Shown: piece after piece, positions 1 through 64,000 of the stretch | How positions within the stretch are numbered: the first letter of the stretch is position 1 | How the letters are laid out: each line of letters begins with the position of its first letter | From: Nanobdellota archaeon | GTDB lineage: Archaea; Nanobdellota; Nanobdellia; Pacearchaeales; GW2011-AR1 | DNA: 64,000 nt | Reading direction: 5' to 3' | Assembly: GCA_030648155.1 (NCBI GenBank) | Contig: JAUSIK010000008.1 | Coordinates: forward strand, 274,491-338,490 | The notes under the pieces: model-generated | What the model saw: only the letters and a program-made list of their open reading frames with translations | What the model was told of the DNA's origin: nothing | The model's database searches: none | Program-made: the position numbers and the translations under genes

Positions 1-222
1 AAGAAATATCTAACATTGCAAACCTCTAGTCTAACCGCCATAGGATTATTTATGTTATCAATTTCTTTCTTTACTCTTAATCTCATCTATTCTACTATAA
101 TTGCATTATTTAATGGAACAATGTGGTTCTTACTATTTCTCCAAGGTTTAATTTATAGAGATTAATTGTTCCAACATTTTCAAATGCAAAATATTTAATT
201 ACCCCTTAACCTTGTTTCCAAT

Positions 223-1083
223 ATGAAAAAAAGAGGTTTCAAATTCTATGGCATAATTGGAATTATTCTTATCATATTAGTGGAAATAAACTTTTTCTTA
301 AAAATTCAACCATTCGCAAACTGGTATTTCCCAATAGTATGGCTTGGATATATTCTAACAATTGATGCACTCGTGTATAAAATAAAAGGTTCGTCTCTTC
401 TTTCCAATCGCCCTTATTCGTTTTTAGGAATGTTTATCATTTCCTCTTTATTTTGGTGGATATTTGAATTTACTAACATCTCACTAAATAATTGGTCTTA
501 TTCAGGTCTTGAAAATTATGCACAAAATCCCTCATCAAATAATATATTAAAAAACTTATTTGGAACACTTTCTTTTGCAACAGTTCTTCCAGCATTATTT
601 GAAACAGTTGAATTAATCCGCGCTATAGGCCTTTTTGAAAAAAAGAAATTAAGAAAAAAACATAACATCACTAAGCATTTTCTATATACTCTAATATCTC
701 TAGGCATTTTATGTTTCATCCTTCCGATATTTTTCCCTGAATTTACTTTTCCATTAATTTGGCTCGCATTTTTCTTTCTGTTAGATCCAATTAATTATAT
801 CCACAAACAGCCGTCCATTATTCGCCATCTTAAAGACAAGAAACTTGCAATACCCTTATCTCTTCTCCTTGCAGGAATAATTCTTGGTTTCTTTTGGGAA
901 TTCTGGAATTATTGGGCAATCCCTAAATGGACTTATCATATTCCATTTGTAGATTTCTTTAAAGTATTTGAAATGCCAGTTCTAGGATATCTAGGTTACT
1001 TTCCATTTGCATTTGAATTATATTCAATGTATTGGTTTATCCGTTCCCTTTTTATAAAATCAGAATACTTATTGATAAGATAA
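223..1083 (+). CDS. Multi-pass membrane protein with internally duplicated W..E..N...W.Y motif; function unknown
   Basis: 286 aa, about 8 hydrophobic segments; two similar halves FWWIFEFTNISLNNWSY and FFWEFWNYWAIPKWTY. Confidence 0.65.
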   Translation: MKKRGFKFYGIIGIILIILVEINFFLKIQPFANWYFPIVWLGYILTIDALVYKIKGSSLLSNRPYSFLGMFIISSLFWWIFEFTNISLNNWSYSGLENYAQNPSSNNILKNLFGTLSFATVLPALFETVELIRAIGLFEKKKLRKKHNITKHFLYTLISLGILCFILPIFFPEFTFPLIWLAFFFLLDPINYIHKQPSIIRHLKDKKLAIPLSLLLAGIILGFFWEFWNYWAIPKWTYHIPFVDFFKVFEMPVLGYLGYFPFAFELYSMYWFIRSLFIKSEYLLIR

Positions 1084-1143
1084 TGGTAAAAAAACTCCGA
1101 CTTTACAACTTTAATGAGCGGAAATTAAATTAACTTAAAAATA

Positions 1144-1506
1144 TTAGTCAATTTTAACCTTTGTCCTAAAATATTCTTGAGTAGTCCTTATACAATCTAA
1201 ACTATCCAAATTAAATTTAAACGTGCCACCCATTCCTATCTGTCCTATTTCTATAAGTTCGCCCTTTGAATTATACAAAGATACAAAAGCACTATCTGGG
1301 CCTCTCCCCCACACTTCTTTATAATATATTTTTTCCCCAGATGAATTTTGCTCACATACAAAATAGTAATGACCAGTTCCATCATCTCCAACATCCCCCC
1401 CTATTATTGGAAAACTTTCATTATTAATAAATAACTCAAAAATAATAAAATAGCCAATAAGCATTATCCCAATAATTAACATTAAAAACAACATTTTCCT
1501 AGCCAT
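1144..1506 (-). CDS. Hypothetical protein with N-terminal membrane anchor
   Basis: 120-aa ORF with N-terminal hydrophobic helix and upstream TATA-like sequence. Confidence 0.55.
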   Translation of the reverse strand: MARKMLFLMLIIGIMLIGYFIIFELFINNESFPIIGGDVGDDGTGHYYFVCEQNSSGEKIYYKEVWGRGPDSAFVSLYNSKGELIEIGQIGMGGTFKFNLDSLDCIRTTQEYFRTKVKID

Positions 1507-1553
1507 TCAAACTATTATTGCTCTAGATATATAAATTTTGCTTTGTCATTAAT

Positions 1554-1721
1554 TTAAACAGCAGGCCAAATAACCTTCAAGATAGTTACAAAAATAACTA
1601 TCGCCACTATAAAACCAATAACCTGTCCTGGACTAACCATGAATCTGCTTTTATATTCCTCATCATACCTCATTAGTCCGCCGAAAGCTCCACCCGGCAT
1701 TGATATTTTATTGTCAGCCAT
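1554..1721 (-). CDS. secG: Preprotein translocase subunit Sec61-beta (not in ORF track)
   Basis: Manual translation MADNKISMPGGAFGGLMRYDEEYKSRFMVSPGQVIGFIVAIVIFVTILKVIWPAV (55 aa); GGLMRY..E...(I/V)SP..V signature plus C-terminal TM helix. Confidence 0.88.
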   Translation of the reverse strand: MADNKISMPGGAFGGLMRYDEEYKSRFMVSPGQVIGFIVAIVIFVTILKVIWPAV

Positions 1722-1751
1722 ATTTTTATTATTAATTCCAGCTATAAAAAT

Positions 1752-2372
1752 CTATCTATTTTTTATTTCATCCAACAATTCATTCTTTCTTTTTCTACTC
1801 GTATAACTCTTACCAAACCTAACTAAAGTAGGATTTACCATATTCCAATATTTCCTTAGAAATAAATTTTCTAAATCCCCCTCTATCTTTTTCTGATCTT
1901 TATGTTTAGTCCAGCCTAATTTTTGAGATATATAAGAAACATGTGTATCTATTCCAATATTATCTCCGCCTAATTCGGAAAGGAAAACGTTAGCCGTTTT
2001 TCTTCCAACTCCAGGTAATTTTACTAATTCTTCAAAATCCAAAGGTACCTCCCCATTATAATTCCTAACAAGAACTTTAGCACAATTAATAATACTTTTA
2101 GATTTATTTTTATAAAAATTTACAGGTTTAATGATCTTTTGTATATCTCCAATTTCTGCCTTAGCAAGTTTACCTAGACTATTGTATTCCCTAAATAAAT
2201 TTGTAGCTGTAGGAATAGTTACCTCATCCCTTGTTCTAGCAGACATTATAGTAGATATCAAAATTTTCCATGGTTTATCCCATTCTTCAGCCGCTAATCT
2301 AATTTCCTTTAAAGAACCTAATTTTTTCAGTTCCATTAGCTGTCTTAAGGCTTTTTCTCTATCAATCCCCAT
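1752..2372 (-). CDS. nth: Endonuclease III-like HhH-GPD DNA glycosylase lacking the 4Fe-4S motif
   Basis: LISTIMSARTRDE, HhH LPGVGRKTANV (catalytic K), IDTHV (catalytic D); no C-terminal Cys cluster. Confidence 0.85.
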   Translation of the reverse strand: MGIDREKALRQLMELKKLGSLKEIRLAAEEWDKPWKILISTIMSARTRDEVTIPTATNLFREYNSLGKLAKAEIGDIQKIIKPVNFYKNKSKSIINCAKVLVRNYNGEVPLDFEELVKLPGVGRKTANVFLSELGGDNIGIDTHVSYISQKLGWTKHKDQKKIEGDLENLFLRKYWNMVNPTLVRFGKSYTSRKRKNELLDEIKNR

Positions 2373-2426
2373 CTAAACCACTATTAATCAAAATTTAAAT
2401 TCCTATCGATTGCTATTTCTTTCCTA

Positions 2427-2699
2427 TTAAAATCTCTTATACCCGAATTTTCTATGATCTATAGCCAATAAATAAACCTTTTTTTCCTCTTCATCAATCC
2501 TAAAAATAAGTCTAAACTTCCTTATAATTCTAGTAGCTTTAAATCCATGTAAATCTCCTGATAAAAATCCGCCGATACTAAGTGGATCTTCTTTTAATTT
2601 CTGTATTTTTTTATCCAATGCATCAACAAAAGCTTTATCCCTACTATATTTTTTAAAAGCCAAGGAAAATTCATCTGTTCTAACTACGCTCCAAAGCAT
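2427..2699 (-). CDS. RelE/ParE-family toxin
   Basis: 90 aa basic; LSGDLHGFKATRI..FRLIFRIDEEEKKVYLLAIDHR; directly downstream of a small acidic ORF. Confidence 0.8.
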   Translation of the reverse strand: MLWSVVRTDEFSLAFKKYSRDKAFVDALDKKIQKLKEDPLSIGGFLSGDLHGFKATRIIRKFRLIFRIDEEEKKVYLLAIDHRKFGYKRF

Positions 2700-2700
2700 A

Positions 2701-2904
2701 TTATATATCTCGAACTGAATCTACCTCTTTTACATGTCCCTTCAATATATCTTCCTCACTTCTATTTATTTGAGACATAGTATCCTCGTTAGAAAGTATT
2801 TCCAAAGTAGTTAAAATCTTTTTTAGCTCTTTCTTAGTAATCATAGCTTCTTCTATTTTTTTTAACTCTCTATAAACATCTTCTAAATTGATTGTTTTTT
2901 CCAT
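2701..2904 (-). CDS. Putative antitoxin of the RelE toxin
   Basis: 67 aa acidic; C-terminal TLEILSNEDTMSQINRSEEDILKG resembles RelB/Phd-type tails; 1 nt from the toxin start. Confidence 0.65.
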   Translation of the reverse strand: MEKTINLEDVYRELKKIEEAMITKKELKKILTTLEILSNEDTMSQINRSEEDILKGHVKEVDSVRDI

Positions 2905-2946
2905 ATTAATTTATATTAATCGCAATTTAAATAATTATCGATCCAG

Positions 2947-2976
2947 CGAATTCGGCGCTTCGCGCCTAGTTAACTA
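2947..2976. repeat. Three abutting palindromes/hairpin in an intergenic region
   Basis: CGAATTCG (2947-2954), GGCGC-TTC-GCGCC (2954-2966), TAGTTAACTA (2967-2976); GC-rich within an AT-rich spacer. Confidence 0.5.
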
Positions 2977-3011
2977 TTGTGGCTATTTTTTAGAATGAAT
3001 ACAGCCAAAAT

Positions 3012-3638
3012 CTACCTTCTAGTCAAATTATAAGTTGAAATCTCTATAATCCAAATCGCTATTAAATAAATCCAGCTCAAATCAGAAATATTCCAAGCGA
3101 TTAGCGTAGTAGCCAAAACTCCAGCTAAGTGAATATACTTAAATCCTTTCTTTAATCCTAAAATCATCGGCAAAGTCTTTAATCCTTCAACCCTATCTTT
3201 CTGAGCATCCCTAATATCTCCAAGTAAATTCCTAACAATAACAATACCTACAATCATCCATATTAAGGGGGTATAATACCCCATTATCCCTCCAACTAAA
3301 AATAAGTACTGCATTCCTCTAAACAAAGGAGCAAATATTCCAAAATAACCGCCATTTTTTAAAGCATAAAGAAAACTGAAAGCTAAAAAGCCTATAGATT
3401 CTATATGGCCGTACAATATTAATCCAGGAATAATAAATAATAGGCATAACCACAAAGGCACATTTTCCCTATATCCATGTCTATGCTTGCTTTCAAGGAA
3501 AGCCAAAAATCCAATATGTAATAAAACTCCTCCTATAAGTTCCTCTCTGTCCGCCCCTGCAGCATAGAGCAATAATATTAAATCAATCAAAGAATAAATT
3601 CTTAATTGGCCTATATAATCTAATAATTTATTTTTCAC
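3012..3638 (-). CDS. UbiA-family prenyltransferase-like membrane protein
   Basis: Polytopic; RNLLGDIRDAQKDRVEGLKTLP matches the second Asp-rich UbiA motif; first motif degenerate. Confidence 0.65.
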   Translation of the reverse strand: MKNKLLDYIGQLRIYSLIDLILLLYAAGADREELIGGVLLHIGFLAFLESKHRHGYRENVPLWLCLLFIIPGLILYGHIESIGFLAFSFLYALKNGGYFGIFAPLFRGMQYLFLVGGIMGYYTPLIWMIVGIVIVRNLLGDIRDAQKDRVEGLKTLPMILGLKKGFKYIHLAGVLATTLIAWNISDLSWIYLIAIWIIEISTYNLTRR

Positions 3639-3720
3639 ATATAAACTAAAAATTACCCCTTTTTAACCTTTAGGGATTGCCAACCCTAAACTTTAAAATG
3701 CTCCTTCTCCTAGAAAAAAC

Positions 3721-6060
3721 ATGCCCGACTTAGATTTTAAAGCAATTGAATCCCAAATATTAAAATTGTGGGAAAAAGAAAAAGTCTATAGTTTTAATCC
3801 TAAGTCAAAGAAAAAAATCTTCTCAATTGATACCCCCCCGCCAACAGTATCTGGTAAAATGCACGTTGGTCATTCATTTTCATATTCACAGCAAGACTTT
3901 ATTGCCCGTTTCAAAAGAATGTCTGGTTTTGAAGTTTTTTATCCTTTTGGAACAGATGACAACGGGCTTCCAACAGAAAGATTAATTGAAAAAACAAAAA
4001 ACGTAAAGTCTAAATCAATGTCGAGAGCAGATTTTATATCTCTTTGTTTAAAGACATTAAAAGAAATAACTCCAGATTTTGTTCAAGATTGGAAAAATCT
4101 AGGAATATCCTGCGATTATAACCTTGCTTATTCAACAATAGATAAAAATTCCCAAAAGATTTCACAACAGTCATTTATCGACCTTTATAAAAAAGGCCGT
4201 ATATATAGAGAAAAATTTCCAACAATATACTGCCCAGAATGTCAAACACCAGTAGCTCAAGCAGAATTAGAAGATAAACAAAAATCTGCATTTTTTACAA
4301 CCTTAAAATTTAAAGTTCAAAACCAAGACTTGCCAATAGCTACAACAAGGCCCGAACTTTTAGGGGCTTGTGTTGCAGTTTTTGTAAATCCTGAAGATAA
4401 ACGTTATAAAAATTTTATTGGAAAAAAAGCAATAGTCCCTTTGTTTAACCACGAGGTTCCAATTATTGCAGATAATTCAGCACAAATAGAAAAAGGAACA
4501 GGTGTTTTAATGATTTGTTCATACGGAGATAAATACGATGTTGAAGCAATAAAGCGCCATAAATTAACGCCAAGAATAATATTAAACAAAGAAGGAAAAT
4601 TAACAATTTCACCATTTCAAAATATTCCAATTAAATCTGCAAGAAACAAAATATTGGAGACTTTAAAAAATAATAACTTAATTATTGAGCAAAAAACAAT
4701 TGAGCACTCAGTAAATGTTCATGATAAATGTGGAACTGAAATTGAATTTATTCCATTAGAAGCATGGTTCATTAAAATTTTGGACAAAAAGCTGCAATTA
4801 ATCGCGCAAGGAAAAAAAATAAAGTGGCATCCAGAACATATGTTTAAGCGATATGAAAATTGGATTCAAGGCCTTGAATGGGATTGGTCTATTTCAAGAG
4901 ATAGACACTTTGGCATACCTATTCCAGTATGGATATGTGAAAAATGTAATGAAATTCTTATCCCAAAAGAATCAGATCTGCCAATAGACCCAATTCAAAT
5001 AAAGAAAGACTGTCCAAAATGTAAATCTCCAGCACAAGCCGAAACAAAAGTTCTCGATACTTGGGCTACTTCATCTTTAACCCCTCAATTGGGCTCTTCT
5101 TTAGTAAACAATAAAATAAAAATCCCATATTCATTGCGACCACAAAGCCATGATATAATAAGAACTTGGGGATTTTATACGATTGCAAAATCTCTTCTAC
5201 ATGAAAATCAAATCCCATGGAAAGAAATAGCAATATCTGGTTTTGTAACGCTTGGAGGAGAAAAAATGTCTAAGTCAAAAGGAAATGTTATATCTCCGCA
5301 AACAATAATGGATAACTATGGTTCAGATGCACTAAGATACTGGGCGTCTACCTCAAAATTAGGAGAGGATCTAGACTATCAAGAAAAAGATATTATTACT
5401 GGAAAGAAATTTATAAATAAAATACTAAATGCAACAAAATTTGTATTTATGAATTTGCAATACCAAAAAACACAGCCTAAATTAATAGAGACGGATCGCC
5501 TATTCTTAAGCCACTTAAATAATATAATTAAATCCACAACCGAATCTTTTGAAGAATATAACTATTCAAAAGCAAAATTAGATGCAGATTCCTTTTTTTG
5601 GAAATCTTTTGCAGATAATTATCTAGAAATAATTAAAAATAGAGTTTATCAAGGAACTGAAGAAGAAAAAGCTTCAGCTTTTTACACACTCTACCATTCG
5701 CTCTTAACTATCCTAAAATTATATGCTCCTTTAACTCCTTTTATCACAGAGCATCTTTATCAAGAATATTTAAAACAGTATGAAAAAATTTCATCTATTC
5801 ATATATCTCCTTGGCCTGTTCAAATAAAAATAAAGACACAAAAATCCGACCAAGAGTCCTGGATATCTCTAATTGAAACATTATCCAAGATCCGCCAAGC
5901 CAAGTCAGAGGCAAAGAAATCAATGAATTCACCTATAATTCTCTCGCTTCCAAAAGAGACTCTAAAATCCCTTTCCCCCTGCATTGCAGATCTAAAAGCA
6001 GTTACAGCCTCACAAAAAATTAATGAGGGTGAGTTCAAAGTAGAGTTCGCTCAAAAATAA
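3721..6060 (+). CDS. valS: Valine-tRNA ligase (archaeal type)
   Basis: DTPPPTVSGKMHVGH (HIGH), KMSKS, TTRPELL editing domain, DWSISRDR. Confidence 0.97.
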   Translation: MPDLDFKAIESQILKLWEKEKVYSFNPKSKKKIFSIDTPPPTVSGKMHVGHSFSYSQQDFIARFKRMSGFEVFYPFGTDDNGLPTERLIEKTKNVKSKSMSRADFISLCLKTLKEITPDFVQDWKNLGISCDYNLAYSTIDKNSQKISQQSFIDLYKKGRIYREKFPTIYCPECQTPVAQAELEDKQKSAFFTTLKFKVQNQDLPIATTRPELLGACVAVFVNPEDKRYKNFIGKKAIVPLFNHEVPIIADNSAQIEKGTGVLMICSYGDKYDVEAIKRHKLTPRIILNKEGKLTISPFQNIPIKSARNKILETLKNNNLIIEQKTIEHSVNVHDKCGTEIEFIPLEAWFIKILDKKLQLIAQGKKIKWHPEHMFKRYENWIQGLEWDWSISRDRHFGIPIPVWICEKCNEILIPKESDLPIDPIQIKKDCPKCKSPAQAETKVLDTWATSSLTPQLGSSLVNNKIKIPYSLRPQSHDIIRTWGFYTIAKSLLHENQIPWKEIAISGFVTLGGEKMSKSKGNVISPQTIMDNYGSDALRYWASTSKLGEDLDYQEKDIITGKKFINKILNATKFVFMNLQYQKTQPKLIETDRLFLSHLNNIIKSTTESFEEYNYSKAKLDADSFFWKSFADNYLEIIKNRVYQGTEEEKASAFYTLYHSLLTILKLYAPLTPFITEHLYQEYLKQYEKISSIHISPWPVQIKIKTQKSDQESWISLIETLSKIRQAKSEAKKSMNSPIILSLPKETLKSLSPCIADLKAVTASQKINEGEFKVEFAQK

Positions 6061-6062
6061 TA

Positions 6063-6141
6063 GTTTCACTTGAAACCTAGCCTTAGTTTCATTTGAACCA
6101 TAAAGCTTATATATTCTAAAAATATAGTTTCAAATATGAAA
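6063..6141 (+). promoter_or_regulatory. Promoter with three GTTTCA-N2-4-TGAA(A/C) inverted repeats (putative HEPN-MNT operator)
   Basis: GTTTCActTGAAAC 6063-6076, GTTTCAttTGAACC 6086-6099, GTTTCAaataTGAAA 6127-6141; TATA-like CTTATATA at 6106-6113. Confidence 0.55.
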
Positions 6142-6534
6142 ATAGAAAGCCATTTAGAAAACCTCAAAGAAAGTCTTGCTGTAATAGAAGAAAGTATAAT
6201 AAAAGGTCTTTTAGAAAGACAAAGAACTATAGGATTTCATACTTCGGCGGCAAGCGTAGACTTATTAGAGATCCTATTGCATAAAGGTAGTCTAATTGAT
6301 CCTGGCTTTATCATAAAACATGAATGGCTAAAATCAAAAAATACTATAGAAGAAAAATTTCCCTTTGATTTTTCAAAAAAACAAGAAATTTTAGAATTAA
6401 TCTATAAAATAGAAGAAAAAAGAAATATCCTCTGCTACGGCAAACCACAAAAAATAGAAACTATTCAAGAAGTTTTAAATAATTTTAATCAACTGAAAAA
6501 GTTGTTTAAGGAGGCAGGAATTAATGAAATCTGA
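6136..6534 (+). CDS. HEPN-domain protein (putative toxin)
   Basis: 132 aa helical; EKRNILCYG resembles the HEPN R-x4-6-H/Y motif; overlaps the MNT gene. Confidence 0.65.
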   Translation: MKIESHLENLKESLAVIEESIIKGLLERQRTIGFHTSAASVDLLEILLHKGSLIDPGFIIKHEWLKSKNTIEEKFPFDFSKKQEILELIYKIEEKRNILCYGKPQKIETIQEVLNNFNQLKKLFKEAGINEI

Positions 6535-7138
6535 GTTAATAGCCTATGCAATAGATTTTGTATCATTTTTAATACAAAAAATAAAAGAAAAATCAGAAAT
6601 AAAACAAATAATTCTATTTGGATCTGTATCGAGGGAAGAAGCACAATCTAATAGTGATATAGATATTTTTATTGATGTAATAAAAGAAGATAAATCTCTT
6701 GAAAAAAAAATAGAAAAAATCCTAGATAATTTTAAAGAATCAACAAAATATAAAAATTATTGGAAGCCTTTAGGTATAGAAAATGAAATAAGCTTAAAGA
6801 TAGGGCAATTAGAAAAATGGCCTAGTCTTAAATCAAGTATGATCTCAAATGGAATTACTATATATGGTAAATTCAAACCAAAAATAACAGAAGGGAAGCA
6901 TAAAACCTTCTTTATATGGGAAAATGTTGCCCCAAATTCGAAAAGAGTATTATTCAATAAACAGCTCTTAGGATACAAACAAAAAGGAAAATTCTATCAA
7001 GGCCTATTGCAAAAATATCAAGGAGAAAGAATGGGAAAAGGGTGTATTTTAGTTCCATTAGAATATGCAGCTCAATTCCACCAATTATTTAAGAAATATA
7101 AGATAACCGTTAAAATTAAAAAAGTACTGGAGTATTAA
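6524..7138 (+). CDS. Minimal nucleotidyltransferase (MNT) with extra C-terminal domain
   Basis: ILFGSVSREEAQSNSDIDIFI = pol-beta NTase GS..R....SDID motif; about 80-aa C-terminal extension. Confidence 0.8.
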   Translation: MKSELIAYAIDFVSFLIQKIKEKSEIKQIILFGSVSREEAQSNSDIDIFIDVIKEDKSLEKKIEKILDNFKESTKYKNYWKPLGIENEISLKIGQLEKWPSLKSSMISNGITIYGKFKPKITEGKHKTFFIWENVAPNSKRVLFNKQLLGYKQKGKFYQGLLQKYQGERMGKGCILVPLEYAAQFHQLFKKYKITVKIKKVLEY

Positions 7139-7146
7139 AAACCCAA

Positions 7147-7845
7147 ATGAAAAGAAATCACATAATTATCAACTTTATCGCAATAATTATCCTTTTAATA
7201 TTAGGGGGATTATTCTTCTACGATAATTTCGTAAATATTGTAGAAAATAGAGACATATTAAAATCTTTCTTACTTCAATTTAAACTTCTAGCCCCAATTG
7301 TCTTAATAGTCTTTATAGCTCTTCAAGTCCTATTTGCCCCAATTCCAGGCCAGGCAGCAGGTCTAGTTTCAGGCTTTCTCTACGGTCCTATTCTAGGAAC
7401 ACTCTATAGTATGACAGGCCTCATCATAGGATCATATATTGCCTTTTTCCTATCAAGAAAATTCGGCCGGCCTCTAGTAGAAAAATTCGTTCATGCAGAT
7501 ACACTAAAAAAATTTGATCACTTCTCGCAAGAAAATGGCCTAATAGCATTATTCCTCATCTATCTTCTCCCGGTTCTTCCAGATGACGCAATCTGCTACA
7601 TTGCAGGATTAACTAAAATAAGAATGCGTATTCTCATGATAATTTCCACTATTGGAAGATTACCAGGATTCATTGTTCTTAATCTAGTTGGCTCAGGCCT
7701 AGCATCACAGACTTCTAAGAATTCACTAATTATATTTCTAGTATTTATGATAATCTCAATTATTTTATTCTTCTATAAAGATAAAATAGAAAAAATAATG
7801 ATAAAAATAATCAACAGATTCAAGCATAAATCAAACAATAATTAA
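7147..7845 (+). CDS. TVP38/TMEM64 (DedA/VTT) family membrane protein
   Basis: LQVLFAPIPGQ...GFLYGPILG...SRKFGR...LLPVLPDDAICYIAGLT. Confidence 0.9.
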   Translation: MKRNHIIINFIAIIILLILGGLFFYDNFVNIVENRDILKSFLLQFKLLAPIVLIVFIALQVLFAPIPGQAAGLVSGFLYGPILGTLYSMTGLIIGSYIAFFLSRKFGRPLVEKFVHADTLKKFDHFSQENGLIALFLIYLLPVLPDDAICYIAGLTKIRMRILMIISTIGRLPGFIVLNLVGSGLASQTSKNSLIIFLVFMIISIILFFYKDKIEKIMIKIINRFKHKSNNN

Positions 7846-8011
7846 ATATGTAAAAGAAGAAACTCCAACATCCGTAGATATTTTTAAAGAAAATGTTATT
7901 TTAGGAGTCTGGACAGAAAAGCCAATTGTAATCCTCTTAAAAGGAAAAGAAATTGCTGATTCTTTTAAAGTTTATTTTAACAATATATGGAAAATTGCAA
8001 GGAAAATTTAG
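7841..8011 (+). pseudogene. 5'-truncated remnant of a TrmB-like regulator C-terminal domain
   Basis: IKYVKEETPTSVDIFKENVILGVWTEKPIVILLKGKEIADSFKVYFNNIWKIARKI*; no in-frame ATG back to the stop at 7808-7810. Confidence 0.6.
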
Positions 8012-8091
8012 CAAGCTAGTTAATAGATTCAAACAAAAGGTTTAAATATAACTTAATATTATATAAATATAACTAAAAATATAATGAAAAA

Positions 8092-8295
8092 ATGAATATA
8101 GTAACAAAAACAAGAAAGCTGGGCGGATCATTGATTATAACAATACCAAAAGAATTAGTAAACGAACAAAATATTAGAGAAGATGAATTAATAGAAGTAA
8201 CTATTAAAAAAAAGAGAAAGGATTATTTTGGGGCCTTAAAAGGAATAGGTTCTTTTACTGAAGAAGATGAACTAAAAAGTCAATTGGACGAATGA
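8092..8295 (+). CDS. AbrB/MazE-type antitoxin (VapB)
   Basis: KTRKLGGSLIITIPKELV...IREDELIEV. Confidence 0.85.
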   Translation: MNIVTKTRKLGGSLIITIPKELVNEQNIREDELIEVTIKKKRKDYFGALKGIGSFTEEDELKSQLDE

Positions 8296-8672
8296 AATAT
8301 ATAATTGATTCTTACGGTTGGATAGAATATTTAAATGGTAGTTTGGTTGGAGAAAAAATAAATAAGATTCTAAAAGAGAATCATGAAATATATAGTGTTC
8401 AAATTTCTATAGCGGAAGTAGTAAGTAAGATAAAAAGAAAAAATGGGAATACTGAAATAGCCTACAATTCCATTATCTCTAATTCTAAAATAATTGAATT
8501 GACTCCTAAAATGTTAAAAGAGGCCGGTCTATTACATGCCGAAACAAGAAAAAAAATAGAAAATTTTGGACTAGTTGATGCAATGCTAATAATTGTAGCC
8601 AGAAACATTAGTGCAAAAATATTAACAAATGATTCTCATTTCAAAAATTTTAAAGAAGCAATTTTCCTTTAG
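8292..8672 (+). CDS. PIN-domain toxin (VapC)
   Basis: YIIDSYGWIEY, SIAEV, GLVDAML, ILTNDSHF; ATGA overlap with the antitoxin. Confidence 0.87.
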   Translation: MKYIIDSYGWIEYLNGSLVGEKINKILKENHEIYSVQISIAEVVSKIKRKNGNTEIAYNSIISNSKIIELTPKMLKEAGLLHAETRKKIENFGLVDAMLIIVARNISAKILTNDSHFKNFKEAIFL

Positions 8673-8713
8673 AAAATCCTAACCTTTATTAACCTTCTTT
8701 TCTCTCTCCAAAT

Positions 8714-10219
8714 ATGGAATTAGATCAAAAACAAAAGCAAGAATTAGAAGAATTACTAGACATACTTGTAAGTGTAAGAGGCCGTCATACTGAACTAGTC
8801 ACTGTAATGATCCCTGCTGGCTTCAATATTTCTTCAGTTGTTCGCCAATTAGAAGCAGAAAAATCAACTGCAGCAAATATAAAGTCAAAAGCAACAAGAA
8901 CAGCCGTAGAAGATTCTCTAGAAAGAATTATTCGTGAATTAAAAAACTATAAGCAAACTCCAAAAAATGGTTTAGCCGCGTTCGCTGGCAACATATCACA
9001 AAAAGAAGGAGTTCAAGATCTAAAATTATGGTTATATGAACCTGCAAAACCTCTAAATGTAAGAATCTACAGATGTGATCAAGTCTTTATAATCGACCCA
9101 TTAAAGGAAATGCTGGAAGCTCAAGAAATTTATGGATTATTAGTTATTGACAGGCAAGAAGCAACTATAGGCATACTTGAAGGAAAACAAATTAAATTAA
9201 TAACGCATATGACTTCAGGAGTCCCAGGAAAAGTCAGGGCCGGAGGCCAATGTCTCTCTCCTGATACTCTTGTAATAAAAGATAATGGTGAAAAAATAAA
9301 AATAAGAGATATTAAAATAGGCGATAAAATCAAAGCACTAGACGTTCCAAATAGAGAATTAGTCTATACAAAATGTACTAAAATATGGAAAAATACAAAA
9401 AGCAGTTATCTCGAAATAAAAACAAGCAATAATAACTTGCTTATTTTATCAGAAGACCACACTCTATTTATTCTAGAAGGCAATAAACTAAAAGAAATTA
9501 CTGCAGATATGACAATGCAAGGCGCAGTTCTTTTAAATGATAAAAAAGAAAAAGAGTCTATAACAAAAATAACAAAAATAAAAAATAAGATAGGCCTGAT
9601 AGATATAGAGACAATTTCTGAAAATTTCTTTGCCAATAATATTTTAGTGCATAATTCCTCACAGCGATTTCACAGAATTACAGAAGGTCTGGCAAAAGAA
9701 TTCTTCCGCCGAGTTTCAGGTGAAATGAAAAAAGTATTTTTTGAAATGCCTAAATTAAAAGGAATTCTTGTAGGCGGACCAATTCCAACCAAAGAAGAAT
9801 TTCTAGAAGAAGGAGATTTACCAACTACCTTAAGAAATAAAGTAATTGCAGTTAAAGATTTAGGTTATACAGATATGCACGGCCTAGAACTATTAGTAGA
9901 ACAATCACAGCAGGATATTGCCGAGCAAGAATTAGTAAAAGAAAAGAATATACTAGCAAAATTCTTTGAAACATTAGGAAAACATAGGGAAAAAGCAGCC
10001 TATGGTTTAGAAAAAGTTAAATTAGCCCTCCAAAGAGGTGCAGTTGATATTTTGCTAATTTCCAAAAAACTTCCAAAAAATGAGGCAGAAGAGCTAGAAA
10101 AAGCAGCAGCAAACATTGGTGCTGAAATAATAATAATCTCCACAGACAATCAGTATGGAGAACAGTTTCTTAATCTAACAAAAGGTGTAGGTGCTGTGTT
10201 AAGGTTTGCGTTAGAATAA
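8714..10219 (+). CDS. prf1: Peptide chain release factor aRF1, intein-containing (366 aa after splicing)
   Basis: NIKS, YRCD and GGQ motifs; C-terminal GVGAVLRF; 135-aa insertion after GGQ. Confidence 0.95.
   Translation: MELDQKQKQELEELLDILVSVRGRHTELVTVMIPAGFNISSVVRQLEAEKSTAANIKSKATRTAVEDSLERIIRELKNYKQTPKNGLAAFAGNISQKEGVQDLKLWLYEPAKPLNVRIYRCDQVFIIDPLKEMLEAQEIYGLLVIDRQEATIGILEGKQIKLITHMTSGVPGKVRAGGQCLSPDTLVIKDNGEKIKIRDIKIGDKIKALDVPNRELVYTKCTKIWKNTKSSYLEIKTSNNNLLILSEDHTLFILEGNKLKEITADMTMQGAVLLNDKKEKESITKITKIKNKIGLIDIETISENFFANNILVHNSSQRFHRITEGLAKEFFRRVSGEMKKVFFEMPKLKGILVGGPIPTKEEFLEEGDLPTTLRNKVIAVKDLGYTDMHGLELLVEQSQQDIAEQELVKEKNILAKFFETLGKHREKAAYGLEKVKLALQRGAVDILLISKKLPKNEAEELEKAAANIGAEIIIISTDNQYGEQFLNLTKGVGAVLRFALE
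9251..9655 (+). mobile_element. Mini-intein (135 aa, no endonuclease) in aRF1 at GGQ/S
   Basis: Block A CLSPDTLV, block B SEDH, block F LIDIET..NFFANN, block G VHN followed by Ser+1. Confidence 0.93.
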
Positions 10220-10265
10220 AAAAAATAAAGATAAATTTAAATATAGATAGAAAGCGATATATGAT

Positions 10266-10775
10266 ATGGAAAATATTAGCGAACAATTACAACAAGAATG
10301 CTCGGACTTAGAAAAAATAATAGAATGCCAAACTCCAGAAGATTTCTCATTTATTATTTTAAATAATTACAAACAAGCAAGAAAAAAAGTTATGAGTGCT
10401 CCTATAGTAAATGAAGCATCTAAGCCAGGTTCGAATATAACAAAAAACTTATTTAATGTTTGTCTCAAAAATGGCCTAGAGCTAGAAACTAAAAAACCTT
10501 TTTTAGCCTCGGTTGCTTTTTATATTTTTGGTGAACGGCAATATAAAAAGTCTATAGTTTACTTAAATGCTTATCTAGGTATGCATAATCATTCAACAGC
10601 AGAAATAATAAACAATCACCGTGTAGAAGAGAAACCAAGTTATGTTCAAAGATTTGCACTTAATGCATTAAGAAAACTTATAGGTAGAAATAAACCTATT
10701 TATAGAATGAAAGACGAAAAAAAAGACATAGAAGAAGAGATTAATCGTGCCCTAAAATATATTTATCAATATTAA
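10266..10775 (+). CDS. Hypothetical protein
   Basis: 169-aa ORF with TATA-like TTTAAATA upstream; no recognised motif. Confidence 0.55.
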   Translation: MENISEQLQQECSDLEKIIECQTPEDFSFIILNNYKQARKKVMSAPIVNEASKPGSNITKNLFNVCLKNGLELETKKPFLASVAFYIFGERQYKKSIVYLNAYLGMHNHSTAEIINNHRVEEKPSYVQRFALNALRKLIGRNKPIYRMKDEKKDIEEEINRALKYIYQY

Positions 10776-11587
10776 GGATCAAACCTAAAAAATCTTTCTG
10801 GCCAATTTGGGTTTAATAAAATATCTCCATAGTTCGAAACCAATGCGTTAGCATTAAGTCTAATTCCCGTACATTGCATGTACAATTCAAAAGCATCTAA
10901 AGATAAACAAGGTCCATCAAATTCTTTCAACTTCTCAACAAGTTCATCTTTAGCCAATTTAACTTTTTCTTTCCCTTCTTTCCTGGATTCTTTAAGAGAG
11001 ATAAAACCAAAATAATTTTCATTATCTCTATATTTTATAGGAGAAATATTCAAGCCAGCACTTTGGTTAAGCATCTTAGAGTCTAATTCTTCAAAGAGTT
11101 TTTTCATGTTTTCCAATGATTTTTCCCTGTCAATTCTGATTATGCCTCTTCCATCCATTCGGTCAAAAGCCTTTTGAGGATCAGCTAAATCATTTTTTAA
11201 ATTAAACCAACTAGTTAATTCTTCGTGCTCCGCAGAGAATGAACTAATAATATGAGTCACGCCAAATAATTCAGGCTCTTTCAAAACAACTCTTTTTATG
11301 CCTGAAAAACCATCTATAGAATTCAAATATTTGTCTAAAGGAAAGCTAAAAGTTCCAGACCTTTTACCTGGATTTTCTCCATTTATAAATTCATAATCAC
11401 TCTCCATTATTTTTAATCCTTTTTCATCAATATGCCTTCCGACAATTCCATTTACAACTCTTGCGCTTTTAACAACATCCTTAGCTCTTTCTAAACTATA
11501 AAGAATTCCAACTACAGGCCCCACCATACTTTCATAATCTCTAACTTGTAAATTTGGTTTTATAACATCTATTTCCAATTTAACCAT
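10772..11587 (-). CDS. Hypothetical protein
   Basis: 271-aa ORF, convergent 4-nt overlap with the previous gene; no recognised motif. Confidence 0.6.
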   Translation of the reverse strand: MVKLEIDVIKPNLQVRDYESMVGPVVGILYSLERAKDVVKSARVVNGIVGRHIDEKGLKIMESDYEFINGENPGKRSGTFSFPLDKYLNSIDGFSGIKRVVLKEPELFGVTHIISSFSAEHEELTSWFNLKNDLADPQKAFDRMDGRGIIRIDREKSLENMKKLFEELDSKMLNQSAGLNISPIKYRDNENYFGFISLKESRKEGKEKVKLAKDELVEKLKEFDGPCLSLDAFELYMQCTGIRLNANALVSNYGDILLNPNWPERFFRFDP

Positions 11588-11720
11588 ACAAGCCCTATAA
11601 AGATTAACTTTAAAAACCTTATCCTAAATTTTCTCTACTATCTGATAATAAATTTCCCTACAAACAACAATCTCCCAACTATAAAAAATATCTAAATGTT
11701 TATAATTTCAAAAAATTTAA

Positions 11721-12278
11721 ATGGATATGTTCAATTTCAAAAGAAGTCTAGGATACTCTCTTCTTGTTTTTTCAAGTTTATCAAGTTGTAATGTTATAGA
11801 AAGAATAAGCGAAAACCAGGAAAGTATAAATCTTAGAAAAGAAGGATATAATCCTTATCATGTTAAAGGTTGTGGCCCAAAAACATTAAAAAAAGTTCTT
11901 GAAAAATTCGGTATAAAAAAAGAAGAGAAAGAATTAAGTAAAGAAATATTGGACAGTAATATTTCAGGAAACATCTTGAGAGATTCTTTATCTATAATAA
12001 ACAATAACGCAATGATAATAACCTGGCCCTGGGAAATGGAAGAATCCCTAAAAAAATATCTAAAAAACTATTATGAAATATTTAAACAAGAAGGCAGTCA
12101 AGAAAAATTATTGGACAATCTTGAAAAAATAATTAAAGACCAAGATAATGCAGTAGTTTTAATTAAAGTTAAAGGAAGTATTGGAAGCTATCATTGGATA
12201 CCATCATTTGATAATCCTAAGGATTTTTATGATAAAAATACACGTATTTGTCTTCTTTATTTATTAAAGAAAAAATAA
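11721..12278 (+). CDS. Putative lipoprotein with C39/papain-like Cys-His motif
   Basis: Signal plus lipobox-like LSSC; GCGPKTLKKVL (Cys) and YHWIP (His). Confidence 0.55.
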   Translation: MDMFNFKRSLGYSLLVFSSLSSCNVIERISENQESINLRKEGYNPYHVKGCGPKTLKKVLEKFGIKKEEKELSKEILDSNISGNILRDSLSIINNNAMIITWPWEMEESLKKYLKNYYEIFKQEGSQEKLLDNLEKIIKDQDNAVVLIKVKGSIGSYHWIPSFDNPKDFYDKNTRICLLYLLKKK

Positions 12279-12418
12279 ATCCAATATATTCTATCTCTCT
12301 GAAGGCTCAATCTTGAATAATTTTTTCCAAAATTTTAACCCTTAGTTGATAGTACTTTTCATCCCCCATTATAATCACTGCTCAAAGAACAATTAGTGAG
12401 ATTTGCGTTAGAATAATC

Positions 12419-12922
12419 TCAAAAAAAATCTATAAATCTATTAGAAAAAGTTCCACTATCCCCGCAATGATAAACTTTATGTAAAATTTGATTAAGTCTG
12501 CCCTTAACTTTATAGCCTTGCTCTTCTATCATCCTTCTATTCTCTCCAGAAATAATTAATTGTGGCGCTTTAAAAGAATTAGGCTTAAACCCAAAACATT
12601 TTTCAAAAGCTCCTGCCCCTATATTCAAATAACCAGCATTTCTGCTATAACCGAATTCCTCAAAACTATGATAAACCCCATGTAATCCTAAACTTTTATT
12701 AAAACTCAATATATACTCGCACCATTCAGGATAATTTTCAATAGAATCATTCTGAAATATAGGTATAACCCATAAAACATCACTTTTCATTAAAATATCC
12801 CCAGAACACCCTATTGCAGGACTAACGTCATCAATTTCCCTAGAATTAAATATTCGCACAATAAAAAGCAATATAACCATTGATAATATAACTAAAAGAA
12901 CAATAACCCCTTTATTTTTCAT
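12419..12922 (-). CDS. DUF2334/NodB-like polysaccharide deacetylase, membrane-anchored
   Basis: IDDVSP, LGLHGVYH, FKAPQL; N-terminal TM. Confidence 0.7.
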   Translation of the reverse strand: MKNKGVIVLLVILSMVILLFIVRIFNSREIDDVSPAIGCSGDILMKSDVLWVIPIFQNDSIENYPEWCEYILSFNKSLGLHGVYHSFEEFGYSRNAGYLNIGAGAFEKCFGFKPNSFKAPQLIISGENRRMIEEQGYKVKGRLNQILHKVYHCGDSGTFSNRFIDFF

Positions 12923-13000
12923 AAAATGACTAAATTAAACCCTAATATAAACTCTTTCTTATCCCTTTAAAACAACAAACCATATAAATCGCCCTTATAT

Positions 13001-16000
13001 ATGGATATTATGGATAAGAAAAAGAAAAGAGAGGACCTAATCTTGGAAGCAAAGAGATTCTTTGACTCTCATAAAAAAGAGATAGTAGAGGCAGCAAGAG
13101 AAGGAGAAAGAGTAATAAGAATAAAATTTTCAGACCTTTCAAAATTTTCTCCAGAATTGGCAGATAATTTAATAGACACGCCGGAAGAAACTCTGGAAAT
13201 ATTAGAAGCTGCTTTAGAAGAGTCTGAATATGTAAAAAATCCCAGAATAAGAATTGTAGATCCCCCGCATACAACAAATATATCGATAAGAAATATTAGA
13301 GCAAAGCATCTTGACCAATTTATTTCTATTGAGGGCATTGTCAAACAGGCCTCTGATGTTAGGCCTCAAGTTATTAACGCTAGATTTGAATGCCCAAGTT
13401 GTGGGGCAATACTTTCCGTTTTGCAGGTAGATAGAAAATTTCATGATCCCTCACGGTGTTCATGTCAATGGAAAGGAAATTTTAAACTTTTATCAAAAGA
13501 AATGGTTGACGTACAGCGCCTTGTAATAGAAGAATCCCCTGACTCTCTTGAGGGAGGAGAACAGCCAAGAAGAATAAACGTCTTCCTAAAAGAAGATTTA
13601 GTTGATCCAAAAATGGAAGAAAGAACAACTCCTGGTAGCAAAGCAAAAATCCATGGCATACTAAAAGAAATTCCTGTTCCTCTTCCAACAGGCATATCCA
13701 CTAGATTTGATATAGCATTAGAAGCAAATAATATAATTCCAACTGAAGAGTCTTTTGAAGACCTTAATATTAAAGAAGAAGATATGAAAGAAATTCTAGA
13801 GTTAGCTGCAGATCCTTTAGTGTTTAAAAGATTGTCTCAAAGTATCGCTCCCAGTATATATGGTTTTGAGAAAATAAAAGAAGCGGTGCTTCTCCAAATT
13901 TTTGGAGGCGTCAAAAAAACAAAGTCAGATGGTGGCTCAACTAGAGGAGATATCCATATTCTTCTGGTAGGTGATCCTGGAGTAGCAAAGTCTGTAATGT
14001 TAAAATTTATTTCAACGGTAGGCCCTAAAGGACGCTACGTATCAGGAAAAGCCGCCAGTGCAGCAGGTATTACTGCTTCTGTAGTTAAAGATGAATTTCT
14101 TAAAGGCTGGTCTTTGGAAGCTGGAGCAATGGTATTAAGTAATCATGGAATAATTTGTCTTGATGAAATTGAAAAAATGAGCGAACAAGATAGATCATCA
14201 ATGCATGAAGCGATGGAACAGCAATGTTACCATCCTAATCTAGAAATATCATTTCCAGATGGTTCAAAAGAAAAAATAGGCACTTTAGTAAACTCTTTAA
14301 TGGAAAAATATAAGAATAAAATACAACCAGGAATTAATTGTGAAATTCTTCCTCTAGAGGAAGAGATAAAAGTTTTAACTACTGATTTCGAATCGATCTA
14401 TCCTGCCAAAATAAAAAATCTAAGCCGGCATAAATCTCCAGAAGAATTAATAAAAATAACCCTAAATAATGGAAGAGAAATAACAGTTACTCCAGAGCAT
14501 CCATGTTGGGTAATAAGAGATGGAAAAATAACCACTACTCCAGCTGAAAAACTCTCAAATGAAGAATTTTTCCCAATTCCAGCAGAATTACCTATAGAAG
14601 GAGAAGAACAGACTTTCGCACAAAAACCATGGAAGAACGGGCCTCAATTATGCAAACTTCTAGGGTATCACATAAGCGATGGTTGTTGCGAATTAAATAG
14701 AGGAAAAAAGAACGGAATTCAATTCTCTAACAAGAATAGTGTCCTAATTGAGGATTATAAAAATTCAATTAATTCTTTATTTAATTTAGTTCCAGGCATA
14801 ACAAAAAAGCAAGAGGTATTTTCAGTAAGAGTAATTTCGAAAGAAGTTGCCGAATTTATGCACTCATTAGACAAAAATTTGATGGAAAAAGGAATATTAA
14901 AAGTCATCCCAGATAAAATTATGAAGTGCAAAAAAGAAGATCTTGCATTTTTGTTAAGAGCATTATTTGATGGAGATGGTACTGTAGTTAACGTAAAGAG
15001 AAATGGTCTTAGAATAGGCCTTATAACTGAAAATAAAAAGTTAGCAGAACAAGTTGCTGAATTGCTTCTAAGATTCGGAATAATTTCCTCTATTTACAAA
15101 GATGAAGAGTTTTATAGACTAGATATTACTGGTGAAGAAAATATTTTAAAGTACTATGAAAATATAGGTTTCTTGTCAGATAAAAAACAAAATAGAATTA
15201 AAGAGTATTTATCCAAAACAAGAACATTCAGGTCAGTTACAGATATAATTCCTAATGTGACTCCTGCAATAGCAGACATATTCAAAAAATTAAAAATTAA
15301 TCAGCAAAAGTATTTAGGAAACCAAATTTGTATGAACTGTAATAAACATCGTAATTTTCTTCAAAAAATGACTAAAATAGCAGAAGAAAAAGTAGAAAGA
15401 TTATTTAACGAAAAAGAAAATCTTTTAAAAACCTTGAATACAAAAAAATTAGGGCAAATAAGGAAGAATTTAGAGTTATCTGCCTTATATATTTCAGAAA
15501 AATTAGGTATTTCGGATTATTTATTAGGCGAGAAAGAAAAAAAAGAACTAAATGATGAAAATTATCAAAAAGTCTTGCTGTATGAAATAGAAAGTATGCT
15601 ATCGATACTTCCAACATTAAGAGAAATAAAAAGATTAGCTTTTGGAAAGATAAAATGGGCAAAAATAAAATCAGTAGAGAGAATAAAAGCGGATACAAAA
15701 TGGGTATATGATATCACTATTGAACCTACTCACAGTTTTATTTCAAATAATATGGTATTGCATAACTCGGTTACAATCGCCAAAGCAAACATTCATGCAA
15801 CTCTTCGAGCAGAAACAACAGTTCTTGCAGCAGGAAACCCTAAACTAGGTCGTTTTGACCCTTATACGCCGATTCCACAGCAAATAGATATCTCTCCTGC
15901 CTTGCTCTCAAGATTTGATGTAATATTTATAATTAGAGACCTTCCAAATAAAGTCCAGGATGAAGCAATTGCATCTCACGTATTGCAGGAGCATACTCAA

Positions 16001-16564
16001 GAAGTAATCAGAGACATAGTCAAGCCAAAATTAATGAGAAAATATGTAGCTTATGCAAAACAAAAAATAAAACCAAAACTTACTGAAGAAGCAATAAATG
16101 AGATAAAAAACTTTTATGTGAAATTAAGAAACCAATCAATAAAATCTGATTCAGAAATAAAACCTATCCCAATAACGGCAAGACAGTTAGAAGGAATAAT
16201 TAGGTTAGCAGAAGCTCATGCTAAACTTCATCTAAGAAAAACAGTAACGGCCAAAGATGCGCAAACTGCCATAGACCTTCTAAAAACCTCTCTATCGCAA
16301 GTAGGCTATGATGAAGAGACTCAAACATTTGATATAGATAAGATAACAACAGGAATATCTTCATCAAAAAGAGGAAAAATTGTTCTTGTAAAAGAAACCC
16401 TTTCACATCTAGAGGCCCAATTAGGAAAATTAATACCTATAGAAGAAATAGAAAAAGCTCTTGAAAACAAAATAACAAAACCAGAATTAGATGAAGCTAT
16501 AGACCAATTATCAAAGATGGGAGACATCTTCAAGCCAAAACAAGGATTTATTCAAAAAATCTAA
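13001..16564 (+). CDS. mcm: Replicative MCM helicase, intein-containing (673 aa after splicing)
   Basis: Zn finger CPSC..CSC, Walker A GDPGVAKS, Walker B LDEIEKM, EAMEQQ, LLSRFD, TARQLE. Confidence 0.97.
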   Translation: MDIMDKKKKREDLILEAKRFFDSHKKEIVEAAREGERVIRIKFSDLSKFSPELADNLIDTPEETLEILEAALEESEYVKNPRIRIVDPPHTTNISIRNIRAKHLDQFISIEGIVKQASDVRPQVINARFECPSCGAILSVLQVDRKFHDPSRCSCQWKGNFKLLSKEMVDVQRLVIEESPDSLEGGEQPRRINVFLKEDLVDPKMEERTTPGSKAKIHGILKEIPVPLPTGISTRFDIALEANNIIPTEESFEDLNIKEEDMKEILELAADPLVFKRLSQSIAPSIYGFEKIKEAVLLQIFGGVKKTKSDGGSTRGDIHILLVGDPGVAKSVMLKFISTVGPKGRYVSGKAASAAGITASVVKDEFLKGWSLEAGAMVLSNHGIICLDEIEKMSEQDRSSMHEAMEQQCYHPNLEISFPDGSKEKIGTLVNSLMEKYKNKIQPGINCEILPLEEEIKVLTTDFESIYPAKIKNLSRHKSPEELIKITLNNGREITVTPEHPCWVIRDGKITTTPAEKLSNEEFFPIPAELPIEGEEQTFAQKPWKNGPQLCKLLGYHISDGCCELNRGKKNGIQFSNKNSVLIEDYKNSINSLFNLVPGITKKQEVFSVRVISKEVAEFMHSLDKNLMEKGILKVIPDKIMKCKKEDLAFLLRALFDGDGTVVNVKRNGLRIGLITENKKLAEQVAELLLRFGIISSIYKDEEFYRLDITGEENILKYYENIGFLSDKKQNRIKEYLSKTRTFRSVTDIIPNVTPAIADIFKKLKINQQKYLGNQICMNCNKHRNFLQKMTKIAEEKVERLFNEKENLLKTLNTKKLGQIRKNLELSALYISEKLGISDYLLGEKEKKELNDENYQKVLLYEIESMLSILPTLREIKRLAFGKIKWAKIKSVERIKADTKWVYDITIEPTHSFISNNMVLHNSVTIAKANIHATLRAETTVLAAGNPKLGRFDPYTPIPQQIDISPALLSRFDVIFIIRDLPNKVQDEAIASHVLQEHTQEVIRDIVKPKLMRKYVAYAKQKIKPKLTEEAINEIKNFYVKLRNQSIKSDSEIKPIPITARQLEGIIRLAEAHAKLHLRKTVTAKDAQTAIDLLKTSLSQVGYDEETQTFDIDKITTGISSSKRGKIVLVKETLSHLEAQLGKLIPIEEIEKALENKITKPELDEAIDQLSKMGDIFKPKQGFIQKI
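14225..15766 (+). mobile_element. 514-aa intein with LAGLIDADG homing endonuclease in MCM at EQQ/S
   Basis: CYHPNLEI start, TPEH block B, LLGYHISDG and LLRALFDGDG endonuclease motifs, VYDITIEPTHSF..VLHN/S end. Confidence 0.95.
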
Positions 16565-16761
16565 GCAGCTAAATTCCTTGCCTTACCAAAACCATAAAAA
16601 TTCTTTCCCACTCTATTATTTTTCTCCCTTCAAAAATAATGGTCTATTTCAAATATGAAAAAGCCTCAATACCTTCATATGTTAAAAAGGTACGGGAATA
16701 ATTAAAATCTAAGCCCATCGAGCAATCTTGTTATTTATGGCTCACTACTCATTACTTAAAA

Positions 16762-17289
16762 TTATTTTTCTAAATGCTTCCTACACCCTATGAGCTTAAT
16801 ATTATATTTACTACCCTCTTTTTCTACAAGACTAACATAAGTATTTCCGTATTTACTACTATATTCTCTGACTATTTTTCCTCCCTCTTCCCTACTTCCT
16901 GTTGAAATTGCTAGAAGTGTAAGAATTGATGACCCGTGAGCCACCACTAAAACGTTTTTATTTTCTCTTTCTATATCTTTAAAAGATTCATCACATTTCT
17001 TAATAAATTCTTCAAGGTTTTCATCATCAAGCATATCTCTTAATCTTATATCTAATTTTATCTTGACTTCATGAAATTTATTTATTTCTTTAGCTGTCTG
17101 AAGTGCTCTTTTTAGATCAGAAGAATAAATAATATCTATTTTTTCAGATTTTAGTCTTTGAGCAACTTTTAATGCTTGCTCCTCTCCTTCTTTGCTTAAT
17201 CTAGTGTCTGCCCATTCATCTCCTCTTCCTTGAGATATCCCTTTTGCGTTAGCTAATGATTCTCCGTGGCGAACAAGTATAATATTCAT
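16762..17289 (-). CDS. Histidine phosphatase (phosphoglycerate mutase-like) family
   Basis: ILVRHGES, YSSDLKRALQTA, VVAHG. Confidence 0.9.
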   Translation of the reverse strand: MNIILVRHGESLANAKGISQGRGDEWADTRLSKEGEEQALKVAQRLKSEKIDIIYSSDLKRALQTAKEINKFHEVKIKLDIRLRDMLDDENLEEFIKKCDESFKDIERENKNVLVVAHGSSILTLLAISTGSREEGGKIVREYSSKYGNTYVSLVEKEGSKYNIKLIGCRKHLEK

Positions 17290-17446
17290 AATCTTTTATT
17301 TGTTTTAATTCTTTTAAATCTATTGGCTACATTGCATCATAATTGCCTTTTTAGACACTATTTAGACAGGTCAGACTTTATGACAGACTTTCTCCTATCC
17401 AAATACTAAACAAAAACATTTAAACCCTTATTCCTAAAGTTCTTTT

Positions 17447-18094
17447 ATGGCAGACCAAAAAGAGGAATTAAAACAGCCCATTTCAACAGAACAATATAAA
17501 AGGCATATAGCTTTTAAATATAGAATAGGTAATCTTCTTACAGGCAAGCCCATACTTGAAAATGATCGACTAAGATTTTTAGAAATAAATAACAAAAATA
17601 TAATAAGAGTAAATATAATCGCGAACATAGTAGATAAATTTCTACAAGAGGGTGAAAAAAAATATGGTTCAATTACTCTTGACGATGCAACAGGCCAAAT
17701 TCGTGTAAAAGCATTTGGCGATGACTTATCCAAATTCTCCCCTTTCAATCAAGGCGACACAGTTCTTCTAATAGGTCTGGTAAAACATTGGAAAGATGAA
17801 ATATATATCTCTCCAGAAATAATAAAGAAAAAAGATCCTTCATTTCTTCTAATTAGGAAATTAGAAATAGAATCAGAAGAGCCAAAATCTCTAGATAAAG
17901 AGAAATTACTTCAATTAAAAGATAAAATTTTAGAAATGGTTAAAAACTCAGAATCAACAAATGGTATTGAAGTTGAAAAAATGATTCTTGAATTAAAAGA
18001 ACATCCTGATATAATTAATCAAGAAATTAAAAGACTTTTAGAAGATGGCATGGTCTATGAACCCCGTCCAGGAAAACTAAGATATCTAGGATAA
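17447..18094 (+). CDS. RPA32/RPA2-like OB-fold ssDNA-binding protein with C-terminal winged helix
   Basis: RVNIIANIVDK...ITLDDATGQIRVKAF; C-terminal LLEDGMVYEPRPGKLRY. Confidence 0.8.
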   Translation: MADQKEELKQPISTEQYKRHIAFKYRIGNLLTGKPILENDRLRFLEINNKNIIRVNIIANIVDKFLQEGEKKYGSITLDDATGQIRVKAFGDDLSKFSPFNQGDTVLLIGLVKHWKDEIYISPEIIKKKDPSFLLIRKLEIESEEPKSLDKEKLLQLKDKILEMVKNSESTNGIEVEKMILELKEHPDIINQEIKRLLEDGMVYEPRPGKLRYLG

Positions 18095-18144
18095 TCATAA
18101 TTTAACATAAGAATGTTTTTATAGTAAATAGTTATCCTGATTTA

Positions 18145-18546
18145 ATGGAAAAAGTTGGGCAAGAATTATCAAGAAAATGGTATCTATCAGGAAATTCTTT
18201 AAGCTTTGAACAAAAAGACAAAATAGGGGTATCTTATCTAATTAATATTCTAGGTGTAGATGAAAAAACAGTTCAAGATTTTTTAAAAACTATTCCAGGT
18301 TCATATAATGAAATTGGGCTTAGACAAAGTGGACTTATAAAAAGAAAAGAAGATTATAAAAAATTCTGGGAGGAAGTAAGTCAAATATCTCCTCAATTTC
18401 ATACTGCTGAAAATTTAGAATGGCTGATCACTAAAAAAGATATATTTAGCGTATGGCATTTTATGCATCAAATAGCAGATAATCCCCCTAATATTACATC
18501 CTCTAACCTAGCGAGAATAAGAATAAATGCTCACGTATATAAATAG
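18145..18546 (+). CDS. Hypothetical protein
   Basis: 133-aa ORF with upstream TATA-like sequence. Confidence 0.5.
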   Translation: MEKVGQELSRKWYLSGNSLSFEQKDKIGVSYLINILGVDEKTVQDFLKTIPGSYNEIGLRQSGLIKRKEDYKKFWEEVSQISPQFHTAENLEWLITKKDIFSVWHFMHQIADNPPNITSSNLARIRINAHVYK

Positions 18547-18552
18547 TATCGA

Positions 18553-19158
18553 CTAATTTTTCCTGCACAAATAATTCAAATATTTATCCTCTCCCAAATC
18601 TACTCCTTTAAAATGTAATATCTTAAAATTACGGCTTAATAAGTTTCTCATCTCTCCGTCTTTATATAATGAATAAAATCTTTTTTCACCTTTTATTGTT
18701 TTCCCCTCTTTCCATCCCTCAAAATTTCCTTCTTTCATGCCAATATAAAAAATACCATTATCCCCCAATATTCCTGCAATATTATCCAACGCAATAGAAA
18801 AATTATCTTTTGGCATATGAAGCAATGAGGTATATGCCCAAACTCCATTAAAATGACCCTCCCTGAAAGGCAAGTTCTCCAAATCACCCAAAACAACTCT
18901 CAACCCTTTACTTCTAGAAAGTCTGCACATAGAATTAGAAATATCTATCCCATATACATTTAGTCCCATGCCATCAAAAAAGATCATATCCCTTCCAGGC
19001 CCGCATCCTATATCGAGTATATTTCCCCCAGATAAATTATCTGCAAATAACTTGGCATCTCCAATTAAATAATCCTTTAAATAATGCTTAGTTTTACATT
19101 CATAACTTTCTGCATTAATTTCATAAATCCTTTTTGTTTCCTTCCTGTATTTTTCCAT
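18553..19158 (-). CDS. Class I SAM-dependent methyltransferase
   Basis: ILDIGCGPGRD, GIDIS, GDLENLPF, GVWAYTSLLH. Confidence 0.9.
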   Translation of the reverse strand: MEKYRKETKRIYEINAESYECKTKHYLKDYLIGDAKLFADNLSGGNILDIGCGPGRDMIFFDGMGLNVYGIDISNSMCRLSRSKGLRVVLGDLENLPFREGHFNGVWAYTSLLHMPKDNFSIALDNIAGILGDNGIFYIGMKEGNFEGWKEGKTIKGEKRFYSLYKDGEMRNLLSRNFKILHFKGVDLGEDKYLNYLCRKN

Positions 19159-19191
19159 AATAAAACAAAATAGTACTCTATATTAATATTA

Positions 19192-19692
19192 TCATTCCTT
19201 AATCGCATAACTTGTTGCCCCCCACTCTTCAAATCCTAAGAGCCTATCAATAATTCTTTCTTTTTCTTTCTTTTCGTCGCGCTCCAGATATTTGGATATA
19301 TGATACAATTCATGCCTCAATGCTTGCCTATTTCTATATTTTCCAAGTTCAATTTTTATTCCCTTCTCCAATGTCCCTTCAGCATTAGCGGTACACTCCT
19401 CTCTATCAACAAAATATAAATCTATTTTTATCTTTTCCAATCCCAACTTTTTTCTTTCTATATCTAAATCACTTCTAGCCTGTTCAATAGAAGTATACTT
19501 ATTATTAACATCAATAACTAATCTATTTCTTAATCCATTAATTATCATAGGAGCTTTTAATAATAAATAAATTGCAACAAATTTATAAAAAACATCTGAA
19601 ATTTTATCAATTTTACTTTTCTTCTCATTTATAGTAAAACCATACTTTCCTTCGATATTAGCAAAATACTTCAAATATTCTTCATAATTCAT
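19192..19692 (-). CDS. Membrane-anchored zincin-like metallopeptidase
   Basis: ALRHELYHI (HExxH) with downstream EEWGA; one hydrophobic segment. Confidence 0.6.
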   Translation of the reverse strand: MNYEEYLKYFANIEGKYGFTINEKKSKIDKISDVFYKFVAIYLLLKAPMIINGLRNRLVIDVNNKYTSIEQARSDLDIERKKLGLEKIKIDLYFVDREECTANAEGTLEKGIKIELGKYRNRQALRHELYHISKYLERDEKKEKERIIDRLLGFEEWGATSYAIKE

Positions 19693-19751
19693 ACACCAAC
19701 CAATAACAATCTCTTTATAATAATTTATCTCCTAATTCAAAACTAATAAAC

Positions 19752-20351
19752 CTATTTCTTCATCCCCAGCTTCTGCAAAACGCCTTTTTTTCCAGGCTTA
19801 TTAAGTCTCAATGCAAACCATACAACAAGTACCAATGCAACCAACAATAACGAAAATCTCCAGACACTGCTGAAGTTCCTCCAGTTAATTGCAGATCCCC
19901 AAAATATAGCCCATATTCCAGATCCAATTAAAGCACTTCCAACAGGTTCTGTACTCAAAACACCATATCCAACAATTAAAGTAATAACCCCAATAATAAT
20001 TGCTATAATAAATACAATTTTAGAATGCTCATCTATAGCCTTTTCCAAATCTCTATTGCAATAATCGCAGCTTTTCAAAGCAATCTGGCATCCATTTTCA
20101 TCATATTCATAAATAGGATTTCCGCGTTCGGCATAACATGCTCTTTCCGCTTCTTGTAATTCCCTTGAAAAGGAACAACTCTCCCCAGCAGGCAAAGGTT
20201 TACTAGGAAAATAAGCTGGCTCGAATCTTCCAGCAGGACAAAAATCATCATATTGGGGCATAGGATAAAAAGCCTCAATTCCCTGCCATAATACAAGTCC
20301 ATAAATAATAACTATTCCAATTCCAAGAACAATATTCTTAACATTAATCAT
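19752..20351 (-). CDS. Membrane protein with Cys-rich extracellular loop
   Basis: N-terminal TM, Cys-rich loop (C..C..C..C..CDYC), three C-terminal TM helices. Confidence 0.65.
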   Translation of the reverse strand: MINVKNIVLGIGIVIIYGLVLWQGIEAFYPMPQYDDFCPAGRFEPAYFPSKPLPAGESCSFSRELQEAERACYAERGNPIYEYDENGCQIALKSCDYCNRDLEKAIDEHSKIVFIIAIIIGVITLIVGYGVLSTEPVGSALIGSGIWAIFWGSAINWRNFSSVWRFSLLLVALVLVVWFALRLNKPGKKGVLQKLGMKK

Positions 20352-20393
20352 ATTCCATCTAATGAATTTTAGTATATAAACCCTTCTTTAACT

Positions 20394-20687
20394 TCAAACT
20401 ATTTCTTCTGTATCCTTGAGTAAACTATATTTTAAACTTCTAATTTTGTAAATAATAATACCGTCTATTTCTCTAGGAATATCAAAAGGTGGAATCACCT
20501 TATCATCCAAATATACTCTTACGCAATAATCATTTGAATTTGATCTCCCAGCATTAGAATCTGCCATTTTAATCCTGCAGCTGCTTATTCCTGTTACATA
20601 ATGCGTCTTTTTATTAATTTCACTTAGTAAATATTTTTCTGTTAATTTTTCCCTTATCTTTTCTGCTTCCAAAAAACTATTCGTCAT
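20394..20687 (-). CDS. Hypothetical protein
   Basis: 97-aa ORF with its own TATA (ATTTAAATA) about 25 nt upstream. Confidence 0.5.
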   Translation of the reverse strand: MTNSFLEAEKIREKLTEKYLLSEINKKTHYVTGISSCRIKMADSNAGRSNSNDYCVRVYLDDKVIPPFDIPREIDGIIIYKIRSLKYSLLKDTEEIV

Positions 20688-20717
20688 TCAATAAAAAACA
20701 TATTTAATTATTTAAAT

Positions 20718-21161
20718 TTAAGGATTAATCTTGACCGCTTCAACAAATTCATAACCCATAAGCTCTCTTTGTTTAAGTTCTTTTTCAGCTTTGGTCATGT
20801 CATATATTAGTAAAGTTTTCTTTCTATATCCTACTCTAGCTTTCTCCCCATCACCAAATTTCTCCCAAGTCTTTTTATGCTCATCATTAGGCCCTTCTAT
20901 GCTAAAGTCCGCAGGCTCCCCATCAAAAACAGTTTTATAAAAAGCATCTACACTTACCTCTTCAAATTCAAAACTTAAATTAAAATCAAAATCCAATTTT
21001 GGAAGTACTATAGTTTCATTATGAGCAGGAACATAAACCCTCTCTTTAACTATAGCATCTTCATATAGTATTTCAGACAGTTCAACCTCTCTGTCTTTAG
21101 GCGTACATGCCGCAGTTCCTATCAGCCCAAAAGCCAACAAATTTTTTAATGTCCTTCTCAT
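20718..21161 (-). CDS. Putative lipoprotein
   Basis: MRRTLKNLLAFGLIGTAAC lipobox-like signal. Confidence 0.55.
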   Translation of the reverse strand: MRRTLKNLLAFGLIGTAACTPKDREVELSEILYEDAIVKERVYVPAHNETIVLPKLDFDFNLSFEFEEVSVDAFYKTVFDGEPADFSIEGPNDEHKKTWEKFGDGEKARVGYRKKTLLIYDMTKAEKELKQRELMGYEFVEAVKINP

Positions 21162-21201
21162 AAAAAAGTATATTATATTCTATTTTTAAATCTTTTTATC
21201 T

Positions 21202-21708
21202 TCAATCACAATTCTCACTAAGAATATATAGATTCCATCTTCCCATAATACCGCGAATTCTATCAATATCATTTTTAAATATAATAAAATCATCCAAATC
21301 TTCAGGAATTTCATCAGTAGATAATTTCCTAACTAATTCAGAAGAACAATCCATTGGATACATTCCTTCCTTTAACACAGTATAAGTACGCTCACAATCA
21401 GCATTAAACAATTCATTTATTTGTTCTCTATATTTTAAAATTTCAGACAATCTCGCAATTCCACTTTGCCCGCATAAAGAATTAAACCAGTGATTACTAA
21501 TAACTTTCATCGACTCTAAAACATCATCTTTTGGCCTTAAAATAGTTCCAAACATATATTCATGACGACATGAATGTCCAGCCGTTTGATGAGTTATTGA
21601 AATCCATTCCCTCCCAGATTTAAATGAATATTCCCTATTAACAGCTAACACCAAAGCAGGAAGTTTTTCTTCAGAAATTTCAAAATATGTCTGACTTCTT
21701 TTATCCAT
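21202..21708 (-). CDS. Hypothetical protein
   Basis: 168-aa ORF with a HQTAGHSC motif and its own TATA. Confidence 0.55.
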   Translation of the reverse strand: MDKRSQTYFEISEEKLPALVLAVNREYSFKSGREWISITHQTAGHSCRHEYMFGTILRPKDDVLESMKVISNHWFNSLCGQSGIARLSEILKYREQINELFNADCERTYTVLKEGMYPMDCSSELVRKLSTDEIPEDLDDFIIFKNDIDRIRGIMGRWNLYILSENCD

Positions 21709-21807
21709 ACAATCTCAAATAATTTATACTTTATAAAAACTTAGATAATAAATAGTCACGATCAATCCCTCCAACACCTTTTTAAACTCTTCTCTTCTAA
21801 AAATTCA

Positions 21808-22218
21808 ATGGATAACTATGAAGAATTATTAAAAAAAGCATACCAAAAAGTAAAAGTAATAAGTAAAGGCTCCGAAAGATTTGAAATACCTAAAGTTCAA
21901 GGCCAAGTTGCAGGAAAAAATACTATAATTACAAATATCTCTCAAATAGCGTCATATTTAAGGCGCCCATTGGAGCAAATAACAAAATTTCTTCAGAAAG
22001 AATTAGCAGCGGCAGGCAAAATAGAAAATGATCGCCTTATTCTCAACACTAAATTAAATTCCCAAAAAGTTAATGAAAAAATAGAACTATATGCAAAAGA
22101 ATTTGTTATTTGTCCAGTTTGCACAAAACCAGACACAGAGATAATAGCTGAAAAAGGAATAAAATTCAAGCATTGTCTTGCCTGTGGTGCAAAATCACCA
22201 ATAAAATACGGAATTTAA
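21808..22218 (+). CDS. eif2b: Translation initiation factor 2 subunit beta (aIF2-beta)
   Basis: YEELLKKAY...RFEIP...GKNTII.N...FLQKELAAAG; CPVC..PDT..CLACGA zinc ribbon. Confidence 0.93.
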   Translation: MDNYEELLKKAYQKVKVISKGSERFEIPKVQGQVAGKNTIITNISQIASYLRRPLEQITKFLQKELAAAGKIENDRLILNTKLNSQKVNEKIELYAKEFVICPVCTKPDTEIIAEKGIKFKHCLACGAKSPIKYGI

Positions 22219-22219
22219 A

Positions 22220-22516
22220 ATGTACATAAAAATTCACAAATCTTATAGAAATGTAGTAGCTGTCTGTGATAGTGAAATTGTAGGAAAAACCTTCGAAGAA
22301 GGTAAAAGAATTCTTGACTGCAGAGAATCCTTCTATAAAGATAAAAAAGTTTCACATGAAGAGGCAGTAAAAATTCTTCAAAAAGAATCAGAAGAAGATG
22401 CCACATTTAATATCGTAGGGCAAAAATCAATTCAAGCCGCATTAGAAGCAGGTATAATCGAAAAAGAAGACATATCTACGATAAATAATATTCCTTTTAC
22501 TTTAATTCTTTTATAA
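22220..22516 (+). CDS. DUF424 family protein
   Basis: VVAVCDSEIVGKTFEEG...ESFY...ATFNIVGQKSI. Confidence 0.85.
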   Translation: MYIKIHKSYRNVVAVCDSEIVGKTFEEGKRILDCRESFYKDKKVSHEEAVKILQKESEEDATFNIVGQKSIQAALEAGIIEKEDISTINNIPFTLILL

Positions 22517-22648
22517 AAGGGAGATGTAAACTTAGCGACGCCTATTATGGCAAAAATCCAATCCAGGTTATAATACAGACTATAGCCCTTAATAAGAAAT
22601 TCTTTTAAGACCAAATAGTTTAAAAAACATCATTTCCCTTATTTTTCT

Positions 22649-23137
22649 ATGCAATCAATATTATTTGAAAACACAGCAGAAATTAGAAGAAATAAAGATC
22701 TTTTAGAAGAAAAACTAAATGTAAAAATATCCTTTCAAGGAAAGAGAGTTACTATTGAAGGTCCTTCTCTAGAAGAGTATGAAGCATCAATAGTTTTAGA
22801 TGCAATAAAAGCAGGATTTTCAGCAATTAAAGCTCTTTCATTAAAAGAAGATACAAAGATATTCAGAGTCATAAATATAAAGAGTATGACTAAAAAGAAA
22901 AACCTTGAGCTAGTAAGAGCCAGGCTAATTGGCACCCAAGGAAGAACTAAAAGAACAATAGAAGACATTACTGGGTGCGATATTGTAATAAAAGACAATG
23001 ATATAGGAATAATTGCAGATGCTGAATTAATTGAAGAAGTAGTAACTGCAATAAGTAATCTGGCAAGAGGAACAAAACAAGCTAATACTTATCGATACTT
23101 AGAAAAAATGAATACTGAAAAGAAAAAGTATGAATAA
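22649..23137 (+). CDS. KH-domain ribosome biogenesis protein (Dim2/Pno1-Krr1 family)
   Basis: AIKAGFS, RARLIGTQGRTKRTIEDITGCDIVI, LARGTKQANTYRYLE. Confidence 0.88.
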   Translation: MQSILFENTAEIRRNKDLLEEKLNVKISFQGKRVTIEGPSLEEYEASIVLDAIKAGFSAIKALSLKEDTKIFRVINIKSMTKKKNLELVRARLIGTQGRTKRTIEDITGCDIVIKDNDIGIIADAELIEEVVTAISNLARGTKQANTYRYLEKMNTEKKKYE

Positions 23138-23143
23138 GTTATA

Positions 23144-23232
23144 TCACAAAACCACGAAACCCGAGGGGTTTTGTGAGAACCGGGAGAAATCTAAATAACA
23201 AACTCCAGCTTAAAAACTGAAGATTTCTCACG
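23144..23232. other. Tandem stem-loop element between the KH gene and the tRNA promoter
   Basis: TCACAAAACC (23144-53)/GGTTTTGTGA (23167-76) 10 bp; GAGAAATCT (23184-92)/AGATTTCTC (23221-29) 9 bp. Confidence 0.5.
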
Positions 23233-23250
23233 AGTATTAAAATCAACAAT

Positions 23251-23262
23251 AACGTTTATAAA
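23251..23262 (+). promoter_or_regulatory. BRE/TATA promoter of tRNA-Asn
   Basis: AACG-TTTATAAA about 24-35 nt upstream of tRNA G1. Confidence 0.6.
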
Positions 23263-23285
23263 AGCCCATTATCTCCCATTCCTAG

Positions 23286-23580
23286 GATCTCGTAGCTCAG
23301 TCGGTAGAGCACATGGCTGTAGTACGTTGTTCGAATTAAATAATCGAGCTAAATAAAGTAGCAGCTTTCCAAGGAAACTTGGGAATGATAAGCGAGTAAA
23401 TTCAGGGAAACCCTACATTAAGTTGAGGGCAATCCTGAGCCAAGCCCGAAAGGGAAGGTGCAGAGACTAGACACTCGCCGCCTAAAGCTGAAAAGCTATG
23501 GTGATGGTATAGTCCTACCCTCCAAGTAATTGGAGAAGGTCGTAACCATGGGGTCGCTGGTTCGAGTCCAGCCGAGATCG
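23286..23580 (+). tRNA. tRNA-Asn(GUU), exons 23286-23320 and 23543-23580, interrupted by a group I intron; CCA not encoded
   Basis: Acceptor GATCTCG/CGAGATC, G73; D arm GCTC/GAGC; anticodon stem CATGG/CCATG with spliced loop CTGT|TAA; T arm GCTGG-TTCGAGT-CCAGC; 73 nt spliced. Confidence 0.93.
23321..23542 (+). ncRNA. Group I self-splicing intron (IC3-like, 222 nt) at tRNA position 35/36
   Basis: P AAATTCAGGGAAACC, Q GGCAATCCTGAGCCAAGC, R GAAGGTGCAGAGACTAG, S GGTATAGTCC; P3 GCGAGT/ACTCGC; P1 exon GGCTGT with IGS GCAGCT (U.G at splice site); GNRA-capped P2/P6a/P8/P9; terminal G. Confidence 0.92.
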
Positions 23581-23582
23581 TA

Positions 23583-24659
23583 TTATTTATAAGATACTAA
23601 AGAAGGAATTTTATCACCTTCTCTTCTCTCCATACTAATTTTCTCTAACTTGACAACATCTAACTTTCCGTCTAATAAAGCCAATCTCTCAGGAGTTGTA
23701 GTAAAAGGGATAAACTTCTTAAATTTTTCAAAGATTTTAAATTTAGTTATATGTTTTTCATTATGAAGTCCCCATTGATGATAAATCTTGAAAGCCTCAT
23801 TTTTACCAATATAAAATCTTGCATAATTTTCATAAATTCTAAAAATGTGTTTTATTTGATTTGCATCTAATATCTCGTGCATTTGTTTTGCAACCAATAA
23901 ACTATGAAGCTTTCCGCTAATACTTAAAGAAGAAGTTATATGGAAATCTGTATCTATAATTCCTACAACGCATCTCTTTTGAAAGGCATTATTCTTCAAA
24001 ATACTTGAAGGAATGATTATATCTTTTTTTGATCCATAAGGTAAACCTAAAATCTTATTCTTGAATTCTGCTAAAGCTTTGGATTTATAACGAGAATCTA
24101 TATTATTCTTATCTTTTCTTTCTAAAAGTAAAGGTCCAATATTATATAACTTTCTCATTAATTTTCCAATATATTCTTTATGATAAAGATATTCATTAGT
24201 TAAATCTCCACTAACTGTATATCTATAATTTCCCCATCCCCTTTTATCAATATGTGAATATAAGCTGCCATCTCCAATATGAATGCCTATCTCCTCCGCA
24301 AGATCTTCAGTCATCTTATCAGGAATTTTTAAATTTCTTTTTATATCTGCCCAAGAAGGTTTTATTTTTTCATCATAAATTATAGGCCTAATAAAAAGAT
24401 CTCTCAAATTCTTTGTAGATCCAAAATATTCTCTAACTGCAATATCGCTCGAATATCCTGCTATCCATACAGTAAGGTAACTATGTATGTTATTAAATAA
24501 TTCATATTGAATCCTGGCTGCAGCGATTAGTTTTTCTTTTGGATTTTCTATCCGACGTATTTTTTCCAAAATATTTTCATCGATTTTAAAGTATTTTCTA
24601 GGAATGTCTAACTTTTCTTTAATAGGAAGTTCACGCCATTTTTTAGGAATTATATTCAT
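23583..24659 (-). CDS. Free-standing double-motif LAGLIDADG endonuclease/maturase-like protein
   Basis: LAEEIGIHIGDGS (motif 1), CVVGIIDTDFHI (motif 2, conserved G replaced by F); no intein termini. Confidence 0.82.
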   Translation of the reverse strand: MNIIPKKWRELPIKEKLDIPRKYFKIDENILEKIRRIENPKEKLIAAARIQYELFNNIHSYLTVWIAGYSSDIAVREYFGSTKNLRDLFIRPIIYDEKIKPSWADIKRNLKIPDKMTEDLAEEIGIHIGDGSLYSHIDKRGWGNYRYTVSGDLTNEYLYHKEYIGKLMRKLYNIGPLLLERKDKNNIDSRYKSKALAEFKNKILGLPYGSKKDIIIPSSILKNNAFQKRCVVGIIDTDFHITSSLSISGKLHSLLVAKQMHEILDANQIKHIFRIYENYARFYIGKNEAFKIYHQWGLHNEKHITKFKIFEKFKKFIPFTTTPERLALLDGKLDVVKLEKISMERREGDKIPSLVSYK

Positions 24660-24715
24660 TTACCATACAACCTATCAATCTATATATAAATTTCCATATC
24701 CATCCTTAGACGTTT

Positions 24716-24925
24716 TCAAATAGCCCAAGCCAAAATACCAGCAACAATCAAAATTACAATCAACAATATAATGAAAAATCTCTTTTTCCTTTCCCTTTCC
24801 TTGCGGCTGTAATATTCATCATATCCTTTTTCTATGTCTTCTTTTTGCTCCTTGTTCAATTTGCTTTTTTCACCCTTTGAATAATTAAAGCTTATTGCTC
24901 CACCAGTATTAACTCTCTCTACCAT
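24716..24925 (-). CDS. Small tail-anchored membrane protein
   Basis: 69 aa; charged N-terminus, basic patch then C-terminal TM helix. Confidence 0.6.
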   Translation of the reverse strand: MVERVNTGGAISFNYSKGEKSKLNKEQKEDIEKGYDEYYSRKERERKKRFFIILLIVILIVAGILAWAI

Positions 24926-24975
24926 GTTTAAAATAGAATATAAAGGATTATAAATATTTCTCCCCTAAGCTATTA

Positions 24976-25242
24976 ATGCAAAGAAAAGTACGAATAAAGA
25001 AAGAAACCATCATTCCAACGTTTATAATTTTAATAATAATTCTAATTTTCTTCTTTCCAGTAAAAATGAATAACCTCTGTAAACCAAATTCTCCCTGCCC
25101 CATCTCAAATTCGGTTATAAAAATAACTGAATTAAAAAATTCTTTAATTATAGATATAAATTACATTTACTTATTAATTGAGATAATAATCTCCTATATT
25201 CTAGCTGTAATAGTAATCTATTTTTATAATAAAAATAAATAG
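24976..25242 (+). CDS. Small membrane protein
   Basis: 88 aa, two TM helices with a C..NSPC loop. Confidence 0.5.
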   Translation: MQRKVRIKKETIIPTFIILIIILIFFFPVKMNNLCKPNSPCPISNSVIKITELKNSLIIDINYIYLLIEIIISYILAVIVIYFYNKNK

Positions 25243-25251
25243 AAAATTAAT

Positions 25252-26058
25252 TTATACAGTTTCTTCTTTCTTCCAATCTAAATAACTCTTAATCAAAGAT
25301 TCAAAAAAACAAACCGATTCGTTCCAGACTTTGAGAACATATTTAGAATCTTTATATATAGCATCTAACTCATTTAAATTGTTATACAATTGCCTTATTT
25401 TTCTTAAAGGATCTAAATCTAGGTCAGGGAACATGTTCCCTAATTCTTCCAAAGCAGAAAATCTATTTGCTCTAACGCCTCCATCCATCAATGTAAGAAT
25501 CTGCTTTGAACCTCTGCTAATTGCATCTAGATTTTTATTAAATTTCTTCAAAAAGGCTGTATATTCAAAATCCTCATCATATAATGAATAAAGCAATCCG
25601 GCCCTGCATTTTCTAAGATTAAATCTTAAAGAAGTTTGATCAGATAGGTTTGGTAGTTGATATCTAAAACTTTCCCTATAATCTTTCCCTACAACAACTT
25701 TTCCTTCCTTATCAAAATAACTTTTAAAATTAGGTTCATAACTATTAAAAGTGCCTTCCTGCATTGTCTTCAAATCACTCACAGTCACCTGAAAAGGCAC
25801 GTTATTTTCTTTATTAGCTTCAGTATAAATTTCAGCAGATTTTCTTAAGATATCTTTATTTAATACGACCTCTCCAGGTAGGATTAACAATGCATCAATG
25901 TCGCTTCTTCCATAGATACAATCTCCCCTTATAAAAGAACCATATACCATAAAACTTATTTCTTCACTGCCTATCCCTCTTAATCCTTCTACAAATTTGA
26001 ACATGAAATCATGATAATTTTTTTCAGAAGGCCTCTTCATATCATACCCTAATACCAT
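25252..26058 (-). CDS. Pol-beta superfamily nucleotidyltransferase with helical C-terminal domain
   Basis: VYGSFIRGDCIYGRSDIDALLI. Confidence 0.75.
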   Translation of the reverse strand: MVLGYDMKRPSEKNYHDFMFKFVEGLRGIGSEEISFMVYGSFIRGDCIYGRSDIDALLILPGEVVLNKDILRKSAEIYTEANKENNVPFQVTVSDLKTMQEGTFNSYEPNFKSYFDKEGKVVVGKDYRESFRYQLPNLSDQTSLRFNLRKCRAGLLYSLYDEDFEYTAFLKKFNKNLDAISRGSKQILTLMDGGVRANRFSALEELGNMFPDLDLDPLRKIRQLYNNLNELDAIYKDSKYVLKVWNESVCFFESLIKSYLDWKKEETV

Positions 26059-26098
26059 TAAGAAAAAACAAAATCCTTACTTATAAACATTTATATCT

Positions 26099-26527
26099 TC
26101 AAGGTAAAATCCCCATAGACTTCAAAAATAAGTACAATAAAATTAACATGACAATAATCCAAATAATCCTAGGATCTATCTGCCCCTTTTTGCTCTTCCT
26201 ATCTAATAGCTTTTCTAGAACTTTAATTCTAACATCCATATTATTAAACAATTCCTTATAGTTTAAAGACCTTTTTATTTCTAGCATTTCCTTTTTATTA
26301 TTTTCTAAACCAAGGGAGATATTTCTATATGATTGATAAAAAAAATAAATAACTGATGAAATAATGCTAGCTATAGCAATTATACCAAATATTATAATAG
26401 ATTGAACTTTTATTTCTTCAGAGGCATTTAAAACAAATAAGATAAAGGGTACGAATAAGGATAATAAAGTAACTAAAGAAATAAATAAATTAAGATTCTT
26501 ATTATTTTGTGCATCCATCAATTCCAA
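26099..26527 (-). CDS. Membrane protein with coiled coil and C-terminal KKGQ-hydrophobic segment
   Basis: Two N-terminal TMs, coiled-coil linker, KSKKGQIDPRIIWIIVMLILLYLFLKSMGILP. Confidence 0.6.
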   Translation of the reverse strand: MELMDAQNNKNLNLFISLVTLLSLFVPFILFVLNASEEIKVQSIIIFGIIAIASIISSVIYFFYQSYRNISLGLENNKKEMLEIKRSLNYKELFNNMDVRIKVLEKLLDRKSKKGQIDPRIIWIIVMLILLYLFLKSMGILP

Positions 26528-26568
26528 ACATCCTCAACATTTTTAAACATTCTATCAGTCGATTAATC

Positions 26569-27663
26569 ATGAAAGCAAAGATTTCAAATGCAAACAAAAA
26601 AACAGTCCTTGTTGGCCTATCAGGAGGCGTAGATTCATCACTAGCTGTGCTTCTCCTAAAAAAGCAAGGCTATAATGTTATAGGGGCATTTATGAAAAAC
26701 TTTTCAGATATAAAAAATCCCTATACTGGTGAATGCAACTATTTAGAAGATAAAAAAATGGCTCAAAAAATGGCGGCTTTTCTGAATATCCAATTTATTT
26801 TTATAGATTCAGAAAAAGAATATAAGTCGCTAGTAATAGACCCTATGTATAATTCTTATGCAAAAGGCCTAACGCCTAATCCTGATATCTTATGCAATAA
26901 AATGATAAAGTTTCCTATTCTCTGGAAAACAGCTAAAAAAATAAAAGCAGATTATATAGCAACAGGCCACTATGCCAGAATTAAAAAAACTCCAAGTGGT
27001 TATCAACTCCTTCAAGGAAAGGATAAAACAAAAGATCAATCTTATTTTCTTTCAGAACTCTCTGAAAACGACCTTTCCCACACACTATTTCCAGTAGGAA
27101 ATCTGACCAAATCTCAAGTTAGAAAATTAGCTAAAAAATACAATTTCCCAAACTGGGATAAAAAAGGCACGTCAGGAATTTGTTTTGTAGGCAAAGTAGA
27201 TATGAAAAGTTTTTTAAGTAAGAAAATAAGCTACAAAAATGGAAAAGTTCATTCTCCAGAAGGAAAAATTTTAGGCGTTCATCAAGGAATACAGTATTAT
27301 ACAATAGGACAAAGGGCAGGTCCAAGAATAGGAATTAATCTTAACAAAAATGCAGAAAATAAAAAACTTTACGTAGCAAAAAAAATTGGAAGCAATTTAA
27401 TCCTAACTCCAGAAAATCATCCTCTCTTAAAGAAGCAATTAATAAAAATAAATAAAATTCATTTTATAAATAAATTCTCTAAAATTCCCTCAAATCTTAA
27501 AGGAAGAATCCGCCATCTGGGAAAACTGCACAAAGGCAAATTAATAAAAAAATCAAACTCTTATTATTTCAAGTTCGCTAGTCCAATCAGTTCGGTAGCA
27601 GAGGGCCAGTATCTAGTTATCTACAACAATAATCACCTGGTAGCTTCAGGAGAAATGAGATAG
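26569..27663 (+). CDS. mnmA: tRNA 2-thiouridylase MnmA (bacterial type); ORF track extends to 26509
   Basis: GLSGGVDSS PP-loop, TPNPDILCN, ATGHYAR, KDQSYF, SGICFVG, YTIGQR. Confidence 0.93.
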   Translation: MKAKISNANKKTVLVGLSGGVDSSLAVLLLKKQGYNVIGAFMKNFSDIKNPYTGECNYLEDKKMAQKMAAFLNIQFIFIDSEKEYKSLVIDPMYNSYAKGLTPNPDILCNKMIKFPILWKTAKKIKADYIATGHYARIKKTPSGYQLLQGKDKTKDQSYFLSELSENDLSHTLFPVGNLTKSQVRKLAKKYNFPNWDKKGTSGICFVGKVDMKSFLSKKISYKNGKVHSPEGKILGVHQGIQYYTIGQRAGPRIGINLNKNAENKKLYVAKKIGSNLILTPENHPLLKKQLIKINKIHFINKFSKIPSNLKGRIRHLGKLHKGKLIKKSNSYYFKFASPISSVAEGQYLVIYNNNHLVASGEMR

Positions 27664-27693
27664 TTTTATTAATAATTAAAATCTAAAGATAAC

Positions 27694-27933
27694 ATGAAAG
27701 CATGGCTAAAAGGAGGGATGTGGGGGTTATTAATAGGAATAATAATTATAATAATAGAATATGCTTTTTTCCTCGAAACATCTCCTCTGAAATTCTTTTC
27801 TTTATCAAAACAAGAAATTTTCTATTTTCTCTATGGCTTATTAATTCTGCCAGTTCCCACTTTGATTATTACATTTATTATTGGCTCAATATTAGGCTTT
27901 ATAATAGGAAAAATAAAACATTCTAAAAATTAA
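27694..27933 (+). CDS. Small membrane protein
   Basis: 79 aa; MKAWLKGG..GLLIG, two TMs, G.IIG.IIGKIK end. Confidence 0.55.
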   Translation: MKAWLKGGMWGLLIGIIIIIIEYAFFLETSPLKFFSLSKQEIFYFLYGLLILPVPTLIITFIIGSILGFIIGKIKHSKN

Positions 27934-27974
27934 GTATCCCCAACCTTTTTATATTCCCTAAACTTAATATAAAA

Positions 27975-28559
27975 ATGGAATTCGATTCAGTTGTTAAAAA
28001 AAGGCATTCAGCAAGATCTTTTTCAAAAAGAAAAGTAAGTTGGAAATTTGCTTTAGATGCAATTGAATTAGCTAATCATAGTCCATTCGCAGGAAATCAC
28101 AATCATCTCAAGTTTATTCTAATTGAAGATAGCAAAACAATTTCTAAAATTTCAAAATTAGCAGACCAACCCTGGATTGCAGAATCATCTCTGCTAATTT
28201 TAGTATGCTCCGATGATACACACCTTGAAAATCTTTATGGAGAAAGAGGAAGAGTCTATTCAAGACAGCAAGCAGGTTCTGCTATTCAAACAATTCTTCT
28301 AAAACTTGCAGATTTAAATTTAAGCTCTTGTTGGGTAGGCGCATTTTCAGATGAAATAGTAAAAGAATCTTTAGGCATACCACAGCATATCCAAATTGAA
28401 GCCATTTTGCCAATAGGATACGAGAATAAATCTCACTCAGGCAAAAAACCAAGAAAAAAAGCCCTTGATAATGTAGTCTTTTGGGAAAAATGGGATAATG
28501 GCAACCGCCCAACCCTCCTTACAGAATCAGAAGACCTCCCTCCCAAAGAAGAAAACTAA
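27975..28559 (+). CDS. Nitroreductase family protein
   Basis: VKKRHSARSF, SPFAGN, LSSCWVGAF, ILPIGY. Confidence 0.88.
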   Translation: MEFDSVVKKRHSARSFSKRKVSWKFALDAIELANHSPFAGNHNHLKFILIEDSKTISKISKLADQPWIAESSLLILVCSDDTHLENLYGERGRVYSRQQAGSAIQTILLKLADLNLSSCWVGAFSDEIVKESLGIPQHIQIEAILPIGYENKSHSGKKPRKKALDNVVFWEKWDNGNRPTLLTESEDLPPKEEN

Positions 28560-28619
28560 TGTTACTCTATAATAGTAACATGTAGTAAAGTTTATATACT
28601 CTTTTTTATTATAATTTTT

Positions 28620-29255
28620 ATGACCTTAGAAGCATTAGAGAATATAATCAAAAAATATGAAAGACCATTAATTGGGATCATAGGTGCAGCTAATCCTCTG
28701 CCAGATTACGATAGTGATGATGGATACCGATTAGGATATGAACTTAGAGAGGCAGTAAATAATAAAGGAACTCTATTTACAGGAGGCGTGCCTGGAATAG
28801 GGGTAGACGTTTATAGTGGAATAGTAGATTATTCTGTTGAAAAAGGTTTAGATGATAAATTTTTCATCCTATTTCCTGAAATGGAAATGGAGCCATCAGA
28901 AGATTATTTTACATTAGCTAATAAAACAAAAAATGGATCATTAAGGGTAGAAAAAATAGGTAAAGATATGGGAGAAAGAAGGTCCTATATCGCAGCAGTA
29001 GCCGACTTGGTAGTGCTTATAAATGGATCTACAGGTACACTAGATGAAACATTGAAGAGTTTATACTTAGGTAAACAAATTCTCTGCCTACAAAATTCAG
29101 GAGGCGCAGCAAGAGTAATATCTAGATTTAAAAAAGGAGAAGTAGAAATTCCCCTAGATATTGACAAAAGTCTTATCACCACTTTTGACTCTATAAGTGA
29201 ATTAACAAAATATTTATCAACTGAATTCTTAAATAAATTAGGAGAAAATAAGTAA
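28620..29255 (+). CDS. SLOG/LOG-family Rossmann-fold protein
   Basis: LIGIIGA, LFTGGVPGIG, RRSYIAAVADLVVLINGSTGTLDE. Confidence 0.75.
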   Translation: MTLEALENIIKKYERPLIGIIGAANPLPDYDSDDGYRLGYELREAVNNKGTLFTGGVPGIGVDVYSGIVDYSVEKGLDDKFFILFPEMEMEPSEDYFTLANKTKNGSLRVEKIGKDMGERRSYIAAVADLVVLINGSTGTLDETLKSLYLGKQILCLQNSGGAARVISRFKKGEVEIPLDIDKSLITTFDSISELTKYLSTEFLNKLGENK

Positions 29256-29257
29256 CC

Positions 29258-30319
29258 ATGGAAAATTCAAAAAAACCCACTAAATGGAAAAAGGAAATTT
29301 CTAAAAAAGAAAGTGAAAAAATAGAAAAAAAGAATATTGAGGACTTACTTATTTTTGATTATGATATAAAATCTTTGCTATTGGGTCAGGAATCAATGCG
29401 AAAGAAAATGAAAGAAAATGAATCCCCAATTTATTATAATTCGCTGGAAAAATTATCACCTTTATTATCTAAACCTAGTCCTAAAGATATTTTAACTCGA
29501 AAAGTTGAACCAAAAAATTTAGAATTTATCTTTAATGAAAACAAAGAAATAAATTCATGGAAATTCATCCCGGAAAAATCCAAAGAAAAATATCTTCAAT
29601 TAAATAATTATATTCCGAATTTTCTAAATATTCCATTTAAGTCATTGTCATTATCTCCATTAGGACTTAATGTATCCCTAGATGATTCTGCAACAATAAC
29701 TGCAAGTAATATAGGAGAATATGCCCTTCCAATAGTGGAATACATCCATCAATTAAGACCAGATTATATAGTTGCAAGCGATAGAGGGGCAAGATTACTT
29801 GGCCTGGCAGTATTTAGATTATATAGCCAGCTTCATGGGAGGTTGCCTACAAGTGACGGGACTCTTAGATTTAGAAGATTTAGTAAAAGTAATTCTACAA
29901 AAGATACAGAAAACCATCTAAAACCATTAGTAAAAGAAATGCTAAAGTTTAAAAAAAAGCCAACAGTTTTAGTATTAGACGATTGGGTTGTATCTGGAGG
30001 GACAAAGAAACTTGCTCAAGAAACGTTTGATAAATTAGGTAAAGGTAAAATCAAAGTTAAATTTGGAGTATTAACAGGAAACGGAGCCGATGTATCTAGA
30101 AATGATGGCCATTCTTCAGGATTTGCAGGAGTTACTGATTGGAGAGATGACTCGAATATAATCGGAATAACATATAGCAAAAATGATTACGCAAATTCAG
30201 GTATAAGAGGCTATGCAGTAAGAAGTGCACAGGCATTTGATTATAGAAGAAGAATGTATGCAGGAATAAATGAATTAGCTAGAAAGATAATTAAAGAAAG
30301 GAGTCTAAGTAAAGTTTAA
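29258..30319 (+). CDS. Type I phosphoribosyltransferase with about 135-aa N-terminal extension
   Basis: PDYIVASDRGAR and PRPP-binding loop VLVLDDWVVSGGT. Confidence 0.75.
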   Translation: MENSKKPTKWKKEISKKESEKIEKKNIEDLLIFDYDIKSLLLGQESMRKKMKENESPIYYNSLEKLSPLLSKPSPKDILTRKVEPKNLEFIFNENKEINSWKFIPEKSKEKYLQLNNYIPNFLNIPFKSLSLSPLGLNVSLDDSATITASNIGEYALPIVEYIHQLRPDYIVASDRGARLLGLAVFRLYSQLHGRLPTSDGTLRFRRFSKSNSTKDTENHLKPLVKEMLKFKKKPTVLVLDDWVVSGGTKKLAQETFDKLGKGKIKVKFGVLTGNGADVSRNDGHSSGFAGVTDWRDDSNIIGITYSKNDYANSGIRGYAVRSAQAFDYRRRMYAGINELARKIIKERSLSKV

Positions 30320-30325
30320 AAGAAA

Positions 30326-31009
30326 ATGAAAACACCGTCTCAAAATATAAGATTAACATTAGAAGGGAAAGTTCTAATAAAATCCGAAAAAATGCTCATA
30401 ATTGATCCATGTTATTTAGAAAAAGATTATTCTCAACCTTTGGATGATCTTGAAAATCTATATGACGCTTCTGAAATTAAATTATTGGATGAGGAAGAAA
30501 GAATAATGAAAAAGACAAATAGTCGCACTTATTTGAAAATGATTGATAATGTACTTAAAGAGGCAAAAGAAAAAGGAAAATTAACCAAGAAAACAATGGA
30601 ATCAATAAAAGAAATGGAAGATAATCTTAAAAAATATGCAATAGAAAGACAAAATATTGAAGAAAAAATAAAACAATTAAGAAAAAGTTCTAGTATGATT
30701 CTTCCTAATATCGCTCAAACAGACAATTATATATTTTTTGCAAACCCTATTGGGGATGGAAGCTTTCCAATAGTCAAAAATAAAAAAGGAATTTATATCA
30801 TATTCGGAGATCAGCCAAAAACTCTAAGGGGAAGAACATTAGGGTACTCCGGTGTAGAGTCTGCAACTCAAGTTATTGCAGACCCAGCCGATATCGAGAT
30901 TAAAAAAGAGGTATCTAGAGATTTATACGCGATAATAAATGTAAGCAATGGATTATATGAATGTAAGTTCATCAATAACAATGATGCTCTATCTATCACA
31001 AAAAAATAA
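30326..31009 (+). CDS. DUF4241-like protein with coiled-coil insertion
   Basis: MLIIDPCYL, IGDGSFPI, LGYSGVESATQVIADP. Confidence 0.45.
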   Translation: MKTPSQNIRLTLEGKVLIKSEKMLIIDPCYLEKDYSQPLDDLENLYDASEIKLLDEEERIMKKTNSRTYLKMIDNVLKEAKEKGKLTKKTMESIKEMEDNLKKYAIERQNIEEKIKQLRKSSSMILPNIAQTDNYIFFANPIGDGSFPIVKNKKGIYIIFGDQPKTLRGRTLGYSGVESATQVIADPADIEIKKEVSRDLYAIINVSNGLYECKFINNNDALSITKK

Positions 31010-31044
31010 AAAAGAAGAAAAAAACAACCTTCTTTTAAAAAAGA

Positions 31045-32130
31045 TTAATTATAAAATTCAATTCCTAAGTCAGACATTTGAGGCTTATTTGAAGAAACCT
31101 GCCTTTTATCTTCAGCATGCCTTCCTGTAATGTAAGGTGATTTAACACCAGTCATTATAGTAATAACACGCACTTTATTGGCAAATTCCCTATTTACTCT
31201 TGCTCCAATGATAACCTGAGCATCTGGACTGATATTTTCAGTTACTAATTCTCCAACATTAGCGAACTCTTCTAATTTAAAATCAGGTCCGCATGTGATG
31301 TGAATCAACGCTCCAGTTGCCCCTTTATAATCGACATCTAGAAGTGGGTGAGTTAGTGCTTGTCGCACAGCCTCATCAACTCTAGCTGTTGTATCACTTT
31401 CTCCAACGCCTATAACTGCAACATCACCATTCTTCATTATAGCAGAAACGTCCGCATAGTCTAAGTTGATCAATGATGGCAAAGTAATTGTTTCCACAAT
31501 ACCTTTAATCATTGTACTGACTAATTCGTTCGCCACTGCAAATGCTTGTTCCATCGGCAAGTTTCCTGCAATATCAACTAATCTATTATTATCAATAAGA
31601 ATAGCTGTATCAACAACTTCAGTTAGCTCTTGTAAGCCAAATTCAGCTTTATCCTGCCTGGCTTTTTCACAGTCAAAAGGCATAGTAGCAACAGCAATAA
31701 CAACCGCTCCAGACTCCTTAGCTAATTGAGCAATAACAGGTGCAGCTCCAGTTCCAGTTCCACCGCCTAAACCAACATTAATAAAAACCATGTCAGCCCC
31801 GCTAGCAGCTCTTTTCAATTCAGAAAGAGATTCTTTAGCAGCCTCTCTTCCCTTTTGTGGATATCCTCCGCATCCTAATCCTCTTGTCAATTCTTTTCCT
31901 ATAAGAATTTTTTCATCAGATTTAGTAATGCTTAAATGAAGTGCATCAGTATTGACGCCATAAATAGTTGCCCCGCTTATTCCTTTATTAAACAGCCAAG
32001 TTATAGCATTACATCCAGCTCCGCCAACACCAAAAACTTTAATGTTAGCTTTTCCAGCACGTAATTCATCAAAATTAATACTATGAGTCTCTGCATGTTG
32101 CATAGCCTCTTTTGCAAAATCTAATACCAT
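31045..32130 (-). CDS. ftsZ: Cell division protein FtsZ
   Basis: GVGGAGCNA, GLGGGTGTG, NLDYADV; strong SD AGGAGGT at 32138-32144. Confidence 0.96.
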   Translation of the reverse strand: MVLDFAKEAMQHAETHSINFDELRAGKANIKVFGVGGAGCNAITWLFNKGISGATIYGVNTDALHLSITKSDEKILIGKELTRGLGCGGYPQKGREAAKESLSELKRAASGADMVFINVGLGGGTGTGAAPVIAQLAKESGAVVIAVATMPFDCEKARQDKAEFGLQELTEVVDTAILIDNNRLVDIAGNLPMEQAFAVANELVSTMIKGIVETITLPSLINLDYADVSAIMKNGDVAVIGVGESDTTARVDEAVRQALTHPLLDVDYKGATGALIHITCGPDFKLEEFANVGELVTENISPDAQVIIGARVNREFANKVRVITIMTGVKSPYITGRHAEDKRQVSSNKPQMSDLGIEFYN

Positions 32131-32309
32131 TCTAATAACCTCCTTTCATTTCTTTTTTTACCATTTAATTCATTAAGAGAACTCCTTTAAATATTTGACT
32201 ATTCTTCAGAATATTAATTATACTCTCACCCTGGCAAAAAAATATTTTTTATGTAATATTATAGTGACAAAAGAAAAATGAAGAATGAAGTAAAAAATAC
32301 TAATTTATT

Positions 32310-33308
32310 CTAAATTTTCTTTATCCCAACTCTTCTAACACTATCCAAAACAAACTTTTCAGCCTGATCCAAAGGCATTTTTTTCAAAACAAATGCAGCA
32401 GCTGCCTTATGCCCCCCTCCCCCTAACTCTTTTGCAAGTATGGCGACATTTACACCTTTTTTAGACCTAAATGATCCCTTAATTTCATTTTCCCACTCAA
32501 TAAGATTAAAAACAAAATCACATTCCCCTATAAATTGCAGTTCATTTATTCCTAACCTTGTTTCAGCCTTATTTAGCCCCAACCTCTTAACATCTGCTAG
32601 AGTTATGCTGGTATATCCACATTTTAATTCACTATCATATTTCAGCTTATTAAAAAGTAATCCAAAATACTTAATAATTCTAAATGGTTGAGTGTATAAT
32701 ACGGGTCTTAATATATCATTTAAATAATCAGCGCCATGGCCAATCAAAAACACAGCATCCGATAATGCCTTTTCAGGCAAGCTGTCATATTCAAAAAAAC
32801 CACTATCAGTACATACTCCTAGTAATAATCTTCTAGAAAGTTCTCTGTCGAATTTTATACCATTAGATTTAAAAAAATCAACTAGTACAGAGCATGCAGA
32901 TGGGGCCATTGAATCTACATAATTTAAATTTCCATAATAAGAATTTGAATCATGGTGATCAATATTTATAATAAAATTTTTGAGTTTAAAATTTTCTCCA
33001 AGTTTACCTGAAACATTTTTCCATGAACCGCAGTCTAAAAAAATAACACAATCAAAATCCACTAAATTTAGATCACTTATATCTTTTCCAAATTCAACCT
33101 CTTTAGAATATTCAAGTTTACTCAAATTTTCAGAAACATTATCGTAGCTTACAAGTTTTACATTACATATCAAATCTCTTTCTAGAATATATTTCATTGC
33201 AGTACAGCAACCTAAACTATCTCCATCAGGAACAGAATGCAAAGTCATGGCTATATTTTTGCACTTTTTAATTTTCGCCCATATTTCATTAAATGAGTTA
33301 TTTTCCAT
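32310..33308 (-). CDS. DHH/DHHA1 phosphoesterase (NrnA-like oligoribonuclease/pAp phosphatase)
   Basis: HSVPDGDSLG, IDHH, TDSGFF, KGSFRS, GGGGHKAAAA. Confidence 0.88.
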   Translation of the reverse strand: MENNSFNEIWAKIKKCKNIAMTLHSVPDGDSLGCCTAMKYILERDLICNVKLVSYDNVSENLSKLEYSKEVEFGKDISDLNLVDFDCVIFLDCGSWKNVSGKLGENFKLKNFIINIDHHDSNSYYGNLNYVDSMAPSACSVLVDFFKSNGIKFDRELSRRLLLGVCTDSGFFEYDSLPEKALSDAVFLIGHGADYLNDILRPVLYTQPFRIIKYFGLLFNKLKYDSELKCGYTSITLADVKRLGLNKAETRLGINELQFIGECDFVFNLIEWENEIKGSFRSKKGVNVAILAKELGGGGHKAAAAFVLKKMPLDQAEKFVLDSVRRVGIKKI

Positions 33309-33979
33309 TAAATTTTTTCTAATAATTCTGCTCTAATGCCGTTGTCATTGCAAAGCTTGACAAATTTTTCAGCGTCCTCTTTAGTTCCAGCTACCCCTGC
33401 GCCATAATGCATTGGTAGAGCTAAGTCAGGCTTTAACATTTGAGCAACTTCATACGCCTCCTCAGCATCCATTACATATTTTCCTGATACAGGCAATAAG
33501 GCGATAAATTCATTTCCATGTTTTCCATATCCAGTTAAATTTTGCATTTCTGGAATTTTATCAGTATCTCCAGAATGATAAATAACAACCCCATGTAATT
33601 TAATTAAATATCCCAGCCATTCCTCATTCTTAGGATGAAATTCTTTTCCAACATTATATGCCGGCATAACTTCTATTTTTACATTTCCAAATTCAATTTC
33701 ATCACCTATTTCAACAACTTGCATTTCAACACCTTCAATTCTAGTTATTTTACTTTGAACATCTGGAGAAACAACAATAATAGTCCCCTCTTTAGATAAT
33801 TTTGTAATGTCTTTAATACTGCAATGATCATAATGACTATGTGTAATAAGAATTAAATCAACTTTTTCAATTCCTTCAGAAATATTATAAGGATCTACAG
33901 CAATCCTCTTTCCATTCCCATTTCTTATTAAAAAGCCTGAATGTCCTAAAAAATCAATATTTACCCCGCCTATCTCCAT
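33308..33979 (-). CDS. MBL-fold metallo-hydrolase
   Basis: LGHSGF, THSHYDH, YHSGDT, PMHYG. Confidence 0.9.
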   Translation of the reverse strand: MEIGGVNIDFLGHSGFLIRNGNGKRIAVDPYNISEGIEKVDLILITHSHYDHCSIKDITKLSKEGTIIVVSPDVQSKITRIEGVEMQVVEIGDEIEFGNVKIEVMPAYNVGKEFHPKNEEWLGYLIKLHGVVIYHSGDTDKIPEMQNLTGYGKHGNEFIALLPVSGKYVMDAEEAYEVAQMLKPDLALPMHYGAGVAGTKEDAEKFVKLCNDNGIRAELLEKI

Positions 33980-34101
33980 ATAATTCCCTATAAACTCAAA
34001 TTTTTAAACTTAATCGTGCCCCCCTTCATCCAAGTTAAATTAACCTCTTCCAAAATCAAAGTCTAACTCGAAATTAAAATTTAACAAGCAACATTAATAT
34101 T

Positions 34102-34506
34102 TTATTTTACAAACTCAACATTATCCATATCTCCAAATTGTTTATCGCCAGTTAAAAACTTTATTCCTAATTGTCTAGCAAATGTATATCCAATACAATT
34201 AGTCATTGATAAATCTCTCTTATTTAATTTAAATTTTAATTTTGCTGCCTCTTTTATAACCTCTTCATCGAAATCCTTAACAAATTTATAATAAATTTCA
34301 ATTGTTTTCTTTCCCAATTCTTCATTCTTATCTTTTAAAAATCCATGATATAACTCAAAAAGGCTCATTTTGGTCGTAACTACTTCAGCATCCTTATATG
34401 GAAGATAATTGGAATTGCCTTTAACAATTTCGACAAAAGCGTAGGTATCGAAAAAGAAAGTTTGATTTCCCCCTAAAACTTCAGTAAAGTTCTCTTCTTG
34501 CTTCAT
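34102..34506 (-). CDS. PIN-domain toxin (VapC)
   Basis: FFDTYAFVE, SLFELY, LSMTNCIGY, LTGDKQF. Confidence 0.85.
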   Translation of the reverse strand: MKQEENFTEVLGGNQTFFFDTYAFVEIVKGNSNYLPYKDAEVVTTKMSLFELYHGFLKDKNEELGKKTIEIYYKFVKDFDEEVIKEAAKLKFKLNKRDLSMTNCIGYTFARQLGIKFLTGDKQFGDMDNVEFVK

Positions 34507-34705
34507 CTTTAAACTCCTGTCCTGATTTTTTGATTTTTCCTTTTCCTATTCCAAAAGTCTCACTAAAGGCTTTAGAACCGTTTTTTATTACAATTAATTT
34601 TACATTTTCATCCTCTTTCATATTTTCTTTTTCAACAACTTCTTTAGGTATAACTACTCCAAATGAATTCCCCCATTTCTTTAATTTCACATCTATCACA
34701 GTCAT
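34481..34705 (-). CDS. AbrB/MazE-type antitoxin (VapB)
   Basis: KLKKWGNSFGVVIPKEVV. Confidence 0.88.
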   Translation of the reverse strand: MTVIDVKLKKWGNSFGVVIPKEVVEKENMKEDENVKLIVIKNGSKAFSETFGIGKGKIKKSGQEFKDEARRELY

Positions 34706-34707
34706 AA

Positions 34708-34722
34708 TTATACAATGTATAA
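34708..34722 (-). promoter_or_regulatory. Palindromic operator of the vapBC pair
   Basis: TTATACA-A-TGTATAA between the TATA (TTTAAATA) and the antitoxin ATG. Confidence 0.55.
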
Positions 34723-34735
34723 CTAATATTTAAAC

Positions 34736-36055
34736 CTATAGCCCTTCAATTTCTCTGGCTATACTTAACATTTTTCCTTCTCCACCTTTCCCGCATATTA
34801 TCTGCATCCCAACTGGCATCCCATCAATTTTACCTATGGGAATTGAAACAGCACATATTCCAGCTAGATTTGCAGGAATAGTTAATGCATCTGCTGCATA
34901 AATCTCCTCAATTTTCATTTTTTTCCCTTCGCCTATTTTCCATGGTAAGCAAGGGACAGTAGGCATTAATAAACAATCAAACTTTTTCAGAACCTCCTCG
35001 AATTCCTTTTTTATTAAATCTTTAACTTCTAATGCTTTTTTATAGTAAGCTCCCCTAAACTCTGCCCTAGTTATTTCACTTCCTCCTAAAATTCTTCTTA
35101 AAACTTCTTTTCCACAGCTCTCTTCAATTCTTTTTCCATATCTTCTCCCATCAAATCGCCTTGTTCCAGAAAAGAATTCAACATAAACTAAAGGATAATA
35201 AGTCTGTACAGCCAGCTCAATATGTTTCACCTCTACTTCCTTAAAACCCCACTTTAATTTTTCCCTAAATTCCAAAACTTTTTTATTAAACAATTCAATT
35301 ATTTTTTTATCAACACCATCAACTTCTATTATACCGGCATTTAATTTTCCTACACTCTCTATTTTAATTTCTCCAAAATCTTCACTAATTGTATCTCTCT
35401 CATCTCTCCCCTGGATAACGTCCATCAATAATATAGCATCATCAGAATTCCTCGCAAATACCCCAATCTGATCTAGGCTCATACTTAAATCAATTAATCC
35501 ATATCTACTAACTCGCCCATAGGTCGGCTTAACTCCAATAATCCCACAATGACTTGCAGGGTTTCTTATACTCCCCCCAGTATCACTTCCTAAACTCATA
35601 TCACAAAATCCAGCTGCAACAGCAGCAGCACTCCCACTGCTACTCCCCCCAGTTATCCTGCCCTTCGCAATAGGATTTTCCGTAGCTCCAAAAGCACTAT
35701 TCTCTCCGCTAGATCCAGAAGCAAACTCGTCCATGTTAGTCATCCCAATAATAATTCCATCTTCTTTTTTTATTTTCTCAATAACACAAGCATCAAAAGT
35801 AGATCTATAGTTTTCTAAAGTTTTTGAAGCACAATTGCATATCATTCCCTTAACATTGATATTGCTTTTAACACCTATAACCTTTCCATACAATCTTCCC
35901 ATTTTTCCCTTTCCACCTCCAGCCCTTCTATCCATTTCCTTGGCTTCATCAACTGCCTTTTCATTTAAATGCAAAAAGGCCTTTATTTTCCCATCTTCTC
36001 TTTTAATCTTATTTAAAAATCCCCTAACTTTATTTTCAGTAGATTCGCTTTTCAT
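34736..36055 (-). CDS. gatA: Amidotransferase subunit A (amidase)
   Basis: GMTNMDEFASGSS, GGSSSGSAAAV, GSDTGGSIRNPA, RRILGG. Confidence 0.93.
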   Translation of the reverse strand: MKSESTENKVRGFLNKIKREDGKIKAFLHLNEKAVDEAKEMDRRAGGGKGKMGRLYGKVIGVKSNINVKGMICNCASKTLENYRSTFDACVIEKIKKEDGIIIGMTNMDEFASGSSGENSAFGATENPIAKGRITGGSSSGSAAAVAAGFCDMSLGSDTGGSIRNPASHCGIIGVKPTYGRVSRYGLIDLSMSLDQIGVFARNSDDAILLMDVIQGRDERDTISEDFGEIKIESVGKLNAGIIEVDGVDKKIIELFNKKVLEFREKLKWGFKEVEVKHIELAVQTYYPLVYVEFFSGTRRFDGRRYGKRIEESCGKEVLRRILGGSEITRAEFRGAYYKKALEVKDLIKKEFEEVLKKFDCLLMPTVPCLPWKIGEGKKMKIEEIYAADALTIPANLAGICAVSIPIGKIDGMPVGMQIICGKGGEGKMLSIAREIEGL

Positions 36056-36144
36056 TAAAAAAATAGAAAAAGCTTGTTTATTAAACTTTACTTCATAAAC
36101 AGGAATGCAAAAATGCTTTTAAATTGATGAAGACAAAATAAACA

Positions 36145-36885
36145 ATGGAAAAAACCTCTCTGATGTTAAAAATTGAAAATAAAATTGGAGAAAAATTAGA
36201 TGACTATCTTATAAGAGAATATAATCATAAGCATCTTTCAGGGGAAAAAATAGCGGGAAAAATAAATGTAGGTGAAAAAACTCTCTACAATTGGTTAAGA
36301 TCATTCAATATTCCTCTGAGATCAATTGAAGACTATATAGAATATAGTACAAATAAGCCCCCAATTGGTGTTTTAAGATACTATTATGAACATATGAGAA
36401 AGCCCATTAAAATTATCGCAAAAGAAAGGAATGTAAATCCAAAAACAATCTATAGGTGGATGGAAAAAGAAGGAATAGAAAGGCGGCATGGTTCCAATGC
36501 ATATCTAAAAAAGAATATTAATAAGCCAAGTAACAAAAAGTTAAATTGTTTATATATAGAAAATAAGCTTAGTAGAAAAGAAATAGCTTTGCGATATGGT
36601 GTGCATCCAGAAACAGTTGGAATATGGTTAAGAAAAGCTAGATTAAGCAAAAACTTTCATAGTGTATATGACAAAAAGAAATTTAGAAAGAAAAAATTGG
36701 ATGAATTGTTAGAAAAAGCTGAGAAAAAACCACAAGACCTTTCGATGAGAGACTTTAAAAATATAAAGCAGGAAAATGGAAGATCCTATTATGGAATTCT
36801 CACTTGGTATATTTCAAGATTCGGCTACAATTTTTCAAAAGCAAAAGAACATTTAATCAGAACTCTTTATTCTCAAGAAAATTAA
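36145..36885 (+). CDS. Protein with three tandem HTH repeats
   Basis: SGEKIAGKINVGEKTLYNWL / PIKIIAKERNVNPKTIYRWM / SRKEIALRYGVHPETVGIWL. Confidence 0.7.
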   Translation: MEKTSLMLKIENKIGEKLDDYLIREYNHKHLSGEKIAGKINVGEKTLYNWLRSFNIPLRSIEDYIEYSTNKPPIGVLRYYYEHMRKPIKIIAKERNVNPKTIYRWMEKEGIERRHGSNAYLKKNINKPSNKKLNCLYIENKLSRKEIALRYGVHPETVGIWLRKARLSKNFHSVYDKKKFRKKKLDELLEKAEKKPQDLSMRDFKNIKQENGRSYYGILTWYISRFGYNFSKAKEHLIRTLYSQEN

Positions 36886-36888
36886 TTT

Positions 36889-37245
36889 TTATTTTAGTTT
36901 CCAAATAAGTCCATCCTTTCTTTTTATAGTTCCATCAAATCCAAAAAAACTTCCCCAAGGATCATACCAGCCATTTTTTGTGTAAAAGAAAGGAATACCA
37001 TCTTGTATTCTAATTTGAGTTTTTTCATATAAATCATCTTCTCTTTTTATGAAAACAGAATATTCCTTGTTTTTATTATCATGAACAACAACGTCTGTTA
37101 ATCCATCTTGATTGACATCAGCATTTTCTTTAAAAAAATCTTCTTCCTTAGCAAGATAGCCCATTAGTGGTGCCACACTTAGTGCTACAATAAATGCATA
37201 CCTAAATTTATCATTTCTTAAATTATTTGGGCTTCTATCTACCAT
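36889..37245 (-). CDS. Hypothetical membrane-anchored protein with a DxDxDG-like Ca-binding loop
   Basis: TM followed by DVNQDGLTDVVV. Confidence 0.55.
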   Translation of the reverse strand: MVDRSPNNLRNDKFRYAFIVALSVAPLMGYLAKEEDFFKENADVNQDGLTDVVVHDNKNKEYSVFIKREDDLYEKTQIRIQDGIPFFYTKNGWYDPWGSFFGFDGTIKRKDGLIWKLK

Positions 37246-37267
37246 AAAAAACTAAAAAACCTTCACT

Positions 37268-37453
37268 TTATAAGCTTATTGAATTACAATTATCAAGAAA
37301 TTCAGTTGTAGATTTAATTTTCCCTTCCTTTACTGCATTTAAAAAATTTTCTTGATATTCTTTTCTTAGGCTTGCTTTCATCAAGCTAATCAAAGCCTTC
37401 ATCCCCCCATCATCTAATTCATTATTCTTAATAATTCTCAATATTCTATTCAA
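37268..37453 (-). CDS. Small hypothetical protein
   Basis: 61-aa ORF overlapping the stop of the DUF5678-like gene. Confidence 0.35.
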   Translation of the reverse strand: MNRILRIIKNNELDDGGMKALISLMKASLRKEYQENFLNAVKEGKIKSTTEFLDNCNSISL

Positions 37454-37794
37454 ATCTGCAAATCATCAAATAGATCTGAACGACTGATGAAGTAATTCGC
37501 ATCAGTGATTGGCTCCTTACGAAGATCCCCAAGATAAAAGCTGAGTCGATCATAATTACGCAAAACTATCTTTTGCAGGGATTCTATTGACCTATCAGTC
37601 GCAAGCACTTCTCGCGCATGAATCGCAATATACACCTTGCGCCCATACTTTGCTCGAAGTCGCTGGAAGTTCGCCTCGAACCATTCACGATCCTCACGAA
37701 TTCTTCGCAGAGCCTCCTCGGAAGCACGCCCCGAGGGCTCACTCCATTCTGCACCCTTTTCATCATGCTCATACTGCCCTTCTATTGTTTCCAT
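37450..37794 (-). CDS. DUF5678-like protein on a GC-rich segment (probable start 37794; ORF track starts 37863)
   Basis: EWFEANFQRLRAKYGRKVYIAIHAREVLATDRSIESL resembles DUF5678; 56% GC counted over 37621-37740. Confidence 0.6.
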   Translation of the reverse strand: METIEGQYEHDEKGAEWSEPSGRASEEALRRIREDREWFEANFQRLRAKYGRKVYIAIHAREVLATDRSIESLQKIVLRNYDRLSFYLGDLRKEPITDANYFISRSDLFDDLQI

Positions 37795-37921
37795 CTTATA
37801 AGTTGGCACCGCTTCCACTGCAGGTATTTTTAGATATTTTATTCTTTTCCAAATCAAATTCAAAAATATATTCTCTCATAAGATAACTACAATATGATAT
37901 TATATTAATATTCCTATTGAT

Positions 37922-38404
37922 CTACCACTCCACTTTCTTCACAGGTCTTCTCACATAAACAATTTCCTGCAATTCATAAAATTCCATGCTAGTCTCAAGT
38001 TGATCTACAAAATATCTTAATTGATAATCTTTATCAGTCTTAGGATTAAATATCTCAATAGCCATTTCTTTTGTTTTCCCATGATCAATTAAAATATAAT
38101 GAGCATCTACGCTAAATTCAACTCCATCAACCCTAACTTTATCCCCTTTTTTTAGCTGTGTGATAGGTTTTGAATTTTCAATCTGTACTTTATCAATATC
38201 AATATCTCCGCCAACTAAAACTTCTTTTAACTTTTTGACCTCTTCTTCTGCATTTCCAATGTCAATATCCAATTCATTTTCACTCTCGCCCTCTTCAGCT
38301 TCTCCATTATCCTCATCATCTAACTTTGACATTTTCTTTTCAACTTTTTTGCTAATCTTCTCTTTAACAATCGATTTTGAATTTGTTTTCTTTTTTACTG
38401 CCAT
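37922..38404 (-). CDS. Hypothetical protein with basic/acidic N-terminus and beta-rich C-domain
   Basis: 160 aa; 10-nt overlap with gatC. Confidence 0.6.
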   Translation of the reverse strand: MAVKKKTNSKSIVKEKISKKVEKKMSKLDDEDNGEAEEGESENELDIDIGNAEEEVKKLKEVLVGGDIDIDKVQIENSKPITQLKKGDKVRVDGVEFSVDAHYILIDHGKTKEMAIEIFNPKTDKDYQLRYFVDQLETSMEFYELQEIVYVRRPVKKVEW

Positions 38405-38637
38405 TTTTTGCTCTCCGCAATTATAAAATCACCATACTTCTCAGGAGCATTTGAGAAAATCCTTTCCCTAAAATCTCCATCAGCTTTTTGTCCAGACCCC
38501 TCATTTCTATATCCCCCATGAGGCTTTTTAATCTTTTCCCCTTGCACTTTAACTTTTTCCAAAGCCCTAGCGAAATTATCTAATAGTCTTTTAGCCTCTT
38601 CTCTTATTTCATTCATTTCATTTGACATAATCAACAA
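38395..38637 (-). CDS. gatC: Amidotransferase subunit C-like
   Basis: 80 aa; helical N-terminus, R.......FRERIFSNAPEKYGDFIIAE C-terminus; gatA and gatB present in the window. Confidence 0.7.
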   Translation of the reverse strand: MLIMSNEMNEIREEAKRLLDNFARALEKVKVQGEKIKKPHGGYRNEGSGQKADGDFRERIFSNAPEKYGDFIIAESKKWQ

Positions 38638-38676
38638 ACAATACTTTAATTAATAAACCTTATCGTACCTTCAAAA

Positions 38677-39132
38677 TTGAGAAAAAATTATAAATATAAA
38701 AATCATCAAAATATAATGAAAACAATAAACGAAAAATTATATTATCTAATAAAGCATGATAGAAAATATGAAATGGAAGCCTATAGATTTATATTTGATT
38801 CACTTAATTATACTTTTAAAAATATGCTTAAAATTGAAAAAAGGCATGTCACTGGAAAAGAACTATTAAATGGATGCCGTTTATATGCAATAGACCAATT
38901 TGGCTGTCTAGCTAAAACAGTTCTAAATGAAATTGGAATACATAATACTAGAGATATTGGAGAATTGGTTTATAATCTAATAAACCATAATTTACTTGGA
39001 AAGCAAGACTCAGACAAAATTGAGGATTTCAATAATATATTCAATTTCAATAGGGCATTTAATCTTAAGCCAAAATTCAAATACGATCTTGTCAAAAATA
39101 AATTTCTAACAAAATATATTCAAAAAAGATAG
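38677..39132 (+). CDS. Minf_1886-like (Verrucomicrobia/Planctomycetes-type) conserved protein
   Basis: D.KY..EAY.F, RHVTGKELL.G.R..AI.QFG.LA..VL...GI..T.DIGELVYNL, D..EDF. Confidence 0.7.
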   Translation: MRKNYKYKNHQNIMKTINEKLYYLIKHDRKYEMEAYRFIFDSLNYTFKNMLKIEKRHVTGKELLNGCRLYAIDQFGCLAKTVLNEIGIHNTRDIGELVYNLINHNLLGKQDSDKIEDFNNIFNFNRAFNLKPKFKYDLVKNKFLTKYIQKR

Positions 39133-39133
39133 T

Positions 39134-39979
39134 TTATATTCTCCCAAACTTTATCTTTCTTTTTTTGCCATTAATATCCACAATAGCATATTTTCCTTCG
39201 TGAATTGCTCCAGGGTTAACTATCTCTGTTTTTCCAAGTCTATCCTTGCCCCAAGATTCGTGTATATGGCCCCCAAATGCTAAAACTGGCTGATATTTTT
39301 CTATAATTCTTCTTACAAGTTTCGAGCCATAATGCTTTCCCTTTACACTTTTTTCAGCATCTTTCCATGTTATTTTATCTAATCGTGTATTAAATGGAAC
39401 GTTATGAGAGACGAAAATAACCTTTCCTTTTTTATTTTCTTTTTTAAATTTTATAAATAATTCATCTAGCTTTCTTTTGCTCTTCCTATAGGCCTTGCTC
39501 TTTACATCTCCAGGCGAGCTCCCTCCAGATGCCCCAATAAAAGTATAATCATTAAACTTAAAAAATGAATAATCAAATCGACTAATATTTTTATATTTTA
39601 GAATAATTTTAGAAAAAAAGTCCTGATCATCCCATTTCCAATTCCTTTTAGAGTTTTTAAAATCATACTGATCATTCCCCCTTGAATAATCTACATTTCC
39701 TACAACAGTTATTGCAGGCACCCCCATATCATTCAATTTCTTTAATGCCCGCTCCCCCATTTTCAAATCCTTAATAACTAATTCTTTATACTTTTTCTTC
39801 CCAATTATTTCCCAAAGTTCTCTTTCTTTTCTATAACTGTACTTAAACCACAACCTCCTATAATGAAATGGAAAGTAATCTCCATTAGAAACAACCAGTT
39901 CAATCTTCTCTTTCTTTATCAATTTTATAAGCCTTTCAGGAAAATCTCCGTGAAAATCTCCAATTACCAAAAATCTCAT
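39134..39979 (-). CDS. Calcineurin-like metallophosphoesterase
   Basis: IGDFHG, NGDY, GNVD, SHNVP, GHIHE. Confidence 0.88.
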   Translation of the reverse strand: MRFLVIGDFHGDFPERLIKLIKKEKIELVVSNGDYFPFHYRRLWFKYSYRKERELWEIIGKKKYKELVIKDLKMGERALKKLNDMGVPAITVVGNVDYSRGNDQYDFKNSKRNWKWDDQDFFSKIILKYKNISRFDYSFFKFNDYTFIGASGGSSPGDVKSKAYRKSKRKLDELFIKFKKENKKGKVIFVSHNVPFNTRLDKITWKDAEKSVKGKHYGSKLVRRIIEKYQPVLAFGGHIHESWGKDRLGKTEIVNPGAIHEGKYAIVDINGKKRKIKFGRI

Positions 39980-40078
39980 ATTTAGAAAAGTAAAATTTAG
40001 TTAATAAACATTCCTCAAATATTTATCTACCCAAGTGAAGAAAAATTTAAAAACTCCCTTTCATTTTCTTCATAGAAA

Positions 40079-40390
40079 ATGTCACACCCGATACGAAACC
40101 TAAGAATACTTACGACTAAAGTAAAAACAGCTAGAGATACGTTAGAAAGACGTACTCTTACATATAAAAAAGATGATGAGGATAAAGTTCCAAGATTAAT
40201 ACTAAACAGTCCCTTTGAAAATCGCCCACTAGCTCATTATAAACCAATCACCAATACCTATCGGCCAGAAGCTATACAAGAAATGTTTCTTCCTTTAGAA
40301 AGAGAGTTAAATGGCCAAAAACATTCAGATGTTCAATTTAGGCAAAAACTAGATAATGAATTATCAAATTATGGCTGGGTAAAATATTAA
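40079..40390 (+). CDS. Hypothetical protein
   Basis: 103-aa ORF with upstream TATA-like TTTAAAA. Confidence 0.45.
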   Translation: MSHPIRNLRILTTKVKTARDTLERRTLTYKKDDEDKVPRLILNSPFENRPLAHYKPITNTYRPEAIQEMFLPLERELNGQKHSDVQFRQKLDNELSNYGWVKY

Positions 40391-40407
40391 TTTTGCACTA
40401 AAATATT

Positions 40408-41718
40408 TTAAGGAGTTAATCTATCTCTATCTCTTGGAAACATCACTGCTTCTCGAATATTATTAAGCTCTAGCATTACCATAGTAAGTCTCTCTACACC
40501 CATTCCAAAACCAGCATGGGGGGGAGCCCCATATCTAAATGAGTCAATATAACTTGTAAAATCTTTTGGATTGAGTCCTTTAGCCTTTAATCTTTCAGTT
40601 AATAATTCAGGCAAATGTATTCTTTGTCCGCCTGATGAAATTTCCATTCCTTTGTAAATCGCATCAAAGCCGCAGCTTAAATCCTTTCCCTTAGGCATAA
40701 TATAAAATGTTTTTCCTTCTAATGGCCAATCATGAACAAATACAATAACATCTGGAAATAATTCTCCTAATTTCTTCTCGCCCTCGCCAGTTAAATCATT
40801 CGGAGAAGTTTCAACTTTATGTTTTTTCAACAATTCATTTGCTTCCTTAAAAGTCATGTATTTAGTAGTAGGTACTTTCAACTTAATCCCAAGTAATTCT
40901 AGTTCCTTAGAATTTTTTTCAATAATCTTCTTAACAGCGAATTGCAATGACCTTGCCAAATAATCCATTGCAACAAATTCATCTGCAAAAGCCATTTCAA
41001 AATCAAATTGTCTTGACTCATTCAAGTGCCTTATAGTATTATGCTTTTCAGCTCTCCATACTGTAAAAACTGCGAAAACTTTTTCCATAGCGCATGCAAC
41101 CATTTGTTTGTATAATTGACAGCTTTGGCTCAAATAAACTTCTTTCTCAAAATATTTTGCTTTGAATAGTTCAGTTCCCCCTTCGCTGCTGCTTCCAATA
41201 ATTGAAGGGAAATTTGCCTCAATTGCTCCCTCTCCAACCATAAATTCTCGATAACCCTGCATTAATGTACTTTGAATTCTAAAAATAGCTTGCGTTCTCT
41301 TTCTATGCAAGTCCAAAAATCGATAATCTAATCTTTTCGGTAATTCGGTCTTTGAAAAATCTGATACATCAATAGGCAATGGATGTTCCGCTTTACTCAA
41401 TATATCAATTTCACTTGGAAATAATTCTCTCCCCCCAGGAGCTTTTGGACTTTTCTTAACTATTCCCTTAATCACTACAGCACTTTCTCTAGAAATACCG
41501 CCCATTAACTTAAATATTTTCTCTTCAGTCTCACCTTTTACTCCAGTAACTTGAAGTTCTCCGCTTACGTCCCTTAAAACAATGAATCTCACCTTCCCTA
41601 GATCCCTATCATCATAAACCCATCCAGCAACAGTTACTTTTTTGCCCTCATCACTTAATGTAACATCAGAAACATATTTTCTTTCCTTGCTTAGTTTACC
41701 TAGATCCATATGAATCAA
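40408..41718 (-). CDS. aspS: Aspartate-tRNA ligase, archaeal type, probably non-discriminating
   Basis: OB domain VAGWVYDDRDLG, KAPGG (Pro typical of ND enzymes), LSQSCQLYKQ, WRAEKH, YGAPPHAGFGMGVERL. Confidence 0.95.
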   Translation of the reverse strand: MIHMDLGKLSKERKYVSDVTLSDEGKKVTVAGWVYDDRDLGKVRFIVLRDVSGELQVTGVKGETEEKIFKLMGGISRESAVVIKGIVKKSPKAPGGRELFPSEIDILSKAEHPLPIDVSDFSKTELPKRLDYRFLDLHRKRTQAIFRIQSTLMQGYREFMVGEGAIEANFPSIIGSSSEGGTELFKAKYFEKEVYLSQSCQLYKQMVACAMEKVFAVFTVWRAEKHNTIRHLNESRQFDFEMAFADEFVAMDYLARSLQFAVKKIIEKNSKELELLGIKLKVPTTKYMTFKEANELLKKHKVETSPNDLTGEGEKKLGELFPDVIVFVHDWPLEGKTFYIMPKGKDLSCGFDAIYKGMEISSGGQRIHLPELLTERLKAKGLNPKDFTSYIDSFRYGAPPHAGFGMGVERLTMVMLELNNIREAVMFPRDRDRLTP

Positions 41719-41811
41719 AGAAAATCTCTCTTTTTAACCTTTTTGATTATTGTTTTAATCAAGAAATTATACCCAGAAAACTTTATATACTATAGCCTAT
41801 TATAGTAAACT

Positions 41812-42036
41812 ATGGCTACAACTATTCAAATAAGCGAAAAACTACAAGAAGCACTTTCTAAAAGGAAGCTCTATGAAAAAGAAACCTATGAAGAAATAAT
41901 CTGGGATTTAATAGAAGATTCACTAGAAATTTCAGAAGAATCCAAAAGGAATATAACCAAATCCGAAAAAGAAATAAAAGAAGGCAAAATACACAAGTGG
42001 GAAGATATTAAAAAAGAGCTGAAAATAAATGTATGA
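41812..42036 (+). CDS. Antitoxin (RHH/RelB-like)
   Basis: MATTIQISEKL...ETYEEIIWDLIE; ACTATA-N6-TATAGT inverted repeat upstream (41789-41806). Confidence 0.75.
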   Translation: MATTIQISEKLQEALSKRKLYEKETYEEIIWDLIEDSLEISEESKRNITKSEKEIKEGKIHKWEDIKKELKINV

Positions 42037-42277
42037 ATTAATCATTACAAACACAGCAAAAGAGCAATTAAAAAACGTTCCTAATAATATTAAAGAAAAT
42101 ATAGGCAGGGCATTAGAAAGAATTAAAATCAGGCCTTTTAAATTTGTAAAAAGATTAACCAATAGTAAATATTATAGGTTGAGAGTAGGATTTTATAGGG
42201 TTATTCTCGATATTCATACCTCTGCCTTAATTATTTATGTAATAGAGTTAGGACATAGAAGTGATATCTATAAATAA
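42029..42277 (+). CDS. RelE/ParE-family toxin
   Basis: MYELIITNTAKEQL...YYRLRVGFYRVI...VIELGHRSDIY. Confidence 0.88.
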   Translation: MYELIITNTAKEQLKNVPNNIKENIGRALERIKIRPFKFVKRLTNSKYYRLRVGFYRVILDIHTSALIIYVIELGHRSDIYK

Positions 42278-42319
42278 ATTAAACATAACCTTTATCAACT
42301 TTCCTGCGTCTAAAAAATA

Positions 42320-43579
42320 ATGCCTAAAAAAAATTCCCCAATTCAATTTCAAATCCTTGCTAAAGATAAAAAATCGAGAGCAAGAGCAGGTATAATTCAC
42401 ACTCGAAATGGAATTATAGAAACACCATATCTTATTCCAGTTGCAACAAAAGGTGAAATAAAATCGCTCTCCCCTGCAGATATAAAAAAAATAAATCCTC
42501 AAGCTTTACTAGCTAATACTTATCACCTGCATTTTAATCCTGGTGATAAAAAAATAAAAAAAATTGGCGGTTTGCATAAGTTTATGCATTTTTCTAAACC
42601 CATATTTACAGATTCAGGAGGTTTTCAGGCCTTTTCTCTAGGAGAAGCTAAACTCTTTGGAGTTAACAAATTAGGGAAAAATAAAGAAAAAATCACTTCT
42701 GAAAAAGTTTCTCTTCTTACAAAAATTACAGAAAAGGGAGTATCATTTAAATCAATTTATGATAACAAGTGGTATTTTTTAGATGCTAAAAAATCAATGC
42801 AAATACAATCTAATCTTGGAAGTGATATAATAATGGCATTTGATGAGTGTACTGCTGCAAATAAATCAATTTCACAGCAAGGAAAATCTCTAGAAAGAAC
42901 AAATAAATGGGCGCTACAATCTCTAAAATATCATGACAAAAATCAAGCCCTATATGGAATAATTCAGGGAGGTCAATTTAAAAAGTTAAGACTAAAAAGT
43001 ACAAAATTTATTTCTAAACTTCCTTTTGATGGAATAGCAATAGGGGGAAGTTTTGGAACATCCTACGGAGATTCTAAAAAATCTATGAATCAAATCCTAA
43101 AGTGGATAATGCAAGAACTTCAAAAAAATCAGGAAAGTTATAATAAACCAAGGCATATGCTAGGCATTGGCTGGATAGATGATTTATTCAATTGTATTGA
43201 GCAAGGCATAGATACTTTTGATTGCGTCGAAATGACAAGAATCGCAAGACACGGAAATCTCTATATCTCTCCAAAATCAGGAGGCTCATTAAAAAATAAA
43301 TTCAGACTAAATATACAAAAAACAAAATTTGAATCAGATAAAAAACCAATAGATCCTTTATGCACCTGTCCAACTTGTAAAAAATACTCAAGATCAGAAA
43401 TAAGAAAAATTTACAAAAAAATGACACAAAACAAACAAGATGAAAAAACAAAAAATAAATATGGCAAACTAGCAACAACTCATAATATACATTTCATGTT
43501 AAACCTAGTAAAGCAAATCAGAGAATCCATAAAAGCCAACACCTTTCATAAATTGAAAAAACAATGGCTTAAAAATTAA
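42320..43579 (+). CDS. tgt: Bacterial-type tRNA-guanine transglycosylase
   Basis: LANTYHL, FTDSGGFQ, MAFDECT, GIIQGG, HMLGIG, DTFDC, CTCPTC..H zinc site; no PUA domain. Confidence 0.93.
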   Translation: MPKKNSPIQFQILAKDKKSRARAGIIHTRNGIIETPYLIPVATKGEIKSLSPADIKKINPQALLANTYHLHFNPGDKKIKKIGGLHKFMHFSKPIFTDSGGFQAFSLGEAKLFGVNKLGKNKEKITSEKVSLLTKITEKGVSFKSIYDNKWYFLDAKKSMQIQSNLGSDIIMAFDECTAANKSISQQGKSLERTNKWALQSLKYHDKNQALYGIIQGGQFKKLRLKSTKFISKLPFDGIAIGGSFGTSYGDSKKSMNQILKWIMQELQKNQESYNKPRHMLGIGWIDDLFNCIEQGIDTFDCVEMTRIARHGNLYISPKSGGSLKNKFRLNIQKTKFESDKKPIDPLCTCPTCKKYSRSEIRKIYKKMTQNKQDEKTKNKYGKLATTHNIHFMLNLVKQIRESIKANTFHKLKKQWLKN

Positions 43580-43975
43580 TTACCAAACCTCAATTTTAAC
43601 ATCTATATTCTTGAAATCATTTTTATCTCTTGTTATCAAAATCATATTGTGCGCCTTTGCGATAGAGGCTATCATTAGATCTAATTCTTGAGGCGTTTTT
43701 CCTAACTTAGATAATCGGCCATATTCCTTTCCAAATAACAAAGAGGCATTCGTATTGAAATCTAAACTATCCAGAGATTCTGTTAAAAATTTTATCTTAG
43801 ATAGAATATTTTCAATATTTGCTTTTGCAAGATAAGCACCCTTATACAATTCGCAAAGAACAACGGTATTAATAAAAAGCCCTGCGTTTTTAGACTTCAT
43901 ACTCTGAATTTTTTTAATAACTGCAGGTTCTCCTCTTAAAAAATCAATAATAATATTAGTATCAAGGCAATACAT
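43580..43975 (-). CDS. PIN-domain toxin (VapC)
   Basis: CLDTNIIIDFLRG, VLCELY, DLMIASIA, LITRD..DF. Confidence 0.9.
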   Translation of the reverse strand: MYCLDTNIIIDFLRGEPAVIKKIQSMKSKNAGLFINTVVLCELYKGAYLAKANIENILSKIKFLTESLDSLDFNTNASLLFGKEYGRLSKLGKTPQELDLMIASIAKAHNMILITRDKNDFKNIDVKIEVW

Positions 43976-44199
43976 TAAAACTTAACCTCTCTTAACTTAA
44001 ACTTTTTTCTATCCATATATATTTTTTTCTTTATTTCTTCCCATTCATCCGCGCTGTCTTTAAATGCTCCAGCCAACTCCATAATGTCTTTCTTTTTGCC
44101 ATTAGTAAGTTCCATAACCAACTCTGAAAAAGATCCTTCTCTCTTTAATGCTTTAAGCTTCTCATATGCTTCATTAGATAAAGATATCACTTTAACCAT
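43975..44199 (-). CDS. VapB antitoxin (UPF0330/DUF217-like)
   Basis: KVISLSNEAYEKLKALKREGSFSELVMEL. Confidence 0.85.
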   Translation of the reverse strand: MVKVISLSNEAYEKLKALKREGSFSELVMELTNGKKKDIMELAGAFKDSADEWEEIKKKIYMDRKKFKLREVKF

Positions 44200-44223
44200 A
44201 TATGCATATGCATATGCATATAT
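44198..44223. promoter_or_regulatory. 26-bp perfect palindrome (GCATAT x3), putative vapBC operator
   Basis: ATATATGCATATGCATATGCATATAT, between the minus-strand TATA (44221-44228) and the start codon. Confidence 0.6.
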
Positions 44224-44239
44224 ATAAACCTTTCTTCGC

Positions 44240-44416
44240 CTAAGTTTTTATTATAATAAATAGAAAAAAATAAAAACATAATGCAACTAATAAAAGAGCA
44301 TGGTCTGATCGGAAAATCCGAAAGGAGAGTACTAAGGAGACGATTATATAGAAATGTATAATTAGGGCCTTTAGGATTGAGTCCACACTCCCAATCAATT
44401 CTGCAATAATAAGCAT
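44240..44416 (-). CDS. Possible 58-aa hydrophobic protein downstream of gatE (not in ORF track)
   Basis: MLIIAELIGSVDSILKALIIHFYIIVSLVLSFRIFRSDHALLLVALCFYFFLFIIIKT*; starts 3 nt after the gatE stop. Confidence 0.3.
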   Translation of the reverse strand: MLIIAELIGSVDSILKALIIHFYIIVSLVLSFRIFRSDHALLLVALCFYFFLFIIIKT

Positions 44417-44419
44417 AAT

Positions 44420-45877
44420 TTATTTATTCACAATCCTATTCAAAATTTCCATCGCTTTTCTTTTATCAATATTCTTTCCCATTTTCCCAATTATCATCCC
44501 CATATAAGCATTAGCCCCCAATCCTGGTTTTTCTTTTACAATTTTAATAATTTCACCCTCTAATGCATCATCCCCAACTTTATCAATTTTTAAAGCTTTT
44601 TCAATATCCTTCCCCCCCGCAACTTCCCAAAGAACATTTTTAACATCCCCCTCGCTTAATTTTCCTTCTGCAACCCTCTCCAAAACCTTCTCCAAAATTC
44701 TTTCACTTAATATTTCCTTTAATTCTTCAAAGCTTTTTTTAAGTCTAGTTGCAAATTCCTGTCTCCATAATACAACCATCTTAGCAACTAAATTTGCGTC
44801 CTTATTATATACTTTAATTAAAGTCTCAAACTCGTCTAAATTATTTGAGTTATCCAAAATCAATTTCATCAGTTCATCATTCAGGCCTATTTTCTTTAAT
44901 TCGTCCCTAATTTCATGCTTTAATTTAGGTAAATTTTTCTTGACAGCATTTATCCTATCTCTATTAATTTTCAGTAATGGTAAATCAGTTTCAGGATACA
45001 TTCTTGCTCCACCAGGCATTGGCCTTAAAAATTCAGTAGTTCCATCCTCCTTAGAATTTCTTACCTCCCCATTTTTCCTCTTATTTTTTAGGTCATCAAT
45101 TTGCCTTTGTACTTCTAGTTCAACTGTTTTAATCATAATTCTAGGATCCTGAAAACCTTTAATTTCCACTCTATCATGCCCCTTAATTGAAACATTCAGA
45201 TCTTGCCTAATTGTTCCAATTCCTCTTCTAACTTTGCAAACCCTTAAAATTTCTCCAAGTTTTAAGGCACAATCTTTAATTTGTTCAGCATTATATAATT
45301 GGGCTTTAGTAGAAATCTCCACTAAAGGAATTCCTAATCTGTCTAATCTAAAAACCACTTCTTTTCCTTTCTTATCACCTATAAGTCTTGCAGAATCCTC
45401 TTCTACCGCAACCATGGCTATACCAACTTTTCCAAAATTCATTTCAAGAAATCCATCATGTCCAATAAGTAAAGTTCTCTGAAAGCCAGAAGTATTGCTC
45501 CCGTCAATTACAGTCTTTCTCATTATTTGAGTTGCTGGATAAATTTCACAATTTAAAAGTAATGCTATTTTCAAAACCTCATCTAGAGCCCTCTCATCTA
45601 TCATCTTAGGAGGCTCTTCATCTACTTCGATTAAGCATGTAGTATCATTATACCCTTGATAAATAAAATCTTTTTTTAAATTAGCCTCATATTGAACAGC
45701 CATGTCAACCTCTCCAGTTTCACCAGCAACTGCATGCAGTTTTCTTCTTACAAGAAAATCAGGCCCATCATTTCTTAAAAAAGCAGGGCATCTGCAAAAT
45801 AATTTCCCCCCAACATCAAGTTGTTGATGTATTTCGAGCCCAGCCTTAACTCCAAGTTTAGTATAATCAATAACCAT
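44420..45877 (-). CDS. gatE: Glu-tRNA(Gln) amidotransferase subunit E, short form
   Basis: KAGLEIHQQL, VAVEEDSAR, RLDRLGIPLVEI, RRGIGTIRQD, RPMPGGARMYPETDLP. Confidence 0.93.
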   Translation of the reverse strand: MVIDYTKLGVKAGLEIHQQLDVGGKLFCRCPAFLRNDGPDFLVRRKLHAVAGETGEVDMAVQYEANLKKDFIYQGYNDTTCLIEVDEEPPKMIDERALDEVLKIALLLNCEIYPATQIMRKTVIDGSNTSGFQRTLLIGHDGFLEMNFGKVGIAMVAVEEDSARLIGDKKGKEVVFRLDRLGIPLVEISTKAQLYNAEQIKDCALKLGEILRVCKVRRGIGTIRQDLNVSIKGHDRVEIKGFQDPRIMIKTVELEVQRQIDDLKNKRKNGEVRNSKEDGTTEFLRPMPGGARMYPETDLPLLKINRDRINAVKKNLPKLKHEIRDELKKIGLNDELMKLILDNSNNLDEFETLIKVYNKDANLVAKMVVLWRQEFATRLKKSFEELKEILSERILEKVLERVAEGKLSEGDVKNVLWEVAGGKDIEKALKIDKVGDDALEGEIIKIVKEKPGLGANAYMGMIIGKMGKNIDKRKAMEILNRIVNK

Positions 45878-45917
45878 ATCAATCTAAAAAATTAAGAGTT
45901 ATTAAAATTATCTAAAA

Positions 45918-46823
45918 CTATTTACTTCTATATTTTCTTCTAGTTAAACCATATAACTTTTCAGTTTCTTCTCTCAACACATCTCTTATCTTCAAAGCCA
46001 AAAAGTTATAAAAATCATGTTGTTCAGGAGCCATTTTTGCTTTTGTCAAGCTTATAGCAACCCCTTTATAATATTCTCTTTCCTTTTCAGTAACATTATC
46101 CTTCTTAAAAAAATCATATAATGATTGCAATTTATCAAGTTGTTCCGCTGAAAGATTTCCTTCAGCAATTTTATAACTATTCACTGCATTATCCAAAAGA
46201 TGTATATATTCTAATCTCTCACTTAATTTAATGATAGATGGAAAAAATCCTCCATTTTCTAGTATTATGTTTTGTACTTCTCTGGCAGTTCTTCCATTCC
46301 CATCTAAAAAAGGATGAATTCTTGCTACATGAAAATGAGCATGTGAGGCCCGTTCAATAATATTATCTAAAGAGTTATTTTCAAATAAAAATAAATCCAT
46401 TTCTCTTTCTAATTTTTCCTCGGAAGGGGGACTCCACATTGCTCCACTAATTCTAACTTTTTCGGTTCTATATCCATTATTATTAATGGTAGGTTCCATT
46501 TTTCTTCCCATTTCTTCAATAAATTCCCTTGTCAATTCACCCTGATAATAATTTAACCCATACTCCATAGCTTTTTCTAAATTTTTTTGCGACCTTTTTT
46601 GTTCGAAAGATTTTCTTTTTCTTCCTTGAGTAGTGCTTGTATTATACCCTTCAAGCTCCAGGCTTACAGAATGCTTATTTGCCTCTTTCCTTAATGCTTT
46701 CTTTTTTCCGTTGGAATAATGCAAGTGATATTCAGGATTTCTTTCTAAAATCTGTTTCTTTCTAAGAATCTCTCTAAATATGCCTTTACTTATTAAGCTA
46801 AAACTTCCTTTTGCCATTCTCAT
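45918..46823 (-). CDS. Fic-domain protein (class II-like)
   Basis: HPFLDGNGRTAR catalytic motif; N-terminal SLELEG fits the (S/T)xxxE(G/N) inhibitory motif. Confidence 0.88.
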   Translation of the reverse strand: MRMAKGSFSLISKGIFREILRKKQILERNPEYHLHYSNGKKKALRKEANKHSVSLELEGYNTSTTQGRKRKSFEQKRSQKNLEKAMEYGLNYYQGELTREFIEEMGRKMEPTINNNGYRTEKVRISGAMWSPPSEEKLEREMDLFLFENNSLDNIIERASHAHFHVARIHPFLDGNGRTAREVQNIILENGGFFPSIIKLSERLEYIHLLDNAVNSYKIAEGNLSAEQLDKLQSLYDFFKKDNVTEKEREYYKGVAISLTKAKMAPEQHDFYNFLALKIRDVLREETEKLYGLTRRKYRSK

Positions 46824-46914
46824 TCTATCTTTTATCTCTATTTAAACCTTTCTTTCTGCAACTCCTATCTAGTTACAACAATATCCCTGCGTTGAGCATA
46901 AACCTTTTAACTCC

Positions 46915-47316
46915 GTGTGTACTAAAAATAAAATGGAAAAAAGAGGCATTAATAGCTATCCTGCTAATTCACATGTTAGAACAATAGGGCAAAAATCTGC
47001 AGATATCCTTACAACATATATGGGCTCCTGGTACTTTATTATATTATTTTTATTATTCCTTCTAGCCTGGATTTCAGTAAACAGTATATGGTTAATTTTT
47101 GGAGAAGTATGGGATCAAAAACCGTTCATTATGCTGAATCTTATCTTATCCTGTCTAGCAGCCTTGCAAGCCCCAATAATCCTCATGTCCCAAAACAGGC
47201 AATCCCAATTAGATAGAATTCGAACAGAATATGATTATGCAGTTAATAGAAAAGCAGAAAAAGAAATTGAAGAAATTAAAAAGCAATTAGATAAAATAGA
47301 AAAAAAATTGAAATAA
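46915..47316 (+). CDS. DUF1003 membrane protein
   Basis: ADILTTYMGSWYF...PFIMLNLILSCLAALQAPIILMSQNRQ. Confidence 0.88.
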   Translation: MCTKNKMEKRGINSYPANSHVRTIGQKSADILTTYMGSWYFIILFLLFLLAWISVNSIWLIFGEVWDQKPFIMLNLILSCLAALQAPIILMSQNRQSQLDRIRTEYDYAVNRKAEKEIEEIKKQLDKIEKKLK

Positions 47317-47480
47317 TTGTTAAAAGTCCAACTCATTTCTTAATCCTTCCCTAACCTTTTTTCTTACCCTTTGAAACTAAAAATCAATATCCTTTTAGCA
47401 TTTCATTCAAAACCCATTGTAAATCTGTTTGGTATAACATTGTAGTCTTGTAATTTCTTTTTAATAGGCTAAATATATAA

Positions 47481-48764
47481 TCAAATTATATTAGTAATTA
47501 ATCTATCATTCAATTCACCAGAAAAATTCTCAAGCATCTTTTCTTTTGCCTTCCCAATCCATCCCCTATGTCCTAGAACAAAACCCAATTTAACAAATGC
47601 AGTTTCAGTAAGCATATCCTCCAAAAAAATGACTCCAGCATCCATCAGTTCCCTCCCATTGCTGTAAACAAATGGATCCAATCTCCCATTAATTGTTTGA
47701 GCAGTAACACAAACCACAAATCCATTTTTGATGTGTCTTTTTAAATTAGGAAGCCAATTGATTCCAGATTCACTTACAGGCAAATGTCCTAATCCGGAAG
47801 CCTCAACTATAATACCCTTATACTTTAAGGCATAAAAATCTAGAATGGAAGGATCCTGTCCAGGGTAAAATTTCACTAGCCCTATTTTATCATTAAAGTT
47901 AATATCAAGTTCAGTTTTTCTTTTATTATCTCTTACTCTATACTTTCTTAAAAATTCCACCTTACCAGGAAAAACTTTTGCAATAGGCAAATCATTAATA
48001 ACTTTAAAGGCATCTCTTTTTGAAGTATGCATTTTTCTAGTTTTGGTGCCAGGCATTGCATAACAAAAATCATCATTAATAGTTGCATGCCCTACAATCA
48101 TAACCTCTGCACAATCACTTAAAGCCATTTCAGCCGCACACTGTAAATTCAAATTTGCATCGCTGGATGCCCTGTCAATACTTCTCTGGCTGTAAGTTAA
48201 TACAACGGGCTTATTCAAATCTCTTAAAAAGAAAGATAGTGCAGCCCCCGTATATCCTAAAAAATCAGTTCCATGAGTTACAATTACACCTTCAATCTCA
48301 TTATCATCAAGTATCTTTTTCACGCATTCAGCAATTTTTATCCAATGCTCGCTTGTCATTGATTCAGAAGCAATCATAAATGGTACATCTATTTTCTTTA
48401 TGTTTGCAATATCCATTATTTCAGGATAAAATTTAATGAACTCATTAACATTAGTAAGCCACTTTACTCCTCCTGTCTGAGGATCTAATTTAGAAGCAAT
48501 AGTCCCTCCAGTTATTACTAATCCAATATTTTTTAGTCCGTCTTTTCTTTTTAATTCAATCTTTTCTTCTTCCTTATCTTCCTTAAATCTTTTTATAACT
48601 TTTCCAGCTAAGATATTATCTCTCATGATGCCTATGTTATATCCGCTATCAAGTTTAAGCAATAAAATATCTCTTTCCCCACTCTCCAAAACCCTCCCTC
48701 GAAGTTCATCCTTAGCCAATCTTATTTCTACTTCATCGCCAGGATTAAAATTTAATATAGCCAT
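47481..48764 (-). CDS. gatD: Glu-tRNA(Gln) amidotransferase subunit D
   Basis: KLDSGYNIG N-domain, TGGTIASK, THGTD, SQRSIDR, RKMHTSKRDAF. Confidence 0.94.
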   Translation of the reverse strand: MAILNFNPGDEVEIRLAKDELRGRVLESGERDILLLKLDSGYNIGIMRDNILAGKVIKRFKEDKEEEKIELKRKDGLKNIGLVITGGTIASKLDPQTGGVKWLTNVNEFIKFYPEIMDIANIKKIDVPFMIASESMTSEHWIKIAECVKKILDDNEIEGVIVTHGTDFLGYTGAALSFFLRDLNKPVVLTYSQRSIDRASSDANLNLQCAAEMALSDCAEVMIVGHATINDDFCYAMPGTKTRKMHTSKRDAFKVINDLPIAKVFPGKVEFLRKYRVRDNKRKTELDINFNDKIGLVKFYPGQDPSILDFYALKYKGIIVEASGLGHLPVSESGINWLPNLKRHIKNGFVVCVTAQTINGRLDPFVYSNGRELMDAGVIFLEDMLTETAFVKLGFVLGHRGWIGKAKEKMLENFSGELNDRLITNII

Positions 48765-48867
48765 AAAACTCTAAATTCTAATACTTATAAAAACCTTGCT
48801 AATTAACACACTAAGTTAATCTGAATAAAACTATAGGGTATAAATGATCCCTATTATTTTTTATATT

Positions 48868-49578
48868 TTAAGAGAAGTTATCTTTTAATAGAATATTTAA
48901 TGTTTCTTTAACAAAAGGATAAGGGGCTTTAGGTATTTTACCTACTATTGATTCTGCCTGCCTTTCTAAGCTGGTTGAATCAATATATTTAAAATCCACA
49001 GTCTTATAACCACAAGCAGGACATGACTGATAACCGTATTCATAATTATCAACATAAGTAATTCCAGATCCAGAACATTCTTTGCAGACTTCTTCATTAG
49101 CATGAAGTTCGCTATTTAGTTTAGTATACAGTTCATTATAAACTCGCCCATAATTAACGTACCATTCTTTTACTTCGGGACTCTCCGACCACTCTTTATT
49201 TTTACGAACTTTTTCTATATCATAATCTGGATTTTCTTTATGTCCTACTGATAATCCCTCTGGATGGAAAAAGAAATCATAATTAATACAAAAAAGTTCA
49301 AGATTTAATTTATTAGTATCAGATTTTCTAGCCATCAAATCTTTTAAGCATTTAACTACCCTCATATCACAATCATGAACATAGTGCTTCCATTGATTTC
49401 TAATAATTGAGTCAAAAGGCCAGCTATAAATGCAAATTTCTTTTATAGGGGCATGAAGAATATTATCTTTTTTAGATCGTTTAAAATATTCTAAACTTGG
49501 ATTACCTCCGTAATCTCTTACCTTTTCCTCAATTTCTCTAATAACTTCATTATATAATCTATTTTTAAATTCCGACAT
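48868..49578 (-). CDS. Hypothetical protein with a C-terminal zinc ribbon
   Basis: CKECSGSG...CPACG. Confidence 0.55.
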   Translation of the reverse strand: MSEFKNRLYNEVIREIEEKVRDYGGNPSLEYFKRSKKDNILHAPIKEICIYSWPFDSIIRNQWKHYVHDCDMRVVKCLKDLMARKSDTNKLNLELFCINYDFFFHPEGLSVGHKENPDYDIEKVRKNKEWSESPEVKEWYVNYGRVYNELYTKLNSELHANEEVCKECSGSGITYVDNYEYGYQSCPACGYKTVDFKYIDSTSLERQAESIVGKIPKAPYPFVKETLNILLKDNFS

Positions 49579-49615
49579 ACTATAACAATTAATAGTGTAT
49601 ACTATTTAATAATTA

Positions 49616-51076
49616 TCAATAGCTCTTCGCCACATAACCCACTGTCTTAACATTCTCACCAGATATAATACATTTCCCCTCTTTAGAAACTACTTCTATT
49701 ATTCTAGATGTAGCTCCGCCAGTCTTATCTTTTAATTCAGCTTCTACCTCTTTATTATTAGCCATATATACTTTTACCACCTTCCCCTCTTTCAATTTCT
49801 TCTCTAATTCTTTGAAAGTTTTAGCCTCGTCTATTCTTGAATGCAAAAACTTTTCAGCTTTTTTATACATTTCACCCTGCATTTCTTCAAGTATCTCTTT
49901 TACTCTCTCTACAACCTTCCCCTCACTAATTTGTTCTTTTTTCCCATTATCTCTCCTTACAACAGTAACTTGTTTTTTATCCATATCCTTAGGTCCAATT
50001 TCAATTCGCAAAGGAATCCCTTTCAATTCCCATTCATTGAATTTCCATCCAGGAGAATATCCTTCTCTTTCATCAAGTAAAGCGCCAATACCTTCTAATT
50101 TTTTAGCAATCTCTGCACATTTCTTTAAAACTTTAGTCTTAGAATCCTCAAATAAAATAGGTACAATAACTGCTTTATTTTCTGCAATTCTAGGAGGCAG
50201 TATTAAGCCTTTATCATCGCCATGAACCATAATTAAAGCCCCAATTAGTCTAGTTGAAAAACCCCAAGAAGTCTGGTAGGCATAGTGTTCTTTTTCATCC
50301 TTATCTTTAAACATCACATTAAATGCCTTTGCAAAATTATCTGCAAGATTATGTGATGTACCGCATTGCAATGCTTTTCCATCAGGCATTATAGCCTCAA
50401 TAGTCATAGTTGTCCTGGCTCCAGGAAATTTTTCCATTTCCGATTTTTTTCCTCTAATTATAGGTATTGCAAGCACTTCTTCTAGTAGTCTCTGATACTC
50501 TCCAATAATATCTTCCATGTTTTCTATTGCACCTTCTTCATCAGAAAAAACACAATGTCCCTCTTGCCATAAAAATTCTCTGGTCCTAATAAAGGGTTTA
50601 GTCTGTTTTACTTCCCATCTAATTACATTCGCCCACTGATTAATCTTCAAAGGCAAATCTCTCCAGCTCCTCACCCATTTAGAATAAGCATCATACATAA
50701 TAGTTTCAGAAGTAGGTCGTAAAGCTAATTTTTCCCCATCCTCACTTCCTTGTACATATGCCAACTCCGGAGCAAATCCTTCTGCATGTTGAGCCTCTCT
50801 CTTAAAAAATGAATCGGGTATCAATAAAGGAAAATAAGCATTTTTGACACCTTTATCTTTTAAGACTTTATTAAAATAATCCTGAATTCCTTGCCAAATA
50901 GAGTAAGCATGTGGTCTAATAATCATAAACCCTCTAATAGGAGAATAATCTGCCATCCCTCCCTTTTGAACAACCTCGCTGTACCAATCAGATAAGTTTT
51001 CCGCTTTCTTGGTAATTATTCCCTCTGATTTATGCTTTTCATTTCCCCCTTCTTTCTTTTCCTTTCCCATTCCCAA
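49616..51076 (-). CDS. proS: Proline-tRNA ligase (archaeal/eukaryal type)
   Basis: LRPTSET, QWANVIRWE, RTREFLWQEGH, QTSWGFSTR, C-terminal AKSY. Confidence 0.96.
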   Translation of the reverse strand: MGMGKEKKEGGNEKHKSEGIITKKAENLSDWYSEVVQKGGMADYSPIRGFMIIRPHAYSIWQGIQDYFNKVLKDKGVKNAYFPLLIPDSFFKREAQHAEGFAPELAYVQGSEDGEKLALRPTSETIMYDAYSKWVRSWRDLPLKINQWANVIRWEVKQTKPFIRTREFLWQEGHCVFSDEEGAIENMEDIIGEYQRLLEEVLAIPIIRGKKSEMEKFPGARTTMTIEAIMPDGKALQCGTSHNLADNFAKAFNVMFKDKDEKEHYAYQTSWGFSTRLIGALIMVHGDDKGLILPPRIAENKAVIVPILFEDSKTKVLKKCAEIAKKLEGIGALLDEREGYSPGWKFNEWELKGIPLRIEIGPKDMDKKQVTVVRRDNGKKEQISEGKVVERVKEILEEMQGEMYKKAEKFLHSRIDEAKTFKELEKKLKEGKVVKVYMANNKEVEAELKDKTGGATSRIIEVVSKEGKCIISGENVKTVGYVAKSY

Positions 51077-51145
51077 TACAATAACTCCTATTTCTTAAAT
51101 CTTATCATTCACAAATTTTATATATTAATTCATACACTTTTTCCA

Positions 51146-51766
51146 ATGTCTCAACCTTACACTAAAAAACGAAAAGATCCTTATTCAATAAAATATGCCA
51201 AAACTCCTCTTCAAACAATTTATTCTGAAAAATATAGTATATTAGTAACAATTGAGAATAATTCGCAAGAATCATCTAGTCTTGAATCCATTGTTAAAAA
51301 AGTTGAAAATGAAATAGAGAAAATAGATGGCAAAAAAATAATATCCTTAGTTGATCATCTTAAAAATATAAAACCAAAAGAAAACAAAATAGAAGACTAC
51401 CACCCAGAAAAAGATAAGGAAAATAAAATCTACTATCCTATCTTCAAAAAAAATCAGTTAGATGAAGGTCTATCAAGAGAAATTCAATCAACAGCGATAG
51501 ACCCTAAAAGTGGAGCAAAAGTAATCTATGTACCTCAATCCTCTCTTCCTTCAAACGTCCTAGGAATGTATGTCCCTTCTTCTCATACGATTTATATCTC
51601 AAGGGATCTCCCCGAATATAAAAGGCAGTTTGTTTATCATCATGAAGTTGCACATGCTCTAGGCATAAGAAATGAAGTTCAAGCAGATAATTATGCTGCG
51701 TCAGTTGTAGGATATCATCTTAGAAGCCCTAGTCAAGCAATGGTCTCGCAAGCACGAGCTGCTTAA
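51146..51766 (+). CDS. ImmA/IrrE-like zinc metallopeptidase domain protein (probable start 51146)
   Basis: LGMY...IYISRDLP...QFVYHHEVAHALG..NEVQADNYA. Confidence 0.65.
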   Translation: MSQPYTKKRKDPYSIKYAKTPLQTIYSEKYSILVTIENNSQESSSLESIVKKVENEIEKIDGKKIISLVDHLKNIKPKENKIEDYHPEKDKENKIYYPIFKKNQLDEGLSREIQSTAIDPKSGAKVIYVPQSSLPSNVLGMYVPSSHTIYISRDLPEYKRQFVYHHEVAHALGIRNEVQADNYAASVVGYHLRSPSQAMVSQARAA

Positions 51767-51808
51767 ATTCTATAAACAATTATATAAATAAAGATCCCTC
51801 ATAAACCT

Positions 51809-52240
51809 ATGGTCTATGAACTCAATCCTTTAGATTTCAATCCAGTATTAGAAGTGACAGGCTGTATAATAGAATCAAAAGGAAAGATAATTTTAGTTAA
51901 AAGAAAAGATTCTAAAGTGGGGGGTGGAAAATGGGGAATACCTTCCGGAAAAGTAGAGAAAAAAGAAAATTTATTAGATTCTATTCAAAGAGAAATAAAA
52001 GAAGAAACAGGAATCGAGGTAAATAAAAAAGAAATAAATTTCATTCATACCTATAAGGTAAGACGTAATGGAGAATATGATTTTATTTATCATCTATTCT
52101 ATACTAAAATGGCTAATATGAAAAAAATTTTATTGAATAAGGAAGAACATCTAAAAGCTATTTGGATATCTCCCGCTAAAGCGTTAAAACTTCCTCTAGT
52201 AGAAGGGACAGACAAATTCCTAAAAAACATTTATGGATAA
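51809..52240 (+). CDS. NUDIX hydrolase
   Basis: Nudix box GKVEKKENLLDSIQREIKEETGI. Confidence 0.9.
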   Translation: MVYELNPLDFNPVLEVTGCIIESKGKIILVKRKDSKVGGGKWGIPSGKVEKKENLLDSIQREIKEETGIEVNKKEINFIHTYKVRRNGEYDFIYHLFYTKMANMKKILLNKEEHLKAIWISPAKALKLPLVEGTDKFLKNIYG

Positions 52241-52298
52241 AAATACTATAGTAAACTCCTAAAACAAATTATATTATTAATTCCCTAAATTTCTCAAA

Positions 52299-52574
52299 CT
52301 ACCCTTGAAGTAATTGATGTATCAAGGGGGGAGAATATATATGTATAAAGAAAAAAACTATTGTCCAAACTAATGTACCAAGAGCTGCCAGTGTAATTCG
52401 CAGAGAACGAACCTCAATAAATCCACTAAGAGCGACTATTATTGAAATTACCACAAGTAAAATATCAAGAGGTGAAACAAGAATGAAAAAGGGGTTTGCA
52501 ACAACAAGAGTCACCAAGCCAACCTCTATAATTAGCAAAACAATTCCTAAAATAAAAAAACTTTTATGAAACAT
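52299..52574 (-). CDS. Small three-TM membrane protein
   Basis: 91 aa, almost entirely hydrophobic. Confidence 0.5.
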   Translation of the reverse strand: MFHKSFFILGIVLLIIEVGLVTLVVANPFFILVSPLDILLVVISIIVALSGFIEVRSLRITLAALGTLVWTIVFFFIHIYSPPLIHQLLQG

Positions 52575-52605
52575 AAATAATTGTATATTATATACTTAAT
52601 AAATA

Positions 52606-52700
52606 CAGGCCTAGGAGGAATCGAACCCCCGTCAATCGGTTTCTTCTTTATATAAATCAAGTTCCGAAGCCGACTATTCTATCCACTGAACTATAGGCCT
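52606..52700 (-). tRNA. tRNA-Arg(UCG) with a 23-nt BHB-type intron at 37/38 (52641-52663)
   Basis: Acceptor AGGCCTA/TAGGCCT, G73; loop CT-TCG-G|A; C32-C35 (CTTC) pairs with intron GAAG flanked by 3-nt bulges; T arm GGGGG-TTCGATT-CCTCC. Confidence 0.92.
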
Positions 52701-52752
52701 ATGAAAAGAGTTAAATAATTATCCTATTTAACCTTATTGAAAAGAGGATATT

Positions 52753-53886
52753 ATGGCAGGAACATTTAGAGCAATTTCTATAATAATGGGCACAATAATA
52801 GGTGCAGGTATTTTTGCAATCCCCTATGTAATTATGAAAGTAGGCCTAACTATAGGTCTAATCCAAATCCTTTTAATCGCACTAATTATGTCAACAACAT
52901 TTCTATATTTAGGGGAAATAGCATTAAGAACAAAAGCGGATCATCAATTGCCTGGTTATGCCGAAAAATATCTTGGAAAAAAAGGCAAAGTGCTCATGTT
53001 CATTTCCCTTTTATACGGGATAAATACTGCAATATTAGCTTATTTAATAGGAGTTGGAAATTCATTTAGCGTCTTAATATTCAATAATCAAGATTATGTT
53101 TTGCATTTTGGTTTTATATTCTGGATATTCATGTCCATTCTATCCTATATTGGGTTAAAAGCCCTCAAAGAAGGAGAATTCATTGGAGTATCAACTGCAA
53201 TAATTTTTATTTTATCATTAGCCGCTTTCTCTCTAGATAAAATAAATACAAATAATATTTTTCTTCATAATTCACCAAATATCCTAAGCTATTTCGCGCC
53301 TTTCGGAGTAATTTTATTTGCATTCTTAGGCTATTCCATTGTTCCTGAAATAAAAAGGGTTCTTAAAAACAATAAAAATAAAATGAAAAGAACCATATTG
53401 ATTGCAATATCTAGTTGTGCAATCATATACATTATCTTTTCATTAATTGTTGTGGGAACAGAAGGCCAAAATACTCCAAAAATAGCAACCATAGCACTAG
53501 GAAAACCATTCATCTTTCTAGGCATAATAACTATGTTTAATGCCTACTTCGCTCTATCTGTCGCATTAATCGATATTTTTCAGCTTGATTTTAAGTTATC
53601 TAAAATTAAGTCATGGCTTATAACAGCAATAATACCTATGTCAATTTTCACAATATTATCCTTAACAAATAATGCTGACTTCACTAAAATATTGGGCCTT
53701 GGTGGAATAATTTCAGGTACACTAAGTTCAATTTTAATTTTATCTATGATTGATAAAGCCAAAATTCTCGGAGATAGGCATCCAGAATATTCCATGCCAA
53801 CCTCAAGAATTGTAAAGTATCTCTTAATTTCGATATTTATTCTAGGTGCAATAACTGGATTAATTAATTTTTTCTCCTCTTTATAA
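52753..53886 (+). CDS. Aromatic amino acid/HAAAP-family permease
   Basis: GTIIGAGIFAIP, FAFLGYSIVPEI; about 11 TMs. Confidence 0.85.
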   Translation: MAGTFRAISIIMGTIIGAGIFAIPYVIMKVGLTIGLIQILLIALIMSTTFLYLGEIALRTKADHQLPGYAEKYLGKKGKVLMFISLLYGINTAILAYLIGVGNSFSVLIFNNQDYVLHFGFIFWIFMSILSYIGLKALKEGEFIGVSTAIIFILSLAAFSLDKINTNNIFLHNSPNILSYFAPFGVILFAFLGYSIVPEIKRVLKNNKNKMKRTILIAISSCAIIYIIFSLIVVGTEGQNTPKIATIALGKPFIFLGIITMFNAYFALSVALIDIFQLDFKLSKIKSWLITAIIPMSIFTILSLTNNADFTKILGLGGIISGTLSSILILSMIDKAKILGDRHPEYSMPTSRIVKYLLISIFILGAITGLINFFSSL

Positions 53887-54118
53887 TTTGCCTTCCAGAT
53901 TCAAATATTACTATTAATACTGCAATCAAGCCGGCTAATATAGCTGAAATAAAAATTCCCCCTTCCTGTCCAGAAGGCGGTGAAGTCAAAATATCTCCAA
54001 CACTGCTTTCTATTCCTTCCTCTAATGAAAGAAAAACAAGTTTAAACAAGCTAAATAAAGAAAAAAATAATCCTCCTAAAATTCCTACTACAAAAAGTAC
54101 AGCGAAAAATGCTTTCAT
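53864..54118 (-). CDS. Small two-TM membrane protein
   Basis: 84 aa; overlaps the gatB stop by 4 nt. Confidence 0.5.
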   Translation of the reverse strand: MKAFFAVLFVVGILGGLFFSLFSLFKLVFLSLEEGIESSVGDILTSPPSGQEGGIFISAILAGLIAVLIVIFESGRQIIKRRKN

Positions 54119-55509
54119 GTTAACAAATTTCTTAATACCTCTCTAGCAATATTAAAATCAGCCCTTCTATTTGTTTTCTTCATAATCTCCCCCATTAAAT
54201 AATTAAATGCCTTTTCTTCTCCGTTCTTGTAATCCTCGGCTACTTTTTTATTATCTTTAATTGTTTCCTTTGCATATTTTTCTAATACTTTCCTATCTGA
54301 AATCTTTCCCTCTTTTTCAATTTTATTTTTAATTGAAAAACTCTTAGGATAAAATTCATTTAAAATTTGCTTCCCTTTTAACACGCTTAATTTCCCATTT
54401 TTAACATTCTCTAAAAGTTCAATAAAATGTTCAGGCTTTATATCTGCTCTATCAAGGCTAATCTTATTATAATTTAAAAATCTTAATAATTCTACAGTAA
54501 TCCATGGCAATGCAAAATTCGCATCTACTTTCATAGCAACTCTTTCAAAAAATTCAGCGATATCAAAATTTTTAGCCAAAACTTCAGCATCCTTCCCTCC
54601 TATTTTATATTGCTTTATTAATTTCTCTAGTTTTTTATGGGGGCTTTCAGGCAATTTACTTTTTAATTCTTCAATCATATTTTCATCTAAAATAATATCG
54701 ACTAAATCAGGATCAGATATAAACCTGTAATCATCAGCCTCTTCCTTTCCTCTCATTCTATATGTTTTACCTTTAGCCTCGTCAAATCTCCTAGTTTCAC
54801 GCTGACTCCCCTCTTCTGCTTGTCTCTCTAGTTCATAATTTATGGCCTTTTGAATATTTTCAATAGAGTTTAAATTTTTCAGTTCAACTCTTTCGGTCTT
54901 CCCCTTAATATTTACATTAACATCGACCTTAATTCCTGCATTCGTATCCACAGATTTTAAATAAAATAAATTATGAAGTAATATCTTTAGCCATTGGGCA
55001 ACCTCATCAGCAGTTGTAAAATCAGGAGCAGTAACGATTTCCACTAAAGGCAGCCCTGATCTATTATAATCAACCCTGCCTGTTCCAGGATCCCACGAAG
55101 CAGGATCTTCCTCTAAATGCATACTCCATATTCCAATTCCTTCAAATTCCCCATTAACACCCAAACCAATAATATTGCTTCCTGAAATTGTATTCTGGTA
55201 TCCCTTAGGTAAATCGGGCCAATCATAGTGCTTTCTCTGCCATGCGAGTTCCTTATTTATTTTGCATCCAAGCATTAATCCTATTCTAATTGCTTGTTTA
55301 ACCGCTTCCCCATTTGGCAATAGTGGTTTGGCTCCAGGCTGTCCTGTGCACGTTGGACAAATATTTACATTCGCCTTTAAGCCTTTTTCTCTAGAAGCGA
55401 TGCATTTGCAGAATAACTTCTCCTTTGTAACAAGATAAGTGTGTATCTCCAGTCCTATCATTCCCTTTAGACCTTTTTTAACCTCAACCAAAACTTGTGC
55501 TTTTGACAT
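54115..55509 (-). CDS. gatB: Asp/Glu-tRNA amidotransferase subunit B
   Basis: IGLEIH, CPTCTGQPG, RKHYDWPDLPKGYQ, HLEEDP, DYNRSGLPLVEIVT, DYRFISDPDL. Confidence 0.95.
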   Translation of the reverse strand: MSKAQVLVEVKKGLKGMIGLEIHTYLVTKEKLFCKCIASREKGLKANVNICPTCTGQPGAKPLLPNGEAVKQAIRIGLMLGCKINKELAWQRKHYDWPDLPKGYQNTISGSNIIGLGVNGEFEGIGIWSMHLEEDPASWDPGTGRVDYNRSGLPLVEIVTAPDFTTADEVAQWLKILLHNLFYLKSVDTNAGIKVDVNVNIKGKTERVELKNLNSIENIQKAINYELERQAEEGSQRETRRFDEAKGKTYRMRGKEEADDYRFISDPDLVDIILDENMIEELKSKLPESPHKKLEKLIKQYKIGGKDAEVLAKNFDIAEFFERVAMKVDANFALPWITVELLRFLNYNKISLDRADIKPEHFIELLENVKNGKLSVLKGKQILNEFYPKSFSIKNKIEKEGKISDRKVLEKYAKETIKDNKKVAEDYKNGEEKAFNYLMGEIMKKTNRRADFNIAREVLRNLLT

Positions 55510-55809
55510 AACAAATTAACAAAATGCAATTATAAAAAACTTCCTAATCATATTATCAAGTTAAAAATTTCCATATTCCCCTAAGGCTGGCATAAATAAA
55601 TATTGATCCCAAAAACTAAGTTTTTATTCATCATTTCTAATATAGTAAATCCAATTAATACAAAATTATAATTCAGATGAGGTTTCCATCCTACTCCCCA
55701 AAACACGTACATTTAAATACCCTAAAAAACCCTTAATTGTATAGAATATTGCGTATAGAAATAGCGGCTCAAAAAAGCCAATCTATTTCTCAGTAAAATT
55801 CATAATAAA

Positions 55810-57177
55810 ATGGAAAACTTCAAAAAGTTAGGCCTAAGTGAAAATATCTTAAAGGCCATTAAAGAAGCGAAATTTGAAAATCCTAGTGAGATCCAGGAAA
55901 AAGCAATACCGTTAGTCTTGCAAGGAAAAGACGTTATAGGAAAAAGCGCGACAGGATCAGGAAAAACTCTTGCATTTGGTTCAGTAATAATAGAAAAAGT
56001 AAAAAAAGGAAAAGGTGTTCAAGCATTAATTCTAGCCCCAACCAGAGAATTAGCAGAACAAGTCTCTCAAACTCTTAAAAGATTTGCCAGATATTCAGAT
56101 ATTGCAATCCAAGAAGTCTACGGTGGAGTCTCAATGAGCAATCAAGTAGAAAGAATAAAAAAATCAGAAGTAATTGTAGGCACCCCTGGTAGAGTATTAG
56201 ATCATCTTCAAAAAAGGTCACTAAATCTCCAGCATCTTAATATATTAGTTTTAGACGAAGCAGATAGAATGTCTGATATGGGTTTCCTTCCAGATGTTGA
56301 AAAAATAATTAAAATGTGCCCTCAAAAACGCCAAACACTTCTTTTTTCAGCCACTATTTCATCAGACGTGAATTATATTGCTGAAAAATATATGACGCAT
56401 CCTGAATATATTTCAGTAAAATCTTATATAGAACCTGAAAAATTAAAACAGTCTTATTACGATGTTTCCCCTCACTCAAAATTTTCCCTGTTAGTTCATC
56501 TTCTTAAAGATGATAAATCCGAATTAGTTATGGTATTCTGTAATACAAGGAGAACTGCAGATCTTATCGCAAGAAACTTGCAAAAAATAGGATTAAAAGC
56601 AACAGCTATTCACGGCGGAAGAACACAAAGCAAGAGAAATAGTATAATGGAGCAATTCCATAGAGGAGAAATTCATATTTTAGTCTGCACAGATGTCGCT
56701 GCCCGTGGTCTAGATATAAAAAATGTTTCACATGTTTATAATTATGATATTTCAGGAAGCAGTAATGACTACATTCATAGAATAGGCAGAACAGCAAGAG
56801 CAGGTTCAGAAGGCGAAGCAATAAGTTTAGTTACAAATAGAGACTATCAAGATTTCAACAGAATAATATCAGACCGTTCACTCCCAATAGTTGCTAAAGA
56901 GCTTCCTAATTTTGAAGAGGTTAAGTTACAGCTTCCAGAAAGAAGTGGTTTTAGAGGAGGTCAAAGAGGATTTGATAGAGGAAGAAGAAGTTTTGGAAGT
57001 CGTAGAGACGATAGAAGAAGTTTTGGAGGCAGAGATTCTGGAGGTAGAGGCAATCGTGATACTAGAGGAAGCAAATTCGGAAGAAGAGACAGAAGTGAAG
57101 GTAGTAGTGATAGAAGAGAAAGACCTCAAGAAAGAAAATTCAGTTCAAGACAAAGATCCTTTCCTAGAAGATATTAA
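55810..57177 (+). CDS. DEAD-box RNA helicase with RG/RD-rich tail
   Basis: Q motif, TGSGKT, PTRELA, LDEAD, SAT, HRIGRTARAG. Confidence 0.96.
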   Translation: MENFKKLGLSENILKAIKEAKFENPSEIQEKAIPLVLQGKDVIGKSATGSGKTLAFGSVIIEKVKKGKGVQALILAPTRELAEQVSQTLKRFARYSDIAIQEVYGGVSMSNQVERIKKSEVIVGTPGRVLDHLQKRSLNLQHLNILVLDEADRMSDMGFLPDVEKIIKMCPQKRQTLLFSATISSDVNYIAEKYMTHPEYISVKSYIEPEKLKQSYYDVSPHSKFSLLVHLLKDDKSELVMVFCNTRRTADLIARNLQKIGLKATAIHGGRTQSKRNSIMEQFHRGEIHILVCTDVAARGLDIKNVSHVYNYDISGSSNDYIHRIGRTARAGSEGEAISLVTNRDYQDFNRIISDRSLPIVAKELPNFEEVKLQLPERSGFRGGQRGFDRGRRSFGSRRDDRRSFGGRDSGGRGNRDTRGSKFGRRDRSEGSSDRRERPQERKFSSRQRSFPRRY

Positions 57178-57284
57178 TTCTTCGATAAACTAGAATATCA
57201 AAAGAATATAAATAGGATATTTTTTATCTTGATTCTCATTTAATAAATAGATACATATAAAAGAAAACAAACATTATATTATAA

Positions 57285-57461
57285 ATGAGCAAAGTCTCAA
57301 ATATAATAGGAATAATTAGTTCAATTATTATTATATTAATTATTAGTTTAATTTATTTCTTTATTGGAGAATATGCCTTCCATCCCCTATTAATATTATT
57401 AGCTATAATAGGATTCATTTACCTTATATTTTCAATAATAAAATTAAGAAAAGATAATTAG
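57285..57461 (+). CDS. Small two-TM membrane protein (58 codons, not in ORF track)
   Basis: MSKVSNIIGIISSII... to ...IIGFIYLIFSIIKLRKDN*; TATA-like sequence upstream. Confidence 0.45.
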   Translation: MSKVSNIIGIISSIIIILIISLIYFFIGEYAFHPLLILLAIIGFIYLIFSIIKLRKDN

Positions 57462-57489
57462 TAAAAAAGCAACTAATATAAAAAACCAA

Positions 57490-64000: not shown

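Follow-up and report, generated by a model that had tools for sequence, protein, structure and literature searches.

An intein interrupts an archaeal release factor gene at its GGQ motif

The window, by which we mean the whole 64,000-nt stretch of a Nanobdellota archaeon genome analysed here, contains a gene for the release factor aRF1 whose single open reading frame accommodates an inserted domain (Table 1). The sequences flanking the insert (exteins) are those of aRF1: the equivalog profile TIGR03676 matches with 360.3 bits (cut-off, 234.7), the Pfam domains eRF1_1, eRF1_2 and eRF1_3 are all recovered, and the aRF1 motifs NIKS (at residue 55), YRCDQVF (YxCxxxF, at 119) and GGQ (at 177-179) are present. 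Positions 2-174 of TIGR03676 align with precursor residues 8-180, and the matches to this profile, eRF1_2 and eRF1_3 restart at residue 314, past the insert. The exteins hence compose a three-domain aRF1 with the same motifs as canonical aRF1/eRF1 (PDB 4af1, 3agk, 1dt9), from which the window precursor differs by a 135-aa domain within the GGQ loop.

The precursor reads ...PGKVRAGGQ/CLSPDTLVIK...NNILVHN/SSQRFHRIT... (slashes denote junctions), which places the insert between Q179 of the GGQ motif and a Ser and puts the catalytic Gln at extein position -1. An initial annotation of this DNA had proposed a mini-intein immediately after the aRF1 GGQ. Its coordinates turned out to be exact and its junction reading (...KVRAGGQ/CLSPDT...ILVHN/SSQRF) is borne out codon by codon, with profiles, motifs and modelled fold in agreement. 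Splicing is predicted to yield an aRF1 of 366 aa and a free intein of ~15.6 kDa. The peptide AGGQCLSPDTLVIK spans a junction of the precursor, and AGGQSSQR is the predicted ligated counterpart.

Table 1 Features of the aRF1 locus and its neighbours in the window
Feature	Position	Strand	Remarks
MazE-family antitoxin gene	8092-8295	+	
PIN-domain toxin gene	8292-8672	+	immediately upstream of aRF1
aRF1 precursor gene	8714..10219	+	single open frame, 501 aa + stop
N-extein, 179 aa	8714..9250	+	domain 1 and start of domain 2, up to GGQ
GGQ codons (GGA GGC CAA)	9242-9250	+	residues 177-179
Class-1 mini-intein without homing endonuclease	9251..9655	+	135 aa
Block A Cys1 (TGT)	9251..9253	+	nucleophile of the N-S acyl shift
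Block B S67-E-D-H70	9449..9460	+	TxxH with Ser replacing Thr; codons read
Block F Asp118	9602..9604	+	IDIET motif; in 45/45 mini-inteins
Block G His134-Asn135 (CAT AAT)	9650-9655	+	
+1 extein Ser (TCC)	9656-9658	+	
C-extein, 187 aa + stop	9656..10219	+	remainder of domain 2, and domain 3
MCM helicase gene	13001-16564	+	3 kb downstream of aRF1
Intein in MCM, 514 aa	~14225-15766	+	LAGLIDADG_3 domain

The intein DNA has a GC content of 26.4%, compared to ~35% in each extein and 31.4% in the window. As GC at third codon positions is alike (18.5 in the intein and ~21 in the exteins), the deficit is attributable to an amino-acid composition rich in Lys, Asn and Ile rather than to a foreign codon signature.

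The insert is a class-1 mini-intein

The insert matched the intein profile TIGR01445 (intein_Nterm) with 36.4 bits (cut-off, 24.5) and Pfam Hint with 35.0 bits (cut-off, 29.7); Pfam Intein_splicing scored 35.3 bits, slightly below its cut-off of 35.8. A profile search for LAGLIDADG, HNH or other endonuclease domains returned none within the 135 aa, in line with the initial annotation, and in alignments the stretch from block B to block F lacks precisely the ~300-aa endonuclease that sister alleles carry. Its length also falls within the 200-aa limit that defines a mini-intein. Aligning the window intein with 44 others from the same site revealed C1, S67, H70, D118, H134 and N135 to be invariant in 45/45. 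Block B has Ser in place of the usual Thr, and still this S67 is invariant. Cys1 also recurs in all 33 endonuclease-bearing inteins (that is, in 78/78 at the site), these alleles likewise keep the block F Asp, and a terminal HN followed by Ser was found in each of the 78 inteins examined. Intein-free orthologs read GGQSSQRF without a break, including the syntenic empty allele L011.

AlphaFold2 modelling of the full-length precursor, from an alignment of 74 sequences, folded residues 180-314 into an all-beta domain with pLDDT values of 90-97, and low confidence (pLDDT <50) was confined to the two junction loops. When the model was compared with the PDB using Foldseek, the exteins retrieved aRF1/eRF1 structures (4af1 at E 3e-32), and the intein retrieved gp41-1, NpuDnaB, the SspDnaB mini-intein and Hedgehog HINT domains with TM scores of 0.80-0.89, as well as BIL domains. 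Sequence searches against solved structures gave weak matches, the best being MjaKlbA at E 0.014. Relative to the closest allele, L012, dN/dS amounted to 0.175 for the intein and 0.058 for the exteins, both values being rough, since dS is near saturation (~1). The insert is a genuine class-1 HINT-fold mini-intein, as opposed to a chance resemblance, and the structural model makes us confident of the predicted HINT fold itself.

Among known inteins of this kind, gp41-1 occurs naturally in split form and has a phage-like origin. In the structural comparison, gp41-1 (PDB 6qaz, 6riz) aligned with TM scores of 0.88-0.89 and an rmsd of 2.1 Å, and NpuDnaB (4o1r) with a TM of 0.84 (rmsd across the two, 2.1-2.2 Å). 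Both share the HINT fold, Cys1, the block B His and the terminal HN with the window intein, are free of an endonuclease, and have chains of 127-142 residues, close to its 135 aa. However, the sequences are no more than 21-28% identical (phmmer E of 0.03 to gp41-1), and host protein and insertion site differ, the window intein lying in the aRF1 GGQ loop and using Ser as its +1 nucleophile. The suggestion that 135 aa is near the minimum for an intein was roughly right, yet same-site relatives reach 131 aa and the gp41-1 chain 127-128 residues. Mini-inteins of Pyrococcus horikoshii are markedly larger (166-172 residues; PMC8229266). The LAGLIDADG inteins at the same site (e.g., the 432-aa intein of homolog P0008), found in the same genus, have homologous blocks A, B, F and G and differ by a nested endonuclease of ~300 aa that the window intein lacks. 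The window element is itself an ordinary class-1 mini-intein; the novelty lies in its host and site.

Translation termination is predicted to depend on splicing

A profile search recovered the window gene as the only aRF1 match in its own genome. An intact aRF1 elsewhere, which the initial annotation had named as evidence against its proposal, was accordingly not found in this 1.25-Mb assembly, although at 88.8% completeness and in 24 contigs a second, intein-free copy is conceivable. With apparently only one aRF1 present, splicing must work. Taken together, the intact motifs, the purifying selection and the single-copy, essential host lead us to infer autocatalytic splicing, and efficient splicing is the only reasonable reading of the combined evidence. 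The dependence of termination on splicing, which the annotation had deduced from the Gln at position -1, is consistent with this apparent lack of a second gene: judged from the sequence, termination competence must depend on the predicted splicing event.

Mechanistically, the gene would be translated as a 501-aa precursor, in which splicing would start with an N-S acyl shift, Cys1 attacking its peptide bond to Gln179. The N-extein would then pass to Ser+1 by trans-esterification, Asn135 would cyclise to free the 135-aa intein, and an O-N shift would restore the native ...AGGQSSQRF... loop. In the precursor, the 15.6-kDa beta-domain within the GGQ loop is expected to block release catalysis, such that GGQ would reach the peptidyl-transferase centre in the spliced 366-aa protein only. 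Since only the spliced form could position GGQ, splicing must be efficient and is probably constitutive. Once splicing is complete, the GGQ glutamine might be methylated by a HemK-related archaeal methylase encoded in the same genome, a candidate that matches TIGR00537 with 130 bits.

Inteins are widespread at the GGQ/S site

The rarity implied by the initial annotation did not hold. Among the 120 best matches retrieved from a collection of 5.8 billion proteins, 78 had an occupied site, and a single GGQ/S position was used throughout. Mini-inteins of 131-144 aa were present in 45 of these homologs, and inteins bearing a LAGLIDADG_3 domain (430-433 aa, bar one of 501 aa) in 33; the other 42 were intein-free and ~366 aa long. 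Endonuclease-bearing alleles, which the annotation proposed to look for in relatives, are hence abundant (33/120). The one 501-aa intein resides in the 874-aa homolog P0047 and has an extra ~70-aa helix-turn-helix segment (HTH, PF01381) before the LAGLIDADG domain.

To gauge prevalence across the order to which the window belongs, we drew on 401 species-representative genomes. Here, aRF1 was detected in 388, and in 53 of these it was split at position 174 of the TIGR03676 model. By frame length and match to the mini-intein profile, which also recognises the N-terminal part of endonuclease-type inteins, 18 of the 53 were of the mini type (frames of ~500 aa) and ~35 of the endonuclease type (~800 aa). 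The window's own genus, with eight genomes, comprises one mini allele (the window's), two endonuclease-bearing alleles and five empty ones. The GGQ/S intein is thus widespread among relatives, not rare.

The gene order MazE-PIN-aRF1 is common to the window and the empty allele L011. The endonuclease-bearing L013 has a matching neighbourhood: upstream of aRF1 are MazE, PIN and two more genes, and downstream is MCM. This conserved context implies that the aRF1 locus is orthologous across allele states. The MazE/PIN pair, a putative toxin-antitoxin module, directly adjoins aRF1 in L011 as it does in the window, and is two genes away in L013 and L014.

At the codon level, the +1 Ser was encoded by TCN in all eight intein-bearing alleles for which DNA was available, and by AGY in 6/16 empty alleles. 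The latter codons might mark endonuclease-resistant sites, in a sample that is small (8 + 16).

NCBI assigns the relatives to Woesearchaeota, Pacearchaeota or Nanoarchaeota. Among the 120 best matches, all intein-bearing aRF1 homologs with an NCBI name are called ‘hypothetical protein’, in contrast to intein-free orthologs, which carry the name ‘peptide chain release factor aRF-1’; the intein therefore appears to defeat automatic naming. Such labels can make DPANN genomes seem devoid of a release factor. At JGI, one allele is labelled ‘peptide subunit release factor 1 (eRF1)/intein/homing endonuclease’.

Intein alleles turn over independently of their hosts

On a tree of the exteins, allele states were thoroughly interleaved, requiring 29 changes; shuffled labels needed 56 on average, and the possible minimum is two. 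Near-identical hosts can differ in allele state: exteins are 99.5% identical between P0013 (endonuclease-bearing) and P0036 (empty), and 97% identical between P0005 (mini) and P0063 (empty). The exteins of P0021 and P0048 are likewise 97% identical, with a mere 2 of 179 residues differing in the N-extein, yet their mini-inteins share only ~36% identity, and the pairwise alignment shifts abruptly at both junctions. The pair represents a clear case of intein allele replacement. More generally, across 990 mini-mini pairs, the identity of two mini-inteins did not follow that of their exteins (r = 0.06). Mini-inteins move between hosts by recombination.

In a tree of the splicing domains, whose resolution is limited by the short alignment (135 columns), a single long branch (support, 100/100) set the mini-inteins apart from the endonuclease-bearing ones. 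The clade of the latter was tight and short-branched, and the mini clade deeper and more diverse; the mean identity between domains of the two types was 33.5%. The long branch and the depth of the mini clade mark the mini-inteins as an old, separate lineage. The same two features led us to discard the notion that the window's mini-intein arose by a recent endonuclease deletion from the co-circulating intein.

A selfish homing cycle best explains the allele pattern

We consider it very probable that the window harbours a splicing-competent, selfish class-1 mini-intein without homing endonuclease in the GGQ/S site of an apparently single DPANN aRF1. Three allele types share one site and are incongruent with the host phylogeny, a pattern that fits a selfish homing cycle of the Goddard-Burt type rather than a dedicated switch. 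At the population level, the site cycles among empty, endonuclease-bearing and mini alleles. A homing endonuclease target would be expected to lie at the gene's most conserved codons, as this insertion does, and because imprecise loss would be lethal there, long retention of the intein is expected as well. One feature exceeds this scheme: the mini clade has evidently persisted for long without an endonuclease of its own, which a purely selfish decay model alone does not predict.

It is possible, and we put it forward tentatively, that the mini-intein is a non-autonomous element which spreads through the LAGLIDADG endonuclease of the sister lineage acting in trans, the empty allele being cut and the mini allele serving as repair template. 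This proposal refines the selfish homing cycle and is not mutually exclusive with it. The two intein types occupy the same site, are both found in a single genus and form sister groups in the intein phylogeny, mini-inteins have been swapped or gained and lost between exteins that are 97% identical, and their identity is decoupled from that of the exteins, all of which speaks for such mobilisation. However, plain homologous recombination after DNA uptake would generate an equal pattern with no endonuclease involved; moreover, activity and target specificity of the endonuclease are predictions from sequence, and the 135-column alignment constrains what the intein tree can tell. That the mini-inteins form an old, self-sustaining lineage, maintained through the sister endonuclease in trans or, less likely, retained since their splicing kinetics gate release-factor supply, strikes us as rather unlikely. 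If maintained in trans, mini-inteins would parallel non-autonomous transposons and amount to a ‘parasite of the parasite’.

Other inteins of archaea and bacteria, such as those of RadA and DnaB, are known to splice conditionally. With such precedents, the aRF1 mini-intein could have been domesticated as a conditional switch (responding to redox state, metal, temperature or the like) that gates termination post-translationally, and the initial annotation had raised redox or metal control. The position of the intein, next to the catalytic Gln of an essential single-copy factor, lends this idea some appeal, for termination would respond to whatever alters the rate of splicing; so does a mini lineage that is old, diverse and under purifying selection in the absence of an endonuclease. 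Purifying selection, however, is to be expected of any intein in an essential gene. The extein flanks (RAGGQ/.../SSQRF) contain no Cys, and the +1 residue is Ser. The sole internal Cys, C42, is conserved in 36/45 mini-inteins and replaced by Val or Ile in the other nine, as expected of a buried hydrophobic position, and it was for this substitution pattern that we dropped Cys42 as a conserved disulfide partner of Cys1. Neither a conserved partner Cys, as in a redox trap, nor a metal-binding set, as in a metal gate, was found across the window intein and its 44 relatives. Five of the eight genomes of the genus, close relatives all, do well without the intein, and near-identical exteins have unrelated inteins or none. 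Together with the homing-cycle pattern of alleles, these observations argue against redox or metal control and render a domesticated switch of any kind improbable.

Finally, it is most improbable that the intein is splicing-dead and aRF1 a pseudogene or dominant-negative decoy, with termination resting on a factor missing from the assembly: the incomplete genome and the sequence-based prediction of splicing leave some room for this, but all catalytic residues are intact and invariant, the frame is open over 501 codons, the rough dN/dS values are 0.058 (exteins) and 0.175 (intein), a second aRF1 was not found in the genome, and 18 species genomes of the order, all of them with a split aRF1, have the mini type in aRF1-sized frames of ~500 aa.

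Release factors as intein hosts

EF-2 is an archaeal intein host. The inteins of archaeal aIF2/IF-2 and EF-2, like MjaKlbA (2jmz/2jnq), PhoPol-II, PhoRadA and PhoCDC21-1, resemble the window intein in lying at conserved functional motifs of essential proteins and in having canonical splicing motifs. The hosts of these inteins are P-loop NTPases or replication proteins, unlike aRF1. In the main text of a 2016 survey by Novikova et al. (PMC4760082), aIF2/IF-2 appears among the intein hosts, core translation components are said to contain few inteins, and release factors are unmentioned. Our full-text literature search found no description of an intein in aRF1 or eRF1; a paper on Bodo saltans virus mentions both eRF1 and inteins, but separately. 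The view taken in the initial annotation, that aRF1 is not known as a classic intein host, agrees with the literature we found, in the case of the 2016 survey with its main text, where aRF1 is not named as a host.

A class-I release factor hence joins the list of intein hosts, with insertion exactly at the residue of peptide release. Inteins as a rule insert into the most highly conserved catalytic motifs; the present case conforms to this rule and carries it into the core of translation. With three allele types in one genus and swaps between near-identical hosts, the GGQ/S site offers a compact natural system for the homing cycle. Protein engineering might also draw on these natural mini-inteins, which are 131-144 aa long, come from mesophilic groundwater archaea and are predicted to splice in cis.

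Further inteins in the window and genome

A second intein is present in the window, within the MCM helicase gene downstream of aRF1 (Table 1). Its junctions read ...MEQQ/CYHPN...VLHN/SVTIA..., and the MCM orthologs adjoining aRF1 in L011 and L013 are 670 aa long and have no intein match. Across the 1.25-Mb genome, seven intein N-terminal matches, six of them above the cut-off, fall in frames of 799-1602 aa at loci L004-L010 on contigs C1, C3, C4 and C9, so that inteins are numerous for a genome this small.

Follow-up and report, generated by a model that had tools for sequence, protein, structure and literature searches.

Introns of archaeal tRNA genes are generally held to be cut out by a protein endonuclease at bulge-helix-bulge (BHB) motifs. 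Group I introns of archaea have been reported in rRNA genes, as the original prediction stated, and the published survey agrees: the 39 archaeal group I introns described by Nawrocki, Jones and Eddy in 2018 are all in rRNA and belong to subgroups IA3 or IB4 (PMC6125680). For bacteria, the Williams 2020 preprint maps 5292 group I introns in tRNAs and states that the intron database assigns the classical tRNA group I introns without exception to subgroup IC3 (bioRxiv 10.1101/2020.01.27.920355). It also mentions one match in a 'Pacearchaeota' metagenome-assembled genome (MAG), which was judged to be a mis-binned bacterial scaffold. Archaeal matches were again treated as probable mis-binning in a 2025 paper from the same group (PMC11915505). 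Efficient self-splicing at 37 °C has been shown in vitro for the Azoarcus intron (PMC13168695). In the literature searched, the coverage of which is incomplete, no accepted group I intron in an archaeal tRNA was found. The mechanism is known already; what is new about the locus described here is its archaeal host domain.

The locus lies in a window of 64,000 nucleotides, the whole stretch of DNA analysed, which extends from 274 to 338 kb of a 341-kb contig. The segment 23286–23580 of the (+) strand is a tRNA-Asn(GUU) gene with a 222-nt insert that separates U35 from U36 (Table 1). When the two exons are joined, a perfect 73-nt cloverleaf results, with the anticodon loop CUGUUAA and discriminator G73. 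This is what had been predicted, and the coordinates proved exact: ARAGORN, with introns allowed, reports tRNA-Asn(gtt) i(36,222), that is, a 222-nt insert after position 35. With its default settings ARAGORN misses the gene at 23286–23580, as does the Rfam tRNA model. A scan of the whole genome (1.25 Mb in 24 contigs, an assembly that is 88.8% complete) found no second tRNA-Asn, and in a 98%-complete relative (G063) the sole tRNA-Asn match in a BLAST search with the locus is the intron-bearing gene. Excision of the intron is very probably needed for the only tRNA-Asn known in the cell. Since the default tRNA finders overlook the split gene, the apparent absence of tRNA-Asn is explained here, as the original prediction had suggested for DPANN genomes that seem to have none. 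Upstream, a TATA-like box was read from the sequence; AACGTTTATAAAA is also found upstream of the orthologous tRNA-Asn in a congener, G005, and the box would act as the promoter.

Table 1. The split tRNA-Asn gene, the elements of its intron, and neighbouring genes (positions in the window)
Feature	Positions	Strand	Remarks
MCM with intein	13001–16564		upstream of tRNA-Asn
aIF-2beta	21808–22218		upstream of tRNA-Asn
Archaeal KH protein	22649–23137		upstream of tRNA-Asn
TATA-like box TTTATAAAA	23255–23263	+	centre ~27 nt upstream of tRNA position 1; read from sequence
tRNA-Asn 5' exon, positions 1–35	23286–23320	+	ends GGCUGU; U35 is the -1 residue
Group I intron, 222 nt, no ORF	23321–23542	+	RF00028 81.3 bits; MFE z = -3.8; covariation
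P1 loop	23321–23356	+	keeps 5' AGUACG and the 3' tail of the ORF, ...GCUAAAUAA; from comparison with 420–710-nt copies
Internal guide sequence	23357–23366	+	AGUA 23357–23360, P10 strand; GCAGCU 23361–23366, P1 strand
P2 hairpin, GAAA loop 23374–23377	23367–23384	+	compensatory changes in 7/7 pairs
P3 5' strand GCGAGU	23392–23397	+	pairs with 23473–23478; 100% of cells paired, 3/6 pairs compensatory
P4 (23401–23406 with 23434–23439) around P5 (23411–23429)	23401–23439	+	P4 invariant; P5 3/4 pairs compensatory
P6/P6a, GAAA loop	23440–23458	+	alignment; P6a reproduced by MFE fold
P7 5' strand GACUA, G-binding helix, pseudoknot with P3	23465–23469	+	5 pairs invariant in 21/21 copies
P3 3' strand ACUCGC	23473–23478	+	partner of P3 5' strand
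P8, CCUAA...UAUGG receptor-like motif, GAAA loop	23479–23503	+	5/8 pairs compensatory
P7 3' strand UAGUC	23510–23514	+	partner of 23465–23469
P9.0 (ACC with GGU), P9 hairpin with GUAA loop 23520–23535, omega G 23542	23517–23542	+	
tRNA-Asn 3' exon, positions 36–73	23543–23580	+	CCA not encoded
358-aa ORF (P0001)	23583–24659	-	tail-to-tail with tRNA-Asn, ends 2 nt away
tRNA-Arg(UCG) with 23-nt BHB intron	52606–52700	-	perfect CUUC/GAAG central helix

The insert is a genuine, conserved group I ribozyme in a native archaeal tRNA-Asn gene. Rfam model RF00028 (Intron_gpI) matches 23345–23536 over the full model, positions 1–253, with 81.3 bits against a gathering score of 50 bits (E = 4e-19). Helices P1 to P10 were assigned by hand from the window sequence and tested on a structure alignment of 21 copies (16 archaeal and 5 bacterial homologs, 247 columns), in which the variable P1 loop was masked as N and from whose structure the inner P5 pairs, inconsistently aligned, were omitted. 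P1 is formed by exon residues GGCUGU (23315–23320) with the guide GCAGCU and places a U35·G wobble at the 5' splice site. This wobble is found in 21/21 copies, next to three invariant pairs; U-1 and the intron-terminal G are found in 25/25 copies. The 5' strand of P7 falls within a 17-mer, GGTGCAGAGACTAGACA, that is common to the intron family. In P8, the CCUAA...UAUGG motif is one that we take to be receptor-like, by analogy to Azoarcus. The architecture is compact: the 222 nt are fully covered by P1 to P10, without P2.1, P5abc or P7.1/7.2 extensions. The elements predicted at the outset were thus all found, as follows. The P/Q/R/S core with its P3 and P7 pairings is supported by the Rfam model and by covariation, the P1 helix does put its wobble at U35, and P2, P6a, P8 and P9 are capped by GNRA loops, with a G at the last intron position. 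The core had also been called IC3-type. Architecture and kinship with the bacterial tRNA-Leu(UAA) introns agree with this, and we describe the intron as probably IC3-like, a label taken from those two features.

Covariation among the copies supports the fold. In the 21-copy alignment, 96.5% of the 1252 cells of the P1–P10 model pair, compared with 30–49% when the partners are slid by 1–3 columns, a control that favours the model in that the structure was derived from the window sequence itself. Compensatory, that is, both-sided, changes are present in 22 of the 60 pairs, and none of 500 column shuffles, a procedure that ignores relatedness, matched the observed value on any of five measures. 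The compensatory changes are independent both of where the model came from and of the relatedness that the shuffles ignore. The catalytic core (P4, P6 and P7) is invariant, and P2, P3, P5, P8 and P9 covary; in P8, for example, the combinations CGCC/GGUG, CUCC/GGAG and UACC/GGUA occur. The 16 archaeal copies taken alone give 96.6% of cells paired and compensatory changes in 18 of the 60 pairs, which argues that the fold has been under selection while the intron was diversifying in archaea. An unconstrained minimum free energy (MFE) fold has -66.7 kcal/mol, with 0/200 shuffles as stable, and recovers P2, P4, P5, P6a, P8, P9 and P9.0. The weak point is P10, which has 2 bp with the 3' exon in the window copy (AGUA) versus 4 bp (GUUA) in most copies; two close relatives of the window intron also have AGUA instead of GUUA. 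Judged from its sequence and predicted fold, the window intron is very probably self-splicing.

The intron recurs in other genomes. BLAST with the locus found it at the same site in 7 of 101 related genomes, which span the genus, the family and the order, and found both tRNA-Asn exons directly adjacent in several other relatives. Of 400 additional high-quality genomes sampled from the phylum, 3 (~1%) contain an exact match to the core 17-mer, two of them in other orders; both figures, the one by BLAST and the one by exact motif, are lower bounds. The distribution among the relatives is sporadic. In named genomes, a scan with the 17-mer found at least 120 loci. The tRNA-Asn 35/36 intron is present in at least 12 archaeal assemblies, labelled Pacearchaeota, Woesearchaeota, Nanoarchaeota or 'archaeon', and in at least 9 bacterial assemblies, labelled Omnitrophota, 'Planctomycetia' or 'Spirochaetia'; two of the Omnitrophota carriers are closed chromosomes (CP070684 and CP070807). 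The original prediction had placed 35/36 introns of tRNA-Asn/Asp in Patescibacteria; the bacterial hosts among the matches listed are the three groups just named, and carriers in Patescibacteria may exist beyond that list. The junction CUGU^...G^UAA(C/U)C (splice sites marked ^) is found in 16 archaeal and 9 bacterial copies. Close cousins interrupt bacterial tRNA-Thr and tRNA-Arg, and a separate large clade is found in tRNA-Leu(UAA) of Bacteroidales.

Two groups of candidates were rejected. Matches to the 17-mer in Bathyarchaeia, Nitrosopumilales, Enterococcus, Bacillus and others are due to chance, as alignment found no surrounding intron. ARAGORN calls of Ser(aga), Phe(aaa) and Tyr(ata) in Bacteroidales fall within the tRNA-Leu(UAA) intron clade and are apparent boundary miscalls.

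Within one archaeal order, the orthologous tRNA-Asn exists in three states, intronless, with a BHB intron and with a group I intron. Among the loci compared, 7 relatives are intronless, 2 (G005 and G071) have short introns at 37/38, and 7 genomes have the group I intron. Such relatives offer a system for studying the replacement of one intron type by another. They also provide a natural setting in which to examine whether BHB introns arose from group I introns, as has been proposed.

In both domains, members of the family are either short (~195–270 nt) or long (~420–710 nt). The long copies contain an ORF of 108–167 aa in the P1 loop, the 3' end of which overlaps the guide sequence, P2 and P3; it is present, for example, in the relatives L010, L038 and L046. 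These ORFs are 75–84% identical among archaea and 50–62% between the domains (E about 1e-40), and they share invariant CxxC...HH...N...CxxCH...H motifs. Pfam HNH gives weak matches for 7 of 8 ORFs (best E = 0.0034, below the cut-off), and in a profile comparison the best PDB match is the HNH nuclease McrA (E = 0.001). The window intron is without this ORF, of which the last codons remain together with the first bases of the loop, and no homolog of the HNH protein was found elsewhere in the genome. In several archaeal copies the ORF has decayed. Decay in the relatives and loss in the window copy are consistent with the usual life cycle of such introns, in which invasion is followed by degeneration of the endonuclease and then by loss. 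The HNH feature is a mark of the mobile members and is not defining for the ribozyme. The target sequence GGCUGU^UAACC is conserved in the tRNA-Asn of both domains, which would ease homing from one domain to the other.

A second endonuclease-like gene adjoins the tRNA in the window. P0001 has two LAGLIDADG-like motifs, LAEEIGIHIGDGS and VVGIIDTDF. Sequence searches of Pfam, NCBIfam and PDB, permissive E-values included, gave no direct match. Its distant relatives (E 1e-22 to 1e-17) match Pfam LAGLIDADG_3 above the cut-off, and a BLASTP comparison of P0001 with the intein of the window MCM aligns both motifs in register in a weak match (E = 0.2). A single-sequence AlphaFold model has a mean pLDDT of 33.8. 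We regard the protein as a probable divergent LAGLIDADG-type endonuclease. In a different genus (G018), a 55%-identical ortholog overlaps the 3' exon of an intron-bearing tRNA-Asn whose intron likewise lacks an ORF; at the syntenic locus of G005, which has no group I intron, a P0001 homolog is absent. These pairings suggest that P0001 may be part of the intron system. In another genome (G050) the ortholog is interrupted by a stop codon and is not close to any tRNA gene. A comparable arrangement involves the HNH gene. The intron of G006, 91% identical to that of the window and also ORF-less, is followed 53 nt downstream of the tRNA by a complete, free-standing 115-aa HNH gene that is 72% identical to the intron-borne ones. 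The P0001 and G006 gene pairs raise the possibility of cooperation or competition between the intron and free-standing endonucleases. So far, collaborative homing has been described for phages. It is tempting to extend it to archaea and to propose that ORF-less copies are kept mobile or displaced by adjoining free-standing endonucleases, a tentative proposal that we hold to be possible but rather doubtful.

The original prediction held that an archaeal tRNA case would imply transfer between the domains, and the intron phylogeny supports this with close bacterial relatives. A tree of the intron cores unites the archaeal introns of tRNA-Asn with the bacterial ones of tRNA-Asn, tRNA-Thr and tRNA-Arg in one clade of 39 rows (support 100/100). 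The tree is short (~180 columns) and poorly resolved and does not fix the number or the direction of transfers. Of the 17 archaeal copies, 16 cluster (91/88) and enclose two, L073 and L080, whose exons are bacterial; the seventeenth, L086, is placed with the bacterial copies. This placement would favour an archaea-to-bacteria transfer, or repeated exchange both ways, over a single passage of the intron from bacteria into archaea. Such a history has a real but clearly lesser chance of being correct: the topology test does not reject monophyly of the archaeal copies (p-AU = 0.47), only bacterial copies make up the two remaining sub-lineages of the 39-row clade and the tRNA-Leu introns that serve as outgroup, and among bacteria the intron has a wider range of host tRNAs (Asn, Thr and Arg). 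Because of the bacterial sub-lineages and outgroup and the wider choice of host tRNAs, our preference, loosely held, is for a bacteria-to-archaea direction with a single transfer or a small number of them.

Alternatively, the insert might be the degenerate remains of a group I intron, its excision now left to proteins: the archaeal splicing endonuclease would cut at a BHB motif, strict or relaxed, and a ligase would join the exons. Such a takeover of group I introns by BHB splicing is predicted by the hypothesis of Tocchini-Valentini (cited in PMC6125680), and the machinery is at hand: the genome encodes the splicing endonuclease EndA (PF01974, 99 bits) and has many short tRNA introns elsewhere, including the one in the tRNA-Arg at 52606, which is the BHB intron that had been predicted there. 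Strict BHB geometry, two 3-nt bulges and a 4-bp helix, was scored at the true junctions and in seven shifted registers. No BHB is formed at the true junctions, where 3/4 central pairs and 1/3 and 1/3 flanking pairs are found, and none of the 8 registers forms the motif or scores better in a way compatible with tRNA-Asn. Register +2, the best alternative and the only one with an intact exon helix, has no intron helix, would change the anticodon to GUA (Tyr), and relies on intron bases 1 and 2, at which the copies differ. The positive control, a 22-nt intron at 37/38 of the G005 tRNA-Asn, scored 4/4, 3/3 and 3/3. BHB excision to a different tRNA had been named beforehand as an outcome that would tell against the prediction, and it was not found. 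An invariant core and peripheral covariation within archaea are, moreover, not expected of a relic, so that this reading is very improbable. With a splicing endonuclease and BHB tRNA introns beside the group I intron, a ribozyme intron and the protein pathway occur together in one archaeon, the former on a long syntenic contig with archaeal-type exons.

We likewise give little credence to the idea that the cell relies on another tRNA-Asn, from the unassembled 11% of the genome, and that the split gene is a defunct allele. The completeness of 88.8% leaves room for such a gene, but no second copy is present in the window assembly or in the 98%-complete relative. The exons form a perfect cloverleaf, and compensatory acceptor-stem changes are present among the intron-bearing tRNA-Asn copies. 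Nor has change in the intron accelerated (terminal branch 0–0.011), and the promoter-like box upstream is conserved.

The surroundings of the gene are archaeal on both sides. Downstream of the tRNA-Asn are a 268-aa protein, MnmA and FtsZ, and then the tRNA-Arg with the BHB intron. The rRNA operon and the RNase P RNA of the assembly are archaeal. In G005 the order is aIF-2beta, a 98-aa ORF, KH, tRNA-Asn, a 306-aa ORF and MnmA. The flanking proteins of the window and of G005 are in the same order, the KH proteins being 65% and the downstream proteins 60% identical, and it follows from the shared gene order and identity that the loci are orthologous. They differ only in the type of intron and in an insert of ~1.6 kb after the tRNA. 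A 565-kb Pacearchaeota scaffold has MCM with an intein, aIF-2beta and the arCOG04150 KH protein, and then an intron-bearing tRNA-Asn. The exons of the window gene have a G1–C72 pair, and the spliced tRNA is 89% identical to the tRNA-Asn of G005 and 70–79% to bacterial ones; every archaeal copy has G1–C72 without CCA, and every bacterial copy U1–A72, mostly with CCA. That bacterial DNA entered an archaeal MAG at this segment, through wrong binning or a chimeric assembly, as Williams 2020 proposed for the single archaeal match (bioRxiv 10.1101/2020.01.27.920355), is the least probable of all readings and has next to no chance: the bin does have 4.4% contamination and foreign contigs (C19 and C21 with bacterial LSU fragments, and several short contigs of 61–74% GC), but the gene is in the midst of the 341-kb contig, between archaeal markers and G005 synteny on both sides, with archaeal-type exons, and at least 12 named archaeal assemblies have the arrangement too, one of them with the same neighbours on the 565-kb scaffold. 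The window contig is not among the foreign contigs of the bin. A bacterial origin, which the original prediction had also listed against itself, is contradicted by the archaeal flanks, the synteny with the congener and the exon type; with these flanks and exact junctions, the predicted insertion at 35/36 of a tRNA-Asn on an archaeal contig stands.

The reading that we prefer, and consider highly likely as a whole, is that a bacterial-type, mobile group I ribozyme resides at U35/U36 in a native tRNA-Asn of a DPANN archaeon from the Pace-/Woesearchaeota group and splices itself, that its family has crossed domains, and that the window copy has lost its endonuclease gene. We suggest the following course of events. 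The tRNA-Asn gene would be transcribed from an archaeal TATA-type promoter, and the intron would fold so that the guide GCAGCU and the exon GGCUGU form P1 with the U35·G wobble. Free guanosine held in P7 would then attack after U35. Next, the terminal G would occupy the same P7 pocket and the exons would be ligated, giving the anticodon loop CUGUUAA; we infer that this takes place in vivo. Splicing is predicted to require no protein, which would explain how the element can work in both domains. The mobile family is proposed to home into the conserved target by means of the HNH endonuclease encoded in the P1 loop. One mobile intron family, with its endonuclease, has crossed between DPANN archaea and Omnitrophota, and other bacteria carry it as well; the most parsimonious donors are bacteria, and the window copy would later have lost its endonuclease gene.

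The closest known systems are the tRNA-Asn 35/36 introns of bacteria (Omnitrophota). They have the same host tRNA, insertion point and core as the window intron and the guide (G/A)UUAGCAGC, belong to the same 100/100 clade, and carry the homologous HNH ORF in the P1 loop. The window intron differs in its archaeal host, in its G1–C72 exons without CCA, in the TATA-type box and in the lack of an ORF. The classical tRNA group I introns are likewise compact, inserted in the anticodon loop and composed of P1 to P9 without large peripheral domains, and they also have GNRA loops and a CCUAA/UAUGG-type motif in P8. Their sites are of the Ile 36/37 type and Leu 34/35, in contrast to Asn 35/36 here. The tRNA-Leu(UAA) introns of Bacteroidales share the 17-mer GGTGCAGAGACTARACA with the window intron, which belongs to a separate clade (100/100). 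The archaeal rRNA introns surveyed in 2018 are, in many cases, in Woese-, Pace- and Micrarchaeota, often with homing endonuclease genes (PMC6125680), and the 23S rRNA of the window genome itself also carries a group I intron. In contrast to those 16S and 23S rRNA introns, the window intron is in tRNA-Asn and is of the bacterial tRNA-intron type. Finally, the BHB introns of archaeal tRNAs likewise interrupt the anticodon region, as in the tRNA-Asn orthologs of G005 and G071. The window intron differs from them in having no BHB, in its position at 35/36 instead of 37/38, and in its 222 nt with a full ribozyme, for which RNA-catalysed chemistry is predicted.

In Omnitrophota and 'Planctomycetia', tRNA-Thr(UGU/CGU) and tRNA-Arg(UCG) host the same intron clade as the archaeal tRNA-Asn(GUU) genes (loci L034, L047, L060, L062, L075, L087, L092, L098, L107, L114, and L122). 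Therefore, the ribozyme has moved between host tRNAs within bacteria. In 'Woesearchaeota ERP119705_co1_674' (G064), two copies of the intron (L012/L038 and L132) lie on separate contigs, C24 and the end of C16. The Asn intron of locus L110 belongs to the Pacearchaeota MAG SO_2017_LW4_63, and the related Thr intron of L122 to the Omnitrophota MAG SO_2017_LW3_46. Since these isolate names come from one sampling series, intron carriers of the two domains may live in a common habitat.

Two kinds of endonuclease-like genes are found outside the intron (see the table). In the related genome G006, a complete HNH gene lies 53 nt downstream of a tRNA-Asn bearing an ORF-less intron, and its product shares 72% identity with the HNH ORFs carried inside introns. 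The endonuclease appears to have moved from inside the intron to outside it. An ORF with LAGLIDADG-like motifs accompanies the intron-bearing tRNA-Asn in two genera, represented by the window and G018, and is absent from the syntenic locus of G005, the congener without a group I intron in tRNA-Asn. This ORF may encode a free-standing homing endonuclease or maturase tied to the ORF-less intron.

Coordinates of features in the source genome and its relatives
Feature	Location	Strand	Remarks
HNH gene, complete, 115 aa	L009 1333-1680 (G006, 'Nanoarchaeota archaeon H41-bin062_1')		GTG start; outside intron
ORF, 358 aa, LAGLIDADG-like motifs	window 23583-24659	-	adjoins intron-bearing tRNA-Asn
Counterpart of 358-aa ORF	L150 1492-2574 (G018)		adjoins intron-bearing tRNA-Asn
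MnmA, bacterial-type tRNA 2-thiouridine(34) synthase	window 26509-27663	+	strong match, 356 bits
MCM helicase gene split by intein	window 13001-16564	+	LAGLIDADG domain in intein
tRNA-Arg(UCG)	window 52606-52700	-	23-nt intron at 37/38; perfect CUUC/GAAG BHB central helix
Second group I intron, archaeal 23S rRNA gene	G000 (source assembly) C1:303488-303707 = L005 7489-7708	-	69.5 bits

The window also encodes a protein that strongly matches bacterial-type MnmA, here in an archaeal genome, and G005 has MnmA at the syntenic position.

Other intervening sequences are present in the source genome. The intein-split MCM gene recurs on the Pacearchaeota scaffold L110 (43-2064). The mode in which ARAGORN is run decides whether it mistakes the tRNA-Arg(UCG) for Pro(cgg) or for SeC(tca). 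The assembly includes short contigs of foreign composition, C19 and C21 (45% GC) and C2, C12, C13, C20, and C22 (61-74% GC), which are probably bin contamination; C19 and C21 carry bacterial-type LSU rRNA fragments that give weak group I matches. The group I intron in the archaeal 23S rRNA gene is of a kind known from DPANN archaea since 2018 (PMC6125680).

Follow-up and report, generated by a model that had tools for sequence, protein, structure and literature searches.

Among the LAGLIDADG endonucleases, I-DmoI and I-Tsp061I are monomers with two motifs and belong to archaeal rRNA introns. Free-standing homing endonucleases are, to our knowledge, well studied in phages and hardly at all in cellular archaeal chromosomes. 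In intronless homing, an endonuclease gene is presumed to spread by cutting the allele that lacks the cassette, with co-conversion of the flanks (PMC3984707, Figure 5c). SegB of the T4 tRNA cluster acts in the tRNA gene region (PMC13096335). Moreover, pairs of a free-standing endonuclease and an intron that spread jointly are known in phages (PMC3984707, Figure 5b; PMC2790892). As for archaeal group I introns, the 39 found by Nawrocki et al. (2018; PMC6125680) all lie in rRNA genes. The locus described here holds a free-standing LAGLIDADG gene and a group I intron at one archaeal tRNA gene. When orthologous loci are compared, the LAGLIDADG gene is an optional insert that always lies against tRNA-Asn.

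The window, i.e., the whole stretch of DNA that was analysed (64,000 nucleotides), comes from a Pacearchaeales genome (G000, a 1.25-Mb assembly). The features of the locus are listed below with their window coordinates, strand and the evidence used.

22649-23137, plus strand: KH-domain protein gene, left-hand marker of the empty site (Pfam KH_KRR1_2nd and KH_1; synteny)
23286-23320, plus strand: tRNA-Asn(GUU) 5' exon, last base U35 (direct reading and ARAGORN with intron option)
23321-23542, plus strand: group I intron of 222 nt, without ORF, in the anticodon (RF00028, 81.3 bits)
23543-23580, plus strand: tRNA-Asn 3' exon, discriminator G at 23580, CCA not encoded (direct reading and ARAGORN)
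23581-24715, no strand: segment of about 1.13 kb, present here and absent from same-genus genomes (empty-site comparison)
23583-24659, minus strand: free-standing LAGLIDADG endonuclease gene, 358 aa (ORF call, homologues, AF2, Foldseek)
23940-23969, minus strand: LAGLIDADG motif 2, VVGIIDTDFH, with the presumed catalytic Asp238 and Phe for the usual Gly
24261-24302, minus strand: LAGLIDADG motif 1, LAEEIGIHIGDGSL, with the catalytic Asp130 at 24270-24272 (alignment, AF2)
24330-24659, minus strand: N-terminal helical domain, aa 1-110, conserved across the clade (alignment, AF2)
24683-24690, minus strand: TATA-like box TTTATATA, 23-30 nt 5' of the ATG (direct reading, inference)
24716-24925, minus strand: 69-aa membrane-protein gene, right-hand marker of the empty site (tblastn against same-genus loci)

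With the intron option, ARAGORN places the whole tRNA-Asn(gtt) at 23286-23580; with default settings, the tRNA was not called. It is the only tRNA-Asn found by ARAGORN in the assembly. Direct reading puts the intron between U35 and U36, with CUGU at the end of the 5' exon, UAACC at the start of the 3' exon and a G as the last base of the intron. In the Rfam search of the window, RF00028 matched at 23345-23536, with a score that fits a complete group I core. A match to HPnc0260 at 23549-23743 was rejected, as it is the tRNA T-arm read antisense. The tail-to-tail layout of the LAGLIDADG gene and the intron-containing tRNA, proposed in the preliminary description, was borne out by the ORF call, ARAGORN, Rfam and direct reading. 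The distance given there was exact as well: the stop codon TAA (reverse complement) occupies 23583-23585 and the discriminator base 23580, hence the gap is 2 nt. The N-terminus M.KIPKKWREL is kept in the orthologues, and the start codon of the 358-aa ORF is therefore right. The TATA-like box hints at a promoter of the LAGLIDADG gene itself and at an mRNA that is leaderless or nearly so.

The 358-aa protein comprises an N-terminal helical region (aa 1-110), an I-DmoI-like core (aa ~115-300) and C-terminal helices (aa 301-346). About 100 clusters of orthologues were found, with 46-63% identity to the protein. With the single protein as query, searches of Pfam, NCBIfam, PHROGs and the PDB sequences returned nothing usable; no Pfam model matched at E = 1, and Pfam and NCBIfam gave no match at E <= 1 or 10. 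The curated Pfam models LAGLIDADG_1, _2 and _3 did not recognise the protein, and proteins carrying PF14528 gave weak tail matches only. In a PDB search with the family profile, I-DmoI appeared at an insignificant E of 0.15; matches to Patched in that search were dismissed as chance. The LAGLIDADG assignment rests on the fold. The AF2 model (pLDDT 94.3, pTM 0.87) was built on the family alignment of 36 full-length homologues and has two alpha-beta-beta-alpha-beta-beta-alpha halves. The best structural matches in Foldseek are I-DmoI (TM 0.78, rmsd 2.6-3.1 A, E 2e-7), I-Tsp061I and the endonuclease domains of the archaeal inteins PI-PfuI and TliVMA.

In the model, motif 1 closes helix 118-130 and motif 2 closes helix 224-238. 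Each LAGLIDADG helix ends in an acidic residue, D130 and D238, and both are invariant in the 36 sequences. In the alignment, the motifs GIHxGDG and GxxDTDF are invariant, with about 105 residues between them. G125, I126, H127, G129, D130 and G131 of motif 1 are invariant in the 36 sequences, as are G233, D236, T237, D238 and F239 of motif 2 in the tRNA-Asn clade. The atypical DTDF pointed out in the preliminary description is thus a fixed trait of this clade, while more distant relatives have DTDG, i.e., the usual Gly. In the profile alignment, LGLIIGDGGL of I-DmoI aligns with motif 1, and D130 falls on D21. Taken together, the motif alignment, the fold and the match of D130 to D21 lead to the prediction of a monomeric two-motif, I-DmoI-like LAGLIDADG enzyme with both catalytic Asp residues intact.

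Conservation is likewise strong in the N- and C-terminal regions of the 36-sequence alignment. The N-terminal extension of roughly 110 aa, also noted beforehand, proved to be a separate helical domain in the AF2 model. Q51, WIAGYxSD and R76 are invariant in it. Folded alone, aa 1-110 reached a pLDDT of 88.5, and Foldseek found no match in the PDB better than E 4.6. Weak TetR-like HTH resemblances (probability up to 0.33) were rejected as unsupported.

The position of the gene was followed at about 68 orthologue loci, i.e., 17 genome loci including the window and 51 metagenome loci. In species-representative genomes, tRNA-Asn(GTT) converges on the 3' end of the gene at all 16 loci with a full-length orthologue. 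In the metagenomes, tRNA-Asn lies against the 3' end at about 49 of the 51 loci, and the layout is convergent at about 46, with gaps of -11 to +75 nt; over genome and metagenome loci, the gap ranges from -52 to +75 nt. At three metagenome loci, the tRNA-Asn is co-oriented and lies just downstream of the gene, hence not every locus fits one fixed insertion point at the 3' end of the tRNA. Many C-terminal tails of the proteins (GLEPRT, GFEP, LDSNQRP) are antisense translations of the tRNA T-arm. The pairing is kept in at least five different flank contexts; between KH and MnmA, the gene and the tRNA are also found inverted together. It is tRNA-Asn, and not the neighbourhood, to which the gene is tied, and the adjacency is far beyond chance.

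The tRNA-Asn genes concerned are diverse. At the 16 genome loci, one tRNA is intron-free, six contain a short 37/38 intron, and eight contain several short introns of non-canonical kinds; the group I intron occurs at L003 only (plus the window itself). At least 12 of the 51 metagenome loci have an intron-free tRNA-Asn (73-76 nt, uninterrupted anticodon loop). Short archaeal introns are found in the tRNA-Asn at most of the orthologue loci, and at dozens of them they are the only introns. No protective substitutions were seen by eye when mature tRNA-Asn sequences of cassette-bearing and cassette-less alleles were compared; the cassette-bearing alleles include ordinary intron-free tRNA-Asn without an evident substitution of this kind. 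An intron at 70/71 was considered as a hallmark of cassette alleles and discarded, as it is too sparse (2/401 genomes): of its carriers, G323 has the gene, and G279 has an empty site.

A full-length orthologue was found in 2 of 61 relatives, namely the window's genome and G018, which belongs to another genus of the same family. Within the genus, the gene is present in one of ten sampled genomes and absent from the other nine. In an even sample of the order, 4 of 401 genomes carry it (about 1%). Same-genus genomes keep the order aIF2-beta, p98, KH, tRNA-Asn, 69-aa membrane protein, NTase and MnmA. Empty sites with unchanged flanking genes were found in G005 (L114), G009 (L118) and G003 (L116). 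For instance, the spacer in G005 measures 17 nt from the Rfam end of the tRNA to the end of the alignment of the 69-aa gene, i.e., about 14 nt to the stop codon. From these empty sites, it follows that the window carries an insert of 1.13 kb (23581-24715), bounded on one side by the 3' end of tRNA-Asn and on the other by the stop codon of the gene for the 69-aa membrane protein. Two copies elsewhere have decayed, one by a stop at the invariant W103 and a frameshift (L008), the other by a frameshift (L016). Presence/absence polymorphism at a fixed landmark, here tRNA-Asn, with clean empty sites is what marks a free-standing homing-endonuclease gene, and this pattern was found.

The same intergenic spot has other occupants in the genus, namely an HNH-motif gene in G006 and an M23 peptidase gene in G002, and G001 has a possible PD-(D/E)xK nuclease upstream of tRNA-Asn. 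Such variable genes, and the fact that tRNA 3' ends are classic integration sites, could point to what is left of a larger element, a virus or plasmid, which had integrated with tRNA-Asn as the attachment site. Against this stand the size of the insert, a single gene within 1.13 kb and no integrase, and the 56-nt spacer, in which no duplicated tRNA end was seen on reading by eye. No relatives of the LAGLIDADG protein were found in viral contigs either, so there is no known vector. An integrated remnant is therefore regarded as very unlikely.

Another alternative is a domesticated, WhiA-like host factor with a cellular role in which it would bind either the tRNA-Asn gene or the transcript. In its favour, the gene is single-copy in each genome and under strong purifying selection over its full length, including the N- and C-terminal extensions. 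With regard to horizontal spread, identity ranges from 45 to 64% for the LAGLIDADG protein and from 34 to 80% for the flanking KH protein. The protein tree broadly tracks the flank context, which fits much vertical descent, and this partial agreement speaks for a host factor. In the AU test, the incongruence of the gene tree was borderline (p = 0.048), for a group picked after seeing a tree, and is not counted as evidence. Nevertheless, a host factor is hard to reconcile with a gene found in about 1% of the order and one tenth of the genus, with clean empty sites, with pseudogenised copies and with catalytic residues that are kept. Near-universal vertical presence and loss of the catalytic residues, by which a WhiA-like protein would be recognised, were not found. 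A cellular role of this kind thus appears improbable.

The group I intron calls for a separate account. Homologues with 74-91% identity to the window's intron occur in 22 of the 401 genomes (5.5%), in 12 genera and three families, and the host gene is tRNA-Asn in every copy with a readable exon. About half of the copies encode an HNH-motif ORF. In about ten genomes, the 5' part of the intron contains a close orthologue of the G006 HNH-motif ORF (64-81% identity). Introns with this ORF measure 500-570 nt, versus about 200-330 nt without it. One in-intron copy of the ORF is a pseudogene, and in three genomes the ORF is free-standing just after the tRNA. The closest relative of the window's intron is that of G006 (92% identity), a genome without the LAGLIDADG gene, and the two are sisters on the intron tree; the remaining introns linked to LAGLIDADG genes belong to another clade. 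Judged from these sequences, the window's intron is the ORF-less state of an HNH-bearing mobile intron. About half of its relatives encode an HNH-motif ORF of their own, and the LAGLIDADG enzyme is not needed to account for how the intron spreads. The preliminary description was right that the intron has no ORF, and its deduction that an endonuclease must act in trans is weakened.

That description had gone further and proposed collaborative homing. In such a scheme, tRNA-Asn alleles without the intron would be cut by the LAGLIDADG enzyme where the intron inserts, the host allele would be shielded by its intron, and both elements would spread jointly. Besides the phage precedents cited above, two observations favour such a pair. 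G000 and G018, both gene carriers among the close relatives (mostly of the same genus or family), also have the intron, and four gene-linked intron copies cluster on the intron tree. The counts point the other way. The group I intron is present at 5 of the ~68 orthologue loci, i.e., at 2 of 17 genome loci (window included) and at 3 of 51 metagenome loci, a rate of 5.9% in the metagenomes versus the background of 5.5%. In the 401-genome sample, one of the four gene-bearing genomes has the intron, compared with 21 of the 397 without the gene. The window's genome alone has both elements, and the gene is missing from 21 of the 22 genomes that have the intron. The LAGLIDADG proteins closest to that of the window (L002, L004) lie beside tRNAs with a 37/38 intron and no group I intron. 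The nearest intron relative, in G006, also does without the gene. Moreover, the preliminary description itself had named a gene found beside many intron-less tRNAs as evidence against its proposal, and this is the situation observed, with at least 12 uninterrupted anticodon loops and dozens of tRNAs with short introns only. Statistically, the group I intron and the LAGLIDADG gene reside together independently of each other, and neither needs the other. The gene is not the intron's partner, because the intron family in related genomes carries its own, different endonuclease. Collaborative homing is accordingly considered unlikely.

The second role put forward for the gene was to assist, as a maturase in trans, the splicing of the group I intron in tRNA-Asn. 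LAGLIDADG proteins that act as maturases are known, e.g., I-AniI and yeast bI3. The genome has a sole tRNA-Asn, hence splicing is essential, and an extra N-terminal domain without an assigned function is at hand. A maturase, however, would not be expected in a conserved clade that lies mostly beside tRNAs without a group I intron, nor would both catalytic Asp residues be expected to stay invariant. The intron has a complete group I core and persists without the protein in at least 20 genomes. This role is highly improbable. In sum, the free-standing gene, its layout, the odd motif 2 and the N-terminal extension of the preliminary description all stood, and the specific partnership with the group I intron did not.

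The best explanation for the location of the gene is that it acts on tRNA-Asn alleles. We consider it probable that it is a free-standing LAGLIDADG homing-endonuclease gene of a lineage specialised on the tRNA-Asn locus, i.e., a selfish, optional cassette of 1.1 kb that spreads by intronless homing. The enzyme would make a double-strand break in or right beside tRNA-Asn genes without the cassette. Repair of the break from a cassette-bearing allele would then copy the gene in (PMC3984707, Figure 5c). The fold, the retained catalytic residues, the constant adjacency, the clean empty sites, the decayed copies and the independence from the intron are observations, from which we infer DNA cutting, the location of the target and homing. 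Against this reading count the cassette-bearing alleles with no evident means of self-immunity, the three loci with a co-oriented tRNA-Asn, the partly vertical signal of the protein tree, the viral contigs without relatives, the lack of a Pfam match and the Phe of motif 2. Since the cassette-bearing alleles include normal intron-free tRNAs, and since the gene can lie on either side of the tRNA, the target is placed only in or next to tRNA-Asn. A nearby group I intron could ride along by co-conversion (PMC2790892); the data do not require it. The intron would be a second, independent selfish element, whose family may spread with its own HNH-motif endonuclease.

The tRNA-Asn clade is part of a wider archaeal LAGLIDADG family. 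Its members form a monophyletic group (100% support) when 78 proteins are placed on one tree. Distant relatives share 27-47% identity over the core and occur in Aenigmatarchaeota, Iainarchaeia, Woesearchaeota, Bathyarchaeia and Hadarchaeota. About 45 of 64 of them touch a tRNA gene, and many tRNA identities are represented. At three distant loci, a tRNA gene is split into two halves by the ORF, which forms an insert of 660-720 nt. The tRNA identity changes 21 times on the protein tree; in 500 shuffles, it changed 34.2 times on average and never fewer than 29 times. In this family, each clade pairs with one tRNA identity. In the literature searched, no published description of tRNA-linked, free-standing LAGLIDADG genes in archaea was found.

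It is possible, albeit doubtful at this stage, that tRNA genes in DPANN and other archaea are landing sites for which several nuclease families compete, with LAGLIDADG lineages of which each would recognise one tRNA identity, here tRNA-Asn, and with cutting that drives tRNA introns as target-site shields. Cutting by the LAGLIDADG enzymes and by the HNH endonuclease of the group I intron would then promote the gain, diversity and spread of introns. Both short archaeal introns (37/38, D-loop, T-arm, 70/71) and the bacterial-type group I intron could serve as such shields. If this applies, the tRNA-Asn locus records two homing systems competing for one essential gene.

The locus offers a natural series within one genus and family: the site is empty in some genomes and occupied in others, either by the LAGLIDADG gene or by an HNH-motif gene, and the intron occurs with and without its ORF. 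Several questions can be tested with it. The enzymes may represent a new group of meganucleases, possibly specific to tRNA genes, whose accessory domain has no known fold. The persistence of optional selfish genes in the tiny genomes of DPANN archaea can be addressed, and so can the possibility that endonuclease pressure explains the many odd introns in archaeal tRNA genes. Furthermore, an attractive but unsupported story is corrected, as the two elements, LAGLIDADG gene and group I intron, have a host gene in common and are not partners.

Compared with described systems, the protein is closest to I-DmoI, I-Tsp061I, PI-PfuI and TliVMA, with which it shares the fold (TM 0.71-0.79, rmsd about 3 A). 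As in the I-DmoI group, there are two LAGLIDADG helices that each end in an acidic residue, and motif 1 can be aligned to D21 of I-DmoI. In contrast to I-DmoI and the inteins, the gene is free-standing, outside an intron or intein, and its landmark is a tRNA gene, whereas that of I-DmoI and I-Tsp061I is rRNA. The protein also differs from the I-DmoI group by the added N-terminal domain of 110 aa, about 45 aa of C-terminal helices, the DTDF of motif 2 and a sequence too divergent for Pfam. In its genetic behaviour, it resembles the intronless homing of the Seg and Mob genes of T-even phages, in which an optional endonuclease gene lies between or beside conserved genes. Those enzymes are GIY-YIG or HNH proteins of phages that spread by co-infection, whereas here a LAGLIDADG gene resides in the chromosome of a cellular DPANN archaeon, in a family with a strict relationship of one clade to one tRNA. 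Collaborative homing, as with MobE and I-TevIII, pairs a free-standing endonuclease with a group I intron that lacks an ORF; here, the gene and the intron co-occur at background level, and an HNH-motif ORF belongs to the intron family itself. Finally, the gene stands apart from other tRNA-linked LAGLIDADG genes in that it belongs to the tRNA-Asn clade and that the tRNA at this locus also hosts a group I intron and not just short archaeal introns.

The group I intron of tRNA-Asn occurs in two forms. The long form (about 500-570 nt) carries an HNH-motif ORF within its 5' part, and the short form (about 200-330 nt) has no ORF. The loci are as follows.

Loci of the tRNA-Asn intron (compared genome in brackets)
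L124 (G039), L121 (G189), L122 (G404), L126 (G220), L133 (G243), L137 (G249), L140 (G099), L141 (G040), L136 (G093): intron loci
L110, L128, L129: further loci listed for the series of tRNA-Asn introns and HNH-motif ORFs

The intron-type ORF is also found free-standing, directly 3' of the tRNA, in three genomes (G006, G129 and G411), while the G173 copy is a pseudogene. Taken together, the intron with its ORF, the intron without it, the free-standing ORF and the pseudogene look like the complete homing cycle of an archaeal tRNA group I intron.

Another ORF is inserted next to tRNA-Asn in G001, a genome of the window's genus. It encodes 254 aa (L117:1175-1939), lies between the left-hand flanking KH gene and tRNA-Asn, and contains the motif FPDF...IIIEC. 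Its match to Phage_endo_I is weak and below the cut-off (E 7.7e-4); the ORF may represent a third kind of nuclease at tRNA-Asn. The upstream side of the tRNA also holds a conserved TTTATAAAA box, about 35-45 nt 5' of the tRNA-Asn start (window 23240-23285). The box is common to the window, G005 and G006 loci and is likely the tRNA-Asn promoter.

One further intron, and probably another, lie elsewhere in the window's genome.

52605-52701 of the window: tRNA-Pro(cgg) of 97 nt by ARAGORN at default settings, tRNA-SeC(tca) with the intron option; probably an intron-containing tRNA of ambiguous identity call
G000:C1:303488-303707 (L082): second group I intron of this genome, in the archaeal 23S rRNA, ORF-less, 69.5 bits

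On contigs C21 (L083) and C19 (L084) of the same assembly, the bacterial LSU rRNA model fits better than the archaeal one. These contigs may be contamination, which checkM puts at 4.4% for this genome.

In some lineages (L001, L006, L008, L010-L012, L014-L016; L176) a tRNA-Asn gene is interrupted by as many as three or four short introns at non-canonical positions: the D-loop, anticodon stem and T-arm. A recurrent intron at 70/71, 3 nt from the 3' end, has the conserved tail CGGRAARCG. G323 has this intron together with the endonuclease gene; G279 has the intron (L176, G279:C1:188414-188473) but lacks the gene.

LAGLIDADG ORFs of the same superfamily as the window's gene separate the 5' and 3' halves of some tRNA genes, as inserts of 660-720 nt.

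L025:2379-3171: LAGLIDADG ORF between tRNA-Ser halves
L037:3948-4696: the same, tRNA-Tyr
L075:3954-4708: the same, tRNA-Thr

The identities are from ARAGORN, and the anticodon calls are uncertain. These three putative cases suggest that endonuclease-encoding tRNA introns exist in archaea.
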